Below are positions 1 to 64,000 of a DNA stretch of 64,000 bases, in pieces (the stretch's first letter is position 1; each line of letters opens with the position of its first letter). The stretch lies in contig CAWBKB010000003.1 of the NCBI GenBank assembly GCA_963789265.1, positions 64,001-128,000 of the forward strand. Direction: 5' to 3'. Below the pieces are notes generated by a model, which was not told the origin of the DNA, made no database searches, and saw only the letters and a program-made list of their open reading frames with translations. The stretch is from an uncultured delta proteobacterium (GTDB taxonomy: Bacteria > Desulfobacterota > Desulfomonilia > Desulfomonilales > Desulfomonilaceae). Position numbers and translations under genes: made by a program.

Positions 1-253
1 ACGCCGGCCATTCTCGTAACGAAATCCGTCTTCCCTCCTGGTTACGTTTCACCTATTGATATTTTGAAACGAATGTGTTTCGTTTGAAGACACCTGCCGC
101 TTGGCTCGTACAGGCTTTGCCGGATCGCGCATTTTTGCGTTGGCGAGAGTATGACGGGCGGTAATTATTTGTAGTGACTGCTGACACTTTACGGTGCAAA
201 AGCAACTGGGGTAACCAAATGAATGAGATTGGTTGAAAGAAGGAGAAAAGACT

Positions 254-1732
254 ATGATTGATCTTGGTTGCAGGAGACCATTCATTCCTATTGGGATGCT
301 GGCAATTGTGTTTCTCGTGGGAACTACCGCGACCGTCGTGAATGCTCAGACCGCGCCCTCGGTTCTGAAACAGCTCGACGACGCCTACGTTCAGGTCGCG
401 GGGAGAGTGACCCCCGAAGTGGTAAACATCAGTTCGACGAAGAAAGGAGGATCTGTTCCTCCGGGTCATGGCATGGAGCCGTTCTTCAAGAATTTCCCTT
501 TTCATGATTTCTTTGGCGACGACTTGGGCAAGAACTTCAGGCCACCTCTGCCACGAGGACACGGCGGGTCCATGCAAGTCGCAATGGGTTCCGGGTTTAT
601 TGTCTCTCCTGATGGAAAGATTGTAACCAACTCCCATGTAGTAAAGGGCATGGACAAAATCAAAGTCACGCTCACCGGTAAGCGGACTTACACGGCCAAG
701 GTGATCGGAATTGACCCGGATAGCGACATTGCAGTGATCAAAATCCCTGCCACCGGCCTTCCAGTGGCCAAGTTCGGGGATTCGTCGAAGTTACATGTCG
801 GCCAGATAGTCTTGGCCGTCGGTAATCCGTTCGGGCTTAACGGCACCGTAACAGCGGGCATCGTGAGCGCCACGGGGCGAACTAACGTTGGAATCGTCAG
901 TTATGAAGACTTCATTCAGACCGATGCGCCTATTAATCCGGGCAACTCCGGAGGGCCTCTGGTGAACATTGAGGGTGAAGTGATAGGAGTCACTACCGCA
1001 ATAGCGACTCGTACCGGTGGATATCAGGGAATCGGCTTTGCTATACCGTCCAACTCCATAAAAATCGTTATGGATCAATTGATTAAGCAAGGCAAGGTGA
1101 CTCGGGGACTGCTGGGCGTGAACATTCAGGACCTTAACGATTCGCTCGCGAAATCTTTCGGCTTGTCGGACACTAATGGGGCGCTGGTCGCACAGGTGGT
1201 GCCGGGGAGTCCTGCCGAAAAGGCCGGCATTAAGGCCGGTGATGTCATCTTGAAGTATAATGGAAAGCAGGTCACGGGTGCTGCAGAGTTAAAAAACATG
1301 GTTGGACAGGAAAAACCCGGGGCCAAAGTGAAATTGACGATTTTCAGAGATAAGAAGAAGTCTGAAGTGGAGGCGACCGTGAGCGAACGCACGCCGAAAG
1401 CGCTCGCCGAGGCATTGCCTAACCCTTCCACAGGGGAGGGCGAGACTTCGTCCGATCTGGGAATCACCGTGGAAAAGGTTCCCGCGGCCACAGCGGAAAA
1501 GCTGGGCCTCAAAGGAGGCGTGGGGCTTGCAATTAAGCAAGTAAGCTCTGACGGTGTAGGAAGCCGAATGGGACTCCAAGAAGGAGACGTGATCCTGGAG
1601 ATTGACGGCAAGCCTGTCTCCGATATCGCGTCCTTTAATAAGCAGGTTGCAAAGGCCAAGAAGAATAAGGTGATTCGTTTGAAGGTACATAGAGGTTCAG
1701 CGACCATCTTCCTGGCAACCACCATGGATTAA
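254..1732 (+). CDS. degP: Do/DegQ-family periplasmic serine protease (trypsin + 2 PDZ)
   Basis: GSGFI..TNSHVV, D, QTDAPINPGNSGGPL catalytic motifs; two PDZ domains; signal peptide; RBS AAGGAG before ATG 254. Confidence 0.93.
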   Translation: MIDLGCRRPFIPIGMLAIVFLVGTTATVVNAQTAPSVLKQLDDAYVQVAGRVTPEVVNISSTKKGGSVPPGHGMEPFFKNFPFHDFFGDDLGKNFRPPLPRGHGGSMQVAMGSGFIVSPDGKIVTNSHVVKGMDKIKVTLTGKRTYTAKVIGIDPDSDIAVIKIPATGLPVAKFGDSSKLHVGQIVLAVGNPFGLNGTVTAGIVSATGRTNVGIVSYEDFIQTDAPINPGNSGGPLVNIEGEVIGVTTAIATRTGGYQGIGFAIPSNSIKIVMDQLIKQGKVTRGLLGVNIQDLNDSLAKSFGLSDTNGALVAQVVPGSPAEKAGIKAGDVILKYNGKQVTGAAELKNMVGQEKPGAKVKLTIFRDKKKSEVEATVSERTPKALAEALPNPSTGEGETSSDLGITVEKVPAATAEKLGLKGGVGLAIKQVSSDGVGSRMGLQEGDVILEIDGKPVSDIASFNKQVAKAKKNKVIRLKVHRGSATIFLATTMD

Positions 1733-1949
1733 TCCTGCTACCAGGCCAAATTGCAGGTTTGCTCGAGTTGGCCCGGCAGAAGTGACAGCTCGTTCGAGCC
1801 CACTATCACAGCGGACGCATTCCCCCCTCGAAAGAAGGGGGAATGCTTTTCACTCTATACATAAAGGGGGTAAGGGGGACAGAATTGGCAGTGAGACTTC
1901 CGACAGCACTATCGTGGGCTGCACTGAGATTCTCTCTTCTCCACGATTT

Positions 1950-2032
1950 TAGAGCGGGCGCCGCATTCTGTGCCCCTACATCTCTATCCGAGAGCAGTAC
2001 ATGTCATGTAGGGGGACGGCATGCCATGCCCC
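1950..2032. repeat. GTAG-type REP pair
   Basis: ...GCCCCTAC followed by GTAGGGGGACGGCATGCCATGCCCC palindromic units. Confidence 0.55.
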
Positions 2033-2052
2033 GACATCAGACGCGGTCTCCA

Positions 2053-2586
2053 ATGCAATTGGCCATAGCAGCCGCATTGCTGTTCCTTTTGCCCACCTTC
2101 GCTTGCGCACAATCCACTTCTCCTTTCACCTCAGCTGGCTCCCCGAGTGTTGCGTCTTTACTGAAAGAGGCCTGCGTCGGAGAATCAATTGAGCCCCCTT
2201 ATCGGCTTGAACTTTGGGTTGAACCGGCCTACGGCCCCGAAGACTCAGGACTCAAGACACTTATCGAGAATTTTCTGAGGGATCAACTTCATGCCTTGGG
2301 GGATGTAGAAGTTGTAAACGCTCTCGATCAAAAGAAACCGCTTGGTCGACTCCGACTGAGAGTACGATATTCAAAATTGAGGGTCATCGGTTGCTACGAC
2401 ACTCTTCTGGGGGTAGTGGTCGGCAAGATCTATCGAGAGAGACCCGCGGACGAATTGGTCTTGGATGTGTACGGGCTTGCAGGAATTGAAGGCCGGGAAC
2501 TCCCGCTCATGTGTCAGAAAATCGTTACGCGGCTCGACCTGAATATTCTTTCGGCTTTGAGGCGGATGAGATCATCCTCAAAGTGA
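2053..2586 (+). CDS. Hypothetical secreted protein
   Basis: Signal peptide MQLAIAAALLFLLPTFACA; the upstream part of the 1843 ORF runs through REP sequence, so start moved. Confidence 0.6.
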   Translation: MQLAIAAALLFLLPTFACAQSTSPFTSAGSPSVASLLKEACVGESIEPPYRLELWVEPAYGPEDSGLKTLIENFLRDQLHALGDVEVVNALDQKKPLGRLRLRVRYSKLRVIGCYDTLLGVVVGKIYRERPADELVLDVYGLAGIEGRELPLMCQKIVTRLDLNILSALRRMRSSSK

Positions 2587-2699
2587 CTATAGCGAAAAAC
2601 CGGTTTTATCGAGCCCGCCTCACGTCAATGGCCGCGGTGCCGCTAGGGCACGATTCGGGTGCCGGATTCTCTCCGACCACCGCCGTAGGTGCGTTAGTA

Positions 2700-3335
2700 A
2701 TGGAGATCACCTCGCAAACAGTTATGAATTGGATTATTCAATACGGATATATCGGTCTTTTTTGTTTGCTGATGTTCGGAATTTTGGGAGTGCCGTTTCC
2801 TGATGAGCTCATAATGACTTGCGCCGGGTACCTCATATTCAAGGGCTACTTGCAGCCGGAGCCGACTTTTGTTGCCGCTTTTACGGGCAGCGCGTGCGGG
2901 ATCAGCTTAAGCTACACAATTGGCAGGGTGGCAGGAACCAGGCTCATCGACAGATTTGGCTATTTGGCCCACATCACTCCGGACAGGCTGAGGTCTATCG
3001 ACGCATGGTTTGAGCGCTTCGGCAAATGGACTCTGGTATTCGGGTATTTCATTACCGGTTTTCGACACCTTATAGCGATAGTAGCAGGCACCACAAGGCT
3101 TCGGGTCCATGCATTCGCTCTATACGCTTATACGGGCGCGCTGATCTGGTCCCTCACATTTATTTTGCTCGGATATTTTCTGGGCGAACAATGGGCAAGC
3201 ATTGCAACCCACGCTGAAACAATTGCTCTCATACTTGCCGCGGCTGTTTGTGTTGGGGCCGGGATTTACTTTCTTGGCCCAAGGCGCAGGCAGGCGGCTC
3301 GCGGAAACATGTCGGATTCAACACAAAAAGACTAA
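2700..3335 (+). CDS. dedA: DedA family membrane protein
   Basis: YGYIGLF..GVPFPDE..AG, FERFG, GYFITGFRH..AG motifs. Confidence 0.9.
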   Translation: MEITSQTVMNWIIQYGYIGLFCLLMFGILGVPFPDELIMTCAGYLIFKGYLQPEPTFVAAFTGSACGISLSYTIGRVAGTRLIDRFGYLAHITPDRLRSIDAWFERFGKWTLVFGYFITGFRHLIAIVAGTTRLRVHAFALYAYTGALIWSLTFILLGYFLGEQWASIATHAETIALILAAAVCVGAGIYFLGPRRRQAARGNMSDSTQKD

Positions 3336-3370
3336 CGGTAGTGGTTTAATTTTAGGAAGGAGAAATTATA

Positions 3371-3757
3371 ATGAGCTATTACATTAGCAAAACTGTGACA
3401 CTTTCCTTTGACGAAGCAGTTGCGCGTATTACGGAAGAACTTAAGAAGGAGGGCTTCGGCATACTAACCGAAATAGATGTTCAGCAGACGCTCAAGAAGA
3501 AACTGAATGTTGATTTTCGAAGATACAAGATCCTCGGCTCCTGCAATCCTCCCTTGGCGTACAAGGCATTGCAGGCAGAAGACAAGATCGGCGTGATGTT
3601 GCCATGCAACCTAATTGTTCAGGAAACTCCGGACGGCAAGGTTGAAGTGTCCGCTATAGATCCCATCGCGTCAATGCAGGCAATTAACAATCCGGATCTC
3701 AAAGACTTGGCTGATGAAGTCCAGGGCAAATTGCGGAAAGTCGTAGAGCAGTTGTAA
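3371..3757 (+). CDS. DUF302 family protein
   Basis: GFGILTEIDV..YKILGSCNP..IGVMLPCN; RBS AGGAG. Confidence 0.9.
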   Translation: MSYYISKTVTLSFDEAVARITEELKKEGFGILTEIDVQQTLKKKLNVDFRRYKILGSCNPPLAYKALQAEDKIGVMLPCNLIVQETPDGKVEVSAIDPIASMQAINNPDLKDLADEVQGKLRKVVEQL

Positions 3758-3930
3758 AGAAATCAATGCGGAATAATAATCAAACATTCTGTGATAAGCC
3801 CTTGAGCGCTGCATATTTCCTTGCCGAGATTGACAGCTCACTTGTTCACCTGCTAGACACACCTTGTATGACTACGTTTTGCGGGGGTTGCTCACGATTC
3901 GTGTGAGCTTTCTGTAACAGAGGTGTGCCC

Positions 3931-6499
3931 ATGAAACTCCGTCACCTGATTGTAAAACCGGACCTTCCCAACGAACTGCAAATTTTGCAGACCATTGGAA
4001 TGAATCTCTGGTTCACGTGGAATCCCGATGTGCAACGCCTCTTTCAGGCCCTGGACCCCGAACTCTGGGCTGAATGCGACCACAATCCGATCATGCTTCT
4101 CGCAAGCCTTTCTCCCGAAAGGACAGAGGAAATCCTACAAGACGGGCCGCTCGTGGATGCGATACGGGAAGCCGGGAAAGATTTTGAAGATTACATGAGT
4201 AATCCAGGAGTCTATTCCTTCAATCTGGAAAAACCCATTGATTACCGCATCGCTTACTTCAGCATGGAATTTGGGCTGGGTGAATGTTTGCCCATCTATT
4301 CTGGCGGACTGGGAATCCTCTCCGGCGACCATTTAAAGAGCGCTTCAAATCTGTGTTTCCCTCTCATAGGTATGGGACTGCTTTACCAAAAAGGCTATTT
4401 TAAACAGTATCTGAACGTTGATGGCTGGCAACAAGAATCCTACCCTGACAACGATTTCTATAACCTCCCGATTTCGCGTGTCTTGGATGGCACTGGCAAT
4501 CAGGTGTCATTCGATCTTGAACTGGACAGAACGAACGTAAAGATTCTCGTCTGGAAGATTCAGGTGGGCCGGATTCCGTTATACCTGTTGGACTCCAGTC
4601 ATCCTTCCAATTCGGAGAGCAGTCGGCGAATCACGGCAGAACTATACGGCGGTGGGCCCGAAATGCGGATCCAACAGGAGATTGTCCTTGGCGTGGGCGG
4701 AGCCCGGGCCCTGCATTTGCTCGGCCTTTGGCCTTCAGTCTATCATCTCAACGAGGGACACGCTGCTTTCGCGGCTCTGGAGCGGATCCGACAATCCATG
4801 ATCGCATACAAAGTCCCCTTCGACGTCGCTCTCGAGACCGTAGCGGCCTCCACAGTGTTCACCACCCATACCCCTGTACCCGCGGGCATAGATCTTTTCG
4901 CCCCCGATCTGGTAGATCGGTACTTCAGACGATACATGGACTCGCTCGGCATGACCGTAAAGGATCTGTTGGATCTGGGCCGTCAAAACCCCGATGACCG
5001 AAGTTCGCCTTTGTCAATGGCTGTTGTGGCTCTGCGCATGTCCAGGGGCGTGAACGCCGTGAGCGAACTTCACAGCAGGGTCTCCAGGAAAATGTGGCGC
5101 AGCCTTTGGCCGCATGTGGAAGAGGAGGACATTCCCATCGGTTACGTTACAAACGGCGTACACATACCGTCGTACCTTTCCAAGGAGATGGCGGATCTTT
5201 TTGGCCGTTACCTCGGCGAGGGCTGGATTGAGGAGCCGGACAACACCAAGATTTGGTCCAGAGTCTATAACATACCGCATGAGGAGTTATGGATCGTGCA
5301 CGAGACAAGGAGGGAACGTCTCGTGGCCTTCTGTCGGAGCAGGTACCTCGCCAAGATTAAAGCAGTCGGGGGCTACAGCATTGGACCAGCCATGGACTTA
5401 CGCCGTGCCCAGGAAATCCTCAATCCGGAAGCGCTGACAATCGGGTTCGCCCGCAGGTTTGCCCCGTACAAAAAGAGCGAGCCTTCTCTTCAGCGATCCC
5501 GACCGATTGTTAGGCATTATTTCCGACAAGCGCCGGCCGGTGCAGTTCATCTTCGCGGGCAAGGCTCATCCTCAGGACCGCTTGGGTAAGGAGATGATCA
5601 AACTAGTGGTGCATCAGGCCCGTTCGGAAGGGTTTCGCCGCAAACTAGTCTTCCTTGAGAACTATGACATCATCATAGCTCGGTACCTCGTCCAAGGAGT
5701 GGACGTGTGGCTTAACACGCCTAGGAGGCCCAACGAGGCCTGCGGCACTTCAGGAATGAAGGCAGCGGCCAACGGCGCACTCAATCTGAGCATACTCGAT
5801 GGCTGGTGGCCCGAAGCTTATAATGGGACCAACGGATGGGCCATAGGCCGTGGAGAAGAATATGAGGATACCGCATATCAGGATCGGATAGATGCGGAGG
5901 CTGTCTATGACCTTCTTGAAAACGAGGTCATTCCTCTGTTTTTCGATCGGGGCCCGGACGGCCTCCCGCATGGCTGGATTGAAATGATGAAGAACAGCAT
6001 GGCCGGGATTAGTGCGCGCTTCAATTCACACAGGATGATTGAACAGTACATGGAGGAATATTACACTGAAGCCGGCTTGGCGCATCAAATTCTCGGCGAA
6101 AGCCGCCTCAGCCGGGCTCGGGAACTCAAGGACTGGAAGCAGAGAATTCGAGGCCTGTGGAAGGAGGTGAAAATCCTCGATGTTTCGTTGCCTACTGGAG
6201 ATCACGTGGCACTAGGCGAAGACCTACACGTTACGGCAGCCATACGTCTCGGATCACTCAGGGACGAGGAGGTTACGGTGGACCTTTGCCACGGACGAGT
6301 GGATCAAGATTCTGAAAGGATGATGAACCGCAATGTAACCACAATGGCGAGCGCCGAGAATCCAACTGACGGAGTCTGGCGTTTCGAAGGGACCATCCCA
6401 TGTGAAGAGACCGGGATTTACGCGTACAGCATCCGAGTGCTGCCATTCCACCCTTACCTCTTGAATCCTCTCTCGATGAGCCTGGTAACTTGGGGCTGA
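3931..6499 (+). CDS. glgP: Alpha-glucan (glycogen/starch) phosphorylase, split by one extra base at ~5470
   Basis: YFSMEFG, YSGGLG..GDHLK, HLNEGH, GFARRFAPYK/RA, EACGTSGMK; ORFs 3925-5589 and 5459-6499 join at an A6 run. Confidence 0.92.
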
Positions 6500-6545
6500 T
6501 TACCAACTGGCATCATAGTCCCCGTCCCCTTTTTGTTGTAGCAAA

Positions 6546-6594
6546 GTAGGTTGGGCCGTGCCCGACGAAACATGGCGGCCACAGGCCGCCCTAC
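6546..6594. repeat. Inverted GTAG REP doublet between convergent glgP and dnaE
   Basis: GTAGGTTGGGCCGTGCCCGAC ... GGCGGCCACAGGCCGCCCTAC. Confidence 0.7.
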
Positions 6595-6599
6595 CAATT

Positions 6600-9500
6600 T
6601 TATTCGAAGTGTACGGCCTCGTACCCCAGGGTATCATGAACCTCCGCCAGGAGAGACTCGGAAGGTTCGCATGAAACCGCATTGAGACTGATAACCGTCT
6701 CAGTGCGATTCGGTATAACCACATGAAGGCTCACCGGAAGTCGGCCTTTGTGACGAGCCAGAATTCTTTTCAAATCTTTGACCTGGTGCGGATCAGCCCC
6801 CAATGTAGATATCCTGATCTGCATGCGTTTGCTGAAACGTCGAGGGGCCTCTTCGATCCGGTAGATCTCCTGGGCCAATACTTTCGGTGTATCTCTGTCT
6901 CCTTCTCGAATTCCCGCAATTACCAGCGGTTCCCCCGATCGGAGTAAATCCCGGCACTTGCCGTACAGGTCTGAAAAAACGGTTATTTCCGTTACTCCCG
7001 TGAGGTCCTCCAGCGCGACAAAGGCCATGCGATCACCTTTCTTGGTGTTGATCTCCTTAATCTTCTTCACGAGGCCGGCCATCGTTACTTGGGATGAATC
7101 GGCCAATGTGCCCAATTTGTCCGCGAAGGCGTTGATGAACCTCTGAATGATGCTTTCGTAGTTGACCAGAGGGTGGCCGGTAAGATAGAAACCCATCGCT
7201 TGCTTTTCATAATTCAGCTTGGTTGAGTCCTCCCACTCCGGGACATCCGGGATCGCAGAATCGGGAGCATTTGCTTCAGACCCTGGAACGCATTCCGCTC
7301 CAAAAAGGTTGAATTGACCTTCCTTCTTTTCTCGTTGAAAGTTTGCCGCCTGTTCCAACACGACATCGAACGCCTCGACCATTGCTCGCCTGGAATACCC
7401 CATTCCGTCGAAGGCACCACACTTTATAAGGCTTTCAACCACTTTCTTGTTCACTTTTCGCAGGTCTACACGCCTGGCGAAGTCCTGAAGACCGCAGAAA
7501 GGCCCTCCTTCCACGCGGGCCTCTAGAATAGAGTTCATTGCGCCCTCACCCACATTCTTCACCGCGGCCAGCCCGAAGATTATCTTTTCACCCTCTACGC
7601 GGAAATCCTGGTAGGACTCATTGACGTGGGGTGGAAGAATCTCAATCCCCATGCTGCGGCATTCAGACACGTAAAGCGTGACCTTATCCGTATTGCCGGC
7701 ATCGCAGCTAAGCTGGGCTGCCATAAATTCCGCAGGATAGTGCGCCTTAAGATAGCCCGTCTGGTAAGTAACCATAGCGTATGCCGCCGAATGTGACTTG
7801 TTAAAGCCGTATCCGGCGAATTTCTCCATAAGTTCGAAGATATATGTGGCCTTGTCCGGGTCGATCTTGTTCTTGGCCGCACCCTTTTGAAAACGGGACT
7901 TCTGTTCGGCCATCTCTTCGGGCTTTTTCTTTCCCATAGCCCGGCGCAACAGATCTGCTTCACCCAGCGAATAGTCCGCTAATAAGGTGGCAATACTCAT
8001 GACCTGTTCCTGATACACGATTACCCCGTATGTCTCGCGTAGAATGGGCTCCAACTCCGGCAGCGGGTACTCGATCGGTGTTCGTCCGTCCTTTCGGTTA
8101 ATGAAGTCGTCTACCATTCCGGATTCCAAAGGTCCGGGACGATACAATGCCTCAATTGCTATCAGGTCCTCGAAGACGGATGGCTTGAACTTTGTCAAAA
8201 CTTCCCTCATTCCGGAAGATTCGAGCTGAAATACGGCCAGCGTGTCGCCCCTGGACAGAAGATCGAACGTCTTTGAGTCATCCAGAGGGATCATGCCGAT
8301 GTCTAAAGCAGCCCCTCGAGAGTTCTCTATCAGACGCAGGGCTTGATCTATCACCGTAAGGGTTCTGAGTCCGAGAAAATCAAACTTCACCAGGCCGATC
8401 TTTTCTACCCAGGTCATGTCGAACTGAGTCAAGGTCTCTTTGTTGTTCCCAAGATAAAGCGGAAGGTGGTCCACAAGGGGCCTATCCGAGATCACGATGC
8501 CGGCTGCGTGTGTAGAGGCGTGTCGAGTCAGTCCTTCAAGGGAAAGTGCAGTTTCGATGAGTTCACCCACCTCAGGCCGTTTCATCATCTCTCGCAGTCG
8601 CGGTTCCTCTTTCAGGGCCTTGTCGAGGGTCATCTTCAGTGCATCCGGGATCAGCTTCGCGATCTGGTCGGCTTCTGCATAAGGAAATCCAAGAACACGG
8701 GCCACGTCTCTCACAACAGCTTTCGCCTGCATCCTGCCGAACGTGATGATCTGGGCGACCTTATCTTTGCCGTATTTCCGCGACACATAGTCGATTACCC
8801 GGTCGCGGCCCTGCATACAAAAATCGACATCAATGTCCGGCATGCTTTTACGTTCGGGATTCAAGAACCGTTCAAACAACAGATCGTAACGGATTGGATC
8901 GATGTCCGTTATTCCTAGCGAATATGCTGCAAGTGAACCTGCGGCGGACCCGCGGCCGGGACCGACGGGTATACTGTTCTTTCGAGCAAAGTTTATAAAG
9001 TCTGCAACTATGAGAAAATATCCTGAAAAACCCATCTCCTGAATGAGGTGGATCTCATGGTCAAGCCTGTCTCTATATTTTTGCTCCGTGACGCTATCTA
9101 TCCGGCTCAGTTCGCGCAATTTGACCAGGCGTCTTTCGAGACCTTGTTGGGCATCCTCTTGGAAACGTTGCCTCAGCGTCTGGCCCGTTCCCAGATCGAA
9201 TCGGGGCATGTGGATCTGGCCGGACTCAATCAGAAGAGAACATCTCTCTGCGATCAGTCGAGTAGTCTTCAAGGCTTCGGGAATATCCCTAAAGTCCGCG
9301 GCCATTCTCTCCGGTGACTTGAAAAAGAACTGGTCGGAACTGAAACTCAATCGCTTGCTGTCGGCGAGTTTCTTGCCGGTTTGAATGCAAAGGAGAATCT
9401 CGTGGGCCTTATGATCTGTTCGATCAAGGTAATGACAGTCATTTGTCGCAACCAACTTTAGGTCGAGCTTTTTTGCAAGATCAATGAGTGCTCGATTGGC

Positions 9501-10064
9501 TTTCTTTTGGCCTTCGAGGCCGTTCTCTTGTAATTCCAGATAATAACGTTCAGGTGTGAAAATGTCGCGGTACCAGGAAGCGCATTTCGCTGCGCCTTTC
9601 TCATCTCCCGCCAAGATGCGGGCGGGAACTTCGCCCGAAAGACACCCGCTCAGGCAAACCAGCCCTTCGTTGAATTGTTCCAGTAGATCACGATCTACAC
9701 GCGGTTTGTAGTAAAACCCCTCCATGTAAGCCATCGTGACGAGCTTGCACAGGTTGCGGTAGCCTTTTTCGTTTTCGCACAAAAGAACTAGGTGATAGGA
9801 TGTTGTTTCGCCCACTTTCGCTGATTGTTCGAAGCGCGAACCTGGTGCCACGTATATCTCACAGCCGATGATAGGCTTGATCCCACTCGCCTGCACCTGT
9901 GAATAGAATTCCATTGCTCCAAAAAGATTCCCGTGGTCCGTAACGGCCACAGCAGGCATTTTGTATTCCTTAACTCTGGCGATTAGGTCCGGAATTCGGA
10001 TTGCCCCATCCAACAGAGAGTACTGAGTATGCACATGAAGGTGGACAAAATCTGCGGAAGGCAT
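6600..10064 (-). CDS. dnaE: DNA polymerase III alpha subunit
   Basis: FVHLHVHTQYSLLDGA PHP domain, GPGRGSAAGS, PDIDVDF, KFDFLGL, YGFNKSH. Confidence 0.98.
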   Translation of the reverse strand: MPSADFVHLHVHTQYSLLDGAIRIPDLIARVKEYKMPAVAVTDHGNLFGAMEFYSQVQASGIKPIIGCEIYVAPGSRFEQSAKVGETTSYHLVLLCENEKGYRNLCKLVTMAYMEGFYYKPRVDRDLLEQFNEGLVCLSGCLSGEVPARILAGDEKGAAKCASWYRDIFTPERYYLELQENGLEGQKKANRALIDLAKKLDLKLVATNDCHYLDRTDHKAHEILLCIQTGKKLADSKRLSFSSDQFFFKSPERMAADFRDIPEALKTTRLIAERCSLLIESGQIHMPRFDLGTGQTLRQRFQEDAQQGLERRLVKLRELSRIDSVTEQKYRDRLDHEIHLIQEMGFSGYFLIVADFINFARKNSIPVGPGRGSAAGSLAAYSLGITDIDPIRYDLLFERFLNPERKSMPDIDVDFCMQGRDRVIDYVSRKYGKDKVAQIITFGRMQAKAVVRDVARVLGFPYAEADQIAKLIPDALKMTLDKALKEEPRLREMMKRPEVGELIETALSLEGLTRHASTHAAGIVISDRPLVDHLPLYLGNNKETLTQFDMTWVEKIGLVKFDFLGLRTLTVIDQALRLIENSRGAALDIGMIPLDDSKTFDLLSRGDTLAVFQLESSGMREVLTKFKPSVFEDLIAIEALYRPGPLESGMVDDFINRKDGRTPIEYPLPELEPILRETYGVIVYQEQVMSIATLLADYSLGEADLLRRAMGKKKPEEMAEQKSRFQKGAAKNKIDPDKATYIFELMEKFAGYGFNKSHSAAYAMVTYQTGYLKAHYPAEFMAAQLSCDAGNTDKVTLYVSECRSMGIEILPPHVNESYQDFRVEGEKIIFGLAAVKNVGEGAMNSILEARVEGGPFCGLQDFARRVDLRKVNKKVVESLIKCGAFDGMGYSRRAMVEAFDVVLEQAANFQREKKEGQFNLFGAECVPGSEANAPDSAIPDVPEWEDSTKLNYEKQAMGFYLTGHPLVNYESIIQRFINAFADKLGTLADSSQVTMAGLVKKIKEINTKKGDRMAFVALEDLTGVTEITVFSDLYGKCRDLLRSGEPLVIAGIREGDRDTPKVLAQEIYRIEEAPRRFSKRMQIRISTLGADPHQVKDLKRILARHKGRLPVSLHVVIPNRTETVISLNAVSCEPSESLLAEVHDTLGYEAVHFE

Positions 10065-10422
10065 AGCTGCTCCATTATGTACTTGACATGATTAGATATT
10101 ATCATTCCCCAGGACCACGATATCACTCCCCCGACGCCTATGCAATGGCTTTTTCCGAATATGCAACCATTCGATTATGACGGAGAATCACAGCGGATTT
10201 TTCCATTTAAGCGCCCCGTTGAGTTTTGCACTTCGTCAAACCCTCACCAGCCGCCGGACTTATTTTACAGCCCGTCGCATGAGGCTCCGATGCCTGCTCC
10301 CGAGGAGATCTTCCGTGCAGTTTTGGCCTCAAGTCTTCGCTACCATTATCCGGAATGTTCTCAACTTGTTGATCTGCAATTCAAATGTGCGTCCTGAATA
10401 TATTTTTTTTATCATCAAGATA

Positions 10423-10452
10423 TTGACATTTTCTAATTATCTAGATTAGAAT
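10423..10452 (+). promoter_or_regulatory. Putative sigma70 promoter
   Basis: TTGACA-18 nt-TAGAAT with AT-rich upstream tract. Confidence 0.55.
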
Positions 10453-10781
10453 AGCCGAACCGGACGGCTAATGGCCGGAGACCTAAAAACATAAAGGATC
10501 TACGGGCTGCTTTGAAGGTCTATTAGTCGCGGATGCAGTGAGTGTGCCACAACATGGACGTGACATATAACAGATCAAATATTTTGCACAATCGCGTTGA
10601 TCCGCTATAAACCTCGACATGACTTTAAGAACCTGCCCGTAGGTGCCTGCGTTGAGGATCTTCTTGTCAATGTTCAGCGCTGGGATGACAGGACCTTCAT
10701 TAACGAAGAAGCCGTGTCATAGGATGATCATTTCGTAACTGTTTGGACTGGGCCCATTTAGAGGTCGAAGTCCTTTGAGGT

Positions 10782-11588
10782 ATGGAACTGGTGAGCTTTC
10801 TTGCTTTACTTGGATCACCGCTGGTCGGTTTATGGGAGGCGGCTCGTCTCTTTCTGGATGAAGCCGGCCGAATCCTGATCCTCTTGGGCAGGACCCTTGT
10901 CTGGTCGGTGAAACCCCCTTTTCGTTTCCAGGAATTTGTTAGGCAGCTTGATTTCGTGGGGACTCAGTCGGTTTTTCTGATCGTCCTGACGGGACTGTTC
11001 ACCGGCATGGTGAGCGCTTTGCAAGGTTACAATGGGATGCACCGCTACGGAGCTGAAGGGTTGGTCGGAGCTACCGTAGCCTTGGCCCTTGCCAGAGAAC
11101 TCGGACCTGTTATCAGCGCTCTTATGCTGGTTAGCCGTGTCGGTTCCGCCATGACCGCGGAACTCGGGAGCATGAGGAATACCCAGCAGATAGACGCTCT
11201 GAGTAGCATGGCGGTCGATCCTGTGCAGTACCTGGTGGTGCCACGCGTTTTTGCTTCAACGGTATCATCACCGCTTCTGGCACTTGTTTTCAGCTTCTCC
11301 GGTATGGTGGGTGCTTATTTCCTGGCCACACGGTATCTGGGCGTCGACGGTGGCTCGTTCATATCCGAGGTTCAGTACTACCTCGTATCGAACGACATCG
11401 TTCAAGGCTTGATTAAGTCTGTGGTCTTCGGGCTCATTACGGCCCTGGTGTGCTGCTACAAAGGCTTTTATGCCACCGGAGGGGCCCGGGGTATCGGTGT
11501 TGCCACGACCACTGCGGTTGTGGCCTCTTCTGTTCTGGTTCTGATTTCGGATTACGTCATGACGACGCTAATGTTTAAGACTATGTGA
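10782..11588 (+). CDS. mlaE: MlaE family ABC permease
   Basis: RELGPV, RVGSAMTAELGSM..QQIDAL..MAVDP..YLVVPR, GARGIGVATT. Confidence 0.93.
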   Translation: MELVSFLALLGSPLVGLWEAARLFLDEAGRILILLGRTLVWSVKPPFRFQEFVRQLDFVGTQSVFLIVLTGLFTGMVSALQGYNGMHRYGAEGLVGATVALALARELGPVISALMLVSRVGSAMTAELGSMRNTQQIDALSSMAVDPVQYLVVPRVFASTVSSPLLALVFSFSGMVGAYFLATRYLGVDGGSFISEVQYYLVSNDIVQGLIKSVVFGLITALVCCYKGFYATGGARGIGVATTTAVVASSVLVLISDYVMTTLMFKTM

Positions 11589-11610
11589 GAGCTTTGGTTC
11601 GGGAATTTCA

Positions 11611-12357
11611 ATGATCCGGGTGGAGAAGGTCCACAAGTCATACGGCGGTCAGAGGGTCCTGGACGGAACAAGCTTCCACATAACATCAGGATCCGTGACG
11701 ACTATAATAGGCGGGTCCGGTGCCGGAAAATCGGTTCTGATAAGGCTCCTGATCGGGCTTGAAGAGCCTGACAGTGGGGAGATTTTGATCGATGGAAAGA
11801 ACATCGTGGGAATGAAAGCGGCGAAGCTCAATGAGATCCGCAGGCGCTTCGGAGTGCTGTTTCAGGACGCGGCTCTCTTTGACTCACTTTCGGTGAGGGA
11901 AAACGTGGCGTTTCCTATCAGGGAACATCTCCGGCTCGGCGAAAAGGAAATCGACAAAATTGTCCGCGAGAAACTGGCCGAAGTCGGGATGAGCGGCCAA
12001 GAAGACAAGTATCCAGCGGAACTTTCGGGAGGCATGCGCAAGCGGGTAGGTTTAGCACGGGCACTAGCTTTGGAACCGGACATCGTCTTCTTCGACGAAC
12101 CCACCACCGGACTTGACCCGATCATGCAGGCGGTGATCTTCAGGCTAATAATCTCAACACACATCGATCATCCGTCCACCTATGTGCTTGTGAGCCATGA
12201 CATCCAAGGCGTCTTGAAAATCTCCGATGAGATCATGCTTCTCTACAAGGGTAAGATAGCGGCACAAGGAACACCGCAAGAGATATCGAGCAGCTCTGAT
12301 CCACTGATTTATCAGTTCATTACGGGTTCGCCGACCGGGCCCATAGTGGTCGAGTGA
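11611..12357 (+). CDS. mlaF: MlaF family ABC ATPase
   Basis: GGSGAGKS, LSGGMRKRVGLARA, FFDEPTTGLDP. Confidence 0.93.
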   Translation: MIRVEKVHKSYGGQRVLDGTSFHITSGSVTTIIGGSGAGKSVLIRLLIGLEEPDSGEILIDGKNIVGMKAAKLNEIRRRFGVLFQDAALFDSLSVRENVAFPIREHLRLGEKEIDKIVREKLAEVGMSGQEDKYPAELSGGMRKRVGLARALALEPDIVFFDEPTTGLDPIMQAVIFRLIISTHIDHPSTYVLVSHDIQGVLKISDEIMLLYKGKIAAQGTPQEISSSSDPLIYQFITGSPTGPIVVE

Positions 12358-12377
12358 TAGAAAAAGGCAGCGGCTGA

Positions 12378-13418
12378 ATGAACAAGTTCTCACTGGAAGC
12401 GAAGGTAGGGATATTCTTTTTGGCGTGTCTTGCCATCGCTGCCTACGTCTGGTTTGGGGTATTAGGGGTCAGCTTTCAGAAAGGTTTCATCCTCAAGGCA
12501 TACTTCCGTACGGTGGAAGGCCTGGTTCCGGGGTCACAAGTGCAGATCGCAGGTATCAGAGTGGGGAGCGTGAAGGACATCGCCTTCGAACCCGAGAAGA
12601 GCGAAGCACTTGTCGAAATGGAAATAAACGACGCCTACCGCAATGCAATCCCGGAAGACTCCCGTGTTTATATCCGGACAAAGGGCCTTATGGGCGACAA
12701 ATATATCGAAATTAGACCCGGAAGACCCAATGCACGCAAACTGAAGCCCGGCCAAACACTCAGAGTGGTCGAAGAACCCGTAAACAATGAAAAGGTCTTC
12801 GAGACAATAGGGGCTGTGGCGCAGGACCTGCAGGTCCTCACAAAGGAGGCACGAAAGCAGCTCATAGAGAAAAAAGGCTCGCACAAGATCGCGAGAACCA
12901 TCACCAATGCGGATGTGTCATTCAAGGATATCAGGGAAATCCTGGCCAGGAACAAGGAAAAAGTAGGCAAAATAGTGGACAGTTCGGACAGCGCCACGAA
13001 GAACCTGAACGAGATCCTTACCCGAAACAGGTGTAAAATTAACCGCACTGTAGATAACGCCAATAGCGCTGCAAAAAATCTGAACAAGATCGTTACTCGA
13101 AACAGGGGCAAAATCAACAGAACTGTGGATGACGTGCAAAGCGTTACAAGAGATATCCGAGGGGGCAGAGGAACGCTTGGCAAGCTTGTCAACGACGAAT
13201 CCCTCTACCGCGATACCCACCGCCTCGTGCGAGACGTGCGCGGCATTTCCAGCAGCATTCGATCCGGTCGTGGAACAATGGGGCTCTTGGTCAACGATCC
13301 GGAGCTTTACTTTGAAGCTCGTCGGGCGATTCGAAACATGAATAAAACAGCCGAGGACGTTTCTGAAGCTACCCCGATCAGCACGTTGGCCATTATTCTC
13401 GGATCGGTGTTCAAGTAG
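12378..13418 (+). CDS. mlaD: MCE/MlaD protein with long helical C-terminus
   Basis: N-terminal TM, GL..GSQV.IAGI.VG.V, GLMGDKYIEI.PG; ~25-aa helical repeats; GTLGKLVND. Confidence 0.9.
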   Translation: MNKFSLEAKVGIFFLACLAIAAYVWFGVLGVSFQKGFILKAYFRTVEGLVPGSQVQIAGIRVGSVKDIAFEPEKSEALVEMEINDAYRNAIPEDSRVYIRTKGLMGDKYIEIRPGRPNARKLKPGQTLRVVEEPVNNEKVFETIGAVAQDLQVLTKEARKQLIEKKGSHKIARTITNADVSFKDIREILARNKEKVGKIVDSSDSATKNLNEILTRNRCKINRTVDNANSAAKNLNKIVTRNRGKINRTVDDVQSVTRDIRGGRGTLGKLVNDESLYRDTHRLVRDVRGISSSIRSGRGTMGLLVNDPELYFEARRAIRNMNKTAEDVSEATPISTLAIILGSVFK

Positions 13419-13420
13419 GA

Positions 13421-14869
13421 GTGGCCGGAATGACACCGGCAACAGGGCACAATAGCAGCGTCGATCACGATCCTTGTGAGTCAGAGTTCGCAAAGGCGGC
13501 CCTGGAAGATTGGAATCGCCCTTGCTCCTTCGCCCGGGCCAAAGCCACGGCAGGAACTTGCTCGGCCCTTGCGTTAGTCCTGGCTTTCACTCTGTTTCAG
13601 CCCGACCTTCTATTCGGTTCAGCCTATGACTTTCTCCGTCTGATGGCCCCCAAAACTCTATTTGCAGTCGATCCCGACCTGACGATCAGAAGGATGGATC
13701 CCACAGCACCCTCCAAAGCGTGGACTTTGGGCGAAGGCTGGGGATTTCCGCCGTTGCTGTATCATACGAAGGTAGGGGGAATCTACGACAGAGTAGATTT
13801 CCTTTTCCCTTTCGGTTGCCGGGAAGAATCCACTTTTGAGAGCAAGCTCAGGTTCACTCCTTTTTTCGAGAGTCGTTGGTCGAAGATCCCCCCTTTTGAT
13901 GGCTGGTCCCGCTGCCTGACACTGTATCAGGGGCGCTCGGATCTGGGGCAAAAATATTGGGGCTTCTTCCCGTTTTACGGATTTACCTACCGCCGTTACG
14001 GCATGGACAAGAACTTCTTTTTGCTTTTCCCCCTTTATTACGAAAGCACCGACGACGATGTTCGTACTATCCGGCTGCTCTGGCCCTTGATTACTTATGC
14101 CCGGAGTCCCGGCCGTACGGCTTTCAAGGTCTGGCCTCTTTTCGGAAAAGACCGAATCCGAAACGATTACTACAACTGTTTTTTCTTATGGCCCTTCTTC
14201 CAAAAAGTGGACAAGTACCCGGGCACTGCGCAGGCTTCCAGCTACAGGGCCCTCCCTTTTCCTTTGTACATGCGGCAGGACACACGAGTTGACACAACGA
14301 TAGACCTGTTGTGGCCTATATTCACTTATTATCATCACTACCCGTCAGGTCACATTAGGTACAGCTTAAGACCCCTCTTCACTTACGGGACCGGAGGCGG
14401 GATAGACGAGGTGAGCATTCTATTCTTCTATTCTTACAAGAAGGATCGAAACAAAGGCATCACATCGGGATTCAACGATGGTTTCATATCCGTAGGGGAT
14501 GACGAAGTCTTCACAGAGCGTAAGTTTTTCATGATCAGCACCATACAAAAACGGTACCGGAAAGGCTGCCTTGTGTTCTCACGATACAGGTTCTGGCCGT
14601 TCGCGGAATATACATGGGATTTGGCCAAGGGATCTCATTTGAAGATTCCCGAGATCATCTCGCTCAAGAGCGACTGGTGGGATCAAAACCTGGGGCACCT
14701 GCTTCGATTCGTGGACCTGCGTGACACTCCAATTACGCGGGAACTCAGCATCCTCTTCGGACTCAGCCATTGGACGGAACTCAAGCCCAGCCCGCAGATC
14801 CCCTTCCCTCCCAAACCCGGGGACGACTCCTGGACCGAACTCATTGCGGGATCATTCGCCAAACGATAA
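13421..14869 (+). CDS. Hypothetical exported protein with repeated aromatic-Pro motifs (FPF/WPL)
   Basis: 482-aa ORF abutting mlaD; start uncertain. Confidence 0.75.
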   Translation: MAGMTPATGHNSSVDHDPCESEFAKAALEDWNRPCSFARAKATAGTCSALALVLAFTLFQPDLLFGSAYDFLRLMAPKTLFAVDPDLTIRRMDPTAPSKAWTLGEGWGFPPLLYHTKVGGIYDRVDFLFPFGCREESTFESKLRFTPFFESRWSKIPPFDGWSRCLTLYQGRSDLGQKYWGFFPFYGFTYRRYGMDKNFFLLFPLYYESTDDDVRTIRLLWPLITYARSPGRTAFKVWPLFGKDRIRNDYYNCFFLWPFFQKVDKYPGTAQASSYRALPFPLYMRQDTRVDTTIDLLWPIFTYYHHYPSGHIRYSLRPLFTYGTGGGIDEVSILFFYSYKKDRNKGITSGFNDGFISVGDDEVFTERKFFMISTIQKRYRKGCLVFSRYRFWPFAEYTWDLAKGSHLKIPEIISLKSDWWDQNLGHLLRFVDLRDTPITRELSILFGLSHWTELKPSPQIPFPPKPGDDSWTELIAGSFAKR

Positions 14870-15059
14870 CAGAATCAAGGGCAAGATGACGGCTGGACAC
14901 GAAGCCCCCCCGGTGGGCTTATCCAGCAGAAAGCTGTAAAGGCCCAACCATTGATGTGGTTCATCCCGCAAGACGCGGGATAGGCGTTAAGATACCGTTA
15001 ATCAGTTGGTTATGGGCGGTTGCCCAGTAAGGACGTTTTGATAGTAGCCCGGCGCTTGA

Positions 15060-16736
15060 GAAACTGTCTCAAAAGTCGATTTTGGGCTCGCGATTCTCAA
15101 CCGATTCTACTAATGAGATGTGAAAAGAGAATCGGAGAGGGAAAGGATTATGCCGCAAATCAGAGCCGACTACAAGCAGGTGTTTCTGCTTCCGCCCGCT
15201 ATAGATGACTGGATAGGGCCTGATCATCCAGCGCGCTTCATAGGAGACTTTGTGGATTCCTTGGATTTGGAGGTGCTGGGTTTTCGAGTTCCGAATGGCG
15301 AAACGGGCCGTCCTCCCTATAGTACCCGATCTTTTGTTGAAGGCATGGCTCTACGGCTATTTCAGCAGAATCAGGTCATCGCGCAAGCTTGAGAAGGCAT
15401 GCATGGAGAACATGGGATTGATTTGGCTGACGGGTATGAATGCAGCGGATCATAATACCCTGTGGCGATTCTGGAGGGACAACAAGAAGGTTTTCAAGGG
15501 AATATTCAAACAATCGGTTCAAGTGGCAGTCAAAGCCGAGTTGATAGGTATGGCGGTTCATGCATTGGATGGAACCAAGATCCCTGTCGGATCATCTCGG
15601 GAGAAGTTCAAGAACCAAGATCAGTTGGAGCGGATGCTTGAGAATTTGGACAAGTGCGTTGCCGACGTCATGACGGAGACAGAGAGGTGCGAGCAAGAGG
15701 AGGGTGGCGAATGGCGTCTTCCCGAAGCCCTGCAGGACGAGTTGAAACGCAAGGAGCGGATACAGAAGGCCTTGCAGGAATTGGATAAGACTGACAAGAA
15801 GGTCGTCCATCCCTGCGAGCCGGATGCCCGGTACATGAAGAACCGGCGGTCTACTGAGCCCTCTTACAATGCTCAAGCGGTGGCAGACCAACAAAGCGGC
15901 ATGATTGTGGCTGAGGAAGTGGTCGACGAAGGCAATGACAATGGGCAGCTTGTTCCCATGCTGGATCGAGTTCAGGAAAATTTGGGCGCAACCGCAGAGG
16001 AAACCGTGGCGGACGCAGGATACTTCGCATCGGCTCAAATCGCGTTGGCCGAAGAGAAGGAGTACGAGGTCTTGGTCGCCAAGTCGTCGGGAGAGTCCGC
16101 TGCGGAAAAAGGCGCTCAATGGGACCCTTATCACGCTTCCCAGTTCGTCTACGACCAAGAGCGAGACGTCTGTATTTGTCCGCAAGGCGCATCGCTGAAC
16201 TTTCTTCAGAAGAAAGTCACAGGAAAAAACGGAAACGAGATCCGGCGGTATCGATGCCGGGACTACTTGACGTGTCCTGAACGGTGGAAGTGCAGCAAGA
16301 GCAAGAATGGCCGTCTCATAGACATTAACATCTATCGTGACGCAGTTGAGCGTCACCGCAAGAAACGGGAGGTCCCGGAAAGCAAGACGCTACTCCGAGC
16401 CCGCAAGGTGATCATTGAGCCGGTCTTTGCATGGATAAAGAGCCACTTGGACTTTAGACGGTGGACCGTGTCCGGATTATCCAATGCGAAGGCTCAATGG
16501 TCTTTGATGTGCGCCACCTTGAATCTCAAGAAGCTCTACAGCCATTGGCTGACGGGGCGTCTGGTGCTAACCGCGGCCTAAGACATCAGGACGGAGAGTG
16601 ACTCATGGCTGCCTGAGGCATACTCATAGCCGGCCCCGGCTCGTCGGAGACAAGGGAGGCCAAGGTGCGAGATTAACCGCACCCTACCACCCCGAGAGTC
16701 GTCATCGTGCCACTACAACCGTTTTGAGACACTCTC
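15060..16736 (+). mobile_element. IS1182-family insertion sequence
   Basis: IRs GAAACTGTCTCAAAA / TTTTGAGACACTCTC; flanks TTGA/TTTA; sits in the loop of hairpin CCCGGCGC..GCGCCGGG. Confidence 0.88.
15150..16581 (+). CDS. IS1182-family DDE transposase, frameshift at ~15325
   Basis: LLPP..DDWI..DHPARF, GRPPY/PDLLLK..SSRKLE, DGTKI, DARYMK, YNAQ, ADAGY, IEPVF. Confidence 0.9.
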
Positions 16737-17047
16737 TTTAGCGCCGGGGAAACAGTCAAAAGAGAACCTCTGCGTCCCATAGGGACGTCCGAATGTGATC
16801 CTAGAAATCAATCTTTCGAGCGTCCCTACAGGACACAACCGGTACATGATTGGTCGCTTACCCGGCAATGAATTGCCGGGCTATTATCTCGGCGCCCCGC
16901 TGGGGCTCATAAGGTTGCAAGGGATATCCCTTATCTTAACGCCTATGCTCAAGACGCGGGATGACACCCAGAACCCGATCTTGACCGGATGTTGAGTGCC
17001 ACCTTCGACACCCGGGTCAGTGCAGTTTTGGCGCCTACGGCCCCGCA

Positions 17048-18950
17048 TCACTTGTGTTCATCATGATCCGATTTGATGCCGTAGCCGAAAATTATCGCCT
17101 TGAAGTTCTCACCGATCGTCTCTCCAGTGGTTGCCAGATAGAGGTGAGCCACTAAGAAGGCGGCGAAGAGAGCTCCCAGAATGAAATGTGCAATTCCAAG
17201 CACTGTCATGCCCCCGATAGCATTGATGACACCCATGAAGGTGCTCGGATACATGTAAAGGATTCCGCTGATCAATAAGATAGGCAGCAAAATTACTTGG
17301 AACTGCAAGTAAGCTATCTTCTGTAGCGGGTTGAATTTGTTGTCCTCTGTAGGAGCGTACGGATGCGGTTCATGTTTGAAAACCCCGTACCCGTAGAATT
17401 TCGCCTGCTTTATTATTCCATCGGGAATCTCCCCCTTTTTCGGGAAATATTGTGAAATCCGCCAGGTCACCAGATTGTAAATCAACCAGAAGAGGAAAGC
17501 GATTACCGCCGCGATCCCGAATCTGTTGTGCCATCGGACTGCCCATTGGAACGCATCGCCGAATTTCTCGGGCCAATGAAGCACGACTCCGGTGATAATT
17601 AACAGGACTATGCAAAGAGCCTGGAACCAGTGCCAGATCCGTTCCATCAGCGGATGCAGCAGGATTTTTTCTTCGGGCGAATGCAGCGGCCCTTTGCGTC
17701 TTGTGAGAAATCTCAGCCCACCATGCACGATTGGGAGACCAAGAGGGGCTATGACGGCAAGAATGATTATCACATCTAGAGCGGGAATGCGATTGGCGCC
17801 CACGACATAACCGAACTTCTTGAGGCTTTCGGCATTAATGAACTCTGTTTGAGTTATGTACCGGCCCAGGCTAATGGGCTTCATTTTTTCTTTCGAGAGA
17901 ATTGTGGCTTTGGTGTGGCATGATTGGCAGCGGGCTACTTTTGTCTTTACAGGGAGTATATTGTGAACACCAGGCTGTTTGCCCTGGTGGCAGATCATGC
18001 ACTTCAGGGCGAGGTGCAGACGGCTTTCATAAAGGTTCTGATGCTGCGCGACGACGTTCATGCCGTTTGCTTTATGACATTCCACACAGGTTTCGCGGGC
18101 AAAGTCCTTTGCATAGGCATCCATGCTTTTCCCGTAATGCACGTCGTGACATCCGATGCAACCCGGCGCTTTGGACCCGGCATTATTGCCGTGGACCCCT
18201 ACCGCAAGGCTTTCTACAGCATCTTCATGACACTCTTTGCAGTCCACGCCTTTTAGGCGCTCATTGTGCGGAACTTCTTTCACGTCCGTATGGCAAGCGA
18301 CGCAAGTGTTATCCGCATGGACACCTGCGGCAAATTGCTTCTGGCTTATCGAGAGGCTCCATTTTCCAAAAACAAATGGAGGCTTGGGTTCTGGCTGGGA
18401 GAGGCTTCTTTTCCGCAACCACTTGATCTGCCAAGTCTTCTCTAGACATGGTAAGAATGTCGGGATTATGACAGCCGAAACAGGTTTCATTGGTAACCTC
18501 TTCCGATTTTGCTTCTTCAGCCTGTGCCGGAGCAGCTTCTTTCGCTGCCGGCTGGGGTTTTGCTTCAGGTTTTTCTGCGGGGGCAACCGCGGGTGGCGGG
18601 GTGGTTGAAGGAGATTGCGCCGCGGGGGCGGGAGTTTCCTCGGGCTTGGTGGCGGGCGGCTGCTCGGGTTGCGGCTTTTCAGCAGGTTGCGCCGACGCCG
18701 GCGGCTTCGGTCCGGAAGTTTCGGCGGGTTGCGTCGAAGTAGGCTTTGTGGGCTGAGGAATCGCAGCAGGCTGCTTCGCTGGTTCGGGCGGTTTAGGCCG
18801 TGTTTCGACCGGTTGAGGGGATGAAGTGCTCCGCTCCTGAGCCAACGTGGGAACACAATTGTACTGCAACGCCAAAATGAGGGCCGCCGCCCCAATCACC
18901 AAAAAAATAGCAGACTTCCACAGAGTGGAAACGGAAGCGCTTGTCTTCAT
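17048..18950 (-). CDS. Multiheme cytochrome c (7 CxxCH) fused to cytochrome b (CbcL-like), Pro/Ala-rich N-terminal linker, frameshift at ~18388
   Basis: CFGCH,CVACH,CKECH,CIGCH,CVECH,CMICH,CQSCH; ERIWHW, NPLQKIAY, HLYLAT; RBS GGAGG. Confidence 0.85.
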
Positions 18951-19283
18951 CGGAACCTCCTTGCACTCAAAAAGCACACTGAAACATTAAATATAATAGA
19001 CCTTTACAATTCCAACTTGAGGGGGAGATTGTAGTGATTCCAAAAAACAATCCCGACTGTGAATTCGCATCGTTCCGGCGTGAGCCAAATCCCGGAATCA
19101 GCCGGGCCCCAGCGCCTTGCCCGGACCTGATCCGGAATCAGCCGGTCCAACAGGGACGAGCCGTTCAGCAAGGACTTTTGAAAAATGCTGTAGGAGCATT
19201 TATTACCCTTGGCACGGGTATGAGGTCAAGAAGAATTCTCGGCAACAAGTAAGCATTAAGTTTTCAGGCAACCCGGCGCTGAA

Positions 19284-19492
19284 GAAACTGTCTCAAAAGC
19301 AATGAAGCGGTCGGAATCGTAGCACGTATCCCTCACCCTGTGCCCTTCTCCCAGAGGGCGAGGGAAGTGCAAAACTGTCCTGGATCTGCTCCCTCTCCCT
19401 CTGGGAGAGGGTTGGGGTGAGGGCGACGACTATACGAATGAGCCTGAATCGTGGCACGATTCTGGTCATCAAAATAGTTTTGAGACACTTTC
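19284..19492. mobile_element. MITE family C: non-autonomous element with IS1182-type ends carrying a REP doublet
   Basis: GAAACTGTCTCAAAA ... TTTTGAGACACTTTC with perfect 4-bp TGAA duplication; cargo CCCTCACCC..GGGTGAGGG at 19330-19423. Confidence 0.85.
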
Positions 19493-19767
19493 TGAAGGAC
19501 CGGTCTACTTTCAATCGCCCCTATTGGGGCTCAAATGCAAACGGCCCGGAGGGACCGATGATGGTAGCCCGGTCCCGCGCGGAACGCAGGATTGCCGAGA
19601 AAGGAGGAATCGTGCTACGAATTTCGTTTATGAATCGATTTTTTCTCGTTCCCGGAGTCTGCCTGGATTGCCTGTCAACGAGGATCTGCCTTGACCTTAA
19701 TCGTGAAACGAAGGCGGTTTGCCGGCAGAGTCTCGCGTACCCCAGGTAAGTGAATGCTTACTGACAC

Positions 19768-19797
19768 AAAAAAGCCCTCTCCCAATGGGAGAGGGCT
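19768..19797 (-). terminator. Rho-independent terminator after cytochrome c3
   Basis: AGCCCTCTCCCA-T-TGGGAGAGGGCT followed by T tract on the minus strand. Confidence 0.8.
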
Positions 19798-19829
19798 CAG
19801 TTGTGCTCTATAGCCGGAGAATCGTATAC

Positions 19830-20261
19830 TTACTTCTTCTCGCCGGCCGCGGCAGCCTTCTTCTGATGGCACTTCTTGCAAACGGTAGGACCGGTCGGTT
19901 TCTTTTCCTTCTTCATTTTCTTGTGACAACCCTGGCACCTGGTGTGAAAGGCTTTCTGCAGGCCTGGCACCTTGTCTTTGGCCTGTAGCTTGTGGCAGAC
20001 GTTACACTTCTTGACTTCCTGACCTTCCTTCCAGACGTTCTTGCCATTCTCATACACGTGATGGCAGGTTGTGCACGGGGCTGCTTTGTGCTTGGCGTGG
20101 GTGAAGATTACAGGTCCCTGCTTGAATGTCTTGAAAACATCTTTGCTCTCGATGCTGATTGGTTTGTCAGGTACTTTTGTGGCCGCATAAGCCAGAGTGA
20201 ACGCGACCAGGACCGCAACACCCAGGATGAGTCCAAGAACAACTCTCCCTTTGTGCTTCAT
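19830..20261 (-). CDS. Tetraheme cytochrome c3 (class III)
   Basis: Signal peptide; FTHAKH, CTTCHH, CNVCH, AFH..CQGCH, CKKCH; RBS GAGGAGG. Confidence 0.92.
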   Translation of the reverse strand: MKHKGRVVLGLILGVAVLVAFTLAYAATKVPDKPISIESKDVFKTFKQGPVIFTHAKHKAAPCTTCHHVYENGKNVWKEGQEVKKCNVCHKLQAKDKVPGLQKAFHTRCQGCHKKMKKEKKPTGPTVCKKCHQKKAAAAGEKK

Positions 20262-20363
20262 GTTCAAACCTCCTCACTAAGTAAATACAAGCCGGAAATC
20301 CCGCGAAATTCGGCAAGATGTTCCTTAAAGGGCGGTTTACATTATCACACCCCCCCTGCCCGT

Positions 20364-20855
20364 TCAAACTTTTTTTTGCGGTTCAATTCCCAGCATTTTC
20401 AATTCATCCACCACCCTGAGAACTAATTCATCCACGCGTGCAGCCACCGTTTCCGTCAATTCGAGCCCAAAAGGCTGAATGTTTTCGGGCTCCACGCCGA
20501 CTACCACCACGCTTTTCGGCTCCTCGTCCAAGAGCGAACAGAGGTTGAGCGCCTCAACCAAATCGCTGTCGTGTGCAGACTGTTTCGCTCTTAGGCCTTT
20601 AGGGAGGTCCTTGCCTTCCAGACGGTACAGCGTGCCAGGCTCGCCGCGACCGAGTACTGCGTCTACGACGATAAGTCGATCGGCTTGCTGGATCGTGGAC
20701 ATGAGCCAGAGCCCCTGTGTGCCCCCATCTATGACCTGAACCTGCTCGGGCAATACATAGCGACGCTGCAACTCCTCCACGACCCTTACTCCGACCCCTT
20801 CGTCTCTCAAAAGTATGTTGCCGACCCCAAGGACCACAATTCTTTCCGTATGCAT
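20364..20855 (-). CDS. Hydrogenase maturation protease (HybD/HyaD family)
   Basis: VLGVGNILLRDEGVG, DGGT, IVVDAV, SAH. Confidence 0.93.
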   Translation of the reverse strand: MHTERIVVLGVGNILLRDEGVGVRVVEELQRRYVLPEQVQVIDGGTQGLWLMSTIQQADRLIVVDAVLGRGEPGTLYRLEGKDLPKGLRAKQSAHDSDLVEALNLCSLLDEEPKSVVVVGVEPENIQPFGLELTETVAARVDELVLRVVDELKMLGIEPQKKV

Positions 20856-20897
20856 AAGCTGTATTCCATGAAAATTCAGAAGGAAGTTCGTTGACGA

Positions 20898-21995
20898 CTA
20901 TCTCTTTCTTGAAAAGAATCCTCTCTTTTCCGGGGTTACTTTGGCTCCCTCAAGCTCGGCGAGCCTACGGAGGATGTCTTCGTGCTCCTTGCTCACTCTC
21001 TTGGGTGTCTCTATGTATACCACCACGACAAGATCCCCGCAGCCCCGGCCGCGAAGATGGGGGATGCCTTTGCTGTGAATCCGAAAATCCTGTCCTGATT
21101 GTGTGCTCGCCGGAACTTCAAAATGCTCCGAACCATCGAGTGTGGGGATCTCTATTTCGCCCCCGAGAGCGGCCAGGCTGTACGGTATAGGAACGCCGAC
21201 TATCACGTCGTCATCCTGGCGACGGAAGACTTCGTGGGGTTCAACGTGAATAAAAACATAAAGATCGCCCTGCGGTGCTCCAGGTTCTCCATGTTCGCCT
21301 TCACCGTGGAGCCTGAGCCGCGATCCGGTGTCAACTCCCGCCGGAATCCTCAGAGAAAGCTTCTTCTTTATCAGGACCCGCCCGACTCCACGGCATTTCA
21401 GACATGGATCTTTTATGACCGTTCCGCTGCCCTGGCAGGTCGGACATGTCGTGCTGATGGAAAAGAAACCCTGCGACCGCGTCACTTGGCCGCGGCCTCC
21501 GCACGTAGGACAAACTGACGGTTGGGCCCCACCTTTAGTTCCTGTCCCGTGGCATTCATCACATGGTTCGTGGCGAGAGACCTCAATCTCGGTTTCCTTC
21601 CCGGTGGCGGCTTCCATGAAATCGATGGAAATATCAACACGCAGGTCCGCGCCCCGCCGAGCACGGCTCCGCCGAGCGCCCCTGGCGCCGAATCCGAAGA
21701 ACTCTTCGAAAATGTCTCCGAACGATGAAAAAATGTCGTCAAAATCCCGAAACCCTTGAAAACCTGTCTGTTGGAGCCCCGCATGACCAAAGCGATCGTA
21801 AAGCTGCTTCTTTTCCGGGTCGCTCAGGACCTCATAGGCCTCCGCGGCTTCCTTGAACATTTCCTCGGCGTCTTTATCTCCGCGATTCCGATCGGGATGG
21901 TATCTGAGCGCCAGCTTGCGATATGATTTCTTGATCTCGTCCGGACCGGCGTTTTGGGCCACTCCGAGTACTTCGTAGTAATCACGTTTTGTCAT
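20898..21995 (-). CDS. dnaJ: Chaperone DnaJ
   Basis: J domain with HPD, G/F region, four CxxCxGxG. Confidence 0.97.
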
Positions 21996-22179
21996 GGGAG
22001 CTATCCAACATATTGAAATGATTGGCCGCGAGGAATGTCAGTCCCGCTCCATCGACGTATTAATATAAACATTGCAATCCATTTTGTCATCCCCCACAGC
22101 GATTCTTCGGCATCGGTTGCTGCCTCAAACGGGAGACCACATGTCCCATGTACTTGCAACAGGAATTACAGACTTGAAA

Positions 22180-22410
22180 TCAGCCGCTCGTAGCCGGGCC
22201 AGGTCCTCGGCCGGCCTCGCGCTCTTGCAGCCCTTCGCAAGGCCCAAGCTCTCCTTGTTTGGTTAAGAGATGAATCACGCAGGCTGTGCGAAATTGGCAA
22301 TAGATGCGAGGAGAGTGGCAGCATGCGCACTCCGTACACATGTAGTTTCCGTCCTTCTGACAATAGAATCTTCCTTCCGCTTCGGGATGACGATAACATG
22401 GCGTTTTCAT
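22180..22410 (-). CDS. Small Cys/His-rich putative Zn-binding (B-box-like) protein
   Basis: CYRHP..FYCQKDG.YMCTECACC..YCQFRTAC; RBS-like AGGA upstream. Confidence 0.65.
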   Translation of the reverse strand: MKTPCYRHPEAEGRFYCQKDGNYMCTECACCHSPRIYCQFRTACVIHLLTKQGELGPCEGLQEREAGRGPGPATSG

Positions 22411-22601
22411 TAATACATCCTAAATGTATTCGGGGACATAGATTTTGAGCTTAGCCTCAAAGTCCTGCGGTACCGTGTGTCGACACCGGTATAGGGTCGG
22501 CAATTTCACCGGAGAAATCCGTGTATGCTTCCTTCCGGAATTACGACCGCGCAAAATCTATCTTCATTAGTAAGCATTCGACTGGGAATGGTCAACAGAT
22601 C

Positions 22602-22769
22602 GAAACTGTCTCAAAATCGAGTGATGGACGAATTCGTAGCACGATGCTCCCTTTTCCCGGCAATCCCGCGTTCCGCGGGACCGGGCTACTATCTCCTAGT
22701 CCTTACGGGACGCTTGTATTTGAGCCCCGTCGGGGCGATTGATAGTAGACCGGTACTTTAGTGCCGGGT
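22602..22769. repeat. Lone IS1182-type end plus REP cluster
   Basis: GAAACTGTCTCAAAA at 22602; CCGGGCTACTATC, GTCCTTACGGGAC, GCCCCGTCGGGGC and CCGGTACTTTAGTGCCGG, same family as 16741-16906. Confidence 0.65.
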
Positions 22770-22844
22770 CCCCATCGTGCCACGATTTTAGGCATGCATA
22801 CAGTTTTACCCCCTCAGCCCGAGCGAACACAGCGATCCGCCACT

Positions 22845-23588
22845 TCATTCAATTTCTTCCAACTTTCGTTTCAAGACTTGGAGTTGAGCCGAATCAGCTT
22901 GGATTTTTTCCCGCAAGTTCCTTATGATTAGCGCCTGGTCCGCGAATTCCTCGGCTCGGGAGCGAGGCGATTTGTACAAGCCGGCCCGGATTTCTTCAGC
23001 CTGAGCTAACTCGAATCTCGCGGATTCTATCCCGGCCTTAAGTGCATCAATCCGGGCGAACAGGTCCTTTGCGGAAGCCGGACCGGGTTCCGCGGCCTCG
23101 TGCACAGACTCGGAGGTAGCATCTGGGGTGCTTCGCACCGGCGAAGGAGCTGCCGATCGGTCTTGACGATAGATGCTCCACATAGACGTGATGAAGCTGC
23201 CTCCCGCGAAAAGCAAGAACACACCGGCAGTGACAACAAGCACTGCCATCCATATCCATGAGCGAAAAGAAGCTTCTTTCTCGAATTCATCCACCACTCC
23301 GTTTTGCAGAGGAACGGTCCGGTTAGTGGCGGAAACGGCAGCATCTTCCTTTATCTTCGAATCGACCGGTTCGATTATGCAGAGCGCACGAATCGCTTCA
23401 ATAAGCCTCCGGAACTCTTCGGCTTGTTCCCTTCCGATCCCCTCTTTTATGACTACGGGCGCATTGCGTAAAAGAGCCCGCGCCTTTTCCACATCAATAG
23501 CGAGGACGGTAGCCAAGTTCCTGCAAAACAATTCGGTGTCGCTGGCGGAATGACCGTAAAGTTTTATTCGATACAATGGTCCCGGCAC
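22845..23588 (-). CDS. Hypothetical membrane protein (L7/L12-CTD-like N-terminus, one TM, coiled coil)
   Basis: KARALL..APVVIKEG..REQAE motif, TM helix, coiled-coil tail. Confidence 0.7.
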   Translation of the reverse strand: MPGPLYRIKLYGHSASDTELFCRNLATVLAIDVEKARALLRNAPVVIKEGIGREQAEEFRRLIEAIRALCIIEPVDSKIKEDAAVSATNRTVPLQNGVVDEFEKEASFRSWIWMAVLVVTAGVFLLFAGGSFITSMWSIYRQDRSAAPSPVRSTPDATSESVHEAAEPGPASAKDLFARIDALKAGIESARFELAQAEEIRAGLYKSPRSRAEEFADQALIIRNLREKIQADSAQLQVLKRKLEEIE

Positions 23589-23799
23589 GAGAAGATCTCC
23601 TCTATTCTTTTAGATTAGCAGGTATAAAAAAATTTAACACCCCGTCCATCTTGTTGACAGTAATAATGACAGTTATTATGGATACATATCTTTCCAGATC
23701 GACAAAGGTGCACAATTTTGTCACATTTCCCCTGATGGCGCGACCGAAGAAGATGGGTCTGACGGCGGGACAATGCATTGGTACTGAATATCCTAACAA

Positions 23800-23814
23800 T
23801 GGCACGATTATTGC
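23800..23814 (+). promoter_or_regulatory. Sigma54 -24/-12 promoter upstream of the pilus cluster
   Basis: TGGCAC-GATTA-TTGC, exact consensus spacing; candidate activator site GCACAATTTTGTCAC at ~23710. Confidence 0.75.
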
Positions 23815-24100
23815 CTATTTTGAGGCATGTAAGCCGACTGGCGGGGGAGACCGCCTTCCCGCGGATCGCGGGGTCTTATTGCTCACAATAACATGGGCTG
23901 ACATTAACGGGGTTCTCACCCCCCTTTGCTTTGAGTCGTTCCCAGACATTGTCTCATAGATTCTAAACTATGGGGAGGCATTCTCATCGTTCGGCATTCC
24001 GACAATCGCCGGGATCCGGAGATCAAGAGAATTTGTTTACAGAGTCGGAGAACTTGGACGGCCGTGACGCGTTCAAAGTCCTTGTTTTCTAACGAGGTAT

Positions 24101-24295
24101 TTATACCGATTCGCTTTCAAACAAGTGACACGGTGTTTTTAGTGGGACAGGCATCTTGCCTGTCGTCATGCCCGCGTACGTGGGCATCCAGACTGGACCC
24201 CGGATCGAAGTCCGGGGTGACGAATGGCAGGCAGGATGCCTGCCCCACCATATCCTCGCGGGGATTGTCACTTGTTTGATGGCGCACTGGTATTA
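24101..24295. mobile_element. MITE family A (copy 1) with REP cargo
   Basis: 30-bp imperfect TIR TTATACCGATTCGCTTTCAAACAAGTGACA / TGTCACTTGTTTGATGGCGCACTGGTATTA; homologous to 39262-39689. Confidence 0.8.
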
Positions 24296-24475
24296 GGTGT
24301 ATTTTAAAGCGCTTATACTCAAATCCCTTCTTGCCTCTTGAAAGAAGGGGGGTTAGCCGCGTCGCGCAGGCCGGCTTAATGAACGTAAAGGGGTGTCCGG
24401 GCATCGGTTATTCTGCGGAACAACCACCTGCCGCCCCTATGAAGTGTGCTTTTCGTTGCGTGAAGGAGGAGATCC

Positions 24476-25042
24476 ATGACGACAAGGTCCCACAGTTGCG
24501 TAGGATGTGGTGAACCCCCTAGCAGGGGGGTGAACCGCATCTGTCGCGCATCGGTCATCGAGAGACATCTCGGCAAGGTTTTTCGCGACCGATGCGGTTC
24601 CCCCGCGGTCGCGGGGTTCACCACATCCTACGCACTGATCGGTTTGATCGTGCTAATTGCATTCGTCGCGATTTCTCTGCTCGCCGACCTGCCCTTACAG
24701 GCAGCCTCCACTCCGACTACCGCTCCTCAGAAGAAGGTGATGGGGGTCTCGACTCCGGCACCTCCTTCGCCTATCGCCCCTTATGTGGCCCAGGCATATT
24801 CCATAGTAGGGCCGAGCTACGTATCAACGGTCACATCACAGTCCATTACTCTGTCCACGGGCCGGAACGACCTCGGCATCGATCTCACAGGCAAGCATGT
24901 TGTTGTGATAGATCAGGCTTCCAAACCGCTTACACTGAGTGCCGTACAAAAAGGCACGAGGGTGTACGTATGCCGCAAGGCCAATAATGTAGTTGTCATG
25001 GTGCTTCCAGCCGTCACAACACAAGGAGGAGCAAAGAAATGA
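24476..25042 (+). CDS. Hypothetical exported protein, first gene of pilus cluster
   Basis: Strong RBS AAGGAGG; G|FTT followed by hydrophobic helix; ATGA overlap with pilY1. Confidence 0.75.
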   Translation: MTTRSHSCVGCGEPPSRGVNRICRASVIERHLGKVFRDRCGSPAVAGFTTSYALIGLIVLIAFVAISLLADLPLQAASTPTTAPQKKVMGVSTPAPPSPIAPYVAQAYSIVGPSYVSTVTSQSITLSTGRNDLGIDLTGKHVVVIDQASKPLTLSAVQKGTRVYVCRKANNVVVMVLPAVTTQGGAKK

Positions 25043-28000
25043 TGCCGCGTCCACTAATCATCCTGACTGCGTTGCTCACCTTGTTGGGGCTCGTGTTGCT
25101 CGCATCCCCCTGCGGGGCTACCCCTTACAATGCTTGAAGCCTTCCCGCTGTCGCCGGTGTGGCGACCAAACCGAATGTGATGATAGTGATGGACTATTCC
25201 GGAAGCATGCAGTTCCGGGCGCACTATAAGAGTGCATCGCAATTTTGGAACGGTTATTATTCTAACAGCAATGTCGCCTATGGTTACGACGGCACGGAAG
25301 GCACCAAGACAGACGGCGAGCCGTACGATCCTACGCAGACCTACTACGGGCTTTTCCAATCTAACGTATACTATACGTACGACGCGGCGAACAAATACTG
25401 GGTTCCCGCGGCTACCCAACCGGTGACGGCTTATAGTTTCACAGCTCCCAGCCGGGACGGCGGTCCTGTGTCCGCGTGGTCGTCGGGTCAAGCTTATGCC
25501 GTGAATGCCCTGGTCGGCGATGGCGGTAAATCTTATATGTGTACTACTGCCCACACATCTGCTTCAACCAATGAACCGGGAACAGGCTCCAATTGGCCAA
25601 CTTACTGGATCTTAGTAGGATCGGGAACCGAGTTGATACAGTACACAGCAACCGGCCATAACTTCCAGGTGGGGCAGCTCGTTGAATTTCAGGGGCTGAC
25701 GAGTCACACTGGAATGAATGGAAATGCCTACTATGTGACTGCGGTTTCAGGCGACACATTCACGGTGGCATTTCCCTGGAACGGAAACCCGGATTCTGCC
25801 ACCGGATCTGCGCAAAGGCGTATTTCAGGGACCCTTCTGACAACTTACGGCGGAACCGCGCAGACACCCGGCCTCAGCGGCAATATTCTCAACTGTGCCA
25901 CCGCCAGCAGAATTGATTGTTCGCTGCAAGCCCTGATAGGCGGCCCTGGCTCGTGTGATTCCAATTATTGCTACATCAGGGGGCAAGGAGAGAGGAGCTA
26001 TCTGCGAGAATCCTCCAACATTCAGGCGGAGTTCTACGTCCGTCCTGCGTCTTCCGATTCTTCCGCGACTTACCCCGACGACTATAATACCGGTACATAT
26101 ACCACGAAGACGACCTACCTGTCGCTAAGCGGCCGGTATGCCGGGAACGTAACTACCGCGGATCCCGCTTTCGGCTCTGCCTGTACTCATCAGACTTGTA
26201 CTTCACAGCACTGCACTCATCGGTACTGCGATGATGCGGACTGCACCGACTATCCATGCACTCATCAGAGCTGCACTCACTGGACGTGCACCGGCAAGAA
26301 TTGTACTGACACTTTATGCCAGCAAGGCTCCTACAAGTGCAGCCATCGCAACTGCGACACCTACCAGTGCGACCGCTGGGGACCGTGCGATGCATGCAAC
26401 AACTGGCAGTGCGACCAGTGGCAATGCGACGCCTACACTTGCGACCAGTGGTCCGGCGGGAACTATTATGAAGCGTACACATTCACTACCGGGAGCACGG
26501 CCACCCACATAGATCTGGCGCTCACCGGGACTTGGACAGGAGGGACCCAGCAAAACCCAACGCAATCGTACCTGGCGCTCTTTAACAATACGAACTTTTC
26601 AGGAAATTCCCTGGCGTCGGACACGGGCTCTACCGCCAATATATCGTATAACCTTGCTGCGAACACAACCTACTATGTGGTCGTGGCAGCCAACAGTGAC
26701 GGCCAGACAGGGTCTTACACGCTGGCCTCCAGCCAGGAACTGGTGGGTTATGATCCTCGTAACCCCAGCAATCCGAGTGTCTCGCCCGGGACCTTTAGCG
26801 GTCAAAGATTACTTCCGACCGGCTTTGCCGTCCCCTTAGGGTCCATTCCCCAGGCCCAGGTAAAAATCAGGGTAGACGTCAACGCACGAACCGGCATTAT
26901 CCAGCAGACTTTCAGCCAGATCAGGTACGGCTTTATGTACTTCAATTCCAGTTCAGGCAATGTCGGCAAAATCCTGGTCGGCTGCGATAACACAAATCTT
27001 GATACTCTTCTGACCGCGTTTACCGGAATTTATCCGTACAACGGCACGCCCACGGGAGAAGCACTGGAGGCGGCCGAGGACTATTTCGCCCAGTCGACGA
27101 GCCACTCAGGAGACTACTCGAGCAATTCCAATTACATAAACTTAGGGAAGTCAGTAGATCCTTACTACCAGCCGAATGTAAGCGGCAACCTCACAAGTGT
27201 GCCGTGCCGCCAGAGTTATGTTGTTTTGATCTCGGACGGTGGATGGAACGGAAATGTCGACCCCATCAAGCCCGCACGGGGGATGCACGCCTTTGACCTG
27301 AGGAGCGATCTTACCGGTAATCAGTCGGTAAATCTGTACAGCATTTTCGCATTCAGCACCAGTGTGTGCGGGGCTCGCAGTATGCAGGGTGTGGCGATGT
27401 TCGGCGGATTCGCGGACGACACATCCAACTGCGGGGGTACCGGAGGCTCTAGCAACACATGGCCGTACCCTTATACCAGTTATCCATCTGCGTGCGAAGA
27501 CACCAGCATCACTTGCTCGCAGTGCGATGCTTGTAGTTGTTGTCCTCCCAATTGTAGCTCATGTCTTCAGGGAAGCCTATGTATGAATCGGTACCAACCG
27601 AAGTGTGATCCAACCGTGCCCCTGCCCTCAGGCCACTCGTACGATACCTGCTGCAAGGAGTGGGATGCGAACTGGGACAAATATACGTCAGGGGATAATT
27701 TGGATAAGGGGATCCCGGACAATTATTTCGAGTGTTCGCAGGGACAGGATCTTCAGGCAGCCCTCCTGAAAGTCCTCACAGGAGCGATAGTGAAGAATGC
27801 CACGGCCAGCGCGGTTGCCACGGTGGCCCAGCAAACGCAAGAAGGGGATATTATCATCCGCGGCCTGTTTCATGCCGCGGACCCGGATACAGTAGGAAGG
27901 AACCTTTGGCGCGGCCATTTGGAGGCATATTGGCCTTATCTCGATCAAAGCACCATGACATGGCATTATGATTTTGAGAAGAATCCCTGTTTTGAAATCA

Positions 28001-30639
28001 CCGACCCCAACAAGAACTGCTGGGATGCCGCTGAAATATTGCAGAAGCGAGACACAAACAATAGGACCATATATAGTTGGGATCCCACCACAAAAACAAC
28101 AGTGACTATTCCGCAAGTGCCACGTGATACGGGTTCGCCGTTCCCTCCAACCAATCCGCCCTGGAGTTCGTCCCTGACTGCGACGTGGTCCGGCACGCTG
28201 GGTTTGAGCGGCTCTCTGACTGCGCCGGATTTGATCGATTGGGTCCGAGGGGATGACAACATTGTCGACAGCACCTTCGCCTTTAGGGACCGTTCGAATT
28301 GGAGACTGGGAGACATAATCTATTCGACACCGGTAGTAGTGGGGACCCCCGGCGTGGGCATGATTTCGACGAAAGATCCCAACCGGGACGAGTTTTATGC
28401 TTACCGGAACCAAAGCACTGGGTGCCCCTGCACTTCCGCCACTGATACCACTTCTGCATCCTGCCAGAACTGCGTGTACTACAGAGATAAGGTAATCTAC
28501 GTCGGGGCTAACGACGGAATGATCCATGCCTTCCTCATGGCTCACTGGGACGCTACGCGGCAAAAGTGGCTGACCGAACCGGGCAATGACCCTACCAAGG
28601 GCGTGAACGGGGATCCTACCAAAGGACAATATCCCGGCATAGGCACGGAATTGTGGGCCTATACACCTAGCAACCTCTTAACCGAACTTCAGTACCTTGC
28701 GCCCGAAACCTACGGCAACACCTCCTCGTCGGGTGGTTGCGTACACAGAACAATGGTCGACCTGGCGCCCCAATCGTGGGAGGTTTACATCAAGTCACCC
28801 AACTGCCCCATAGGTAGCCCCGGGGGAAGGTGCTGGCGTACTGTCATACTCGGCGGCGAGAGGGGCGGAGGCGATGTCTATTTTGCGATTGACGTCACAG
28901 ACCCTTACAATCCCGTAGTGTTGTGGGAATATTCATTGCTCAAGAACAGGATAATTTATGACACGGGCGGCACACGTTCTCTCACCAACTGCGCAAACAG
29001 TGCTACCGATGGAAATTGCCAGTCAGCTAACTTGAGCACAGCCTACCCGTTTCTCGCTGACCCCACGGTATATGAGAAGTTGAAGATCCTCCCCTGCACC
29101 TGGTCACGGCCGGCCGTGGGGCGACTTAAGATACCGACCTTACTGACTCTTCATACAGGGGATCCCGCGGCCACGGGGACCGCTCCCACGGATGTTACAC
29201 CTTTCGACTTCGACGGCGAGCAGTCCCGAGACGTTGCGTTCATCGGGGGCGGAATCAGGATCTTTCAGGATGACTCGACAATCAACAAGGATCCCTCGGT
29301 GGCCGTGACGACAGAGCAGCTCTCCGCAGCCCAGAGGTTCGATCTATTCCGACCGGACTTTTTGGCCATAGACATCGAGACGGGCACAAACCTGTTCAGG
29401 TATTACTGGCCGCTTATCCAAAATCAAACCGTATTCCAAAATCTGAGTGCGACGAAGTTTTACACTCTCTTTCCGGTGGTAAAATACGGCTCCAATTACA
29501 TTCCCTACTCCATGTCCGACCCACTGGCGCTCGACGTGCTGAACACTTCCGGCTCAACCAGCCTCGGTGTGGGGGATGACGGGTATATTGATACTGTGTA
29601 TGTTGGCGATTTGTTGGGGAACTTTTACGGGCTCAAGTTTAATTTCGCCGAACAGGTCCAAGACCACACCACAGGAAATCTTGTGGCCAACAACAGTAAT
29701 TTTGGCATCAGGGTCGACTGGTGGCAAACCAAGTCGACCTGGGAGGGAAGTCCGGCGACAAACACCAATATGGATTATTATCGGGGCTTGCGGCAACCGA
29801 TCACCGTGCCCCCGGTGGCCAGTTTTGACAGTAACATGTCCAACGGATACTTTCTCCATGTCATTTTCGGGGCAGGCAAATTCGAGGATGTCCCGAACAG
29901 CCAGAACGACGACATGGTTGACATATCGAGGACGTCCATCTACAACCTCAAAGACTTGGTCACTCCGCCGACTGATAACTTCTTCAGTACCCGCGCGCAG
30001 CCGCTCGGGAATTTCAAGATAGAGATAAATCCCAGGTGCCCGCAGTCGCCATACGGCTCGTGCCATACAATTCGGGATTGGCCGAAAAGCGGCGATTCCG
30101 CGTGTGTGTGGGTAAAGGACGACGGCACCAAAGATTGCGGGGAAAATACGTGCCACGAGCCGGCAAACCCGTCAGACGCGTGTGCCGATCCCTGCTGGAA
30201 CTGTATCTTCGATCTCATGTCGCCAACGGACATGACAAAGCCAGGGGAACGTGTGGTGCGAAAGGCACTCATAGCAGGAGGCCTGGTTTTTATCGTTACA
30301 ACATCGCCGCCTTCTACTCAGTGTGAATCGCAAGGCACGAGCAAACTTTATGTGCTGAGCTATGATTGTGGACCCATTCCCGGGGGGCAGGATATATTTG
30401 ATTCCAGCATAACAGCGATCGGGCTCAAGACGGGCAATGTCAACGGGTATGATCCGAGAGGTTGGGTGGTTGATCTTGGCACGGGCGTGGCAAGTAATCC
30501 TGTCCTTGATTCCTCCGGTACTCACGTAATAATTCAAATGAGCACGGGACAAATCCCTACGGATAATGGTGGTGGCCCAGGTCTTAGTGTTAAGTTGCCC
30601 CAAAAAGTTATGCAGCCTGAGGGTTGGCGGGAAAGGTAG
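25039..30639 (+). CDS. pilY1: PilY1-type pilus tip adhesin, 1866 codons with in-frame TGA at codon 33 (candidate Sec)
   Basis: Signal peptide; KPNVMIVMDYSGSM vWA start, TPTGEAL, VLISDG; beta-propeller motifs LGDIIYSTP, YVGANDGMIHAF, ELWAY.P, DTVYVGDLLGN, GERVV. Confidence 0.9.
25150..25166 (+). promoter_or_regulatory. Candidate bacterial SECIS hairpin
   Basis: GTCGCC-GGTGT-GGCGAC starting 12 nt after in-frame TGA (25135-25137). Confidence 0.6.
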
Positions 30640-30725
30640 GGTGCACATTCATCCCAAGCATCTACTTTAAAGAAGGCAGATGCAGAGACGAACGCAGCTC
30701 CCTACAAACTCCGTTTCCCTCCCGG

Positions 30726-30878
30726 GACGGTAGCGGCCACCAAGACCCGGACCAGGCCGACTATGACGAGAATCGGTCGGGGGAGTTGCTATCAATGGGG
30801 ATTACAGTAATACGTTTTTGGAATCATGAGGTTAATGATAACATAGATAGTGTGTTGGCAGCGATTAGAGAGGCCCTC
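30726..30878 (+). pseudogene. DUF559 (Vsr-like) endonuclease 3' remnant
   Basis: DGSGH..YDENR..L..MGITVIRFWNHEV..NIDSVL..I; N-terminal half missing. Confidence 0.8.
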
Positions 30879-30965
30879 ACCCTTGCCCTCTCCCAGAGGG
30901 AGAGGGGACCAGACGGCGGTTCTCACCTGACTCCCTCTCCCTCTGGGAGAGGGCCGGGGTGAGGG
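30874..30965. repeat. CCCTCTCCC-GGGAGAGGG REP doublet
   Basis: CCCTCACCCTTGCCCTCTCCCAGAGGGAGAGGG and inverted copy; same family at 19330-19423. Confidence 0.85.
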
Positions 30966-31097
30966 TGCCAGAATCCTTAACCTGGAGGGTTTGCCTCCAC
31001 ATTTGTAGTAAAATAAGCCATTTTTCCGGGAAGAGTCCCACGCTCCGCGGGATTCCCAAGCTTCGTCTCTGAATCCGGACTAAGGCAGGAGATTGCG

Positions 31098-31754
31098 ATG
31101 CTTGCTGTTCGACCTTGGTTTCTGGTTTTGGCGATCGTTTTGGTCTGCGCCGGCATTCCTGCCGCACTTGCCCGGGGTGAGGCTCCGGAAGAGCACAAGG
31201 CTGTCAAACCTACCGTGGTCAAGGTCAGAATTGAACCCGCGCAGCCCCGGACGGGAGACAAGGTTAAGATATATTTCAACCTGGGGGGAGGGGCTGAGCG
31301 TGCTGAAGTAAAATGGTCCTTAAACGGCAAAGAGGTCCAGCTTTCGGATTATATTGAAGCATTCAAGTACGTGGAGTTGAACAAGACGCTCAAGGCCGAT
31401 GACAAAGTTATTGCTGTCATAACTCCGTTCGATGCAAACGGGGTTGCCGGGGCTAAGGTTGTCCGGCGGATTGTTTGCGCGAGCGCTCCACCCGAACTGA
31501 AAGTTGTCGATCAGCGGATCGAAGCGGGAGTGTACAAGGCAACCGTGGAAGCCAAGGACCCTCAAGGTGGGCACGTTTCATTGACCCTGGAAAAGGGACC
31601 GCCGGGAATGACGATGGATCCTAAGGGGAACATTACCTGGCCCTTAGGCAGTGATATCGCAGGCAGATTTCCCGTGAAGATCGAGGCAAAGACCGAAAAG
31701 AGCGGCCAAGCAATTCTCTCATTCGACGTGGGCATAAAGAGAGGAAACCAATGA
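31098..31754 (+). CDS. Secreted protein with two Ig-like domains
   Basis: Signal peptide, IEP..P..GD, W..NG, DPQG..LEKGPPGMTMD..G.ITW; RBS AGGAG. Confidence 0.8.
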   Translation: MLAVRPWFLVLAIVLVCAGIPAALARGEAPEEHKAVKPTVVKVRIEPAQPRTGDKVKIYFNLGGGAERAEVKWSLNGKEVQLSDYIEAFKYVELNKTLKADDKVIAVITPFDANGVAGAKVVRRIVCASAPPELKVVDQRIEAGVYKATVEAKDPQGGHVSLTLEKGPPGMTMDPKGNITWPLGSDIAGRFPVKIEAKTEKSGQAILSFDVGIKRGNQ

Positions 31755-33163
31755 TCCCGGTCTGCCGCATAGGTGCTTTCTTGCCACCCTCCTCCAAACA
31801 CTCCCGTAGAGGATGGGAAACCTGTGAAGGCGCGCCTGAAACCCTCCCCTACCTCTCGCTCCCAGGTGGAATAGGCGCTAACTTGATGTCAGATTCATTG
31901 CATTTGAGGAGACCAGACGGCCGGAGGCCATCAAAGTCCCCCATTTCTAAAGGGAGATTTAGAGGGATTTTCAATGGGTTATCCCCAAACCCCCCCTGGC
32001 CCCCCTTTATGAAGGGGGGGGACCCTTTTAGACGCGGGGTCAGGTTGGCGCCTGTGGTCCCAGGTGGAGAAGACAGACTGAGGGGCGATCCGCGGTCAAG
32101 GCATAGGGCATGCTTCAACTCTAATTGCTACCGCTCCCGCGGGTTCACCTTCATTGAATTGCTCGTCGTGGTAACTATTATAACGATCTTTGCAGCAATC
32201 GCGTTGCCGACGGGGTTGCACTGGCTCACCGATTATCGGTTAACGCAGGCAGTCAGATCCTTATCCAACGCGGTTCTTATGGCCAGGATGCGCGGCATCG
32301 AGAATAGGTCGGTCATCACGATAACCACAAGTGTGACGTCAACCGACAGCCCTTTCACCGCGACTTGTCCGGGTATCATATTTACTACAAATGTAGACCA
32401 CGGGCTCACCGGGCCCAATCCGGTCGTGACCAACTACCTCGTAGATCCCACTACCCTCAGTCCTGCTCCCCCGCCGCTCTCGCCACGCTATTGGCCTGTC
32501 TCTAATTGTAAATGTGTCAAGGACCTTGGCAGCCCCCCATCCACCACGCCGACGCCGGGTGATACGGTCATGTTTTCCGGGTTAGATCACACTAAATCAA
32601 TGAATGGCGCCGAGTTCGAGGTCTTGACCATTCCCTCTTCAACTCAGTTCGCTGTGCAGCACACTTATAACGTGATCCTGGGAGACCTTCCAAGTGGCGA
32701 TACCAAGGGTACGGTGCGGAACCTGATTGCGCCCGGCAGGCTGAGGATAGTGCCCGCGACTGCTGTATTGACCACCCCCACGAACGACAACCAGGAGAAC
32801 TTTTCGTCTTCCGGGTTTACGATCAAAGAAGAGGCATCCACGATAGTTTTCAGGTACAACACAGACCAATTCCAGATTACCTTTTACGCCGGTAACCCTC
32901 CTATTCCTTCCGACACCCCTACGCTGGATCCCTCGTCAACGGCATACAATTTTGCTGAAATCAGGTTTGACAACCGTGGATTTCCTAAATCAACTCTTGC
33001 ATATAACAGTTCTTCCGGCACTATGACTACCAATCCTATTTCCACCAATACCACTATCCTGATTGCTGAAAAGTTGACCGGATCAAAGCACCGGACCCCT
33101 CGGACAGTCCAGTATCTGGTCTCGCCGACCGGTAAGGTAAATACAACGGCCTGGGAGGAGTGA
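31751..33163 (+). CDS. FimT/GspH-like minor pilin with 131-aa leader
   Basis: G|FTFIELLVVVTI, A..L..ARMRG, I.FD.RG, VSPTGKV; ATGA overlap with upstream gene. Confidence 0.85.
   Translation: MIPVCRIGAFLPPSSKHSRRGWETCEGAPETLPYLSLPGGIGANLMSDSLHLRRPDGRRPSKSPISKGRFRGIFNGLSPNPPWPPFMKGGDPFRRGVRLAPVVPGGEDRLRGDPRSRHRACFNSNCYRSRGFTFIELLVVVTIITIFAAIALPTGLHWLTDYRLTQAVRSLSNAVLMARMRGIENRSVITITTSVTSTDSPFTATCPGIIFTTNVDHGLTGPNPVVTNYLVDPTTLSPAPPPLSPRYWPVSNCKCVKDLGSPPSTTPTPGDTVMFSGLDHTKSMNGAEFEVLTIPSSTQFAVQHTYNVILGDLPSGDTKGTVRNLIAPGRLRIVPATAVLTTPTNDNQENFSSSGFTIKEEASTIVFRYNTDQFQITFYAGNPPIPSDTPTLDPSSTAYNFAEIRFDNRGFPKSTLAYNSSSGTMTTNPISTNTTILIAEKLTGSKHRTPRTVQYLVSPTGKVNTTAWEE
31870..32056. mobile_element. MITE family B (degenerate copy) inside the prepilin leader
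   Basis: Ends ATAGGCGCTAACTTGA / TCAGGTTGGCGCCTGTG; flanking TCCCAGGTGG repeated at 31860 and 32058; interior is reverse-complement homolog of 39353-39530. Confidence 0.8.
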
Positions 33164-33205
33164 CTCGCTCCAGGGTGAAACACGATATCATCTGAGGGAT
33201 TGAAC

Positions 33206-33616
33206 ATGAAGGTCTTCAGATCTGAGAAGGGTTTTACGATAATTGAGACGATAGTTGCGATGTTCATACTCGCAGTGGGCACGCTGGGCGTCGCATCTAT
33301 GCTCATGATCCACATGACCTCCGATGGACATGCGGCTCGGACGAGGCGTGCGGAATCGTTATGCATTCAAAAGCTCGAAGAGCTCAAGACTCAGGCAGGG
33401 ACGTTGACCAGCGGCTCCTCCGCGGATGACACGTATGCTTACAAATGGGACGTGTCGAACTACCAGTGGTTGGACAACAGCCAGAACTCGGGTCTGAATC
33501 AGATTGATATCACAGTGGGTTGGCCCGTGGGCGGGCCATGCACGTCTTCAACGCCGTCGAACTGCAAGAACATATTAGCGGTGACAACCTATTTCAAACC
33601 TCTACCCGGCCCCTGA
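33206..33616 (+). CDS. pilV: PilV-like minor pilin
   Basis: G|FTIIETIVAMFILAVG, KLEELK, ITVGW. Confidence 0.82.
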   Translation: MKVFRSEKGFTIIETIVAMFILAVGTLGVASMLMIHMTSDGHAARTRRAESLCIQKLEELKTQAGTLTSGSSADDTYAYKWDVSNYQWLDNSQNSGLNQIDITVGWPVGGPCTSSTPSNCKNILAVTTYFKPLPGP

Positions 33617-33634
33617 CCGAAGGCGGAGCGGCGG

Positions 33635-34642
33635 ATGAAGAATTCAAAAGGCTTCACACTGGTTGAAATGATGGTGGCGGCAGGGCTGCTGGCACTGGCC
33701 CTTGCGGGTGCAATGTCTTTTTTCATTTATCAGAGCCGGACTGGGGCGGATTCCAGCAAGTTTAAAACTGCGCGGCAAGACCTGACCCTGGCGCTCACGT
33801 TGATGAAGCGCGACATAACGCTGGCGGGATGCGGGGTTGCAGGCGATAAGACCCTTTCCCTGGTGCTAATTTCGAACTACGGAGTCGATAATGTGACAGG
33901 TGACACGCTTAACTCCACCGATAGCACGCAATGGAATGTCACTGACCTCCCGCGCCTGGTGTCGGATCCGGCGAGCGATCCGTACTTGCCGACAGGCACT
34001 ACATTCAAACCGGACAAAATCTTTGTCGAGTACGGCAATTTCTTGGACATGAATTTCGATATTAACGGAATCACTGATACTGATACGGTCTTCAAGTATT
34101 CTGCTTCGAAGGTCATAGGTGCATCTGACGTAAATTCTTTTATCTACGACATCTTCCCCATCGGCATGGATGTCTCGACCAATACCAAACCTCTGGGCGG
34201 GTTTATATGTAAAGATTGCGGAACCGGATCTGCGCCGAAAGGCGCGGAAGTCGACTGGGTGGCGACGGGGAGCAGGCCCAATGATAGCGTCACGAAGAGT
34301 TGGACCTTTAAGCTGAATACCGGCAAGAACCTCCACGGCACGGTTGCGCCGTCAATAGTGTACCGAATCGCCAAAGATACTAAACGCGAAACGTATGAGT
34401 TGCAAAGAAACGGCATTCGTATAGCGGGTGGGGATCCTGAGATGGAAGTCTATGGTCTCACGGTGAAAGATCAAAGTTCCGGAAATTCGCTGCGATTCAC
34501 CGTCAGGATCGATTATCAGGTCAAGCTCACGGGTTCACAGGCAGAATTGAACGCGCACGGACCGGGCAAGAAGACGTGGCATAAGGCTTGGATCACTTTT
34601 GAGGCAGATCCTCGAACCCTTGTGCTGAACGCAGGTTCCTAA
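33635..34642 (+). CDS. pilW: PilW-like minor pilin
   Basis: G|FTLVEMMVA, MKRDITLAG. Confidence 0.82.
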   Translation: MKNSKGFTLVEMMVAAGLLALALAGAMSFFIYQSRTGADSSKFKTARQDLTLALTLMKRDITLAGCGVAGDKTLSLVLISNYGVDNVTGDTLNSTDSTQWNVTDLPRLVSDPASDPYLPTGTTFKPDKIFVEYGNFLDMNFDINGITDTDTVFKYSASKVIGASDVNSFIYDIFPIGMDVSTNTKPLGGFICKDCGTGSAPKGAEVDWVATGSRPNDSVTKSWTFKLNTGKNLHGTVAPSIVYRIAKDTKRETYELQRNGIRIAGGDPEMEVYGLTVKDQSSGNSLRFTVRIDYQVKLTGSQAELNAHGPGKKTWHKAWITFEADPRTLVLNAGS

Positions 34643-34687
34643 GTGCTTTTTTCGTTCCGAGGCCTTGTCCTGGGATTTGCGCAGACG

Positions 34688-34800
34688 CGTAGAATGTGCT
34701 GAGCGGAACGAAGCGCATCGGTCGCGTAAACTTGCCGAGCGGCTCCGCAATGACCGAACGATGCGCTTCCCCTGCGTTCGCAGGTTCAGCACATCCTACG
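34688..34800. repeat. Inverted REP doublet (REPIN-like) between pilW and pilX
   Basis: CGTAGAATGTGCTGAGC..GAAGCGCATCG / CGATGCGCTTC..TCAGCACATCCTACG. Confidence 0.75.
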
Positions 34801-34900
34801 GATGTCGCTGAACCGGTTATTTTCCCACGGGGCTCTTGTGCCGTTGAATAACCGGGTGGAGTCCGGAAACTACAGCGCGTGACTGGAGAGGTGAAAGGAC

Positions 34901-35473
34901 ATGAAAAAGTTGTTACAAACGCGATTGAGACCGACGAACAGTGACCGGGGGAACGCAGTGGCCATAGTGCTGCTGGTCCTGGCAGTCGTGAGCCTTGTCG
35001 GAGTGGGGATGCTGACTCAGTCCAGGATAGACCTCAAGTTCGCAACCTCTTACAAGAGCCACGCCACAGCATTCAATCTAGCCGACGGTGCCGCGTCGCT
35101 GGCTTATACCACAGTGTCCTTCTCCTTCGCCCCGCCGTACGACGGCCACTCTGCGCCGCAATTGCTAAACACGCATTATTCAGATCCTCAATTTCCCACG
35201 ACGGCCGGCAATCCCACGGGAAGCCAGCTCAAGGACAGAGGCACCTATTGGCCCGTCATGATTTTCCAGGGGCCGATAACCGACCCGACGAAGATGCCCG
35301 GCTGGGGGTTTGTCGAAGATGGCCGTACGCTGGAATGTTGGATTGCTCAAGGGTGCGGGCGACGGCAGGACACTGCAGGTATAGCAGCAAACAACACCGA
35401 GGTGCGCGAGGGAAAACACCTCCCTTCCGAAACTTCCGTCCAGATAGCGACGCAGAAGTTAGCCCCGAAGTAG
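34901..35473 (+). CDS. pilX: PilX-like minor pilin
   Basis: RG|NAVAIVLLVL (no Glu5), AFNLADG. Confidence 0.8.
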   Translation: MKKLLQTRLRPTNSDRGNAVAIVLLVLAVVSLVGVGMLTQSRIDLKFATSYKSHATAFNLADGAASLAYTTVSFSFAPPYDGHSAPQLLNTHYSDPQFPTTAGNPTGSQLKDRGTYWPVMIFQGPITDPTKMPGWGFVEDGRTLECWIAQGCGRRQDTAGIAANNTEVREGKHLPSETSVQIATQKLAPK

Positions 35474-35504
35474 AAGGGAATTGTTGTCGGGCCGGCATAT
35501 TCCA

Positions 35505-35550
35505 GTAGGACCGGCATCTTGCCGGTTGGTGGGACCGGCATCTTGCCGGT
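35505..35550. repeat. Two GTAG REPs 5' of RAYT
   Basis: GT(A/G)GGACCGGCATCTTGCCGGT at 35505 and 35529. Confidence 0.9.
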
Positions 35551-35580
35551 CAGCGCGTCTCGCGAAGCCGCAACGAAACC

Positions 35581-36036
35581 ATGAAGACATCCGCCCTCAC
35601 AATCTATCGGAGAAAACTACCCCATTGGCGACTTGCCGGGGCAATGTATTTCGTTACTTGGCGTCTTGGCGTGAACCAGCTCCCTCTCGGCCCCCAAGAA
35701 AGAACCATTGTGGAGACATCAATTAAACATTTCGAAGGCCGGCGTTATAGATTAAGGGCTTACGTGATAATGGACGATCATGTGCACGTTCTGGTTCTCC
35801 CTCTCGAAGGTTTTGCGCTTCAACGAATTGTTCACTCTTGGAAATCGTTTTCCGCCAAAGAGTTAGCAAAGGCCTCGGGAAGGATAAGCCCTATTTGGCA
35901 GCGAGAGTACTTGGATCGTATTGTAAGGGATCAGGAAGAACTGATGCAAAAGGCACAATACATTCATGATAATCCCATGAGAAGATGGCCATATTTGGCG
36001 AAATATCCGTGGATGGGATTTGGCTCTGATGTATGA
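35581..36036 (+). CDS. REP-associated tyrosine transposase (RAYT/TnpA-REP)
   Basis: LPHW..YFVT, YVIMDDHVH (HUH), WKSFS, IWQ.EY.DRIVRD, YI..NP; flanked by inverted REPs. Confidence 0.9.
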   Translation: MKTSALTIYRRKLPHWRLAGAMYFVTWRLGVNQLPLGPQERTIVETSIKHFEGRRYRLRAYVIMDDHVHVLVLPLEGFALQRIVHSWKSFSAKELAKASGRISPIWQREYLDRIVRDQEELMQKAQYIHDNPMRRWPYLAKYPWMGFGSDV

Positions 36037-36039
36037 TCA

Positions 36040-36115
36040 ACCGGCAAGATGCCGGTCCTACTGACAACCGGCAAGATGCCGGTCCTACTGACAACCGGCA
36101 AGATGCCGGTCCTAC
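36040..36115. repeat. Three tandem inverted REPs (27-bp period) 3' of RAYT
   Basis: ACCGGCAAGATGCCGGTCCTAC at 36040, 36067, 36094; further copy ~36955, variants ~24142, ~47180, 56068-56127. Confidence 0.92.
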
Positions 36116-36145
36116 TAATTACATTTGTCACCAGGCCGTCGTTTT

Positions 36146-36799
36146 TTATTCTATCCACCGCACAAATTCGTTCAGATCGGCCCTCGAAGACCTGAATTCA
36201 TTGATCGGCACTGCCGGCTTCGGCTTTCCCAATGCCACGGAAATTACTAAGATCTTGGATTCCGGAATGTTCAAATGGTCTTTGACCTCGTCTTCATACG
36301 ATTTGACCAACCCTATCGGACAAGAGGCCAAACCATGAGCTGCCGACGCCAGAAGCAGATAGGCCATGAACGCGCCTATATCGGCCATCCTTTCGGAAGG
36401 ACAAGCTTCATCAAGGAATATAAGGGCCACTGCCGGCGCGCCGTAGAAATTTAGACTCCCCTCGTTGACAAAAGTCGCCAGATCCGTGCCCATCTTCTCC
36501 AGCAAATGGGCCATGCCATCAGCGCATTCTCTTGCCCTCTGAATGAAACGATCGGGGAGGGGGCGGCTCGAACCGGGGCTGCAAGTGAGGCCGCGTTCCC
36601 GAAACGAACGCATAAGCCTTCGTGAGAGTATTCTTACCTCCGCACCGAGGACAATATGCACCTCCCACGGCTGCATGTTTATTGCCGAAGGAGCCCGAGA
36701 GGCGTCGCGTACTACTTTTTCGAGCAAGTGCCTGGGTACGGGTTCATCACTGAAGGCCCTGGCGCTTCTCCGATTCCGAATGGTGTCGATAACGTCCAT
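36146..36799 (-). CDS. Nitroreductase family protein
   Basis: RRSARAF, APSAINMQPW, GLASCPIG. Confidence 0.92.
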   Translation of the reverse strand: MDVIDTIRNRRSARAFSDEPVPRHLLEKVVRDASRAPSAINMQPWEVHIVLGAEVRILSRRLMRSFRERGLTCSPGSSRPLPDRFIQRARECADGMAHLLEKMGTDLATFVNEGSLNFYGAPAVALIFLDEACPSERMADIGAFMAYLLLASAAHGLASCPIGLVKSYEDEVKDHLNIPESKILVISVALGKPKPAVPINEFRSSRADLNEFVRWIE

Positions 36800-37268
36800 G
36801 AAGAGCTTACCTCCCTCATAGTTGCAACAGTGGTCAGGTTAGTGGCAATCGGTCCACTTTTTTTGCCGCCTCGTACCTCCTTTTCGCAAATACGGTCTCG
36901 TATTCTGGTACTATAGCGCCATTCCCACGTACGCGGTCCCACGTTCGGGGGACAGTAGGACCGGCATCTTGCCGGTTGTCAGTCAGACCGGCCTCCCAGC
37001 GGGACGCGGGGTTGTTCGCGAAACGCCGGCGCTACCGTACACTCGGCACCGCATTTATGAAACGCTGTACTTAGTCCGGTGCCTACGGGGTACCTCCCCC
37101 AATCACTTGTCATGAAGTCGGAAAATAGTTATAGATCAGTTTGAGCGTTACTGGAAGGGCCTACACGATGTTACGCGGCCGGAATGATGGCTGAAGCATC
37201 GCTCAGCGGCGTCTGAAGGGTGTCGGCTTTTCTTCGGTAAGAAGCTATGCACGTCCACAGGAGAGAGT

Positions 37269-38501
37269 ATGCTCATGCGTAAAGCGGTTTTCCTTAGCGT
37301 ATGCGCCCTCGTTGTTCTGTTGTGGGGACATCACGAGGTTCGTGCCGCACAATTTGTCGATTTGTATAGAGCAGGATTGGACGCGGAAGACGCAGGGAAC
37401 TTTGATGAAGCTATAAATCAGTTTTCTGAAGCTATTAAGATGTACGGCAGTTCTGCCCAGTGCTGGGCCAAGCGGGGAGAAATTTACTTGAAGAAAGGCG
37501 ATCCCCAATCTGCCATAAAAGACCTAACTCAGGCTATCAAGCTGGACCCGGCCTACGCTCCGGCGTTTATCCGGCTCGGCTTCGCTTACAACGCCATTAA
37601 CGACTACGACCGGGCTCTTGATGCGCTCAACGTCGCGGTCAAACTTGACCCTAACTCTTCCGAGGCCCTTAACACGAGAGGCTTTGCTTACAACGGCAAA
37701 AACGACTACGGGCGCGCTATCAAGGATTTCGACCGGGCAATCCGTTTGAATCCAAGGGATGCACGATACTATAACAATCGCGGGTTCGCCCTGAATGGCA
37801 AATACCAATACAAACGCGCCATTGATGACTTTGACAAAGCTATCAAACTCGATCCGTCCAAGGCCATGTACTACAACAACCGGGGCGTGGCTCATCTAAG
37901 GTTGAAGGAGTACGACCCGGCCCTGAAGGATTTCGACAAGACCCTCGAAATAGACTCAAAATTTGCCTCGGCATATCACAACCGCGGCATGGCACTGAGT
38001 GGGAAAGGGCGTGATGATAAAGCAGTGGAAGAATTCGGCAAAGTCATTGAAATGAACCCGACTTCCGCGGTCTTATATAAGGATCGCGGTACTGCGTACA
38101 GGAAGCTGGGGGAATACGAACTGGCAGAGAAAGACTTCCGGAAAGCCATCGAGTTAAATAAGAAGTTTGCAGCCGCGTACGCGGCGCTCGGTCTCCTTCA
38201 TGCCCTGGCCCCTGAACCACCGTACCGAAATCCTGCAGAAGCGGAGCGTCTGGCTGAGAAGGCCGTTGCACTCACGAACGGTAAAAGCCCGGACATGGTA
38301 GAGATGCTGGCCCAAGTGCAGTACGCCAATAACCGGCATGCCGCTGCCCTTGATACTCTTCGTAAGGCCCTGGTTATGGACCCCGGCAACAAGGAATACC
38401 AGGATTTGTTGGCCAAGTGGGGGGAGGCAATGCCTGGCTCGCCACCGACTCCTAGTAAAGAAGCCGAAGCCAAGATAATGCCATTTCCTACCCTGTGGTG
38501 A
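37269..38501 (+). CDS. Secreted TPR-repeat protein
   Basis: Signal peptide; ~9 34-aa repeats Y.NRG..Y..A..DF..AI.L.P. Confidence 0.92.
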   Translation: MLMRKAVFLSVCALVVLLWGHHEVRAAQFVDLYRAGLDAEDAGNFDEAINQFSEAIKMYGSSAQCWAKRGEIYLKKGDPQSAIKDLTQAIKLDPAYAPAFIRLGFAYNAINDYDRALDALNVAVKLDPNSSEALNTRGFAYNGKNDYGRAIKDFDRAIRLNPRDARYYNNRGFALNGKYQYKRAIDDFDKAIKLDPSKAMYYNNRGVAHLRLKEYDPALKDFDKTLEIDSKFASAYHNRGMALSGKGRDDKAVEEFGKVIEMNPTSAVLYKDRGTAYRKLGEYELAEKDFRKAIELNKKFAAAYAALGLLHALAPEPPYRNPAEAERLAEKAVALTNGKSPDMVEMLAQVQYANNRHAAALDTLRKALVMDPGNKEYQDLLAKWGEAMPGSPPTPSKEAEAKIMPFPTLW

Positions 38502-38529
38502 GGATTCAAAAACTGAGGGGCGATTCTGA

Positions 38530-39090
38530 ATGGGTCAAGAAAGTGACGCTGTGGCCCGGTACGTCAAAGGCCATGTGCAATCGGGCCGCTCGAGCGGAAA
38601 CAGGAAAGTAGTTGCGGCCACTGCCGGGCGCTTTGAAAAGGCATTCTTGCTTCTTCCAGAAGAAGTATTAGGTCTGTTCCTGTCCGGGGCAAGAAACTTG
38701 ACCATTGTGATAATGCCGGACGTTCCCCTGCCTTTGGGCATGAGCACAAAGACCCAAGGCCCACCGGGCGCCAGAGAATACAGGATCATGATGTACGATG
38801 AACAGCAGGAGTGGCCGGAAGACCTGTTCCTGGGTGCGTTCCTGCGGGAATTGGGACATGTGGTGGCTCAGAGACCTCCAGAAGACGAGTGGCCCAGGTC
38901 ACACGGCGACCGGGCACGGTACAAAGAGAGGCTCGAGTACATCGCTGATGCCATGGTCTGGAAATGGGGGCTGAGGCATTACAGTATGCGCCATCTCACC
39001 GCAACTTACCCGCGGCACTGGGTGGAAAGAATAGTAGTGGAGATCGGGAAGATCCTGTTGGAGGAAAGTGAGGACCGGGGCTTGATCTAG
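38530..39090 (+). CDS. Hypothetical protein, zincin-like with degenerate motif RELGH..E..AD
   Basis: 186-aa ORF with RBS GAGG, directly after the TPR gene. Confidence 0.7.
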   Translation: MGQESDAVARYVKGHVQSGRSSGNRKVVAATAGRFEKAFLLLPEEVLGLFLSGARNLTIVIMPDVPLPLGMSTKTQGPPGAREYRIMMYDEQQEWPEDLFLGAFLRELGHVVAQRPPEDEWPRSHGDRARYKERLEYIADAMVWKWGLRHYSMRHLTATYPRHWVERIVVEIGKILLEESEDRGLI

Positions 39091-39261
39091 GAGTCGCTAG
39101 TGGACAAGAGACTCACGACAGCGGAATTAATCAATGGCAGGTCTTCCTTGATAGTTTTCCACAGGACTTTCATTTCGACAGCGAAATATTGATGGAATGG
39201 TTTGTCACGCATGCCGGCCATTTCTGTAAACGGAATGTCCGGATGCTCTGTTTTAAGATTC

Positions 39262-39689
39262 TGATACTAGTGCGCCATCAAACAAGTGACAATCCCCGCG
39301 ACGATATGGCGGGGCATCCCGCGTTCCGCGGGATCACCCCGGACTTCGATCCCATAGGCGTTAAGTTAACGATTTATTCCCCCCTTTCGTAAAGGGGGGC
39401 CAGGGGGGATTTTGGGATAACTCATTGAAAATCCCCCTAAATCCCCCTTCAGAAAAGGGGGACTTCGATCGCCCTCGGCCTGCATTCACCTCTTGAAAAG
39501 GAACGAAATTGCCTTAAGTTAACGCCTATGGGACTTCGATCCGGGGGCAGCGCCAGCGTCTTGCGAACAAACGGCATGGAGGCCGGCCCTACTGAATGCC
39601 GGCGTACGTGGGCATAACGACAGTCACGCCCGGGCGTGACTGTCCCACCAAAAACACGATGCCACTTGTTTGAAAGCGAATAGGTATGA
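39262..39689. mobile_element. MITE family A (copy 2) containing a nested family B element
   Basis: Reverse-orientation homolog of 24101-24295 with the same TIRs. Confidence 0.8.
39353..39530. mobile_element. MITE family B (intact copy)
   Basis: TIR CATAGGCGTTAAGTTAA / TTAAGTTAACGCCTATG; perfect 12-bp duplication GGACTTCGATCC; cargo CCCCCTTT..AAAGGGGG hairpins. Confidence 0.9.
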
Positions 39690-39834
39690 AGAATTTTCTT
39701 GGTGTGAATCGTTTCCAGAACTTGAAACTATTTGGCTCCAGAAGCCGAATAGAGTGGTACTGAAGCTGATTGAAAGACCGGAGATCATCCGTACGGCAAA
39801 GACCATGCGATGCAGGGTTCCGCTCCAGGCCGAG

Positions 39835-41562
39835 TTAGGAGCTAGGTTTCGCACTGTACTTTTTCAGTGTATGAAAGTACGTGTGAATTACGAGCGCGGA
39901 CATCAGCAGATAAGCACAGGCCAGGTGCAAGCCGTCGATGACACGCAAACCGCCAAGTTTCTCAATGATGGGCATGGTCCTGTATAGGTCGTATAGAAGA
40001 ATGCCTGTCAATATCTGGGCCGGAACCAATACGAACAACATCCAGAAAAAGAGTAATTTTTCCAGTGATTCCAGTACCGGAGGCAGATTCAAAATTCCTC
40101 GTGCAGTTTCTCGCGAACAAAGATCAGATAGCCATAATAATGTAACATCTCTATAGAATTCCGAAAGACCCCCTTGGGAAAAACAAAAAACCTGCACTTC
40201 AACCTTCCGCTCCAAACCTCATATGAGATCCAGAACACATAGTCTACCAACACTACGGCCCCACAAATATTATGAAGGTTAACAGCATTCAGGAAAGTGG
40301 TGAAGATCGGCAGAAGGTCCGGAAGCCTAAGTTGTAGGCCAGTGAGCAGCAACAAAGTGACGCAAAGCCCGTGTACCGTATGCCCTACGGTCTCCGCTAA
40401 AGGGTGTTCGAGTGCCTCGATAGTTCCCCCCCCTCTGAGTTTGCGAGTGAAAAACATCAGAAGAGCATGAAAAGACACTGCCATCAGGCTTGATAGAACA
40501 AGTGCGATCCCTAATAAATCAATCCACTTGAATCCGACCTGCCGTACCATCTTGAGTATATTTATTAGATCTTGTCTACGAATTTTGGACTCACCGAGCA
40601 GGTAAAAATCTTCAGACAGCTCTCCAGGGCCGCGCAGGAGCAAGATTTGAGGATCAACAGGTATGGTTCTGAAATCTCCTCCTTTTTCGGGAACTTCCAG
40701 AACAAGTTTGGAATAAAACCTTGCATTTTCAGAATGACAAAGCGAACAATCCTTGGTCTTCTCTCCTTTGTCAGTAAAGTTATGGGTCGGTCTCAGAACC
40801 AGGATGCTGTACGTCTAGCGAGGCCTCGGGGATTCCGTTTCTCCGAAGTTTTCCAAGGAACCAGCCGATCTCCGCGGTCGACAGCCTGCCATTGCCGTCC
40901 TGGTCCAACGTTCCGACAAGTCCTCCCTGTCCCGATTTCACGAACGGAGCAAGCCTCCCATAATTCAGGATGTTCTCTCCAGAGGGCTTGCCCTTTTCCA
41001 CAATATGAAAGACCGCTCCGATCTCCGCGTTGAGGTCGTGGCACGTGGCGCATTCCAGATAGTTAAAGTGAAGTTGCTTCTGGGGCAGCCATCTGTGCGC
41101 GTGGTACGCGTCGTGACATTTCAGACATCTCATTTTTCTATCTTCGGTGCTGAGCTGGTGGAACGGAACGCTGTAATGGGGATTGTGGCAGGAATAGCAT
41201 ATTTTCTTGGAGATCTGAGCGTGAAGGCTTCTTGAATATTGCTGGTTCACCTTTTCATGACATTTGCCACACTTGGGTTCGATCCCGATGCTATGCGGGA
41301 CCGCCTTATTTTTATCTATGGATGATATAGTGTCGTGACAGGACGTGCAGGCGATGCCTTTTCCCGCGTGAGCAGACCGCCTGAATTTGACAGGATCGAT
41401 AAATAGACTACTTCCTTTCCTGGATCGCATATCCTGGTGCGCATGACATTGAAGGCATTCATCATTTGATGGGACGTGCGCCTGTGAAGCACCATGTAAA
41501 CCCATTATAACGGCAAACGAAAGGATCGTGATCCTCAAGAGGAAAGTTGTTGGGGCGTTCAT
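39835..41562 (-). CDS. Second multiheme c (7 CxxCH)/cytochrome b fusion, frameshifts at ~40810 and ~40095
   Basis: CLQCH,CTSCH,CGKCH,CYSCH,CLKCH,CATCH, then CSLCH in the next frame; EF-hand-like DQDGNGRLS; His-bearing TM helices. Confidence 0.8.
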
Positions 41563-41682
41563 AGAGCAGTCTTCTAGCATCCTGGTCGCCGTTACCAAAG
41601 AAACAAAAAAGGAGAGGTCGTTACTCTCCCTTTTATGGCGACTTCATATGCTGACTCGCGGTCTCACCGTCGGTGGACAGGT

Positions 41683-41979
41683 TCAATTCGTACCAACTGT
41701 TTCGGCCGCAGTCTCTGCGGCCGGTACCACCGACGGTGCGTTCCTTTCCCTTAAAAGGGCGAAAAAGGCAACCGGGATCCACGCTGCCGTTAGTATGACA
41801 GGGGTGGCAAGCAGCAATCCACCGACGATGCCCAAAGCCAGATTCTGAACGACCATAGCGTAGGCCACGACCAGCAGTGACAAGAGGCCCACAGGCCCGA
41901 GGAACAGAAGCCATGCGACAAACATAGTCGCTCCGATTCGCGAACTCAATCCTTCCTCTGCTGTGTCTTTGTGTCTCAT
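41683..41979 (-). CDS. Small two-TM membrane protein
   Basis: RBS AAGGAGG; two hydrophobic helices. Confidence 0.65.
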   Translation of the reverse strand: MRHKDTAEEGLSSRIGATMFVAWLLFLGPVGLLSLLVVAYAMVVQNLALGIVGGLLLATPVILTAAWIPVAFFALLRERNAPSVVPAAETAAETVGTN

Positions 41980-42410
41980 GCTCTTGTCCTCCTTTTCGTT
42001 GATTAGGGGGGCCTTGATCGTCCCCCGTGAGCCTCCCGTCACTGAGGAAGCGCAATACCCGTTCTATGAGCCTCGTTGCGTGCAAATGGCCTTCTCTTAG
42101 TCTTTTACTAAAGAATATCCGATCATTTCTGAGGGATCAACTAAAAAATGCGGAAACCGTTTTCTTAAGATCGAATCAGGGATTCAGTAAAGAATAACTG
42201 ACTCATGCTGATGCGTTTTCAAATAAGCAACCACTCTTCGGGACCGCTCCCTCGATTGTGGAACCGCGACCGTTGGTCGATTCATAAAAGCCCTTCAAGC
42301 GGTGCAATCCTCTACAACCGTTATGGCCGTTATGGTTGACGGGGCACCAGGGCCCAGAGGTCCGGGAAGGCGGCGTCTAAACTACATGTTTTCCTTCCGC
42401 ACTTTTCCTT

Positions 42411-42426
42411 TGCAACATCTGCACCA
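42411..42426 (-). promoter_or_regulatory. Putative sigma54 promoter
   Basis: TGGTGC-AGATG-TTGCA on minus strand (GG-N10-GC). Confidence 0.55.
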
Positions 42427-42809
42427 ATTCTCGCCGGCTAAAGCATCAGTGATAACTAACTGTTTTTAGTACAAATCTCAAGGAACTAACGGCATCCAAA
42501 ATGGGAAGATTCACGCCGCGCTTAAGCGGTGTGGAGTGTCTTCCTCGTATGTGAGGATTCCATTCCTGCTCTTGTTGATCTGTTCCAACATTCTTTGTAG
42601 TAAGAACACTCGGAACTGCCTCGGAGCCCCACCATGCTCAGTGACCACTTTCCTCTAGATGTGGAGCACTCGTCAGAGAGCGCATTTGCATCCAGGGTAT
42701 CATTCAGGTCGTCCTTGTAATCCCTTTTCACAGATAAACTTCCTAACTTAAGGTATGCCTTCCTGTGGCTCGTTTGAGTGAGGTGCCTGCAAGGGCGTGA
42801 CTGCCTTCG

Positions 42810-44819
42810 TCACTTGTTGACCAAAGCTTCAGCGTGAGCCACAACATTTTCCACGCTAAAACCATAACGCCTGAGCACTTCCGAACCCGGTGCCGATGCG
42901 CCGAAGCAATCCACACCTATGATCGCTCCGCTATCACCCACCCACTGAGCCCAGCCCATGGTAGATCCCGCCTCAATTGCAAGCCGCGCCTTGCAATCAG
43001 GAGGAAGCACGTTGTCCCGATAGTCCTGCGGCTGCTCCAGAAATAGTTCCCAGGACGGCATGGAGATGATCCTGGCCTGGATCCCCTTTTCCGCGGAGAG
43101 CCTCTCCTGTGCCTGAAGTGCTAAATGCACCTCGGAGCCGGTGGCTATCATCAGAATGTCCGGCGTACCTTTCGCATCCGATACAATGTAGGCCCCTTTT
43201 TCAAGTCCCGATGCACCGGCGTAGCGGCCCTGATCGATGATCGGCAGGTTTTGTCGGCTCAAAATCAGCGCAACCGGTCCTGAGCGCTGCAAAGCTACCC
43301 TCCACGCCGCCGCGGTCTCGTTGGCATCGGCAGGCCGAATGACGACAAAGTTCGGCATTGCACGCAGGGAAGCAAGGTGCTCCACCGGCTGATGTGTGGG
43401 GCCGTCTTCTCCCACGGCAATACTGTCATGCGTAAAAACGAAGATGGAATGGACGTTCATCAAAGCCGCCACCCTCAAAGACGGCCGTAGATAATCGGAG
43501 AATATCAGGAACGTAGATCCATAGGGTATCACTCCTGCGTGCAAGGCCATGCCGTTAACCATAGCGGCCATTGCGTGTTCTCTTATGCCAAAATGGACAT
43601 TCCGTCCCCCGGGACTATCAACGGCATGGTCAGATGCCCCGGCAATGAGAGTTTTAGTAGATGGGGCAAGGTCTGCGGAACCTCCCAAAACATTCGGGAC
43701 CCGCTTGGCAATGGCGTTGAGGATTTTTCCCGAAGCAACTCGCGTCGCGATGGCTCCATCCTCCGCTTTGTACAGCGGAATGTCCGCATGCCAATCAGGG
43801 GGAAGTTCCCCGCGGAATTGCCGTTCAAAGCATTCCGCCTCAAAGGGGAATTCCGTCCGATACGAGCTGAACATGGCTTGCCAGTCTGTTTCAAGCTTAC
43901 GCCCGCGATCCAGGGCCAACGAGAACTGAGAAACAGCCTCATCCGGTATATGAAATGGCGGCTCGATCGGCCAACTGAACGCTTCCTTCGTGGCCCTAAG
44001 AGCTTCTTCGCCCAGCGGCTCGCCGTGAGCGCCAGCACTGTCCTGCTTGGGGCTGCCGAATCCGATATGCGTGCGAATCATGATGAGAGACGGCCGTTCG
44101 GTTTCCAGCCGGGCCTTTCGGATAGCACCTTCGATGTCGTCAATGTCATTGCCGTCCGGCACTTTTTGGACTTGCCAGCCGTACGCCTCAAAACGCCCCT
44201 GCACATTCTCCGTAAAAGTCAGAGCCGTATCACCTTCAATCGTAATATGATTATCGTCATACAGATAAATAAGTTTGCCGAGCTTCAGGTGGCCGGCAAT
44301 TGAAGCCGCCTCGCACGCAACGCCCTCCATGAGATCCCCATCGGAAACTATCGCATACGTGAAATGGTCAACCAACGGAAAGCCAGCACGATTAAATTGC
44401 GCTGCCAGGAACCGTTCAGCCAGGGCCATTCCTACGCCCATGCCGAAGCCTTGCCCGAGTGGACCCGTCGTGGCTTCGATCCCGCATTCGAGACAATATT
44501 CAGGATGGCCCGGCGTCTTACTCTCCCATTGGCGAAACCGCTTCATGTCCTCGAGGGAGATATCGTAGCCGGTAAGATGAAGCAGAGCGTAGAGCAGCGC
44601 GGAACCATGTCCGGCCGAGTGAACAAAACGATCGCGGTTGGGCCAGCACGGATTAGCCGGATTGTACCGCAGAAACTTTGTCCAGAGCACATAAGCCATC
44701 GGCGCGGCGCCCAGCGGAAGCCCCGGATGACCCGACTCAGCCGCTTGGATGGCGTCAGCGGCCAGGATTCGTAGTGTGTTGATACAAACTTGGTGAAGAT
44801 CTTTTCGATCATTGCTCAT
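42810..44819 (-). CDS. tkt: Transketolase
   Basis: [40 protein letters not shown]. Confidence 0.97.
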
Positions 44820-44940
44820 GTAGGCATCCTCCAAAAGTCAGAGACGACCGTGCGTCCCCAAAACACAAATCATTAGCAGCCGACTCGGAAGTATAGTGAC
44901 ACGCGAGCACCGCTCATATTACCCAATTTCTCGGGATTTT

Positions 44941-47088
44941 TCACTGCTTCATCGCGCCCAGCAATTCAAGCATCTTATCTGAATTCGTAGTCGGCAATTC
45001 GCACTGATAATCGGCACAAACGTATGCGGTAGCTTTGCCCTCAAGGCTCACTTGTTCTGCTGTATATCCCGCGAGCCTTGTAATTGCCGGAGAATCGCCG
45101 TCAATAGGCCGCAGCAAAACAACCTTGGCGGGGATAAAGACGCTTCGTAGTTCCCTTAGCATGGCCTGTGTGTCATCGGCTTCGGCCCGACCCGCTATAA
45201 CTACCTCGTAAGACGGCCCAAGAGCGAACTCCAGAGCGACCAGCATCTGCGTGTAGGCTGATGGAAACTGTCTTATGTTCCCCGAGAATGTGCGGGCAAT
45301 AATTTCCGCCTTCTGGTCCAGATCAGGGCTCGCCGTCATACGGGCCAGACGCAACAGATTCAAGGCAGCCACTGAATTACCGGACGGGGTAGCGCCGTCA
45401 TAGATCTCCTTGTTGCGGATAAGCAACTCCTCGGAGTCGTCTGCCGTGAAATAGAAACCTCCCCCTTCGCTGTCCCAGAAGTGAGAGATAAAGTCATCAT
45501 TGAGTTTGACCGCGCTTTCAAGGTAACGCACGTCGAAGCCCGCCTCATACAATTCAAGCAGTCCCCAGATCAGGAACGAATAGTCGTCGGCATGGGCAGG
45601 CAGCGCCGCTTCAGCGTCTCGAAATCGATGCAATAGTCGGCCGTCAGGATCGCGCATGGTTTGGAGAATGAAGTCGGCTGCTTTACCGGCCGCGTCCGCA
45701 TACTCCAGCCTATCAAAGGCTTGAGCCCCTTTTGATAGAGCCGCGATCATAAGGCCGTTCCAGTCGGTCAGGATCTTGTCATCTTTACTCGGATGAATGC
45801 GCTTCTCTCTCGCAGCGAACAGTTTTGCGCGCGCCTTTTGCAGCACCTGTTCAAGTTGCTCTTGGCTGAGGTTAAGCTCGGATGCTACTTCCGAAAGAGA
45901 TTCTTTCAAGTGCAAAATGTTGGAGCCGGTCAGCCTGCCGGTGGCTTCTTCCTCGAAGTTGCCCGAGAGCCTTATATTGAAAGCGCGCTTGATCAAATCG
46001 GCTTCGTCTGCTTCCAGGACGTGATTGATTTCCTCGGCGTTCCAGACGTAAAACTTTCCCTCGACACCTTCACTGTCCGCGTCTTCCGCTGAATAGAAGC
46101 CTCCATTCGGAGCGGTCATGTCACGCAGTACATAAGTGAAGATTTCCTGGGCTGTTTGCGCGAACTGAGATTTTCCGGTTGCCTGATAAGCTTCGGTATA
46201 TGCCATAGCCAACATGGCTTGATCGTAGAGCATCTTTTCGAAATGGGGAACGAGCCACCGGGAATCGGTGGAATATCGGTGGTAACCGAAGCCCAAGTGG
46301 TCGTAGATTCCACCTGAACGCATGGCCTGAAGAGTCTTCTCGACCATCTCCAGGGCCTGCGTTTGTCCGGTCCGCTTCCAGTATCTGAGAAGAAACATGA
46401 GGTTGTGGGGGGTAGGGAATTTAGGGGCTTCGCCGAACCCGCCACGGACCGGGTCAAATCGTTGAGCCAATTGCCGGTAAGCCGAGTCAAGCACTTCTTT
46501 TCCCGGCAGATGGCCGGGGGATGTGTCCGGCAACTGGCGCAGCCCAAGCATAACTTTGCTTGCCGATTGCAGAAGTTCTTCCCGCTGCGTTCGCCATAGT
46601 TCCTTAATGCGCGGGGCCAGATCCGTCATGCCGAGCCTGCCGAAACGGCTCTCTTTGGGAAAGTATGTGCCCGCATAGAACGGCTTTTTATCCGGAGTCA
46701 AAATCACGTTCAGGGGCCACCCGCCACCGCCGGTCATCATCTGACATACGGCCATGTACACATGGTCGAGGTCCGGGCGCTCTTCCCTATCCACTTTGAT
46801 AGAAACGAAAGCCTCATTCATCAAGCGAGCTACATCGGGATCTTCGAACGACTCGTGCTCCATGACATGGCACCAGTGACAGGTTGAATACCCTATTGAA
46901 AGAAATATGGGCTTATCTTCTTTGCGGGCCTTTTCGAACGCTTCATCCCCCCAAGCGAACCAATCCACCGGATTGTGTGCGTGTTGGAGCAGATAGGGGC
47001 TTTTCTCGCGTATCAGCCGATTCGGCCTGCATTCACTTCTTGGAGAAGCATTAGTGTCCTGAGGGTCGGTGCCTTTTTCCATTCTCAT
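44941..47088 (-). CDS. Thioredoxin-domain protein YyaL/SSP411 family
   Basis: [45 protein letters not shown]. Confidence 0.95.
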
Positions 47089-47429
47089 CGCTCCTGATTT
47101 GTGACAGGCAGTTTGCGATTCCCGTCACCCTGGACTCCGATCCGAGGAGTCGCCGGCGTCCCTGCCGGCGACGAATGACCGGCACGGAGGCCGGTCCTAC
47201 CAAGATTCCCGCATACGCGGGAATGACGGAGAAATGCCCATCGCGACGCCTGTTCAGCATTATTAGGATTGGGCTGCCAAGAAGGCATTACTCTGGAAAA
47301 CGTTACAAATTTCTCACTCTTTCAATGGCTTCTTAGACACCGTTAAGTACACGTTGCGCCGGGATTTTCAAAAGGCAAGGACGGAAGGGGTTGAAATACC
47401 TTTTGAAGGCTCAAACAAACGGCCTGCAC

Positions 47430-48065
47430 TCACAGGGACTGAGAGATGCCGCCATCTCTGCGGATCCTCCAGAAATGCCAAAGCATTGTGATAACTAAGA
47501 AGCCGGGCAGAAGAATCACGTGCCATGCATACACGCGGACAAGCACGAGGTTACCGACCTCCTGAGGTCCGAACATGAGATTTGCCATGACTGATCCTGC
47601 TAGCGGCACTGTTTGAGTAAGGTTCCTCGCGATGGTCCATGCGCACAAGCCTCTATCGTCCCAAACGAGAAGGTATCCGGTGAAGTCGACCAAAAGTGTG
47701 GCGACCAGCAGCATTAGCCCGATGAGCCAATTCAAATGCCTTGGCGGAGCAAATGATCCGGTAAGAAAAACCCGCACCAGGTGCAAAACCACCGCGACAA
47801 TCATCATTTGGCCGCACCAATAGTGCAGGTTTCGTACGAAGAAGCCATAAGTCACTACGTACGTGATGGACTGCACGGAAGTGTAAGCCAGGCCGGAAGT
47901 GGGAATATAGTATAGTAGAAGCAGCGCTCCGGTGAATACCTCCAGCAGGAACAACCAGAATGCAAGCCCTCCCATACACCAGGTGAACCGAACTTTAGAC
48001 GAGCTTTCAGGTATGAATCGAGGATGAAGATGGACGAGAAATGCTGAAAAGGATCCTTTTGACAT
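47430..48065 (-). CDS. Cytochrome b6-like N-terminal subunit
   Basis: MGGL, TG.LL..YY.P, RNLHYW, LHL.RVF.TG, FTGYLL.WD, WHV..LP, HFWRIRRDGGIS. Confidence 0.9.
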   Translation of the reverse strand: MSKGSFSAFLVHLHPRFIPESSSKVRFTWCMGGLAFWLFLLEVFTGALLLLYYIPTSGLAYTSVQSITYVVTYGFFVRNLHYWCGQMMIVAVVLHLVRVFLTGSFAPPRHLNWLIGLMLLVATLLVDFTGYLLVWDDRGLCAWTIARNLTQTVPLAGSVMANLMFGPQEVGNLVLVRVYAWHVILLPGFLVITMLWHFWRIRRDGGISQSL

Positions 48066-48122
48066 CAAGCCACCATCGCGGTGTCTTCGTTTTTCCAGTC
48101 GCAAGCATCCCTGCCAAGCATT

Positions 48123-48584
48123 TCAAGAGCCCCTCGATTTTGCCGGAGGCTTTTTCAGGAGGCGCAGTTTGTCATTATCACTCCCGGCCAAGAAGAGTTG
48201 TGGCATCGGCCGGGTTGCAGGGCCGCGCTTCACGTTCCCTTCCACATCAAACTCGCTCCCGTGGCATGGGCATTCGAAAAGTCCCAGAGCCGGATTCCAC
48301 CGCTGCCGGCACCCGAGATGCGTGCAACGGTCGTCGAACGCCATAACCTGCTTGTCTCCCGCGCGTTTGACGAGCCAGCAGCCGGCTTCGGGCACATGCA
48401 TCGGCACATTAGGCCGAAGCCTGTCGAGAACTTCTTTGGGAATTTCCCGCCGCCCGTTTTTCCCTATTTTGAAAAAGGCAAATCTCCCAATACCCCATGC
48501 CCCCAGTAGAGCTACCGATGCAGGGAGGAAAACCAAGAGGGATTGCAGGAAAAATCGCCTGGTCGTAGAAATCGGCTCATCCAA
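48123..48584 (-). CDS. Rieske [2Fe-2S] protein with Tat-like signal
   Basis: TRRFFL; CTHLGC and CPCHGS; start uncertain (TTG). Confidence 0.9.
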
Positions 48585-48670
48585 GGCGGTGCCTTTCGGC
48601 AGGATCGGAGAGTTGGCGGACCGGCTCCGCGCAAACCTGTATAGTTCCCGCACGGAACCGGCCGGCAAGG

Positions 48671-48922
48671 TTAACAGCCTTCAGCAGGGGGCAGAGCAGG
48701 CTTCTTCGCGGACGCAGCCTTCATCGCGTTTTCAGCCTCCGCTTTGGTCTTGAACGGGCCCTTAACGATGGCCTTCACATCAGCCGGCTTTTTGTCCGTG
48801 ACAGAGACCTTCCCGGCAGCACCCTTGACCACGTAAAAATCTGCGGCAACAGCCACGGTGGACATGCCGAAAGCTATCAAAGCAAACAGAACCACACTCA
48901 ATCTCACGATCTTGCTCATCAT
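48671..48922 (-). CDS. Small secreted Lys/Ala-rich protein ending in EGC
   Basis: Signal peptide, RBS AGGAGG. Confidence 0.8.
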
Positions 48923-48980
48923 GCGGCCTCCTAAAAAGTAATTAACAGCTAGTTCTTAGCATGAAAAAGGTTTCTTGCCC

Positions 48981-49583
48981 CTATTTTTTGTCGTACGGAG
49001 CCCATTTTTCAGCCAGACCGGCAAGCCAAAAGGAAGCCAGCGCCATCACTACGACGGCAGCGGCAATCAGCTCCTTGCTCATGCCGAATACTTGCCAGAG
49101 AGTGACCCTTCCGAGGGGGGAACTCTTGTAGAATGAGCCCCACACGGGAAATCCCGCGGCAAATACCCAGATGCCGACGATCATTCCGAGCATAAAGATG
49201 AGTGCATCAAGTTTACCCGACATGATCCCGACCGCTGAGGTGCCGGGGCAATATCCGCCAATCACGAAGCCGAGGCCGAACAAAACTCCGCCTACGAGCT
49301 GAGGCCACAAATACGTTTGCAGCAAAGAATAGTTCACGAGCATCGAGTAGTCGAACAGGCCTATCCAACTTAACACAATCAGCCCGACCAGTGCCGTGCC
49401 TATTGCCGAAAACATCACTTTAAGGACCCGCATATCTCTGAAATAGAAGATATTGGTTAGATTGCGGGCATCGCCGAAACCTGCCCTCTCAAGAACAAAG
49501 CCAAAGAGAATCCCCACGCCCAGTGCTACCCATAGACTGGTCCCGGGTCCGAAAGCTCCTGTAAGATAAAGTGGACCGCTCAT
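48981..49583 (-). CDS. YeeE/YedE sulfur/thiosulfate transporter half
   Basis: FGFVLERAG, GG.LFG.G..IGGYCPGT. Confidence 0.9.
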   Translation of the reverse strand: MSGPLYLTGAFGPGTSLWVALGVGILFGFVLERAGFGDARNLTNIFYFRDMRVLKVMFSAIGTALVGLIVLSWIGLFDYSMLVNYSLLQTYLWPQLVGGVLFGLGFVIGGYCPGTSAVGIMSGKLDALIFMLGMIVGIWVFAAGFPVWGSFYKSSPLGRVTLWQVFGMSKELIAAAVVVMALASFWLAGLAEKWAPYDKK

Positions 49584-50107
49584 GACCATTCCCTCCTGAC
49601 AAAGTACGCGGCAACGAACGCCGTGGCGAAGACGGTCATCATGAACACCCAGCTACCCACCGCCATCGTTGCTCCTCCACTTAATGCTTGGCCGCTGGTA
49701 CACCCCAGAGCAAAACGAGTGCCGATCCCGCCGATCGCGCCTCCACCGAAAGCCATGCCCAATCTTAGGCCGACGCTTGCGGTGGGGCCTCTTCCTACTC
49801 CGGGCCTAAACCTCCGAGCGGTCACTACTGCGATCAAGCCTCCTATAAAGACGCCCGCCACCTCTAAGACCATCCAATTCACCAGAGGATTTTTGCCTCC
49901 AGGTTTGTAAAACGACTTGTAATAGGGATGATGTTCCACGGCTGTCGGGGCGGCTGCATGCGCTATCACCGCTGCGGTCCTGGTAACCGCGCCGGAGGCC
50001 CCAAGCCCTGTGCCCATCAGATAAAACGTAAACAGCAGAACCAATCCCAAGGCTATTCCGGCCACATAGGGGTTCCAGAATCCCTTGGCGTATTCCAAAT
50101 CCATCAT
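49580..50107 (-). CDS. YeeE/YedE sulfur/thiosulfate transporter half
   Basis: WNPYVAG, GLGASG, G.R.A.GCTSGQALSG. Confidence 0.9.
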   Translation of the reverse strand: MMDLEYAKGFWNPYVAGIALGLVLLFTFYLMGTGLGASGAVTRTAAVIAHAAAPTAVEHHPYYKSFYKPGGKNPLVNWMVLEVAGVFIGGLIAVVTARRFRPGVGRGPTASVGLRLGMAFGGGAIGGIGTRFALGCTSGQALSGGATMAVGSWVFMMTVFATAFVAAYFVRREWS

Positions 50108-50130
50108 TGTCGCTTCTCCCTTTCTGGTAA

Positions 50131-50563
50131 TCATTTCCTTTCCGTCGTTTGGGCGTCCGCCCCGGATGCCTCTGAAACGGGAGCGGACTCTTTGAATCGC
50201 ACCTTTGGTGCCAGCGTAACCGGAACCCCAAGGGTTTTCGCGGGAACTTTTTCAGCAACCATCTCCTGCCAGAACTTCGGCGATGGATCATTCACCGGTA
50301 AATCCCTCGGACATGACCTTAGCCATCTCAAGCCGAACTGGAAAACGCCGGCCACGAGAACAGCAATGACAGAGAGGATCACGGCTGTTATCAAGCCTGC
50401 TGCTATCATCCGGCCGCGCTTTTGACTAGGCGACCGAACAGCCTGGATCTGTTCTTTCTCTTCGCCGCTCTCAGCAACGATTTGCTGCTCTTCAGGCCCG
50501 TCTTGTCCAGGTGCTTGAACTTCCTCAGCCTCTAAGCGACTGTTTCTTGTCCTCTTCTGCCAT
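50131..50563 (-). CDS. Acidic single-TM hypothetical protein, probable frameshift at ~50537
   Basis: MAEEDKKQS / LEAEEVQ..RMIAAGLITAVIL; RBS AAGGA. Confidence 0.5.
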
Positions 50564-50610
50564 TGCTTTATCCTTTTCGGCCAACATGGGCATTTGTCGC
50601 AGGTTTTGAA

Positions 50611-51498
50611 CTATGAGATTATCTGCGGAGGCGTAGCCGAAAAAATTATCAATGCTCTCAGGCTCATGCCACCGATCAAAACGCACAGGTCCGCGCCGAC
50701 AACCAGATATTTAGACATCTCGCCATATTCATAGTATTCAACAATGCTAAGCACAAAGGGGACAAGAAGTCCCACCGTCACAACCAGCGCCCAGAAGTAC
50801 GGACTTAAGAATCCAGAAAGCAAAATGTTGGCAGAAGCGGCTGCCTCAACAGAGCGTGTCAATGACATGAAGATAAACAGCATGAGCACACCCGCTTCAA
50901 CGGACAGGAATATGACATGGCCAAGGGCGAAATTCGACAAAGTCCGAATAGTGCTTATATCGATGATGGCCGCGCCGATCATAGCGACAGCCAGGCCCGT
51001 AGACATGGCCGAAGCCATGAAGAGCACCGGCATAACCGGAGTGTTCCAAAAGGGAATTCCGTTAACCACAGCAATGAGCACGCCGGTATATCCCGCGGTT
51101 CCGACCGCGAGGATACTCCCCACGACTTCAAGGTGACGTACGTATTTCTTCGCGAATCGGCCCACAAATGATATTTCGTTGAGCGCTGCGGCGTACAGAA
51201 AGGCCACCGGAATGAAGACCGACAGGATTATAACACCCCAGGAAATCATGCTGGTGAGATTGCTGACCAGGTATAATTGCCGCCAGGGCTGCCAAAATCC
51301 CGCTTCGAGGTCAAATACCAGACAAGCGGTCCCCAGCGCTACCAGAGGCCCGGAAGCTAATGAGCCCGCACGCGCCAATGACTTGGACCAGTCTGGAGCG
51401 AGAAGGTCGCAAGCCACGGCCGCTAGAAATGCGCCGGCGCCGGCGCCGGCCAGAAAAAGATACGAGACGATCAGCCATCCCCATGCGTTTTCAGGCAT
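50611..51498 (-). CDS. psrC: Polysulfide reductase membrane anchor (NrfD/PsrC)
   Basis: WGWLI..YLFLAG, DL, SMISWG, YTG.L, PFWN; ~8 TM. Confidence 0.9.
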   Translation of the reverse strand: MPENAWGWLIVSYLFLAGAGAGAFLAAVACDLLAPDWSKSLARAGSLASGPLVALGTACLVFDLEAGFWQPWRQLYLVSNLTSMISWGVIILSVFIPVAFLYAAALNEISFVGRFAKKYVRHLEVVGSILAVGTAGYTGVLIAVVNGIPFWNTPVMPVLFMASAMSTGLAVAMIGAAIIDISTIRTLSNFALGHVIFLSVEAGVLMLFIFMSLTRSVEAAASANILLSGFLSPYFWALVVTVGLLVPFVLSIVEYYEYGEMSKYLVVGADLCVLIGGMSLRALIIFSATPPQIIS

Positions 51499-51500
51499 GG

Positions 51501-52043
51501 TCAACTCCTTTTGTAGAAGACTTTGGGACGCGTGTTAAGGTCGGGCCGTAACGGCTCGGCCCTGTGCTTTGCTATGAATCGAGATATCTTGCTCCCGGGA
51601 TCGTTCAGGTCCCCGAAGATCCTCACCTGGTTAGGGCAAGTAGTTACACATGCCGGCTCGCCCCCCTGCCGAACGAGGTCGATGCAGAACCAGCATTTGA
51701 CGACAATGCCTTCACGTTCGTCCAGGGATCGCACCTTGTAAGGGCAGGCCTCTATGCAGTACTTGCAACCAACGCATCGGTTTCGATGAACCAGCACCAC
51801 GCCTTCCGGGGAAGTATAGATCGCACCTGTAGGGCAAACTCTCTGGCAAGGGGGATCTTCGCACTGATTGCACTGCAGAGGAATGAACTCTTTGCCGAAG
51901 GACGGGTTCGCTCCTCGCTCTTTTTCTTTGATCCAGTTGAATGATTGCCCATATTCCAGAGTCTGCTGGTTCTGGCAAGCGACCCGGCACGAATGACAGC
52001 CGATACATTTCGTTGTGTCTACAGCAATTCCGTATCGAGGCAT
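51501..52043 (-). CDS. psrB: 4x[4Fe-4S] subunit (PsrB/NrfC)
   Basis: CIGCHSC..AC, CNQC..PPC..VCP, CVGCKYC..ACPY, KC.FC..PAC..TCP. Confidence 0.9.
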   Translation of the reverse strand: MPRYGIAVDTTKCIGCHSCRVACQNQQTLEYGQSFNWIKEKERGANPSFGKEFIPLQCNQCEDPPCQRVCPTGAIYTSPEGVVLVHRNRCVGCKYCIEACPYKVRSLDEREGIVVKCWFCIDLVRQGGEPACVTTCPNQVRIFGDLNDPGSKISRFIAKHRAEPLRPDLNTRPKVFYKRS

Positions 52044-52095
52044 GTTTATCTCCCGTAAGATTCTGTGATGCAGCCACCTCAGGAGCCCTACCGTC

Positions 52096-54291
52096 TTATG
52101 TCTTTTTCACTCTGACAATGATTTCGTTCGACATGCTGTGCCCGAGAACCGGCTCAAAGTACGTCGGCAGGAAGTCATTGTAAGAAATGCCGTATCCGAA
52201 CCCGGTGTGCAGATTTCTGGAGAAAACTCCGTAGCCGCTGGGAAGAAAGACGCACTCCGGATGAATACCTTCCGTCACTCTTGCCCTGGCCCTGCCCTTG
52301 CCTACTGACGAAGTTATCGTCATGCAGTCACCGTCTTTTATGCCCAGCGCTTTGGCTCTTTCCTTGTGAATCCACATTCTTCCCCAATCATTGAGCAGTG
52401 TGATCTCTTTTAGGTACGATTGGTTGATGGACTGTGCATGCGTTAGATGCGCCTGCTTGCCGTGAATGAGCCGGAAGGAGTGCGGATCGTTTATGTCCGG
52501 CGTCACAAGCGGCTCTTCCCACGTCGGGACTGCCGGAAGATTCAGGTCACGCAGTGTGGATGAAACGAATTCCAGTTTTCCGCTGGGTGTTTTGAATTTA
52601 GGATCGCCCGGCTTCCATTTCCCGCCCAGATCTATTACGCCCTCTTTCTTCAACTGCTTCAACGTTACGCCTGAAGGAGCCAGCGCCGCATTGTTCCAAT
52701 CCTCCAGAGTGAATTTGAAGTACTGTCCTATACCCAGATCTGGAGCCATTCCCCTAAGAATGTCCATGAGAGGCTTGGTATCGTACAAGGGTTTAATAAC
52801 AGCCTGCCTTATAGCCACCTGCTTAGTGTCGTAGCAATGATTCTTGTAGACTACGTCATCGCGTTCCAAATAAAGGGATTCAGGGAGTATGTAGTGAGAA
52901 ACGGAAGCCGTCTCGGACAGCACGTAATCGAAACTGACCAGGAGGTCCAACTTCCTGTACCCCTCGATAACTCTTGCAGGATTCGGATTCGTGCGCAAGG
53001 GATTGGTATGATAGACAAAACCAACTCTCAGCTTACCCTCAATAGCCAGCTCCGGTATGGCATGACACACGCCATGACCCGGAGGAGTTAGCGGATAACG
53101 CTCCGGATCCGCGCTTCCGTCTACCATTGAGCTTTCAATCTTCGGCGGCATGAGGAACTTCACAGGATCCAGCTTCCCTAACTTGACCTTTGGAGATTCA
53201 AACAGGCCACCGGATTGATTGTAATTACCCATGAGTCCGTTAAGGCAAGCCACAGCCCTGACGAGTTGCAAACTGTTCTTGTACTGAGTGCCCGTAGCGC
53301 CGTGATAACCGACATGGATGATGGACCTGGGCGCGGCCGCGCTCATCTCGCGTGCAAGCTCCACGATATCTCCCTGCGGCACCGAGGTTTTTTCTTCGGC
53401 CCACAAGGGAGTATACGGTTCCATCTGCGCGGCAAATTCATCGAACCCCTCGGTAAACTTTTCTACGAATGCTTGCTGATAGAGGTTCTCTTTGATCATC
53501 ACACGACCCAAGGCGAGCATCAATGCGAGGTCCGTACCCGGTCGAATTCGTATCCACCGATCCGCCATTGCTGCTGATTCACTGTAACGGGGGTCCACAG
53601 CCACAATGCGGGCTCCGTGATCGCGGCCTGAGGTTATCTCCCTGAGCTGTCTCAAATCCAAGCCCGCAGCAGGATTGCGCCCCAACAACATGATGACCCG
53701 TGCGTTCGCGAAGTCATGCTCAGGTTTGGCCGATCCAACGGTAAGCCACCATCCTATGTTTCTCGGCAGAAAACAGGTGGTAGCGTGCGAAAAGACGTTA
53801 GGCGAACCCAGCGCTCTCATAAAAAGATGCCCCAGAGCGGCATTCCCTTGCGGATGTTGAAGCCAAAAGAGGGACTCGGGACCATGTTGTCCGGAGATTT
53901 GCTTTACCCTTGTCCCGATTTCCTTGTAAGCTTGTTCCCAGGAGATCTTTTCAAACTTGTTGGGTCCTACCCGCTTGAGTGGCGACTTGATGCGATCCTT
54001 GTTGTAGACCTCGTGCAACATGCCGTGCCCTTTGGCGCACATGCGACCCTTGTTGCCACCCGCGATGGGGTTGCCTTCCGCCTTCCATATTCGGCCGCCA
54101 CGCGTGTAAACCTTGATCGCACACCAGTTGCCGCATCCGTCACAAAGAGTGGGAGTGATCTTAATTTCAGAGGCAATCTCCCGCTTCGATGCCCGTGCGC
54201 CGAAGCTCAGGTAGGAACCTGCAGCGAGAGAAGCTCCGCCGACAGCGGATCCAATAAGGAATTTTCTCCGGGTCATGCCTCGTTTTTCCAT
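52096..54291 (-). CDS. psrA: Thiosulfate/polysulfide reductase-like molybdopterin subunit
   Basis: Tat TRRKFL; CDGC.NWC..CAKG; HATTC Mo ligand region; no C-terminal extension. Confidence 0.85.
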   Translation of the reverse strand: MEKRGMTRRKFLIGSAVGGASLAAGSYLSFGARASKREIASEIKITPTLCDGCGNWCAIKVYTRGGRIWKAEGNPIAGGNKGRMCAKGHGMLHEVYNKDRIKSPLKRVGPNKFEKISWEQAYKEIGTRVKQISGQHGPESLFWLQHPQGNAALGHLFMRALGSPNVFSHATTCFLPRNIGWWLTVGSAKPEHDFANARVIMLLGRNPAAGLDLRQLREITSGRDHGARIVAVDPRYSESAAMADRWIRIRPGTDLALMLALGRVMIKENLYQQAFVEKFTEGFDEFAAQMEPYTPLWAEEKTSVPQGDIVELAREMSAAAPRSIIHVGYHGATGTQYKNSLQLVRAVACLNGLMGNYNQSGGLFESPKVKLGKLDPVKFLMPPKIESSMVDGSADPERYPLTPPGHGVCHAIPELAIEGKLRVGFVYHTNPLRTNPNPARVIEGYRKLDLLVSFDYVLSETASVSHYILPESLYLERDDVVYKNHCYDTKQVAIRQAVIKPLYDTKPLMDILRGMAPDLGIGQYFKFTLEDWNNAALAPSGVTLKQLKKEGVIDLGGKWKPGDPKFKTPSGKLEFVSSTLRDLNLPAVPTWEEPLVTPDINDPHSFRLIHGKQAHLTHAQSINQSYLKEITLLNDWGRMWIHKERAKALGIKDGDCMTITSSVGKGRARARVTEGIHPECVFLPSGYGVFSRNLHTGFGYGISYNDFLPTYFEPVLGHSMSNEIIVRVKKT

Positions 54292-54973
54292 GTTCCCTCC
54301 GTTGGGACGCAATCTTTAAATATGAGGATATTTGAATATCAATATTATGTCAAGGAATTTCTCTGCCGGGAAACAAAAAAACTTCGGCCAAGAACCGAAC
54401 AACAGCGCCGCTCATCTCACAAAAAGCAGATCAGAGCCGATTGATGTATGATCGGGACCATCAAGCTAGAGGAGGCTGACCATCGTGGTTAAATTGCTTT
54501 AATGTGCTGTACTATACAGCCAGAGCCAACGTAGCGACGATGTTACACTTTTTGTGTGCCCTTTAGACCAATTCGCCTCAAGCAAGTGACGCCGGGCCCC
54601 GAGTAGAGAGGGGTTCATAGTCTTCGGCAAAAATAATGTCTCTCTGGCTGTACGATGCGGAAAATTCTAACGGTGCACCGTGATGGGCGTTTCACCGTCA
54701 TTTCCGCGCACACGGTCCCGCGCGACGCGGGACAGACTGGTCCCTGGATCGGAGTCCGGGGTGACCCCGCGGAACGCGGGGCAAATTGGGCAAGACTTTG
54801 GCAACTGCTGTAAAATCCGCCCCTGCGCCAACTCTTCGAAATTATGTGCCACGGATGACCAAAAGGACGTGATTTTGGGTAATTAAAATAAAAGCACAAT
54901 GGGGAGATCCCGAATTTCCGAGAGAACTCTGCCTTCGAGCGCGTCAATTCCTTCGTCTCAAATCCGCATAGCA

Positions 54974-55981
54974 TTATTGCTGTCTGAAATGATCCCAACC
55001 GCGTGCGCTCAAATCTTCCCGGCTGCCATCAATTCGTACCAATTCGATTCCGCGGCCGGGAACAAATTCTCCTATGGGGAACAACCTCCTCCCCTGCCCT
55101 TCAAAATCCTTCTCAAGTTTCCCTAACAATTCCGGCTTGATCGCAGCGAGGAGAACGTAATCTTCCCCGCCGTTCACCACCCAACCCAGGGGGTCTGCTC
55201 CCATGATCGCCGCGGCACGAGCCATTGCTTCCCCGATAGGAAGCTGAGCCTCATGCACAACCGCGCCCACTCCCGAATCGCGGCAGATATGGCCCAGATC
55301 GGAGGAGATTCCATCAGAGACGTCGATAGCTGCCGTGCAAGCGCGGGATCTTGCCAGCAACCGGCCTTCCCTGATATGTGCGCGAGGCTTGAGATGGGAC
55401 GCCAGCAGAGGCCGCGCTATTTCCGGATCAACGTCCGGCGAACGCAAAAGAATCTCCAGGCCTGCTGCCGATCCCCCTGTGGGTCCGGTGAGCACTATGA
55501 TGTCACCCGCACGGGCAGTGTGGCGGAATAGAACTTCGTCGCGAGGGACTACGCCGGTCACTGCGACATTTATCACGAAGTCGCCTTTGGAGCCGGTGGT
55601 GTCTCCACCGAGAAGATTGACGTCAACGGTTCGGGCAAGCTCCGCCATTCCCCGGTACAGACCATCGAGCCATTCCAGGTCAATTCTTTCGGGAACGGCG
55701 AGGCTGACAAAAGCGTCTCGCGGTATGCCTCCGCATGCAGCGATATCCGAGAGATTTGCCGTGAGGGCTTTTGCACCGATCACCTCCGGAGGCGCCCAAT
55801 GCATTAAAAAGTGTACTCTTTCTATCAGGAGATCGGTAGTTATCAGCAGGTGCTCAGGTCCCCCGATTGAGATGACCGCGCAGTCATCCCCGATCCCCTT
55901 TACCACCCCCTCGGTCCGGAAAATACCCAGGGGAGCAATTCGGTCGATGAAGCCGAATTCTCCTATCTCTTTTAATTTCAG
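54974..55981 (-). CDS. thiL: Thiamine-monophosphate kinase (apparent CTG start)
   Basis: IGEFGFI, GIGDDCA, NLSDIAACGG, GGDT, IDVSDG, GGEDY, GWDHF. Confidence 0.93.
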   Translation of the reverse strand: MKLKEIGEFGFIDRIAPLGIFRTEGVVKGIGDDCAVISIGGPEHLLITTDLLIERVHFLMHWAPPEVIGAKALTANLSDIAACGGIPRDAFVSLAVPERIDLEWLDGLYRGMAELARTVDVNLLGGDTTGSKGDFVINVAVTGVVPRDEVLFRHTARAGDIIVLTGPTGGSAAGLEILLRSPDVDPEIARPLLASHLKPRAHIREGRLLARSRACTAAIDVSDGISSDLGHICRDSGVGAVVHEAQLPIGEAMARAAAIMGADPLGWVVNGGEDYVLLAAIKPELLGKLEKDFEGQGRRLFPIGEFVPGRGIELVRIDGSREDLSARGWDHFRQQ

Positions 55982-56226
55982 GAGAGGACTCCTTTTATGC
56001 GCACTCTTTCCTAACTCCGGTCATGTATTTTGATGTGGACGATGTTCAAAGCCCTAACCTGCTTCCGGTAGGACCGGCCTCCGTGCCGGCCGTGGGTGTC
56101 AGTGACCGGCACGGAGGCCGGTCCTACTTTGCAAGTGGCATCGCATTTATGAAACGCTTTAATAATCAGACAAAACTTGCAATAACGACATCCGAGTTAG
56201 CAGATCTCTTTTCAACCGTGATCGGG

Positions 56227-57231
56227 TCAAGGCTTTTCCGGGCTTGAAAATCCCCGAGCCTCAGCGACCGCTCCCGTTGCAGGCCGTCGCGAACGTCTCC
56301 GCGAGGGCTTACGCCGCCACTTTCTATGAAGCCAGAAGCCCTGTTCGGGACTGATGCGTATCCACTGCTCGAACAGGTCGTGAAACTGCTGGCTGACGGT
56401 CGTGAGATCGAGTCGCTGATCCCCGCTGAGTTGGATGCGGACCTCTTCACCGAATATACTCTGATATCGGCCATCGTTCCGGCGGTATGTGCACAGAGGC
56501 AGGATGCGAGCCTCCCCATCAATGGCAAGCCTGGCGAACACCTCATTGGCAGGCGCCTGAGTCCCGAAGAAATCGACAAATATCCCTCTCTCCGGATCGC
56601 CCCTTTGGTCGGCCAAGAAAGCTACCATTTCTCCATCACGGAGAAACTGGATCATATTTTTCACAATGCCCTTGTGAGGAAACGTTTTGATGGCAGTTTC
56701 TTCTCCGCCTCGACTGAAAAGGTAGCGGGAGAGAAATGGATTCTTGAGTGGAGTCATGATGAGGTTCAATCGGATTCCAAGGAATTTTATAGTGGCCGCG
56801 CTGACCTCGAAGCAGCCGAAGTGCGAGTTTAAAAGACAGATGCCGTCCTTTCCGGGCATCATGGCCAAATTATGCGGAAGCCTTCCCTCGATAACTATGC
56901 GTTCTGCCATCTCCTTTTGGGTCCATCGCCTTATCCGGAGGAACTCCACTGCCAGCAGACCCACGTGCTCGAAACTCTTGCGAGCCGTCTCCACAATCCA
57001 TTTGCGAGAGTGCTCGCGGCCGAACGCAATGGAAAGGTTTTCAATGGCGGCTTCGCGGCGGTCGGAGAAAAGGACGTATACCAATCTCCCGACGAATCGA
57101 CCGAATGCCAAAGCGGCGGATTCTGGAAGATGGTTGAGAACTTCTTCCAGGAGACGTACCAGAAGAAAGGTGGCGTAATCAATAAAGAAACTAAATTTCA
57201 GTTGTTGTTTCGCATTGCGTTGGATGTTCAT
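56227..57231 (-). CDS. LpxL/HtrB-family lipid A acyltransferase
   Basis: SHFG.FE, LADQ, FFG, PEQ.FWLHRKW. Confidence 0.88.
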   Translation of the reverse strand: MNIQRNAKQQLKFSFFIDYATFLLVRLLEEVLNHLPESAALAFGRFVGRLVYVLFSDRREAAIENLSIAFGREHSRKWIVETARKSFEHVGLLAVEFLRIRRWTQKEMAERIVIEGRLPHNLAMMPGKDGICLLNSHFGCFEVSAATIKFLGIRLNLIMTPLKNPFLSRYLFSRGGEETAIKTFPHKGIVKNMIQFLRDGEMVAFLADQRGDPERGIFVDFFGTQAPANEVFARLAIDGEARILPLCTYRRNDGRYQSIFGEEVRIQLSGDQRLDLTTVSQQFHDLFEQWIRISPEQGFWLHRKWRRKPSRRRSRRPATGAVAEARGFSSPEKP

Positions 57232-58889
57232 TCGGAAACCGTTTCATTTGGTGACGATACGCGCACGGTCGTGACTTCGACAAGCTTCACCTTGCCTTTT
57301 AAGCCTTTCAATGCCCGGGATCCCACTTTTTGCAGCGAAAACAGGTCCAGGTCCCGAATCTGATCGTAAGTCTCCGGACCTATGAGGACCTGGTCCGGGT
57401 CAGCCGCCTGGCAAATCTTTGAGGCAAGATTCACGGCGTGTCCCAGGACTGTGTAATCCATGCGCTCGTCAGACCCGAAGTTCCCGACGATGGCATTGCC
57501 AGTGTTAATACCATAACGGACCTGAAAACGCAGCTCCGGGTCCAATTTCTTTACTTTCTGAACCAGCCTCTCGCGTATACGCAACGCCGAACGGACAGCC
57601 CTGGCAGGCGCATCTTCTTGTGGAAAGGGTGCGCCGAATATTGCCATTGCAGCATCTCCGATAAACTTATCCAGGGTCCCTTGCTCGTGGAACACCACCT
57701 CGTTGACCACCATACAGAAAAGATTGAGGATCTGCTGGAGCTGTCGTGGACTACAGGTTTCACAAAGGGTGGTAAATCCGACTATGTCGCAAAAGAAGAT
57801 AGTAGCGACTGTTTCTCTCACTTGGAGGTCGGCTTCGCCTTCGAGGATGAGGTCGACCACCTGGGATGAATGGAAGCGACTCAGATTCTGGCGTATAACC
57901 GCACGTTTTATCGCTTCCTCGTTGAGTTGTTCGGTGAGCTTCCAGCGCTGTATCGCCAGTGCCGCCTGATGCCCGATGGCGGTCAGCAAATCCAGGTCTT
58001 CAGGCTGATAACCAGCGGTAATATCAAGGCAGTCGACATAGAGGACCCCTAGAATCGTCCGGTCTTCCCAGATTGGAGCTGCAATTACCGACCGAATCCC
58101 GTCAATTACTACACTGTCTCCCATCTCGAATCGTGGATCTTCCAGCGCATTGTCGGTGAGAATGGCCACTCGATCATCCAAAATGCGGTTTATAATCGTG
58201 TTGCTTACCGGTCTAATATTCCCTTCTTCCGCCGCGGATCGTTCCTTCCTGGGCACCGGCACCCCTTCCTCTTCTCTTAGCAGTATCGTGGCCTGAGAAG
58301 GTGAGAAGATATCGAAGATCTGATCCATTACATAATCTAGGATTTCATCAAGGTCTTTGGTAGCCACGAGTTCTTCGGTGATTCGGTAAAGAGTAAGGAG
58401 GTTGCGGTTCAGATGTTCCCTCCTGACCCTGGTGGGAACCCGTCTGATGCTCTCCGTAGCCTCGGAGAGATAGCTTCTGATCATGCCGAGCGGCTTGAGT
58501 ATTCTTTCTGTCTCCTGTTTGTGGACGAAAGGTTCATTGCCGAGGCGGGTCATGTCCAAGATCTGAGTTTGGGCTAGCCCCGGAGAAATCTCGGGCGTCC
58601 CGATTGGACGAAATAGGAGCCTGAACGGACCTATTTGAATAACATCTCCTCCTTTTATATGCCGCCTGTTCTTGATTTTGCGGCCGTTAACCCAGGTCCC
58701 GTTCCTGCTCTCAAGATCCTTTACAATGAACCTTTTCCCCTCGCTGAGGATCATGCAATGGTTTCTGGAAACCATGCTGTCAACCAGGCGCAGATCACAT
58801 CTCTCGTGACGGCCCACGAGTGTCTGATGACCCGTAAAGCCCTCTTCGACCTCTTTGCCGTCGGGACGGATGATCACAAGATTGAACAT
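57228..58889 (-). CDS. FHA-GAF-class III adenylate/guanylate cyclase
   Basis: GR..SR.H..D..SRNGT; IRSVIAAP..LGVLYVD; FCDIVGFT, DKFIGDA, YTVLG.AVNLAS. Confidence 0.92.
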   Translation of the reverse strand: MFNLVIIRPDGKEVEEGFTGHQTLVGRHERCDLRLVDSMVSRNHCMILSEGKRFIVKDLESRNGTWVNGRKIKNRRHIKGGDVIQIGPFRLLFRPIGTPEISPGLAQTQILDMTRLGNEPFVHKQETERILKPLGMIRSYLSEATESIRRVPTRVRREHLNRNLLTLYRITEELVATKDLDEILDYVMDQIFDIFSPSQATILLREEEGVPVPRKERSAAEEGNIRPVSNTIINRILDDRVAILTDNALEDPRFEMGDSVVIDGIRSVIAAPIWEDRTILGVLYVDCLDITAGYQPEDLDLLTAIGHQAALAIQRWKLTEQLNEEAIKRAVIRQNLSRFHSSQVVDLILEGEADLQVRETVATIFFCDIVGFTTLCETCSPRQLQQILNLFCMVVNEVVFHEQGTLDKFIGDAAMAIFGAPFPQEDAPARAVRSALRIRERLVQKVKKLDPELRFQVRYGINTGNAIVGNFGSDERMDYTVLGHAVNLASKICQAADPDQVLIGPETYDQIRDLDLFSLQKVGSRALKGLKGKVKLVEVTTVRVSSPNETVSE

Positions 58890-58914
58890 TATAATCTGCC
58901 GAAATGAAGCAAAA

Positions 58915-59280
58915 TCAACCAAAGGCAACGGCTTCTATAAGCTTGAGCAAGTTCTGCTTAGATTCATCACTTATTCTCGCGATTTCAAAACCCGAAACAT
59001 AATAGCCTTGCGGATTTTCTCTTCTGGTCCACCGACAGACGGCTTCGAAGATCAGAGGCGCTCCTTTAACATAATCCGATGCCTGGATGATAAGAGTCTT
59101 GGTTGCGTCTACATCTACCTTGACGCCGAATAGCTGAATCCCTGTTTCGTTGATATCTTGTACAAGCCCTATGAACCTCTTCGTCTCTGCGTCGTAAGCG
59201 GGGATCTTGAAGAGCACGTACTTTCTCTTGGACTTTCGACGATCTTCTACCACCGACCCCGTCGGATTCTCGTCGCTCAT
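58915..59280 (-). CDS. Stand-alone PilZ domain protein
   Basis: DRRKSKR, DINETG, V.W, GFE. Confidence 0.85.
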   Translation of the reverse strand: MSDENPTGSVVEDRRKSKRKYVLFKIPAYDAETKRFIGLVQDINETGIQLFGVKVDVDATKTLIIQASDYVKGAPLIFEAVCRWTRRENPQGYYVSGFEIARISDESKQNLLKLIEAVAFG

Positions 59281-59424
59281 ATTTCTCTCCCCAGGGCTAT
59301 GCACTCCAACCGAGAGCCGGCCATGATTGCTTCCAGGTACTGCTTTTCCGACTTAGACCGTGACGTAGCACAACACTTGGCTTCACTAGCTTTACCGCAC
59401 ATTGACGGCCTGCGCTCTTGAACG

Positions 59425-60690
59425 CTAGCCGCGTTTTGCTGTTCCCTGTTTCCCTGCAAGTTTGCGAGCATTTTCTTTCAGGGTATTCTGAAGTATCCGG
59501 TTAACTGAACGGCTGACAAGAAACCTGAACGATCGGATCAGGTTTTCAGGATCTCCCGATTTGCCCAGCCGTTTCGCAAGAGACCGGCCGGCCTTAGCTA
59601 TTGTAGTAGCATGGCGTTCAACAAGCCGTGAGAAAGCATCCGCGTCTTTTACTTCAAGCTCGCTTAGGATAGGAGGTCTACGATCAGCCAGCCCTTCGGC
59701 CTTCCTGACCGCGGACTTATATTTCTCATACCGGGTGACGATCTGGTGAAAAGCAACCAAAGGATCATCCTCAGAAGAGGACAACTTCCTATCCAGATAG
59801 TCGGTAACCTCCATCAAAAAGCGGACAGACTGGGGGTGTGCCCGAGACATACGCTTCACGATGTATTCCAGGACTACTTTCATCGCTAGTGCTGCGAAAT
59901 CGACCGTCACATTGTCCTGGTAATGAGCGCGCACCCTTTGAAGCTCATGAGCCAACGCGCTCACCGATCGCTTTGAGATTTCCCATTCCAAAGTAAGAAT
60001 GGTCTCCTGTAGTTTCCGCAGGGGAAATTTGTCGGCAACCTGAAGCGAAGGTCTTCGGGCACTTGTAATCCTCTCAGAAGCATTCACCGGTGCTTGTTCG
60101 ACCGTTTGATCGGCTTGGACCGTTTCCCTGAAGAGCGTGTGCATGTGGCGTGAGATCTCTTTGGCCACAACATCATCATAAGCAATCCCGAACCGAGGGG
60201 AAGCCGCCGTGGAGGTATCCGGAACAGTCGGGCTTCTCCGGGTCGCCGAATCTGTGCGAGCATCAGCAATGTCCCTGACTTCTCGATAATCTGTGAACTG
60301 TTCTTCTTCAGTTCTCGATTCAGCCACTCTTACATCCAACTGAGCGGTTTCAGGGGGAGGAGTTTCAGGTTGCTCCACAAAAAGCGTATCCACCGCCAAG
60401 TCTATCGCCCAGTCAGTTTCTTGGTCCCCCGAGGTGGCAGGAGGGGCCGCCCCTTTGTATGCCGTCATGAAAAGCGTATCGACAGCTTCTTCAAAGGAGG
60501 GGAGATCGGTCGTCGGCTTCGAGGGATTTTGCACCGAGGACGAATGAGCCCGACCGCGACTTTCGGGGCTGGTTGCGAGATTCTCCTCTGCCGGGGTGGG
60601 CGCCTCTACAAAAAACGTATCAACGGCCCTTTCTATGAGCTGGTCCAGATCATTCGATTCGTCTTGCTTGGACATGAACTTGTAAGCCAC
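59425..60690 (-). CDS. Hypothetical protein downstream of mglA
   Basis: 421-aa ORF; three AVDT(L/F)F repeats; helical C-terminal domain IL.LEWEI. Confidence 0.8.
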   Translation of the reverse strand: MAYKFMSKQDESNDLDQLIERAVDTFFVEAPTPAEENLATSPESRGRAHSSSVQNPSKPTTDLPSFEEAVDTLFMTAYKGAAPPATSGDQETDWAIDLAVDTLFVEQPETPPPETAQLDVRVAESRTEEEQFTDYREVRDIADARTDSATRRSPTVPDTSTAASPRFGIAYDDVVAKEISRHMHTLFRETVQADQTVEQAPVNASERITSARRPSLQVADKFPLRKLQETILTLEWEISKRSVSALAHELQRVRAHYQDNVTVDFAALAMKVVLEYIVKRMSRAHPQSVRFLMEVTDYLDRKLSSSEDDPLVAFHQIVTRYEKYKSAVRKAEGLADRRPPILSELEVKDADAFSRLVERHATTIAKAGRSLAKRLGKSGDPENLIRSFRFLVSRSVNRILQNTLKENARKLAGKQGTAKRG

Positions 60691-60695
60691 GGCTC

Positions 60696-61310
60696 CTAAG
60701 CTCTGAGTTTATAATGGACTGATTTAATCGTGATTTTGCTAACTTCTCGCAACGTCTCAAAAACACCTGTGCCTTGCAGAGCGCTGGCCATAATAACGGG
60801 CGCGGAGTGCTTGAGCATCGAGGTCAAGTCCTGCTCCATGGTTTCTTTGGACAAAACCGGAATGACGCTCCCTTCAAGATCCCTTTTGTTAAACTGAAGA
60901 ACAAGAGGCAGCTCATCCAGGTCCAAATTGTCCCCGGCCAGGTTCTCACGCAGATTCTGAAGGCTCTCTCTGTTGGATGCCTGTTGCACCTCCATTGAAT
61001 CCGCAACAAAAACGACTCCGTCTACGCCCTTCAGAACCATTCTCCTGCTTTCGTTATAGAGGACTTGCCCGGGGACCGTATAAAGCTGCACTCTTATGCT
61101 GAAATCTCTAATTTTCCCCAAGGTTAGTGGAAGGAAGTCGAAGAAAAGCGTTTTGTCACCCCTGGTGTCTATCGAAATCATCTTGCCCATGAACTGGGCG
61201 CTCATCTTTTGATTCACGTAAAGCAAGTTTGTGGTCTTCCCGCACCTCCCCGGCCCGTAGTAGACGATTTTGACCTGGATTTCCTTCGCGCTCTTATTGA
61301 TAAACGCCAT
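60696..61310 (-). CDS. mglA: MglA small GTPase
   Basis: KIVYYGPG..GKTTNL, TLFFDFLP, LYTVPGQV.Y..R, NKRDL. Confidence 0.95.
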   Translation of the reverse strand: MAFINKSAKEIQVKIVYYGPGRCGKTTNLLYVNQKMSAQFMGKMISIDTRGDKTLFFDFLPLTLGKIRDFSIRVQLYTVPGQVLYNESRRMVLKGVDGVVFVADSMEVQQASNRESLQNLRENLAGDNLDLDELPLVLQFNKRDLEGSVIPVLSKETMEQDLTSMLKHSAPVIMASALQGTGVFETLREVSKITIKSVHYKLRA

Positions 61311-61311
61311 G

Positions 61312-62148
61312 TCATGCCTCCCTTTTCGGGAGTTTTTTCTCGAGCACCAGCGACACCTCGGCGATTTTCAGGCGCAATAGCCCGAGAGACAATGTGTTAC
61401 TGAAGATGGTGACAATTATGTACTCTGATCCTACTCGGCTGAAGTGGAATGATTCGTTATGCCCTTTATAAAATAGGAGGACAAAATCCCTCTCCCCTAT
61501 GAGGCGCGCGATCTGTTCGGTAGCTGCAAAGTTAGCCGCGGCCACGGCGGCCAGAGAGACAGCGTCTAACTCAACCTTGTCGCCTATTTGTAAGATCAAC
61601 GAGCCGGCCGTGTCGATGATCATAAGCGACGAAATCCCTTCGGTCATGATCTCGCGCGATAGGAATTCCCTTACGTCGTTCAATATCTCCACATTGACAA
61701 TAATATCCGCGCTGCGTCCCGTCTTGATTCTTTCGACTTTGTCCAACTCCTGTTCCAGGACGGCTTTGTCCAGAAAACTGTCTCGAGCGGCCACAGCTCT
61801 TGGTCCTGCAAGCTGTTCCAGCCGCATTAGGCTGGATGCAAAAGAATCGACCAGCATAGAGTCCTGTGGCCCTGCTTTGGTGAGCGCTTGAAGCATTTCG
61901 GAGTGAGGGCTCAGTCGATCTTTCAGGTCCTTGTTTCCTAGGTGGTCTGCGGCCGAGATTAGAAGACCGAGCACCCTCTCCACTTTTAGGACAGATTTGG
62001 AATAATCACCCGGTTGTGCCTGGAAGTCCTGCATCAGACTTCGGGCATTATCTATATATGCCCACAGAAAGGCGGGCAGCTTCCCAAGGATCTCGACTTC
62101 CGCAGAGCCTTTAAAGATGTCGTCAGAACCTAGATCGTGTGACGTCAT
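61312..62148 (-). CDS. mglB: MglB roadblock protein with ~150-aa N-terminal extension
   Basis: SLAAVAAANFAAT..IARLIGE..F..L...G, SLGLLRL. Confidence 0.88.
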   Translation of the reverse strand: MTSHDLGSDDIFKGSAEVEILGKLPAFLWAYIDNARSLMQDFQAQPGDYSKSVLKVERVLGLLISAADHLGNKDLKDRLSPHSEMLQALTKAGPQDSMLVDSFASSLMRLEQLAGPRAVAARDSFLDKAVLEQELDKVERIKTGRSADIIVNVEILNDVREFLSREIMTEGISSLMIIDTAGSLILQIGDKVELDAVSLAAVAAANFAATEQIARLIGERDFVLLFYKGHNESFHFSRVGSEYIIVTIFSNTLSLGLLRLKIAEVSLVLEKKLPKREA

Positions 62149-62448
62149 TGCCTTTCAGTCCTCTATTTGGAAAGATGCATCGGACATGGGTAAGCATAGT
62201 ATGCAGTCTATCAGTGACTGGAAATATCAGATTGATCCCTTGCACAAAATGCTGCTTCGAGCGGCGGCTCTTCATGGCAAAAGAAAACTCTTCTACACAA
62301 GAGGCCCCTCAGTACGACCCGGATCAAACATTAGCACATTATAAGCTTTTTTTGGAGGGTTAATCGGGAAATGTCCATGATTTTCTCTTCATTAGATACG
62401 TAGCTACCCTGCGAGATTCGAACTTCCGGCAGAAGAGAATGTCATAAT

Positions 62449-64000
62449 CTATCGAACACCCTTGGCTTCGGCTATGCGCCGGGCATGCGTAGCCACAACT
62501 TGAGAAATGTTCTTGCTCTTGGCCAGTTTTCTCAGATCCAACTCTCTAAAATGGGGCAAAAATTGTATGACTATGGGGATTGGAGTCTTGGAATTGAATG
62601 CCAGGTTGAGCTTGACATGGTACAGCTTCGACCATTCCTTTGTTGAGGCTATCTGACGGAGCACCTCTTCGCAGACGTGCCTGGATTTGCTGATGGCATC
62701 GACCTCGGACTCCTGAATTTTGGGAGACTTGACGACAGCAAGCGCGACCATTTTGTTGCTATCGCGAACGAGAATCTCTCGAGCCTCCTTGTTCCCCATA
62801 AAGGCGAGCTTCACCTTCTCCGCTACCCCCATTCGCAAAATCTGATGGTAAAGGCTCTCGGTACTGAGCTTCCGACAACTCCCATTCGGGAAGTTCACCA
62901 GGCACAGTAACTCGTGTGATCTCCTGGGGAATCAATTTCATCGCCTCGGTGAAAAACTCAGATAGCGGCTTATCGGCTGTTATCGGAAATTGTTCATGCG
63001 CGGGACGGACAAGAAACCTGGAGCTATTCCATGCTATCATGGCAGCCATGGCCTCAAGCGGTCCTTCCTTTCCATCTACATGAGCATGGAGAATTCGAGC
63101 ACGGTCTCTAACGATCTGCCCCGATCCTTCTTCGCACAGTACCGACACCTCCATAGGAATCGGCGAACCTTCCAGAGCTGAAAGCACTTCCAGAAACGTC
63201 CATCGCTTCCGGACTTCCGGACATCAACTGTAGCCACGTCCGATCCTGATCCGGAGTACTCGGTCCTGCCTCCGGTCTGTTGACAAGCTCTTCGGCGGCT
63301 TGCTGGTCGATGTTTTCCGTATGGAAATGCGTGCGTAGCGTGTAGCGAAACTTAAGATCGGTGGTCTGCAACATAGCCTCGACAGCCTGAGGCCCTTCCA
63401 GGCCCCCCCACCTGGCTCCAATCATTCTGCCCCGTCTGAAAAAGACTCGACCGGAATGCTTCACAGCTTCCAACACAATCGTCCCGGAGCGGGCTCCCTG
63501 AGAGGATGCTCGGATAAGACCGCCCAATCCGCACATGTTCAGCGGCCCTTCTACCTTAATTTCTCCCTGCCCCTGAAGAAGCGACTCTTCAAAACCGTCG
63601 ATTCGTTTCCTCAGTTCCGGTTCATCCGCCACCAACTCGGCTAGCTTCGCTACCACCGCGGAGCTCTTCTCCAGGAGCTTCCGGTTTTCCAAGAGTGTCT
63701 CGATAACCCTGGGGCTCTGCCAGTTATCCAAAATATATAGAGCAGTTTCTTCCAGTATAGTTGGGCACGAGGCAGCTACTGCAATCAGGGACTCTTCACG
63801 AATTGTTTCCCGTATGAGGAAATCCATGACCGAGGGGTGGAGATCCGATCCGAAACCCTTGCGGTATGTGCGCATATCAAGCGACTCGAGAGTCTTTCTG
63901 GCTTCTTCTCTGATCTCCTGAGATTCATCGTGGGAAAGGTAACTGAGCAGAACTAGCTTTTCAGTTGTGGATACTGGTGCCTTGCCCCGCGCCGCTTTGA
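62449..64000 (-). CDS. Large protein with two DUF4388-like domains and conserved helical C-terminus; 5' end outside window; frameshifts at ~63197 and ~62860
   Basis: SGTI.L..GRVFFRRG..A..LEG..A; EKVKLA..GNKEAR.IL.RDSN; frame open to 64000. Confidence 0.75.

Follow-up and report, generated by a model that had tools for sequence, protein, structure and literature searches.

A probable selenocysteine codon in a PilY1-like type IV pilus protein of uncultured Desulfomonilaceae

How is an in-frame TGA read that lies near the 5' end of a gene for a secreted, PilY1-like protein of type IV pili? The question is raised by a locus in a window of 64,000 nucleotides, the whole stretch of DNA that was analysed here. 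The host is an uncultured soil relative of sulfate-reducers. An initial annotation of the window had proposed that TGA 25135-25137 encodes selenocysteine (Sec), and this reading is supported by the conservation of the TGA, the presence of the decoding machinery, the occurrence of Cys at the same column in homologs and an invariant hairpin. From comparative sequence evidence of this kind, we put the probability that UGA codon 33 of the PilY1-like protein is decoded as Sec at about 0.87.

The mechanical list of open reading frames gave an ORF of 1826 aa starting at GTG 25159, and the initial annotation had placed the start at ATG 25039, in the same frame (all window features are on the + strand). 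This ATG follows, with a spacing of 9 nt, the Shine-Dalgarno sequence AAGGAGG (25023-25029), and AGGAGGAGCAA is found at equal distance in 5/5 same-genus genomes. It overlaps, in the form ATGA, the stop (TGA 25040-25042) of an upstream ORF (24476..25042) of 188 aa with one hydrophobic segment and no family match, whose 3' end is kept in four same-genus genomes. The overlap suggests translational coupling of the upstream ORF to the pilY1-like gene. From ATG 25039 the frame reads MMPRPLIILTALLTLLGLVLLASPCGATPYNA-TGA-SLPAVAGVATKPNVMIVMDYSGSM, and TGA 25135-25137 is the sole in-frame stop before TAG 30637-30639. The predicted full coding sequence (25039..30639) thus comprises 1866 residues including Sec33 and would give a protein of roughly 190 kDa. 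No ribosome-binding site precedes GTG 25159, which lies inside a hairpin and whose product would have no export signal. What the initial annotation had said of the ribosome-binding site, the stop overlap, the reading frame and the deficiencies of the GTG start therefore held on the sequence.

A putative signal peptide is present only in the frame of ATG 25039 with the TGA read through. Recognised by eye, it extends from M1 to A27 (25039..25119) and consists of the n-region MMPR, an 18-residue hydrophobic core and the c-region SPCGA; this region is in frame and free of indels in five genomes and two metagenome contigs. Cleavage after A27, also judged by eye, would place Sec at position +6 of the mature protein. 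We rejected a lipoprotein reading of Cys25, because there is no lipobox and the residue is Gly or Ala in 3/5 species. In automated gene calls these proteins are cut at the TGA or beyond it, with loss of the signal peptide, as at 25159 here and in P0005, P0006 and P0007. The public gene calls of the close relatives P0002, P0005, P0006 and P0007 begin just past the residue-33 position, those of P0005 and P0007 with the sequence VPSVAGVATK.

The TGA is not private to this strain, and it recurs with the hairpin unchanged in six other sequences. The seven sequences sharing the column are five species genomes of one Desulfomonilaceae genus (that of the window, G000, and G001-G004) and two metagenome contigs (L161/L162), whose frames stay open for a further 547 and 483 aa past the TGA. 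All five same-genus genomes having the gene carry TGA at codon 33, and a query with the N terminus gave no match in 2/7 genomes of the genus. The Sec form was seen only in this one genus-level clade of uncultured Desulfomonilaceae. Confirmation of the codon in reads, which the initial annotation had called for, came from short-read contigs of two public runs, both of which cover the TGA with no listed difference on it. The contig of one run spans 24788-25332 with 0 differences, TGA included; that of the second spans 25092-25329 with 2 differences, the sole one listed by position being C>T at 25167. The two runs may stem from the sample behind the window assembly.

About 90% of homologs, from several phyla, have Cys at the residue-33 column. 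Cys was found in 20/20 non-Sec rows of the family alignment A2. A wide scan yielded 132 loci with a MIDAS motif, with Cys at 116, TGA at 6 and A/S/T/V at 10; the Cys was in register at 109 of the 116, one residue off at 3 and two residues off at 4. Among library representatives with the motif (n=83), 70 had Cys, 10 had another residue and 3 were truncated. Sec and Cys forms are interleaved in one tight clade (support 100/99). The initial annotation had described a Cys in a 'YCxxP' motif ahead of the vWA start, and this Cys is real in the homolog alignments. The alternation of Cys and TGA at codon 33 that it had named as a check was borne out, with Cys at the exact column.

As had been reported initially, a perfect stem, GTCGCC (25150-25155) paired with GGCGAC (25161-25166), encloses a GGTGT loop 12 nt past the TGA. 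This SECIS-like hairpin (25150..25166) has a 6-bp stem here, and in the other six Sec forms a 7-bp stem starting 11 nt past the TGA; the 17-mer is identical in 7/7 Sec forms. Four-fold sites are invariant in 6/6 cases within the hairpin versus 16/71 elsewhere (codons 1-270, four intact Sec forms; naive P 1.3e-4), and the next-longest invariant runs have a length of 2. The fdhA SECIS of the same genome has a 5-nt GGUCU loop that likewise starts 18 nt after the UGA. We estimated how often such structures arise by chance: 0.85% of the 209,638 TGA trinucleotides of the genome precede a loosely SECIS-like hairpin, defined as a perfect stem of 6 bp or more whose loop has 3-7 nt, carries G in the first two positions and begins 14-24 nt past the TGA. 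The exact geometry found here, in which a GGTnn loop of 5 nt begins 18 nt past the TGA, is seen at just 2 of these trinucleotides.

For 11 Cys homologs from other genera, the equivalent 19 nt fold with 0 to -6.0 kcal/mol, compared with -10.3 to -12.8 kcal/mol in Sec forms. The hairpin does not separate Sec from Cys inside the clade, however, because the closest Cys forms, L159, L160 and L163, retain stable hairpins (-9.9, -14.0 and -11.1 kcal/mol); the loop is altered in 2/3 of them, and a C-G stem pair is changed to G-U in one. SECIS-like remnants behind Cys codons are described in PMC1794560 as a mark of Sec-to-Cys conversion. The peptide V-A-G-x-A-T fixes 4/6 stem pairs, and the 2 others rest on synonymous sites. 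RNAalifold recovered the hairpin from five sequences without compensatory change, which cannot appear among the Sec forms because the hairpin is invariant there. Of the checks named initially, conservation of the hairpin alongside TGA held in seven Sec forms, as did the Cys/TGA alternation; the hairpin showed neither specificity for TGA nor covariation. An Rfam scan of 24900-25400 (E up to 10) returned no bacterial SECIS family and only chance-level matches to CRISPR-DR36 and SpF10.

The machinery for Sec that the initial annotation had named as a check, tRNA-Sec, selA, selB and selD, was found in full in the genome, each component above its curated cut-off. tRNA-Sec scored 71.3 bits and was called tRNA-SeC with anticodon TCA by ARAGORN; profile scores were 594 bits for selA, 386 bits for selB and 360 bits for selD. 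The UCA anticodon occurs in tRNA-Sec alone among the 48 tRNAs, tRNA-Trp having CCA, and no other suppressor tRNA was found in this set. selD is itself of the Sec type, with its own in-frame TGA, and selA is present in 4/4 same-genus genomes with the TGA.

The pilY1-like gene is under purifying selection, with dN/dS of 0.16-0.25 at dS of 0.6-1.5. Between G000 and G001, dN/dS was 0.164, 0.21 and 0.178 over 266, 188 and 1316 codons, respectively (dS 0.63-1.25), and between G000 and G004 it was 0.17-0.25. All four same-genus copies nevertheless contain frame changes, three in G001 and more in G002, G003 and G004. We used dnaE and selA as controls. Both are broken in G002 and G004, and a part of the frame changes must therefore be assembly errors; both are intact in G001 and G003, and the G003 pilY1-like copy may therefore be a real pseudogene. 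No public RNA runs were listed as containing the window region 24700-26200.

The identity of the protein was assessed from its domains and neighbours. It has a split vWA domain, CBM5/12-like and PPC-like inserts, a Cys-rich repeat and a C-terminal propeller. The N-terminal vWA domain carries the MIDAS motif D52-x-S54-x-S56 (D52-Y-S54-G-S56; 25192-25206). The best Pfam stretch is the PilY1 beta-propeller PF05567 at residues 1513-1617 (29575..29889), a weak match (33 bits, cut-off 28.1 bits, E 4e-8), and this family is precomputed for 22/28 listed homologs. Close homologs are named 'type IV pilus assembly protein PilY1' in their source. Modelling of residues 1-900 with AlphaFold2 (alignment A3, 23 rows) gave a mean pLDDT of 76, with values below 50 for residues 20-41, so that the model is uninformative around residue 33. 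Foldseek searches against the PDB gave domain-level matches only, to a PPC domain and to the vWA domains of factor B and CMG2 (the latter with probability 0.89-1.0, E 7e-3 to 1.4e-2). Downstream, at a distance of 1-4 kb, are three ORFs that are prepilin-type or resemble pseudopilins; their matches are weak and do not type them as PilVWX/FimU. They are a prepilin-type protein (31751..33163) with an N-terminal methylation motif at ORF residue 128, its true start therefore probably lying further in, a prepilin-type minor (pseudo)pilin-like protein (33635..34642) weakly resembling GspJ/GspH, and a protein weakly matching GspK-like minor pseudopilins (34901..35473).

Could the TGA be an inherited nonsense mutation instead? 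A TGC or TGT codon would have changed to TGA in the ancestor of the genus, leaving a gene that is dying or that is started downstream, at GTG 25159 or ATG 25180/25189, without signal peptide. The frame changes of the four same-genus copies fit this explanation, above all the many stops of G003 despite intact dnaE and selA, as does the beginning of the four public gene calls just past the TGA position. We nevertheless consider it unlikely. Purifying selection persisted after the TGA arose, and the frame remains open over 1833 codons here and over 483-547 codons in the two short-read metagenome contigs. In all seven sequences the 32 codons before the TGA are in frame and both signal-peptide character and Shine-Dalgarno sequence are kept. 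Initiation at GTG 25159 would proceed from within a hairpin, with no ribosome-binding site, and yield a product with no export signal. Part of the frame changes, moreover, are assembly errors, as the damage to dnaE and selA in G002 and G004 indicates.

A stable hairpin 3' of a stop codon is generally able to promote read-through, and the one found here could help tRNA-Trp, tRNA-Cys or tRNA-Arg, as near-cognates, to decode the UGA in a programmed or leaky manner without Sec. We regard this as less probable still, given that the organism has a full Sec system and inserts Sec at UGA codons of fdhA and selD, that the hairpin matches the fdhA SECIS in its geometry and GGU loop, that Cys, the classic partner of Sec, is conserved at the column, and that tRNA-Sec is the sole suppressor tRNA found. 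A sequencing or assembly error masking a true TGC or TGT is hardly credible. Nothing specific speaks for it beyond the long-read-type indel errors of related assemblies, and it would need a substitution rather than an indel, repeated in five independently assembled genomes and two metagenome contigs and in the short-read contigs of both public runs. Pairing of Cys with TGA and a stem-loop directly 3' of the UGA are standard criteria for bacterial selenoproteins (PMC9312934). The locus combines a lone in-frame UGA, the machinery, a Sec/Cys pair, a 3' stem-loop with G in its loop and purifying selection on both flanks.

Decoding of codon 33 as Sec would then proceed as follows. Initiation would take place at ATG 25039 and be coupled to translation of the upstream ORF. 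At the UGA, the stem-loop 11-12 nt downstream would recruit SelB-GTP-Sec-tRNA(Sec), its GGUGU loop being placed 18 nt after the UGA as in the fdhA SECIS. We infer that Sec is inserted at this point, after which 1833 further codons would be translated. Removal of the signal peptide would leave Sec near the mature N terminus, ahead of the first vWA strand, at the position of the Cys that is conserved across phyla. Residue 33 might form a selenylsulfide, possibly with Cys1234. When selenium is lacking, translation would stop at codon 33, and no tip protein would presumably be made.

Cys1234 (28738..28740; motif GGC-VHR in the C-terminal part) is the candidate bonding partner of residue 33, a lead based on weak covariation. 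The corresponding propeller Cys (motif Y-C-H) is missing in 8/8 full-length homologs without the N-terminal Cys and present in 16/19 alignable homologs with it, the rows P0122 and P0057 having been left out as unalignable in this region. Three losses of the N-terminal Cys suffice on the tree, and an independent-pairs test is powerless with its 2-3 pairs (p = 1). An earlier, smaller alignment favoured C1667/C1689 as partner. A Sec33-Cys1234 selenylsulfide could clasp the vWA start to the propeller in a non-enzymatic, extracellular structural selenoprotein, an idea that we hold as doubtful. Such a clasp would be redox- or force-sensitive, because Se-S is easier than S-S to reduce and re-form, and tip assembly would be selenium dependent, because translation ends at codon 33 without Sec.

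We compared the gene with known systems. Like FdhA/FdhF, of which the organism has its own copy (G000 C1, TGA at 2104506, minus strand), it has an in-frame UGA where homologs have Cys, with a stem-loop right behind the UGA and a 5-nt loop beginning with GGU; SelB is presumably shared between the two genes. The loop is GGUGU here and GGUCU in fdhA. The E. coli fdhF element has a bulged U, and none is evident in the pilY1-like hairpin. In FdhA, a molybdopterin redox enzyme that is either cytoplasmic or exported by Tat, Sec sits in the active site, whereas the present protein is pilus associated, of the adhesin type and without known catalysis. With PilY1 of Pseudomonas aeruginosa it shares a putative signal peptide, an N-terminal vWA domain with MIDAS, a C-terminal PF05567 propeller and minor-pilin-like neighbour genes. 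It is about 1.9-fold longer and differs further in its 63 Cys, in the large inserts of its vWA domain and in a Cys-rich repeat, and the similarity is confined to the weak propeller match. In the P. aeruginosa protein, Cys152 and Cys147 of the vWA domain matter in surface sensing, as stated in PMC8806160. In the present family, the residue that is recoded corresponds to an N-terminal Cys within a Y-x-x-C-x-x-P motif.

A mixed tight clade and a hairpin behind the Cys codon of Cys forms liken the gene to families in which Sec and Cys forms are interleaved (Zhang et al. 2006, PMC1794560). FdhA and a HesB-like protein serve as examples there; here an exported adhesin is concerned, and the change between Sec and Cys may have gone either way. 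In agreement with the initial annotation, no Sec-containing PilY1 was found in the literature searched. The Sec form would be a new kind of selenium-containing protein; to our knowledge, the known bacterial selenoproteins are nearly all redox enzymes. The occurrence of Sec and Cys forms in one clade offers a natural experiment on the role of the conserved N-terminal Cys in PilY1-like proteins. If the reading is true, a Cys-rich adhesin secreted for the pilus tip would carry Sec, and the use of selenium would widen to surface attachment and pilus biology.

The pilY1 gene (window 25039-30639, + strand) starts at ATG 25039, 9 nt downstream of a Shine-Dalgarno sequence, AAGGAGG (25023-25029); the ATG shares nucleotides with the TGA that terminates the preceding ORF (24476..25042). 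A typical-looking signal peptide is encoded from 25039 (MMPR, 18 hydrophobic residues and SPCGA), followed by TPYNA and a TGA (25135-25137), after which the same frame runs on into the ORF mechanically started at GTG 25159. This TGA, codon 33, is the sole internal stop of the gene, which ends at TAG 30637-30639. Twelve nt 3′ of it, the hairpin GTCGCC-GGTGT-GGCGAC (25150-25166, + strand) encompasses the GTG. Re-reading the window showed that the initial annotation had placed the ribosome-binding site, ATG, TGA, hairpin and GTG start correctly. This TGA does not stem from a sequencing or assembly error. The site is covered, with the TGA kept, by short-read contigs from two public runs, both possibly derived from the sample behind the window: one (24788-25332) has 0 differences from the window, and the other (25092-25329) has 2, the one positioned there being C>T at 25167, off the TGA.

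The selenocysteine (Sec) insertion machinery, on whose presence the proposal of a Sec residue depended, was found in the genome, with selA, selB, selD and a tRNA-Sec (71.3 bits; called tRNA-SeC, anticodon TCA, by ARAGORN). Each of the four same-genus genomes with the pilY1 TGA likewise has selA. As the tRNA-Sec is the only one of 48 tRNAs with a UCA anticodon and tRNA-Trp carries CCA, TGA is not reassigned to Trp. The organism is predicted to have several selenoproteins, since selD (G000, the window's own genome, C7:193442-194362, - strand), fdhA (C1:2102890-2104890, -) and a second Fdh-like gene (C4:138981-139739, +) each hold a single in-frame TGA followed by a hairpin. A few more TGAs whose frames would be open on read-through are followed, at 16 to 20 nt, by hairpins with a GGU loop (C1:238481, -; C1:710767, -; C7:369113, +; and others); these are selenoprotein candidates or chance matches.

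The alternation of Cys and TGA that the initial annotation had asked for was found. We searched 41 related genomes in six frames, using the first 400 residues with X at the TGA as a query. In G001 to G004, which belong to the same genus, the gene carried a TGA; in other genera it was stop-free. By tblastn, the TGA occupied the identical column in G000 to G004, and in 11 homologs from other genera that column held Cys as part of a Y/F-x-x-C-x-x-P motif (in one of them, once a gap had been shifted). Across the whole family (70 genomes) and class (122 genomes), the TGA was confined to these five genomes; in the same searches, two more members of the genus had no match to the gene. The family search added 25 loci: Cys was in register in 22 and displaced by an alignment gap in 2, and 1 had Ser. 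In the family protein alignment, that column held 4 X and 20 Cys. A scan of species genomes and metagenome contigs yielded 158 loci, 132 with the anchoring MIDAS motif (116 Cys, 6 TGA, 10 A/S/T/V) and 26 unclassified. The TGA loci include two on metagenome contigs (L161 and L162), with reading frames uninterrupted for 547 and 483 residues past the TGA. The motif was also present in 83 library representatives; Cys occupied the column in 70 of these and another residue in 10, and 3 were truncated. Genomes overlap between these sets, and the counts are not independent. The column is Cys in most homologs and TGA in seven sequences. The replaced Cys adjoins the N-terminal side of the first vWA strand, and its conservation extends over Desulfobacterota, Aquificota and further phyla. 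Sec and Cys forms were interleaved in one clade (support 100/99) of a 22-row tree built without G002, G003 and L163.

Cys forms within this clade (loci L159, L160 and L163; proteins P0003 and P0004) have an extra adjacent Cys, as CC or C-x-C ('YQCCS', 'YNCCFC', 'KACFC'), where the Sec forms show A-U or P-U; in those Cys forms, a vicinal Cys pair might stand in for Sec. The public proteins P0002, P0005, P0006 and P0007, all close homologs, open at 'MPAVAG', 'VPSVAGVATK' or 'MDYSGSM', just past the Sec/Cys column. Gene calling has probably truncated them, and two, P0005 and P0007, may be additional Sec forms.

Conservation of the hairpin behind the TGA was confirmed, its 17-mer being identical in all seven Sec forms. 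Six of these have an added G-C pair and hence a 7-bp stem beginning 11 nt after the TGA. A loosely SECIS-like hairpin follows 0.85% of the 209,638 genomic TGA trinucleotides, and the exact geometry (a stem with 6 or more perfect pairs and a 5-nt GGTnn loop starting 18 nt past the TGA) follows 2. The genome's own fdhA SECIS has the same loop length and offset, with a 5-nt GGUCU loop likewise starting 18 nt after the UGA; in the selD and second Fdh hairpins, the loops are G-rich, 3 nt long and placed at 20 and 23 nt. Over the five species, the four-fold sites of codons 38-43 were invariant (6/6, versus 7/18 elsewhere in codons 1-63). Over 270 codons of the four intact Sec forms, invariant four-fold sites numbered 6/6 in the hairpin versus 16/71 (naive P, 1.3e-4), and the next-longest invariant runs were of 2. 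Folding energies of the equivalent 19 nt are -10.3 to -12.8 kcal/mol for the Sec forms, versus 0 to -6.0 for the 11 other-genus Cys homologs.

The expected covariation was not borne out, as no compensatory stem change was found among the Sec forms. Four of the six stem pairs are dictated by the peptide V-A-G-x-A-T, and two rest on synonymous sites. The closest Cys forms (L159, L160 and L163) also retain the hairpin (-9.9 to -14.0 kcal/mol), but none has the Sec 17-mer: in one a stem pair is G-U instead of C-G, and in two the loop reads GGCGC or GGGAU. For selenoprotein-derived Cys forms, PMC1794560 describes remnants of SECIS-like hairpins downstream of the Cys codon; a hairpin older than Sec would fit the data equally well.

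A second nucleotide-invariant block, TTGTTGGGGCTCGTGTTGCTC (25081-25101, signal-peptide codons 15-21), is common to the five same-genus genomes, and L161 differs at its codon 18. RNAalifold paired the Shine-Dalgarno region (25020-25035) with codons 12-16, a pairing that could mask the ribosome-binding site.

Between G000 and G001, dN/dS was 0.164, 0.21 and 0.178 over 266, 188 and 1316 codons (dS, 0.63-1.25), and between G000 and G004 it was 0.17-0.25. The shared TGA predates these splits, so selection kept the gene after the TGA arose. Frame changes in all four same-genus copies count against this. The control genes dnaE and selA are also broken in G002 and G004, and some of the breaks are therefore assembly errors. 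Both controls are intact in G001 and G003. The G001 copy (C37, L041) has three frame changes, all within residues 272-523. The G003 copy (C10, about 158900-164200, L043) has many frame changes and stops, with TGA and hairpin retained, and may be a true pseudogene, as its dnaE and selA are intact.

The 1866-residue protein matched the Pfam PilY1 beta-propeller domain (33 bits, cut-off 28.1) and, below threshold, CBM5/12; an NCBIfam profile search gave no match. One source of public sequences labels closely related full-length homologs 'type IV pilus assembly protein PilY1', and a MIDAS DxSxS motif lies within residues 45-58 (PNVMIVMDYSGSMQ). An AlphaFold2 model of residues 1-900 (mean pLDDT, 76) matched the vWA domains of factor B and CMG2, plus PPC domains, by Foldseek. 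Three prepilin-type or pseudopilin-like ORFs lie 1 to 4 kb downstream. Given the propeller, homolog names, MIDAS motif, predicted vWA fold and pilin-like neighbors, the PilY1-like reading holds, for a long variant rich in Cys (63 counted). A run of Cys, one per 5 to 7 residues (CTHQTC TSQHC THRYC DDADC ...; about 26200-26470, residues 388-478), varies in length among relatives and forms strands in the model. A DUF559 fragment (30624-30962) lies right behind the pilY1 stop, and a REP-associated tyrosine transposase gene (35581-36036; 81 bits, cut-off 80) lies beyond the pilin-like genes.

Around residue 33 the model is of low confidence (pLDDT under 50 for residues 20-41). Homologs differ in the Cys of a propeller Y-C-H motif (Cys1234 here): all eight full-length ones without the N-terminal Cys lack it, and 16 of the 19 alignable ones with the N-terminal Cys have it, a pattern that rests on only 3 independent losses, with a pair test without power. 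Covariation of residue 33 with Cys1234 is a weak lead from the alignment. Surface sensing in Pseudomonas aeruginosa is influenced by cysteines of the PilY1 vWA domain, according to PMC8806160.

Full-text literature searches returned nothing relevant by title or abstract on a PilY1 with Sec, and among the matches listed on selenoproteins, Sec and Deltaproteobacteria, none mentioned 'type IV pili'. The terms pilus, pili, PilY and von Willebrand are absent from the main texts of a 2026 review of prokaryotic selenoproteomes (PMC13188914), of deep-Sep (PMC12013277) and of BSepDB (PMC13326102; main text as distinct from its family table), and selenocysteine does not occur in a 2026 survey of myxobacterial PilY1 (PMC13190605). 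pilY1 is a candidate new selenoprotein family, of the ordinary bacterial Sec type in an unusual class of protein.
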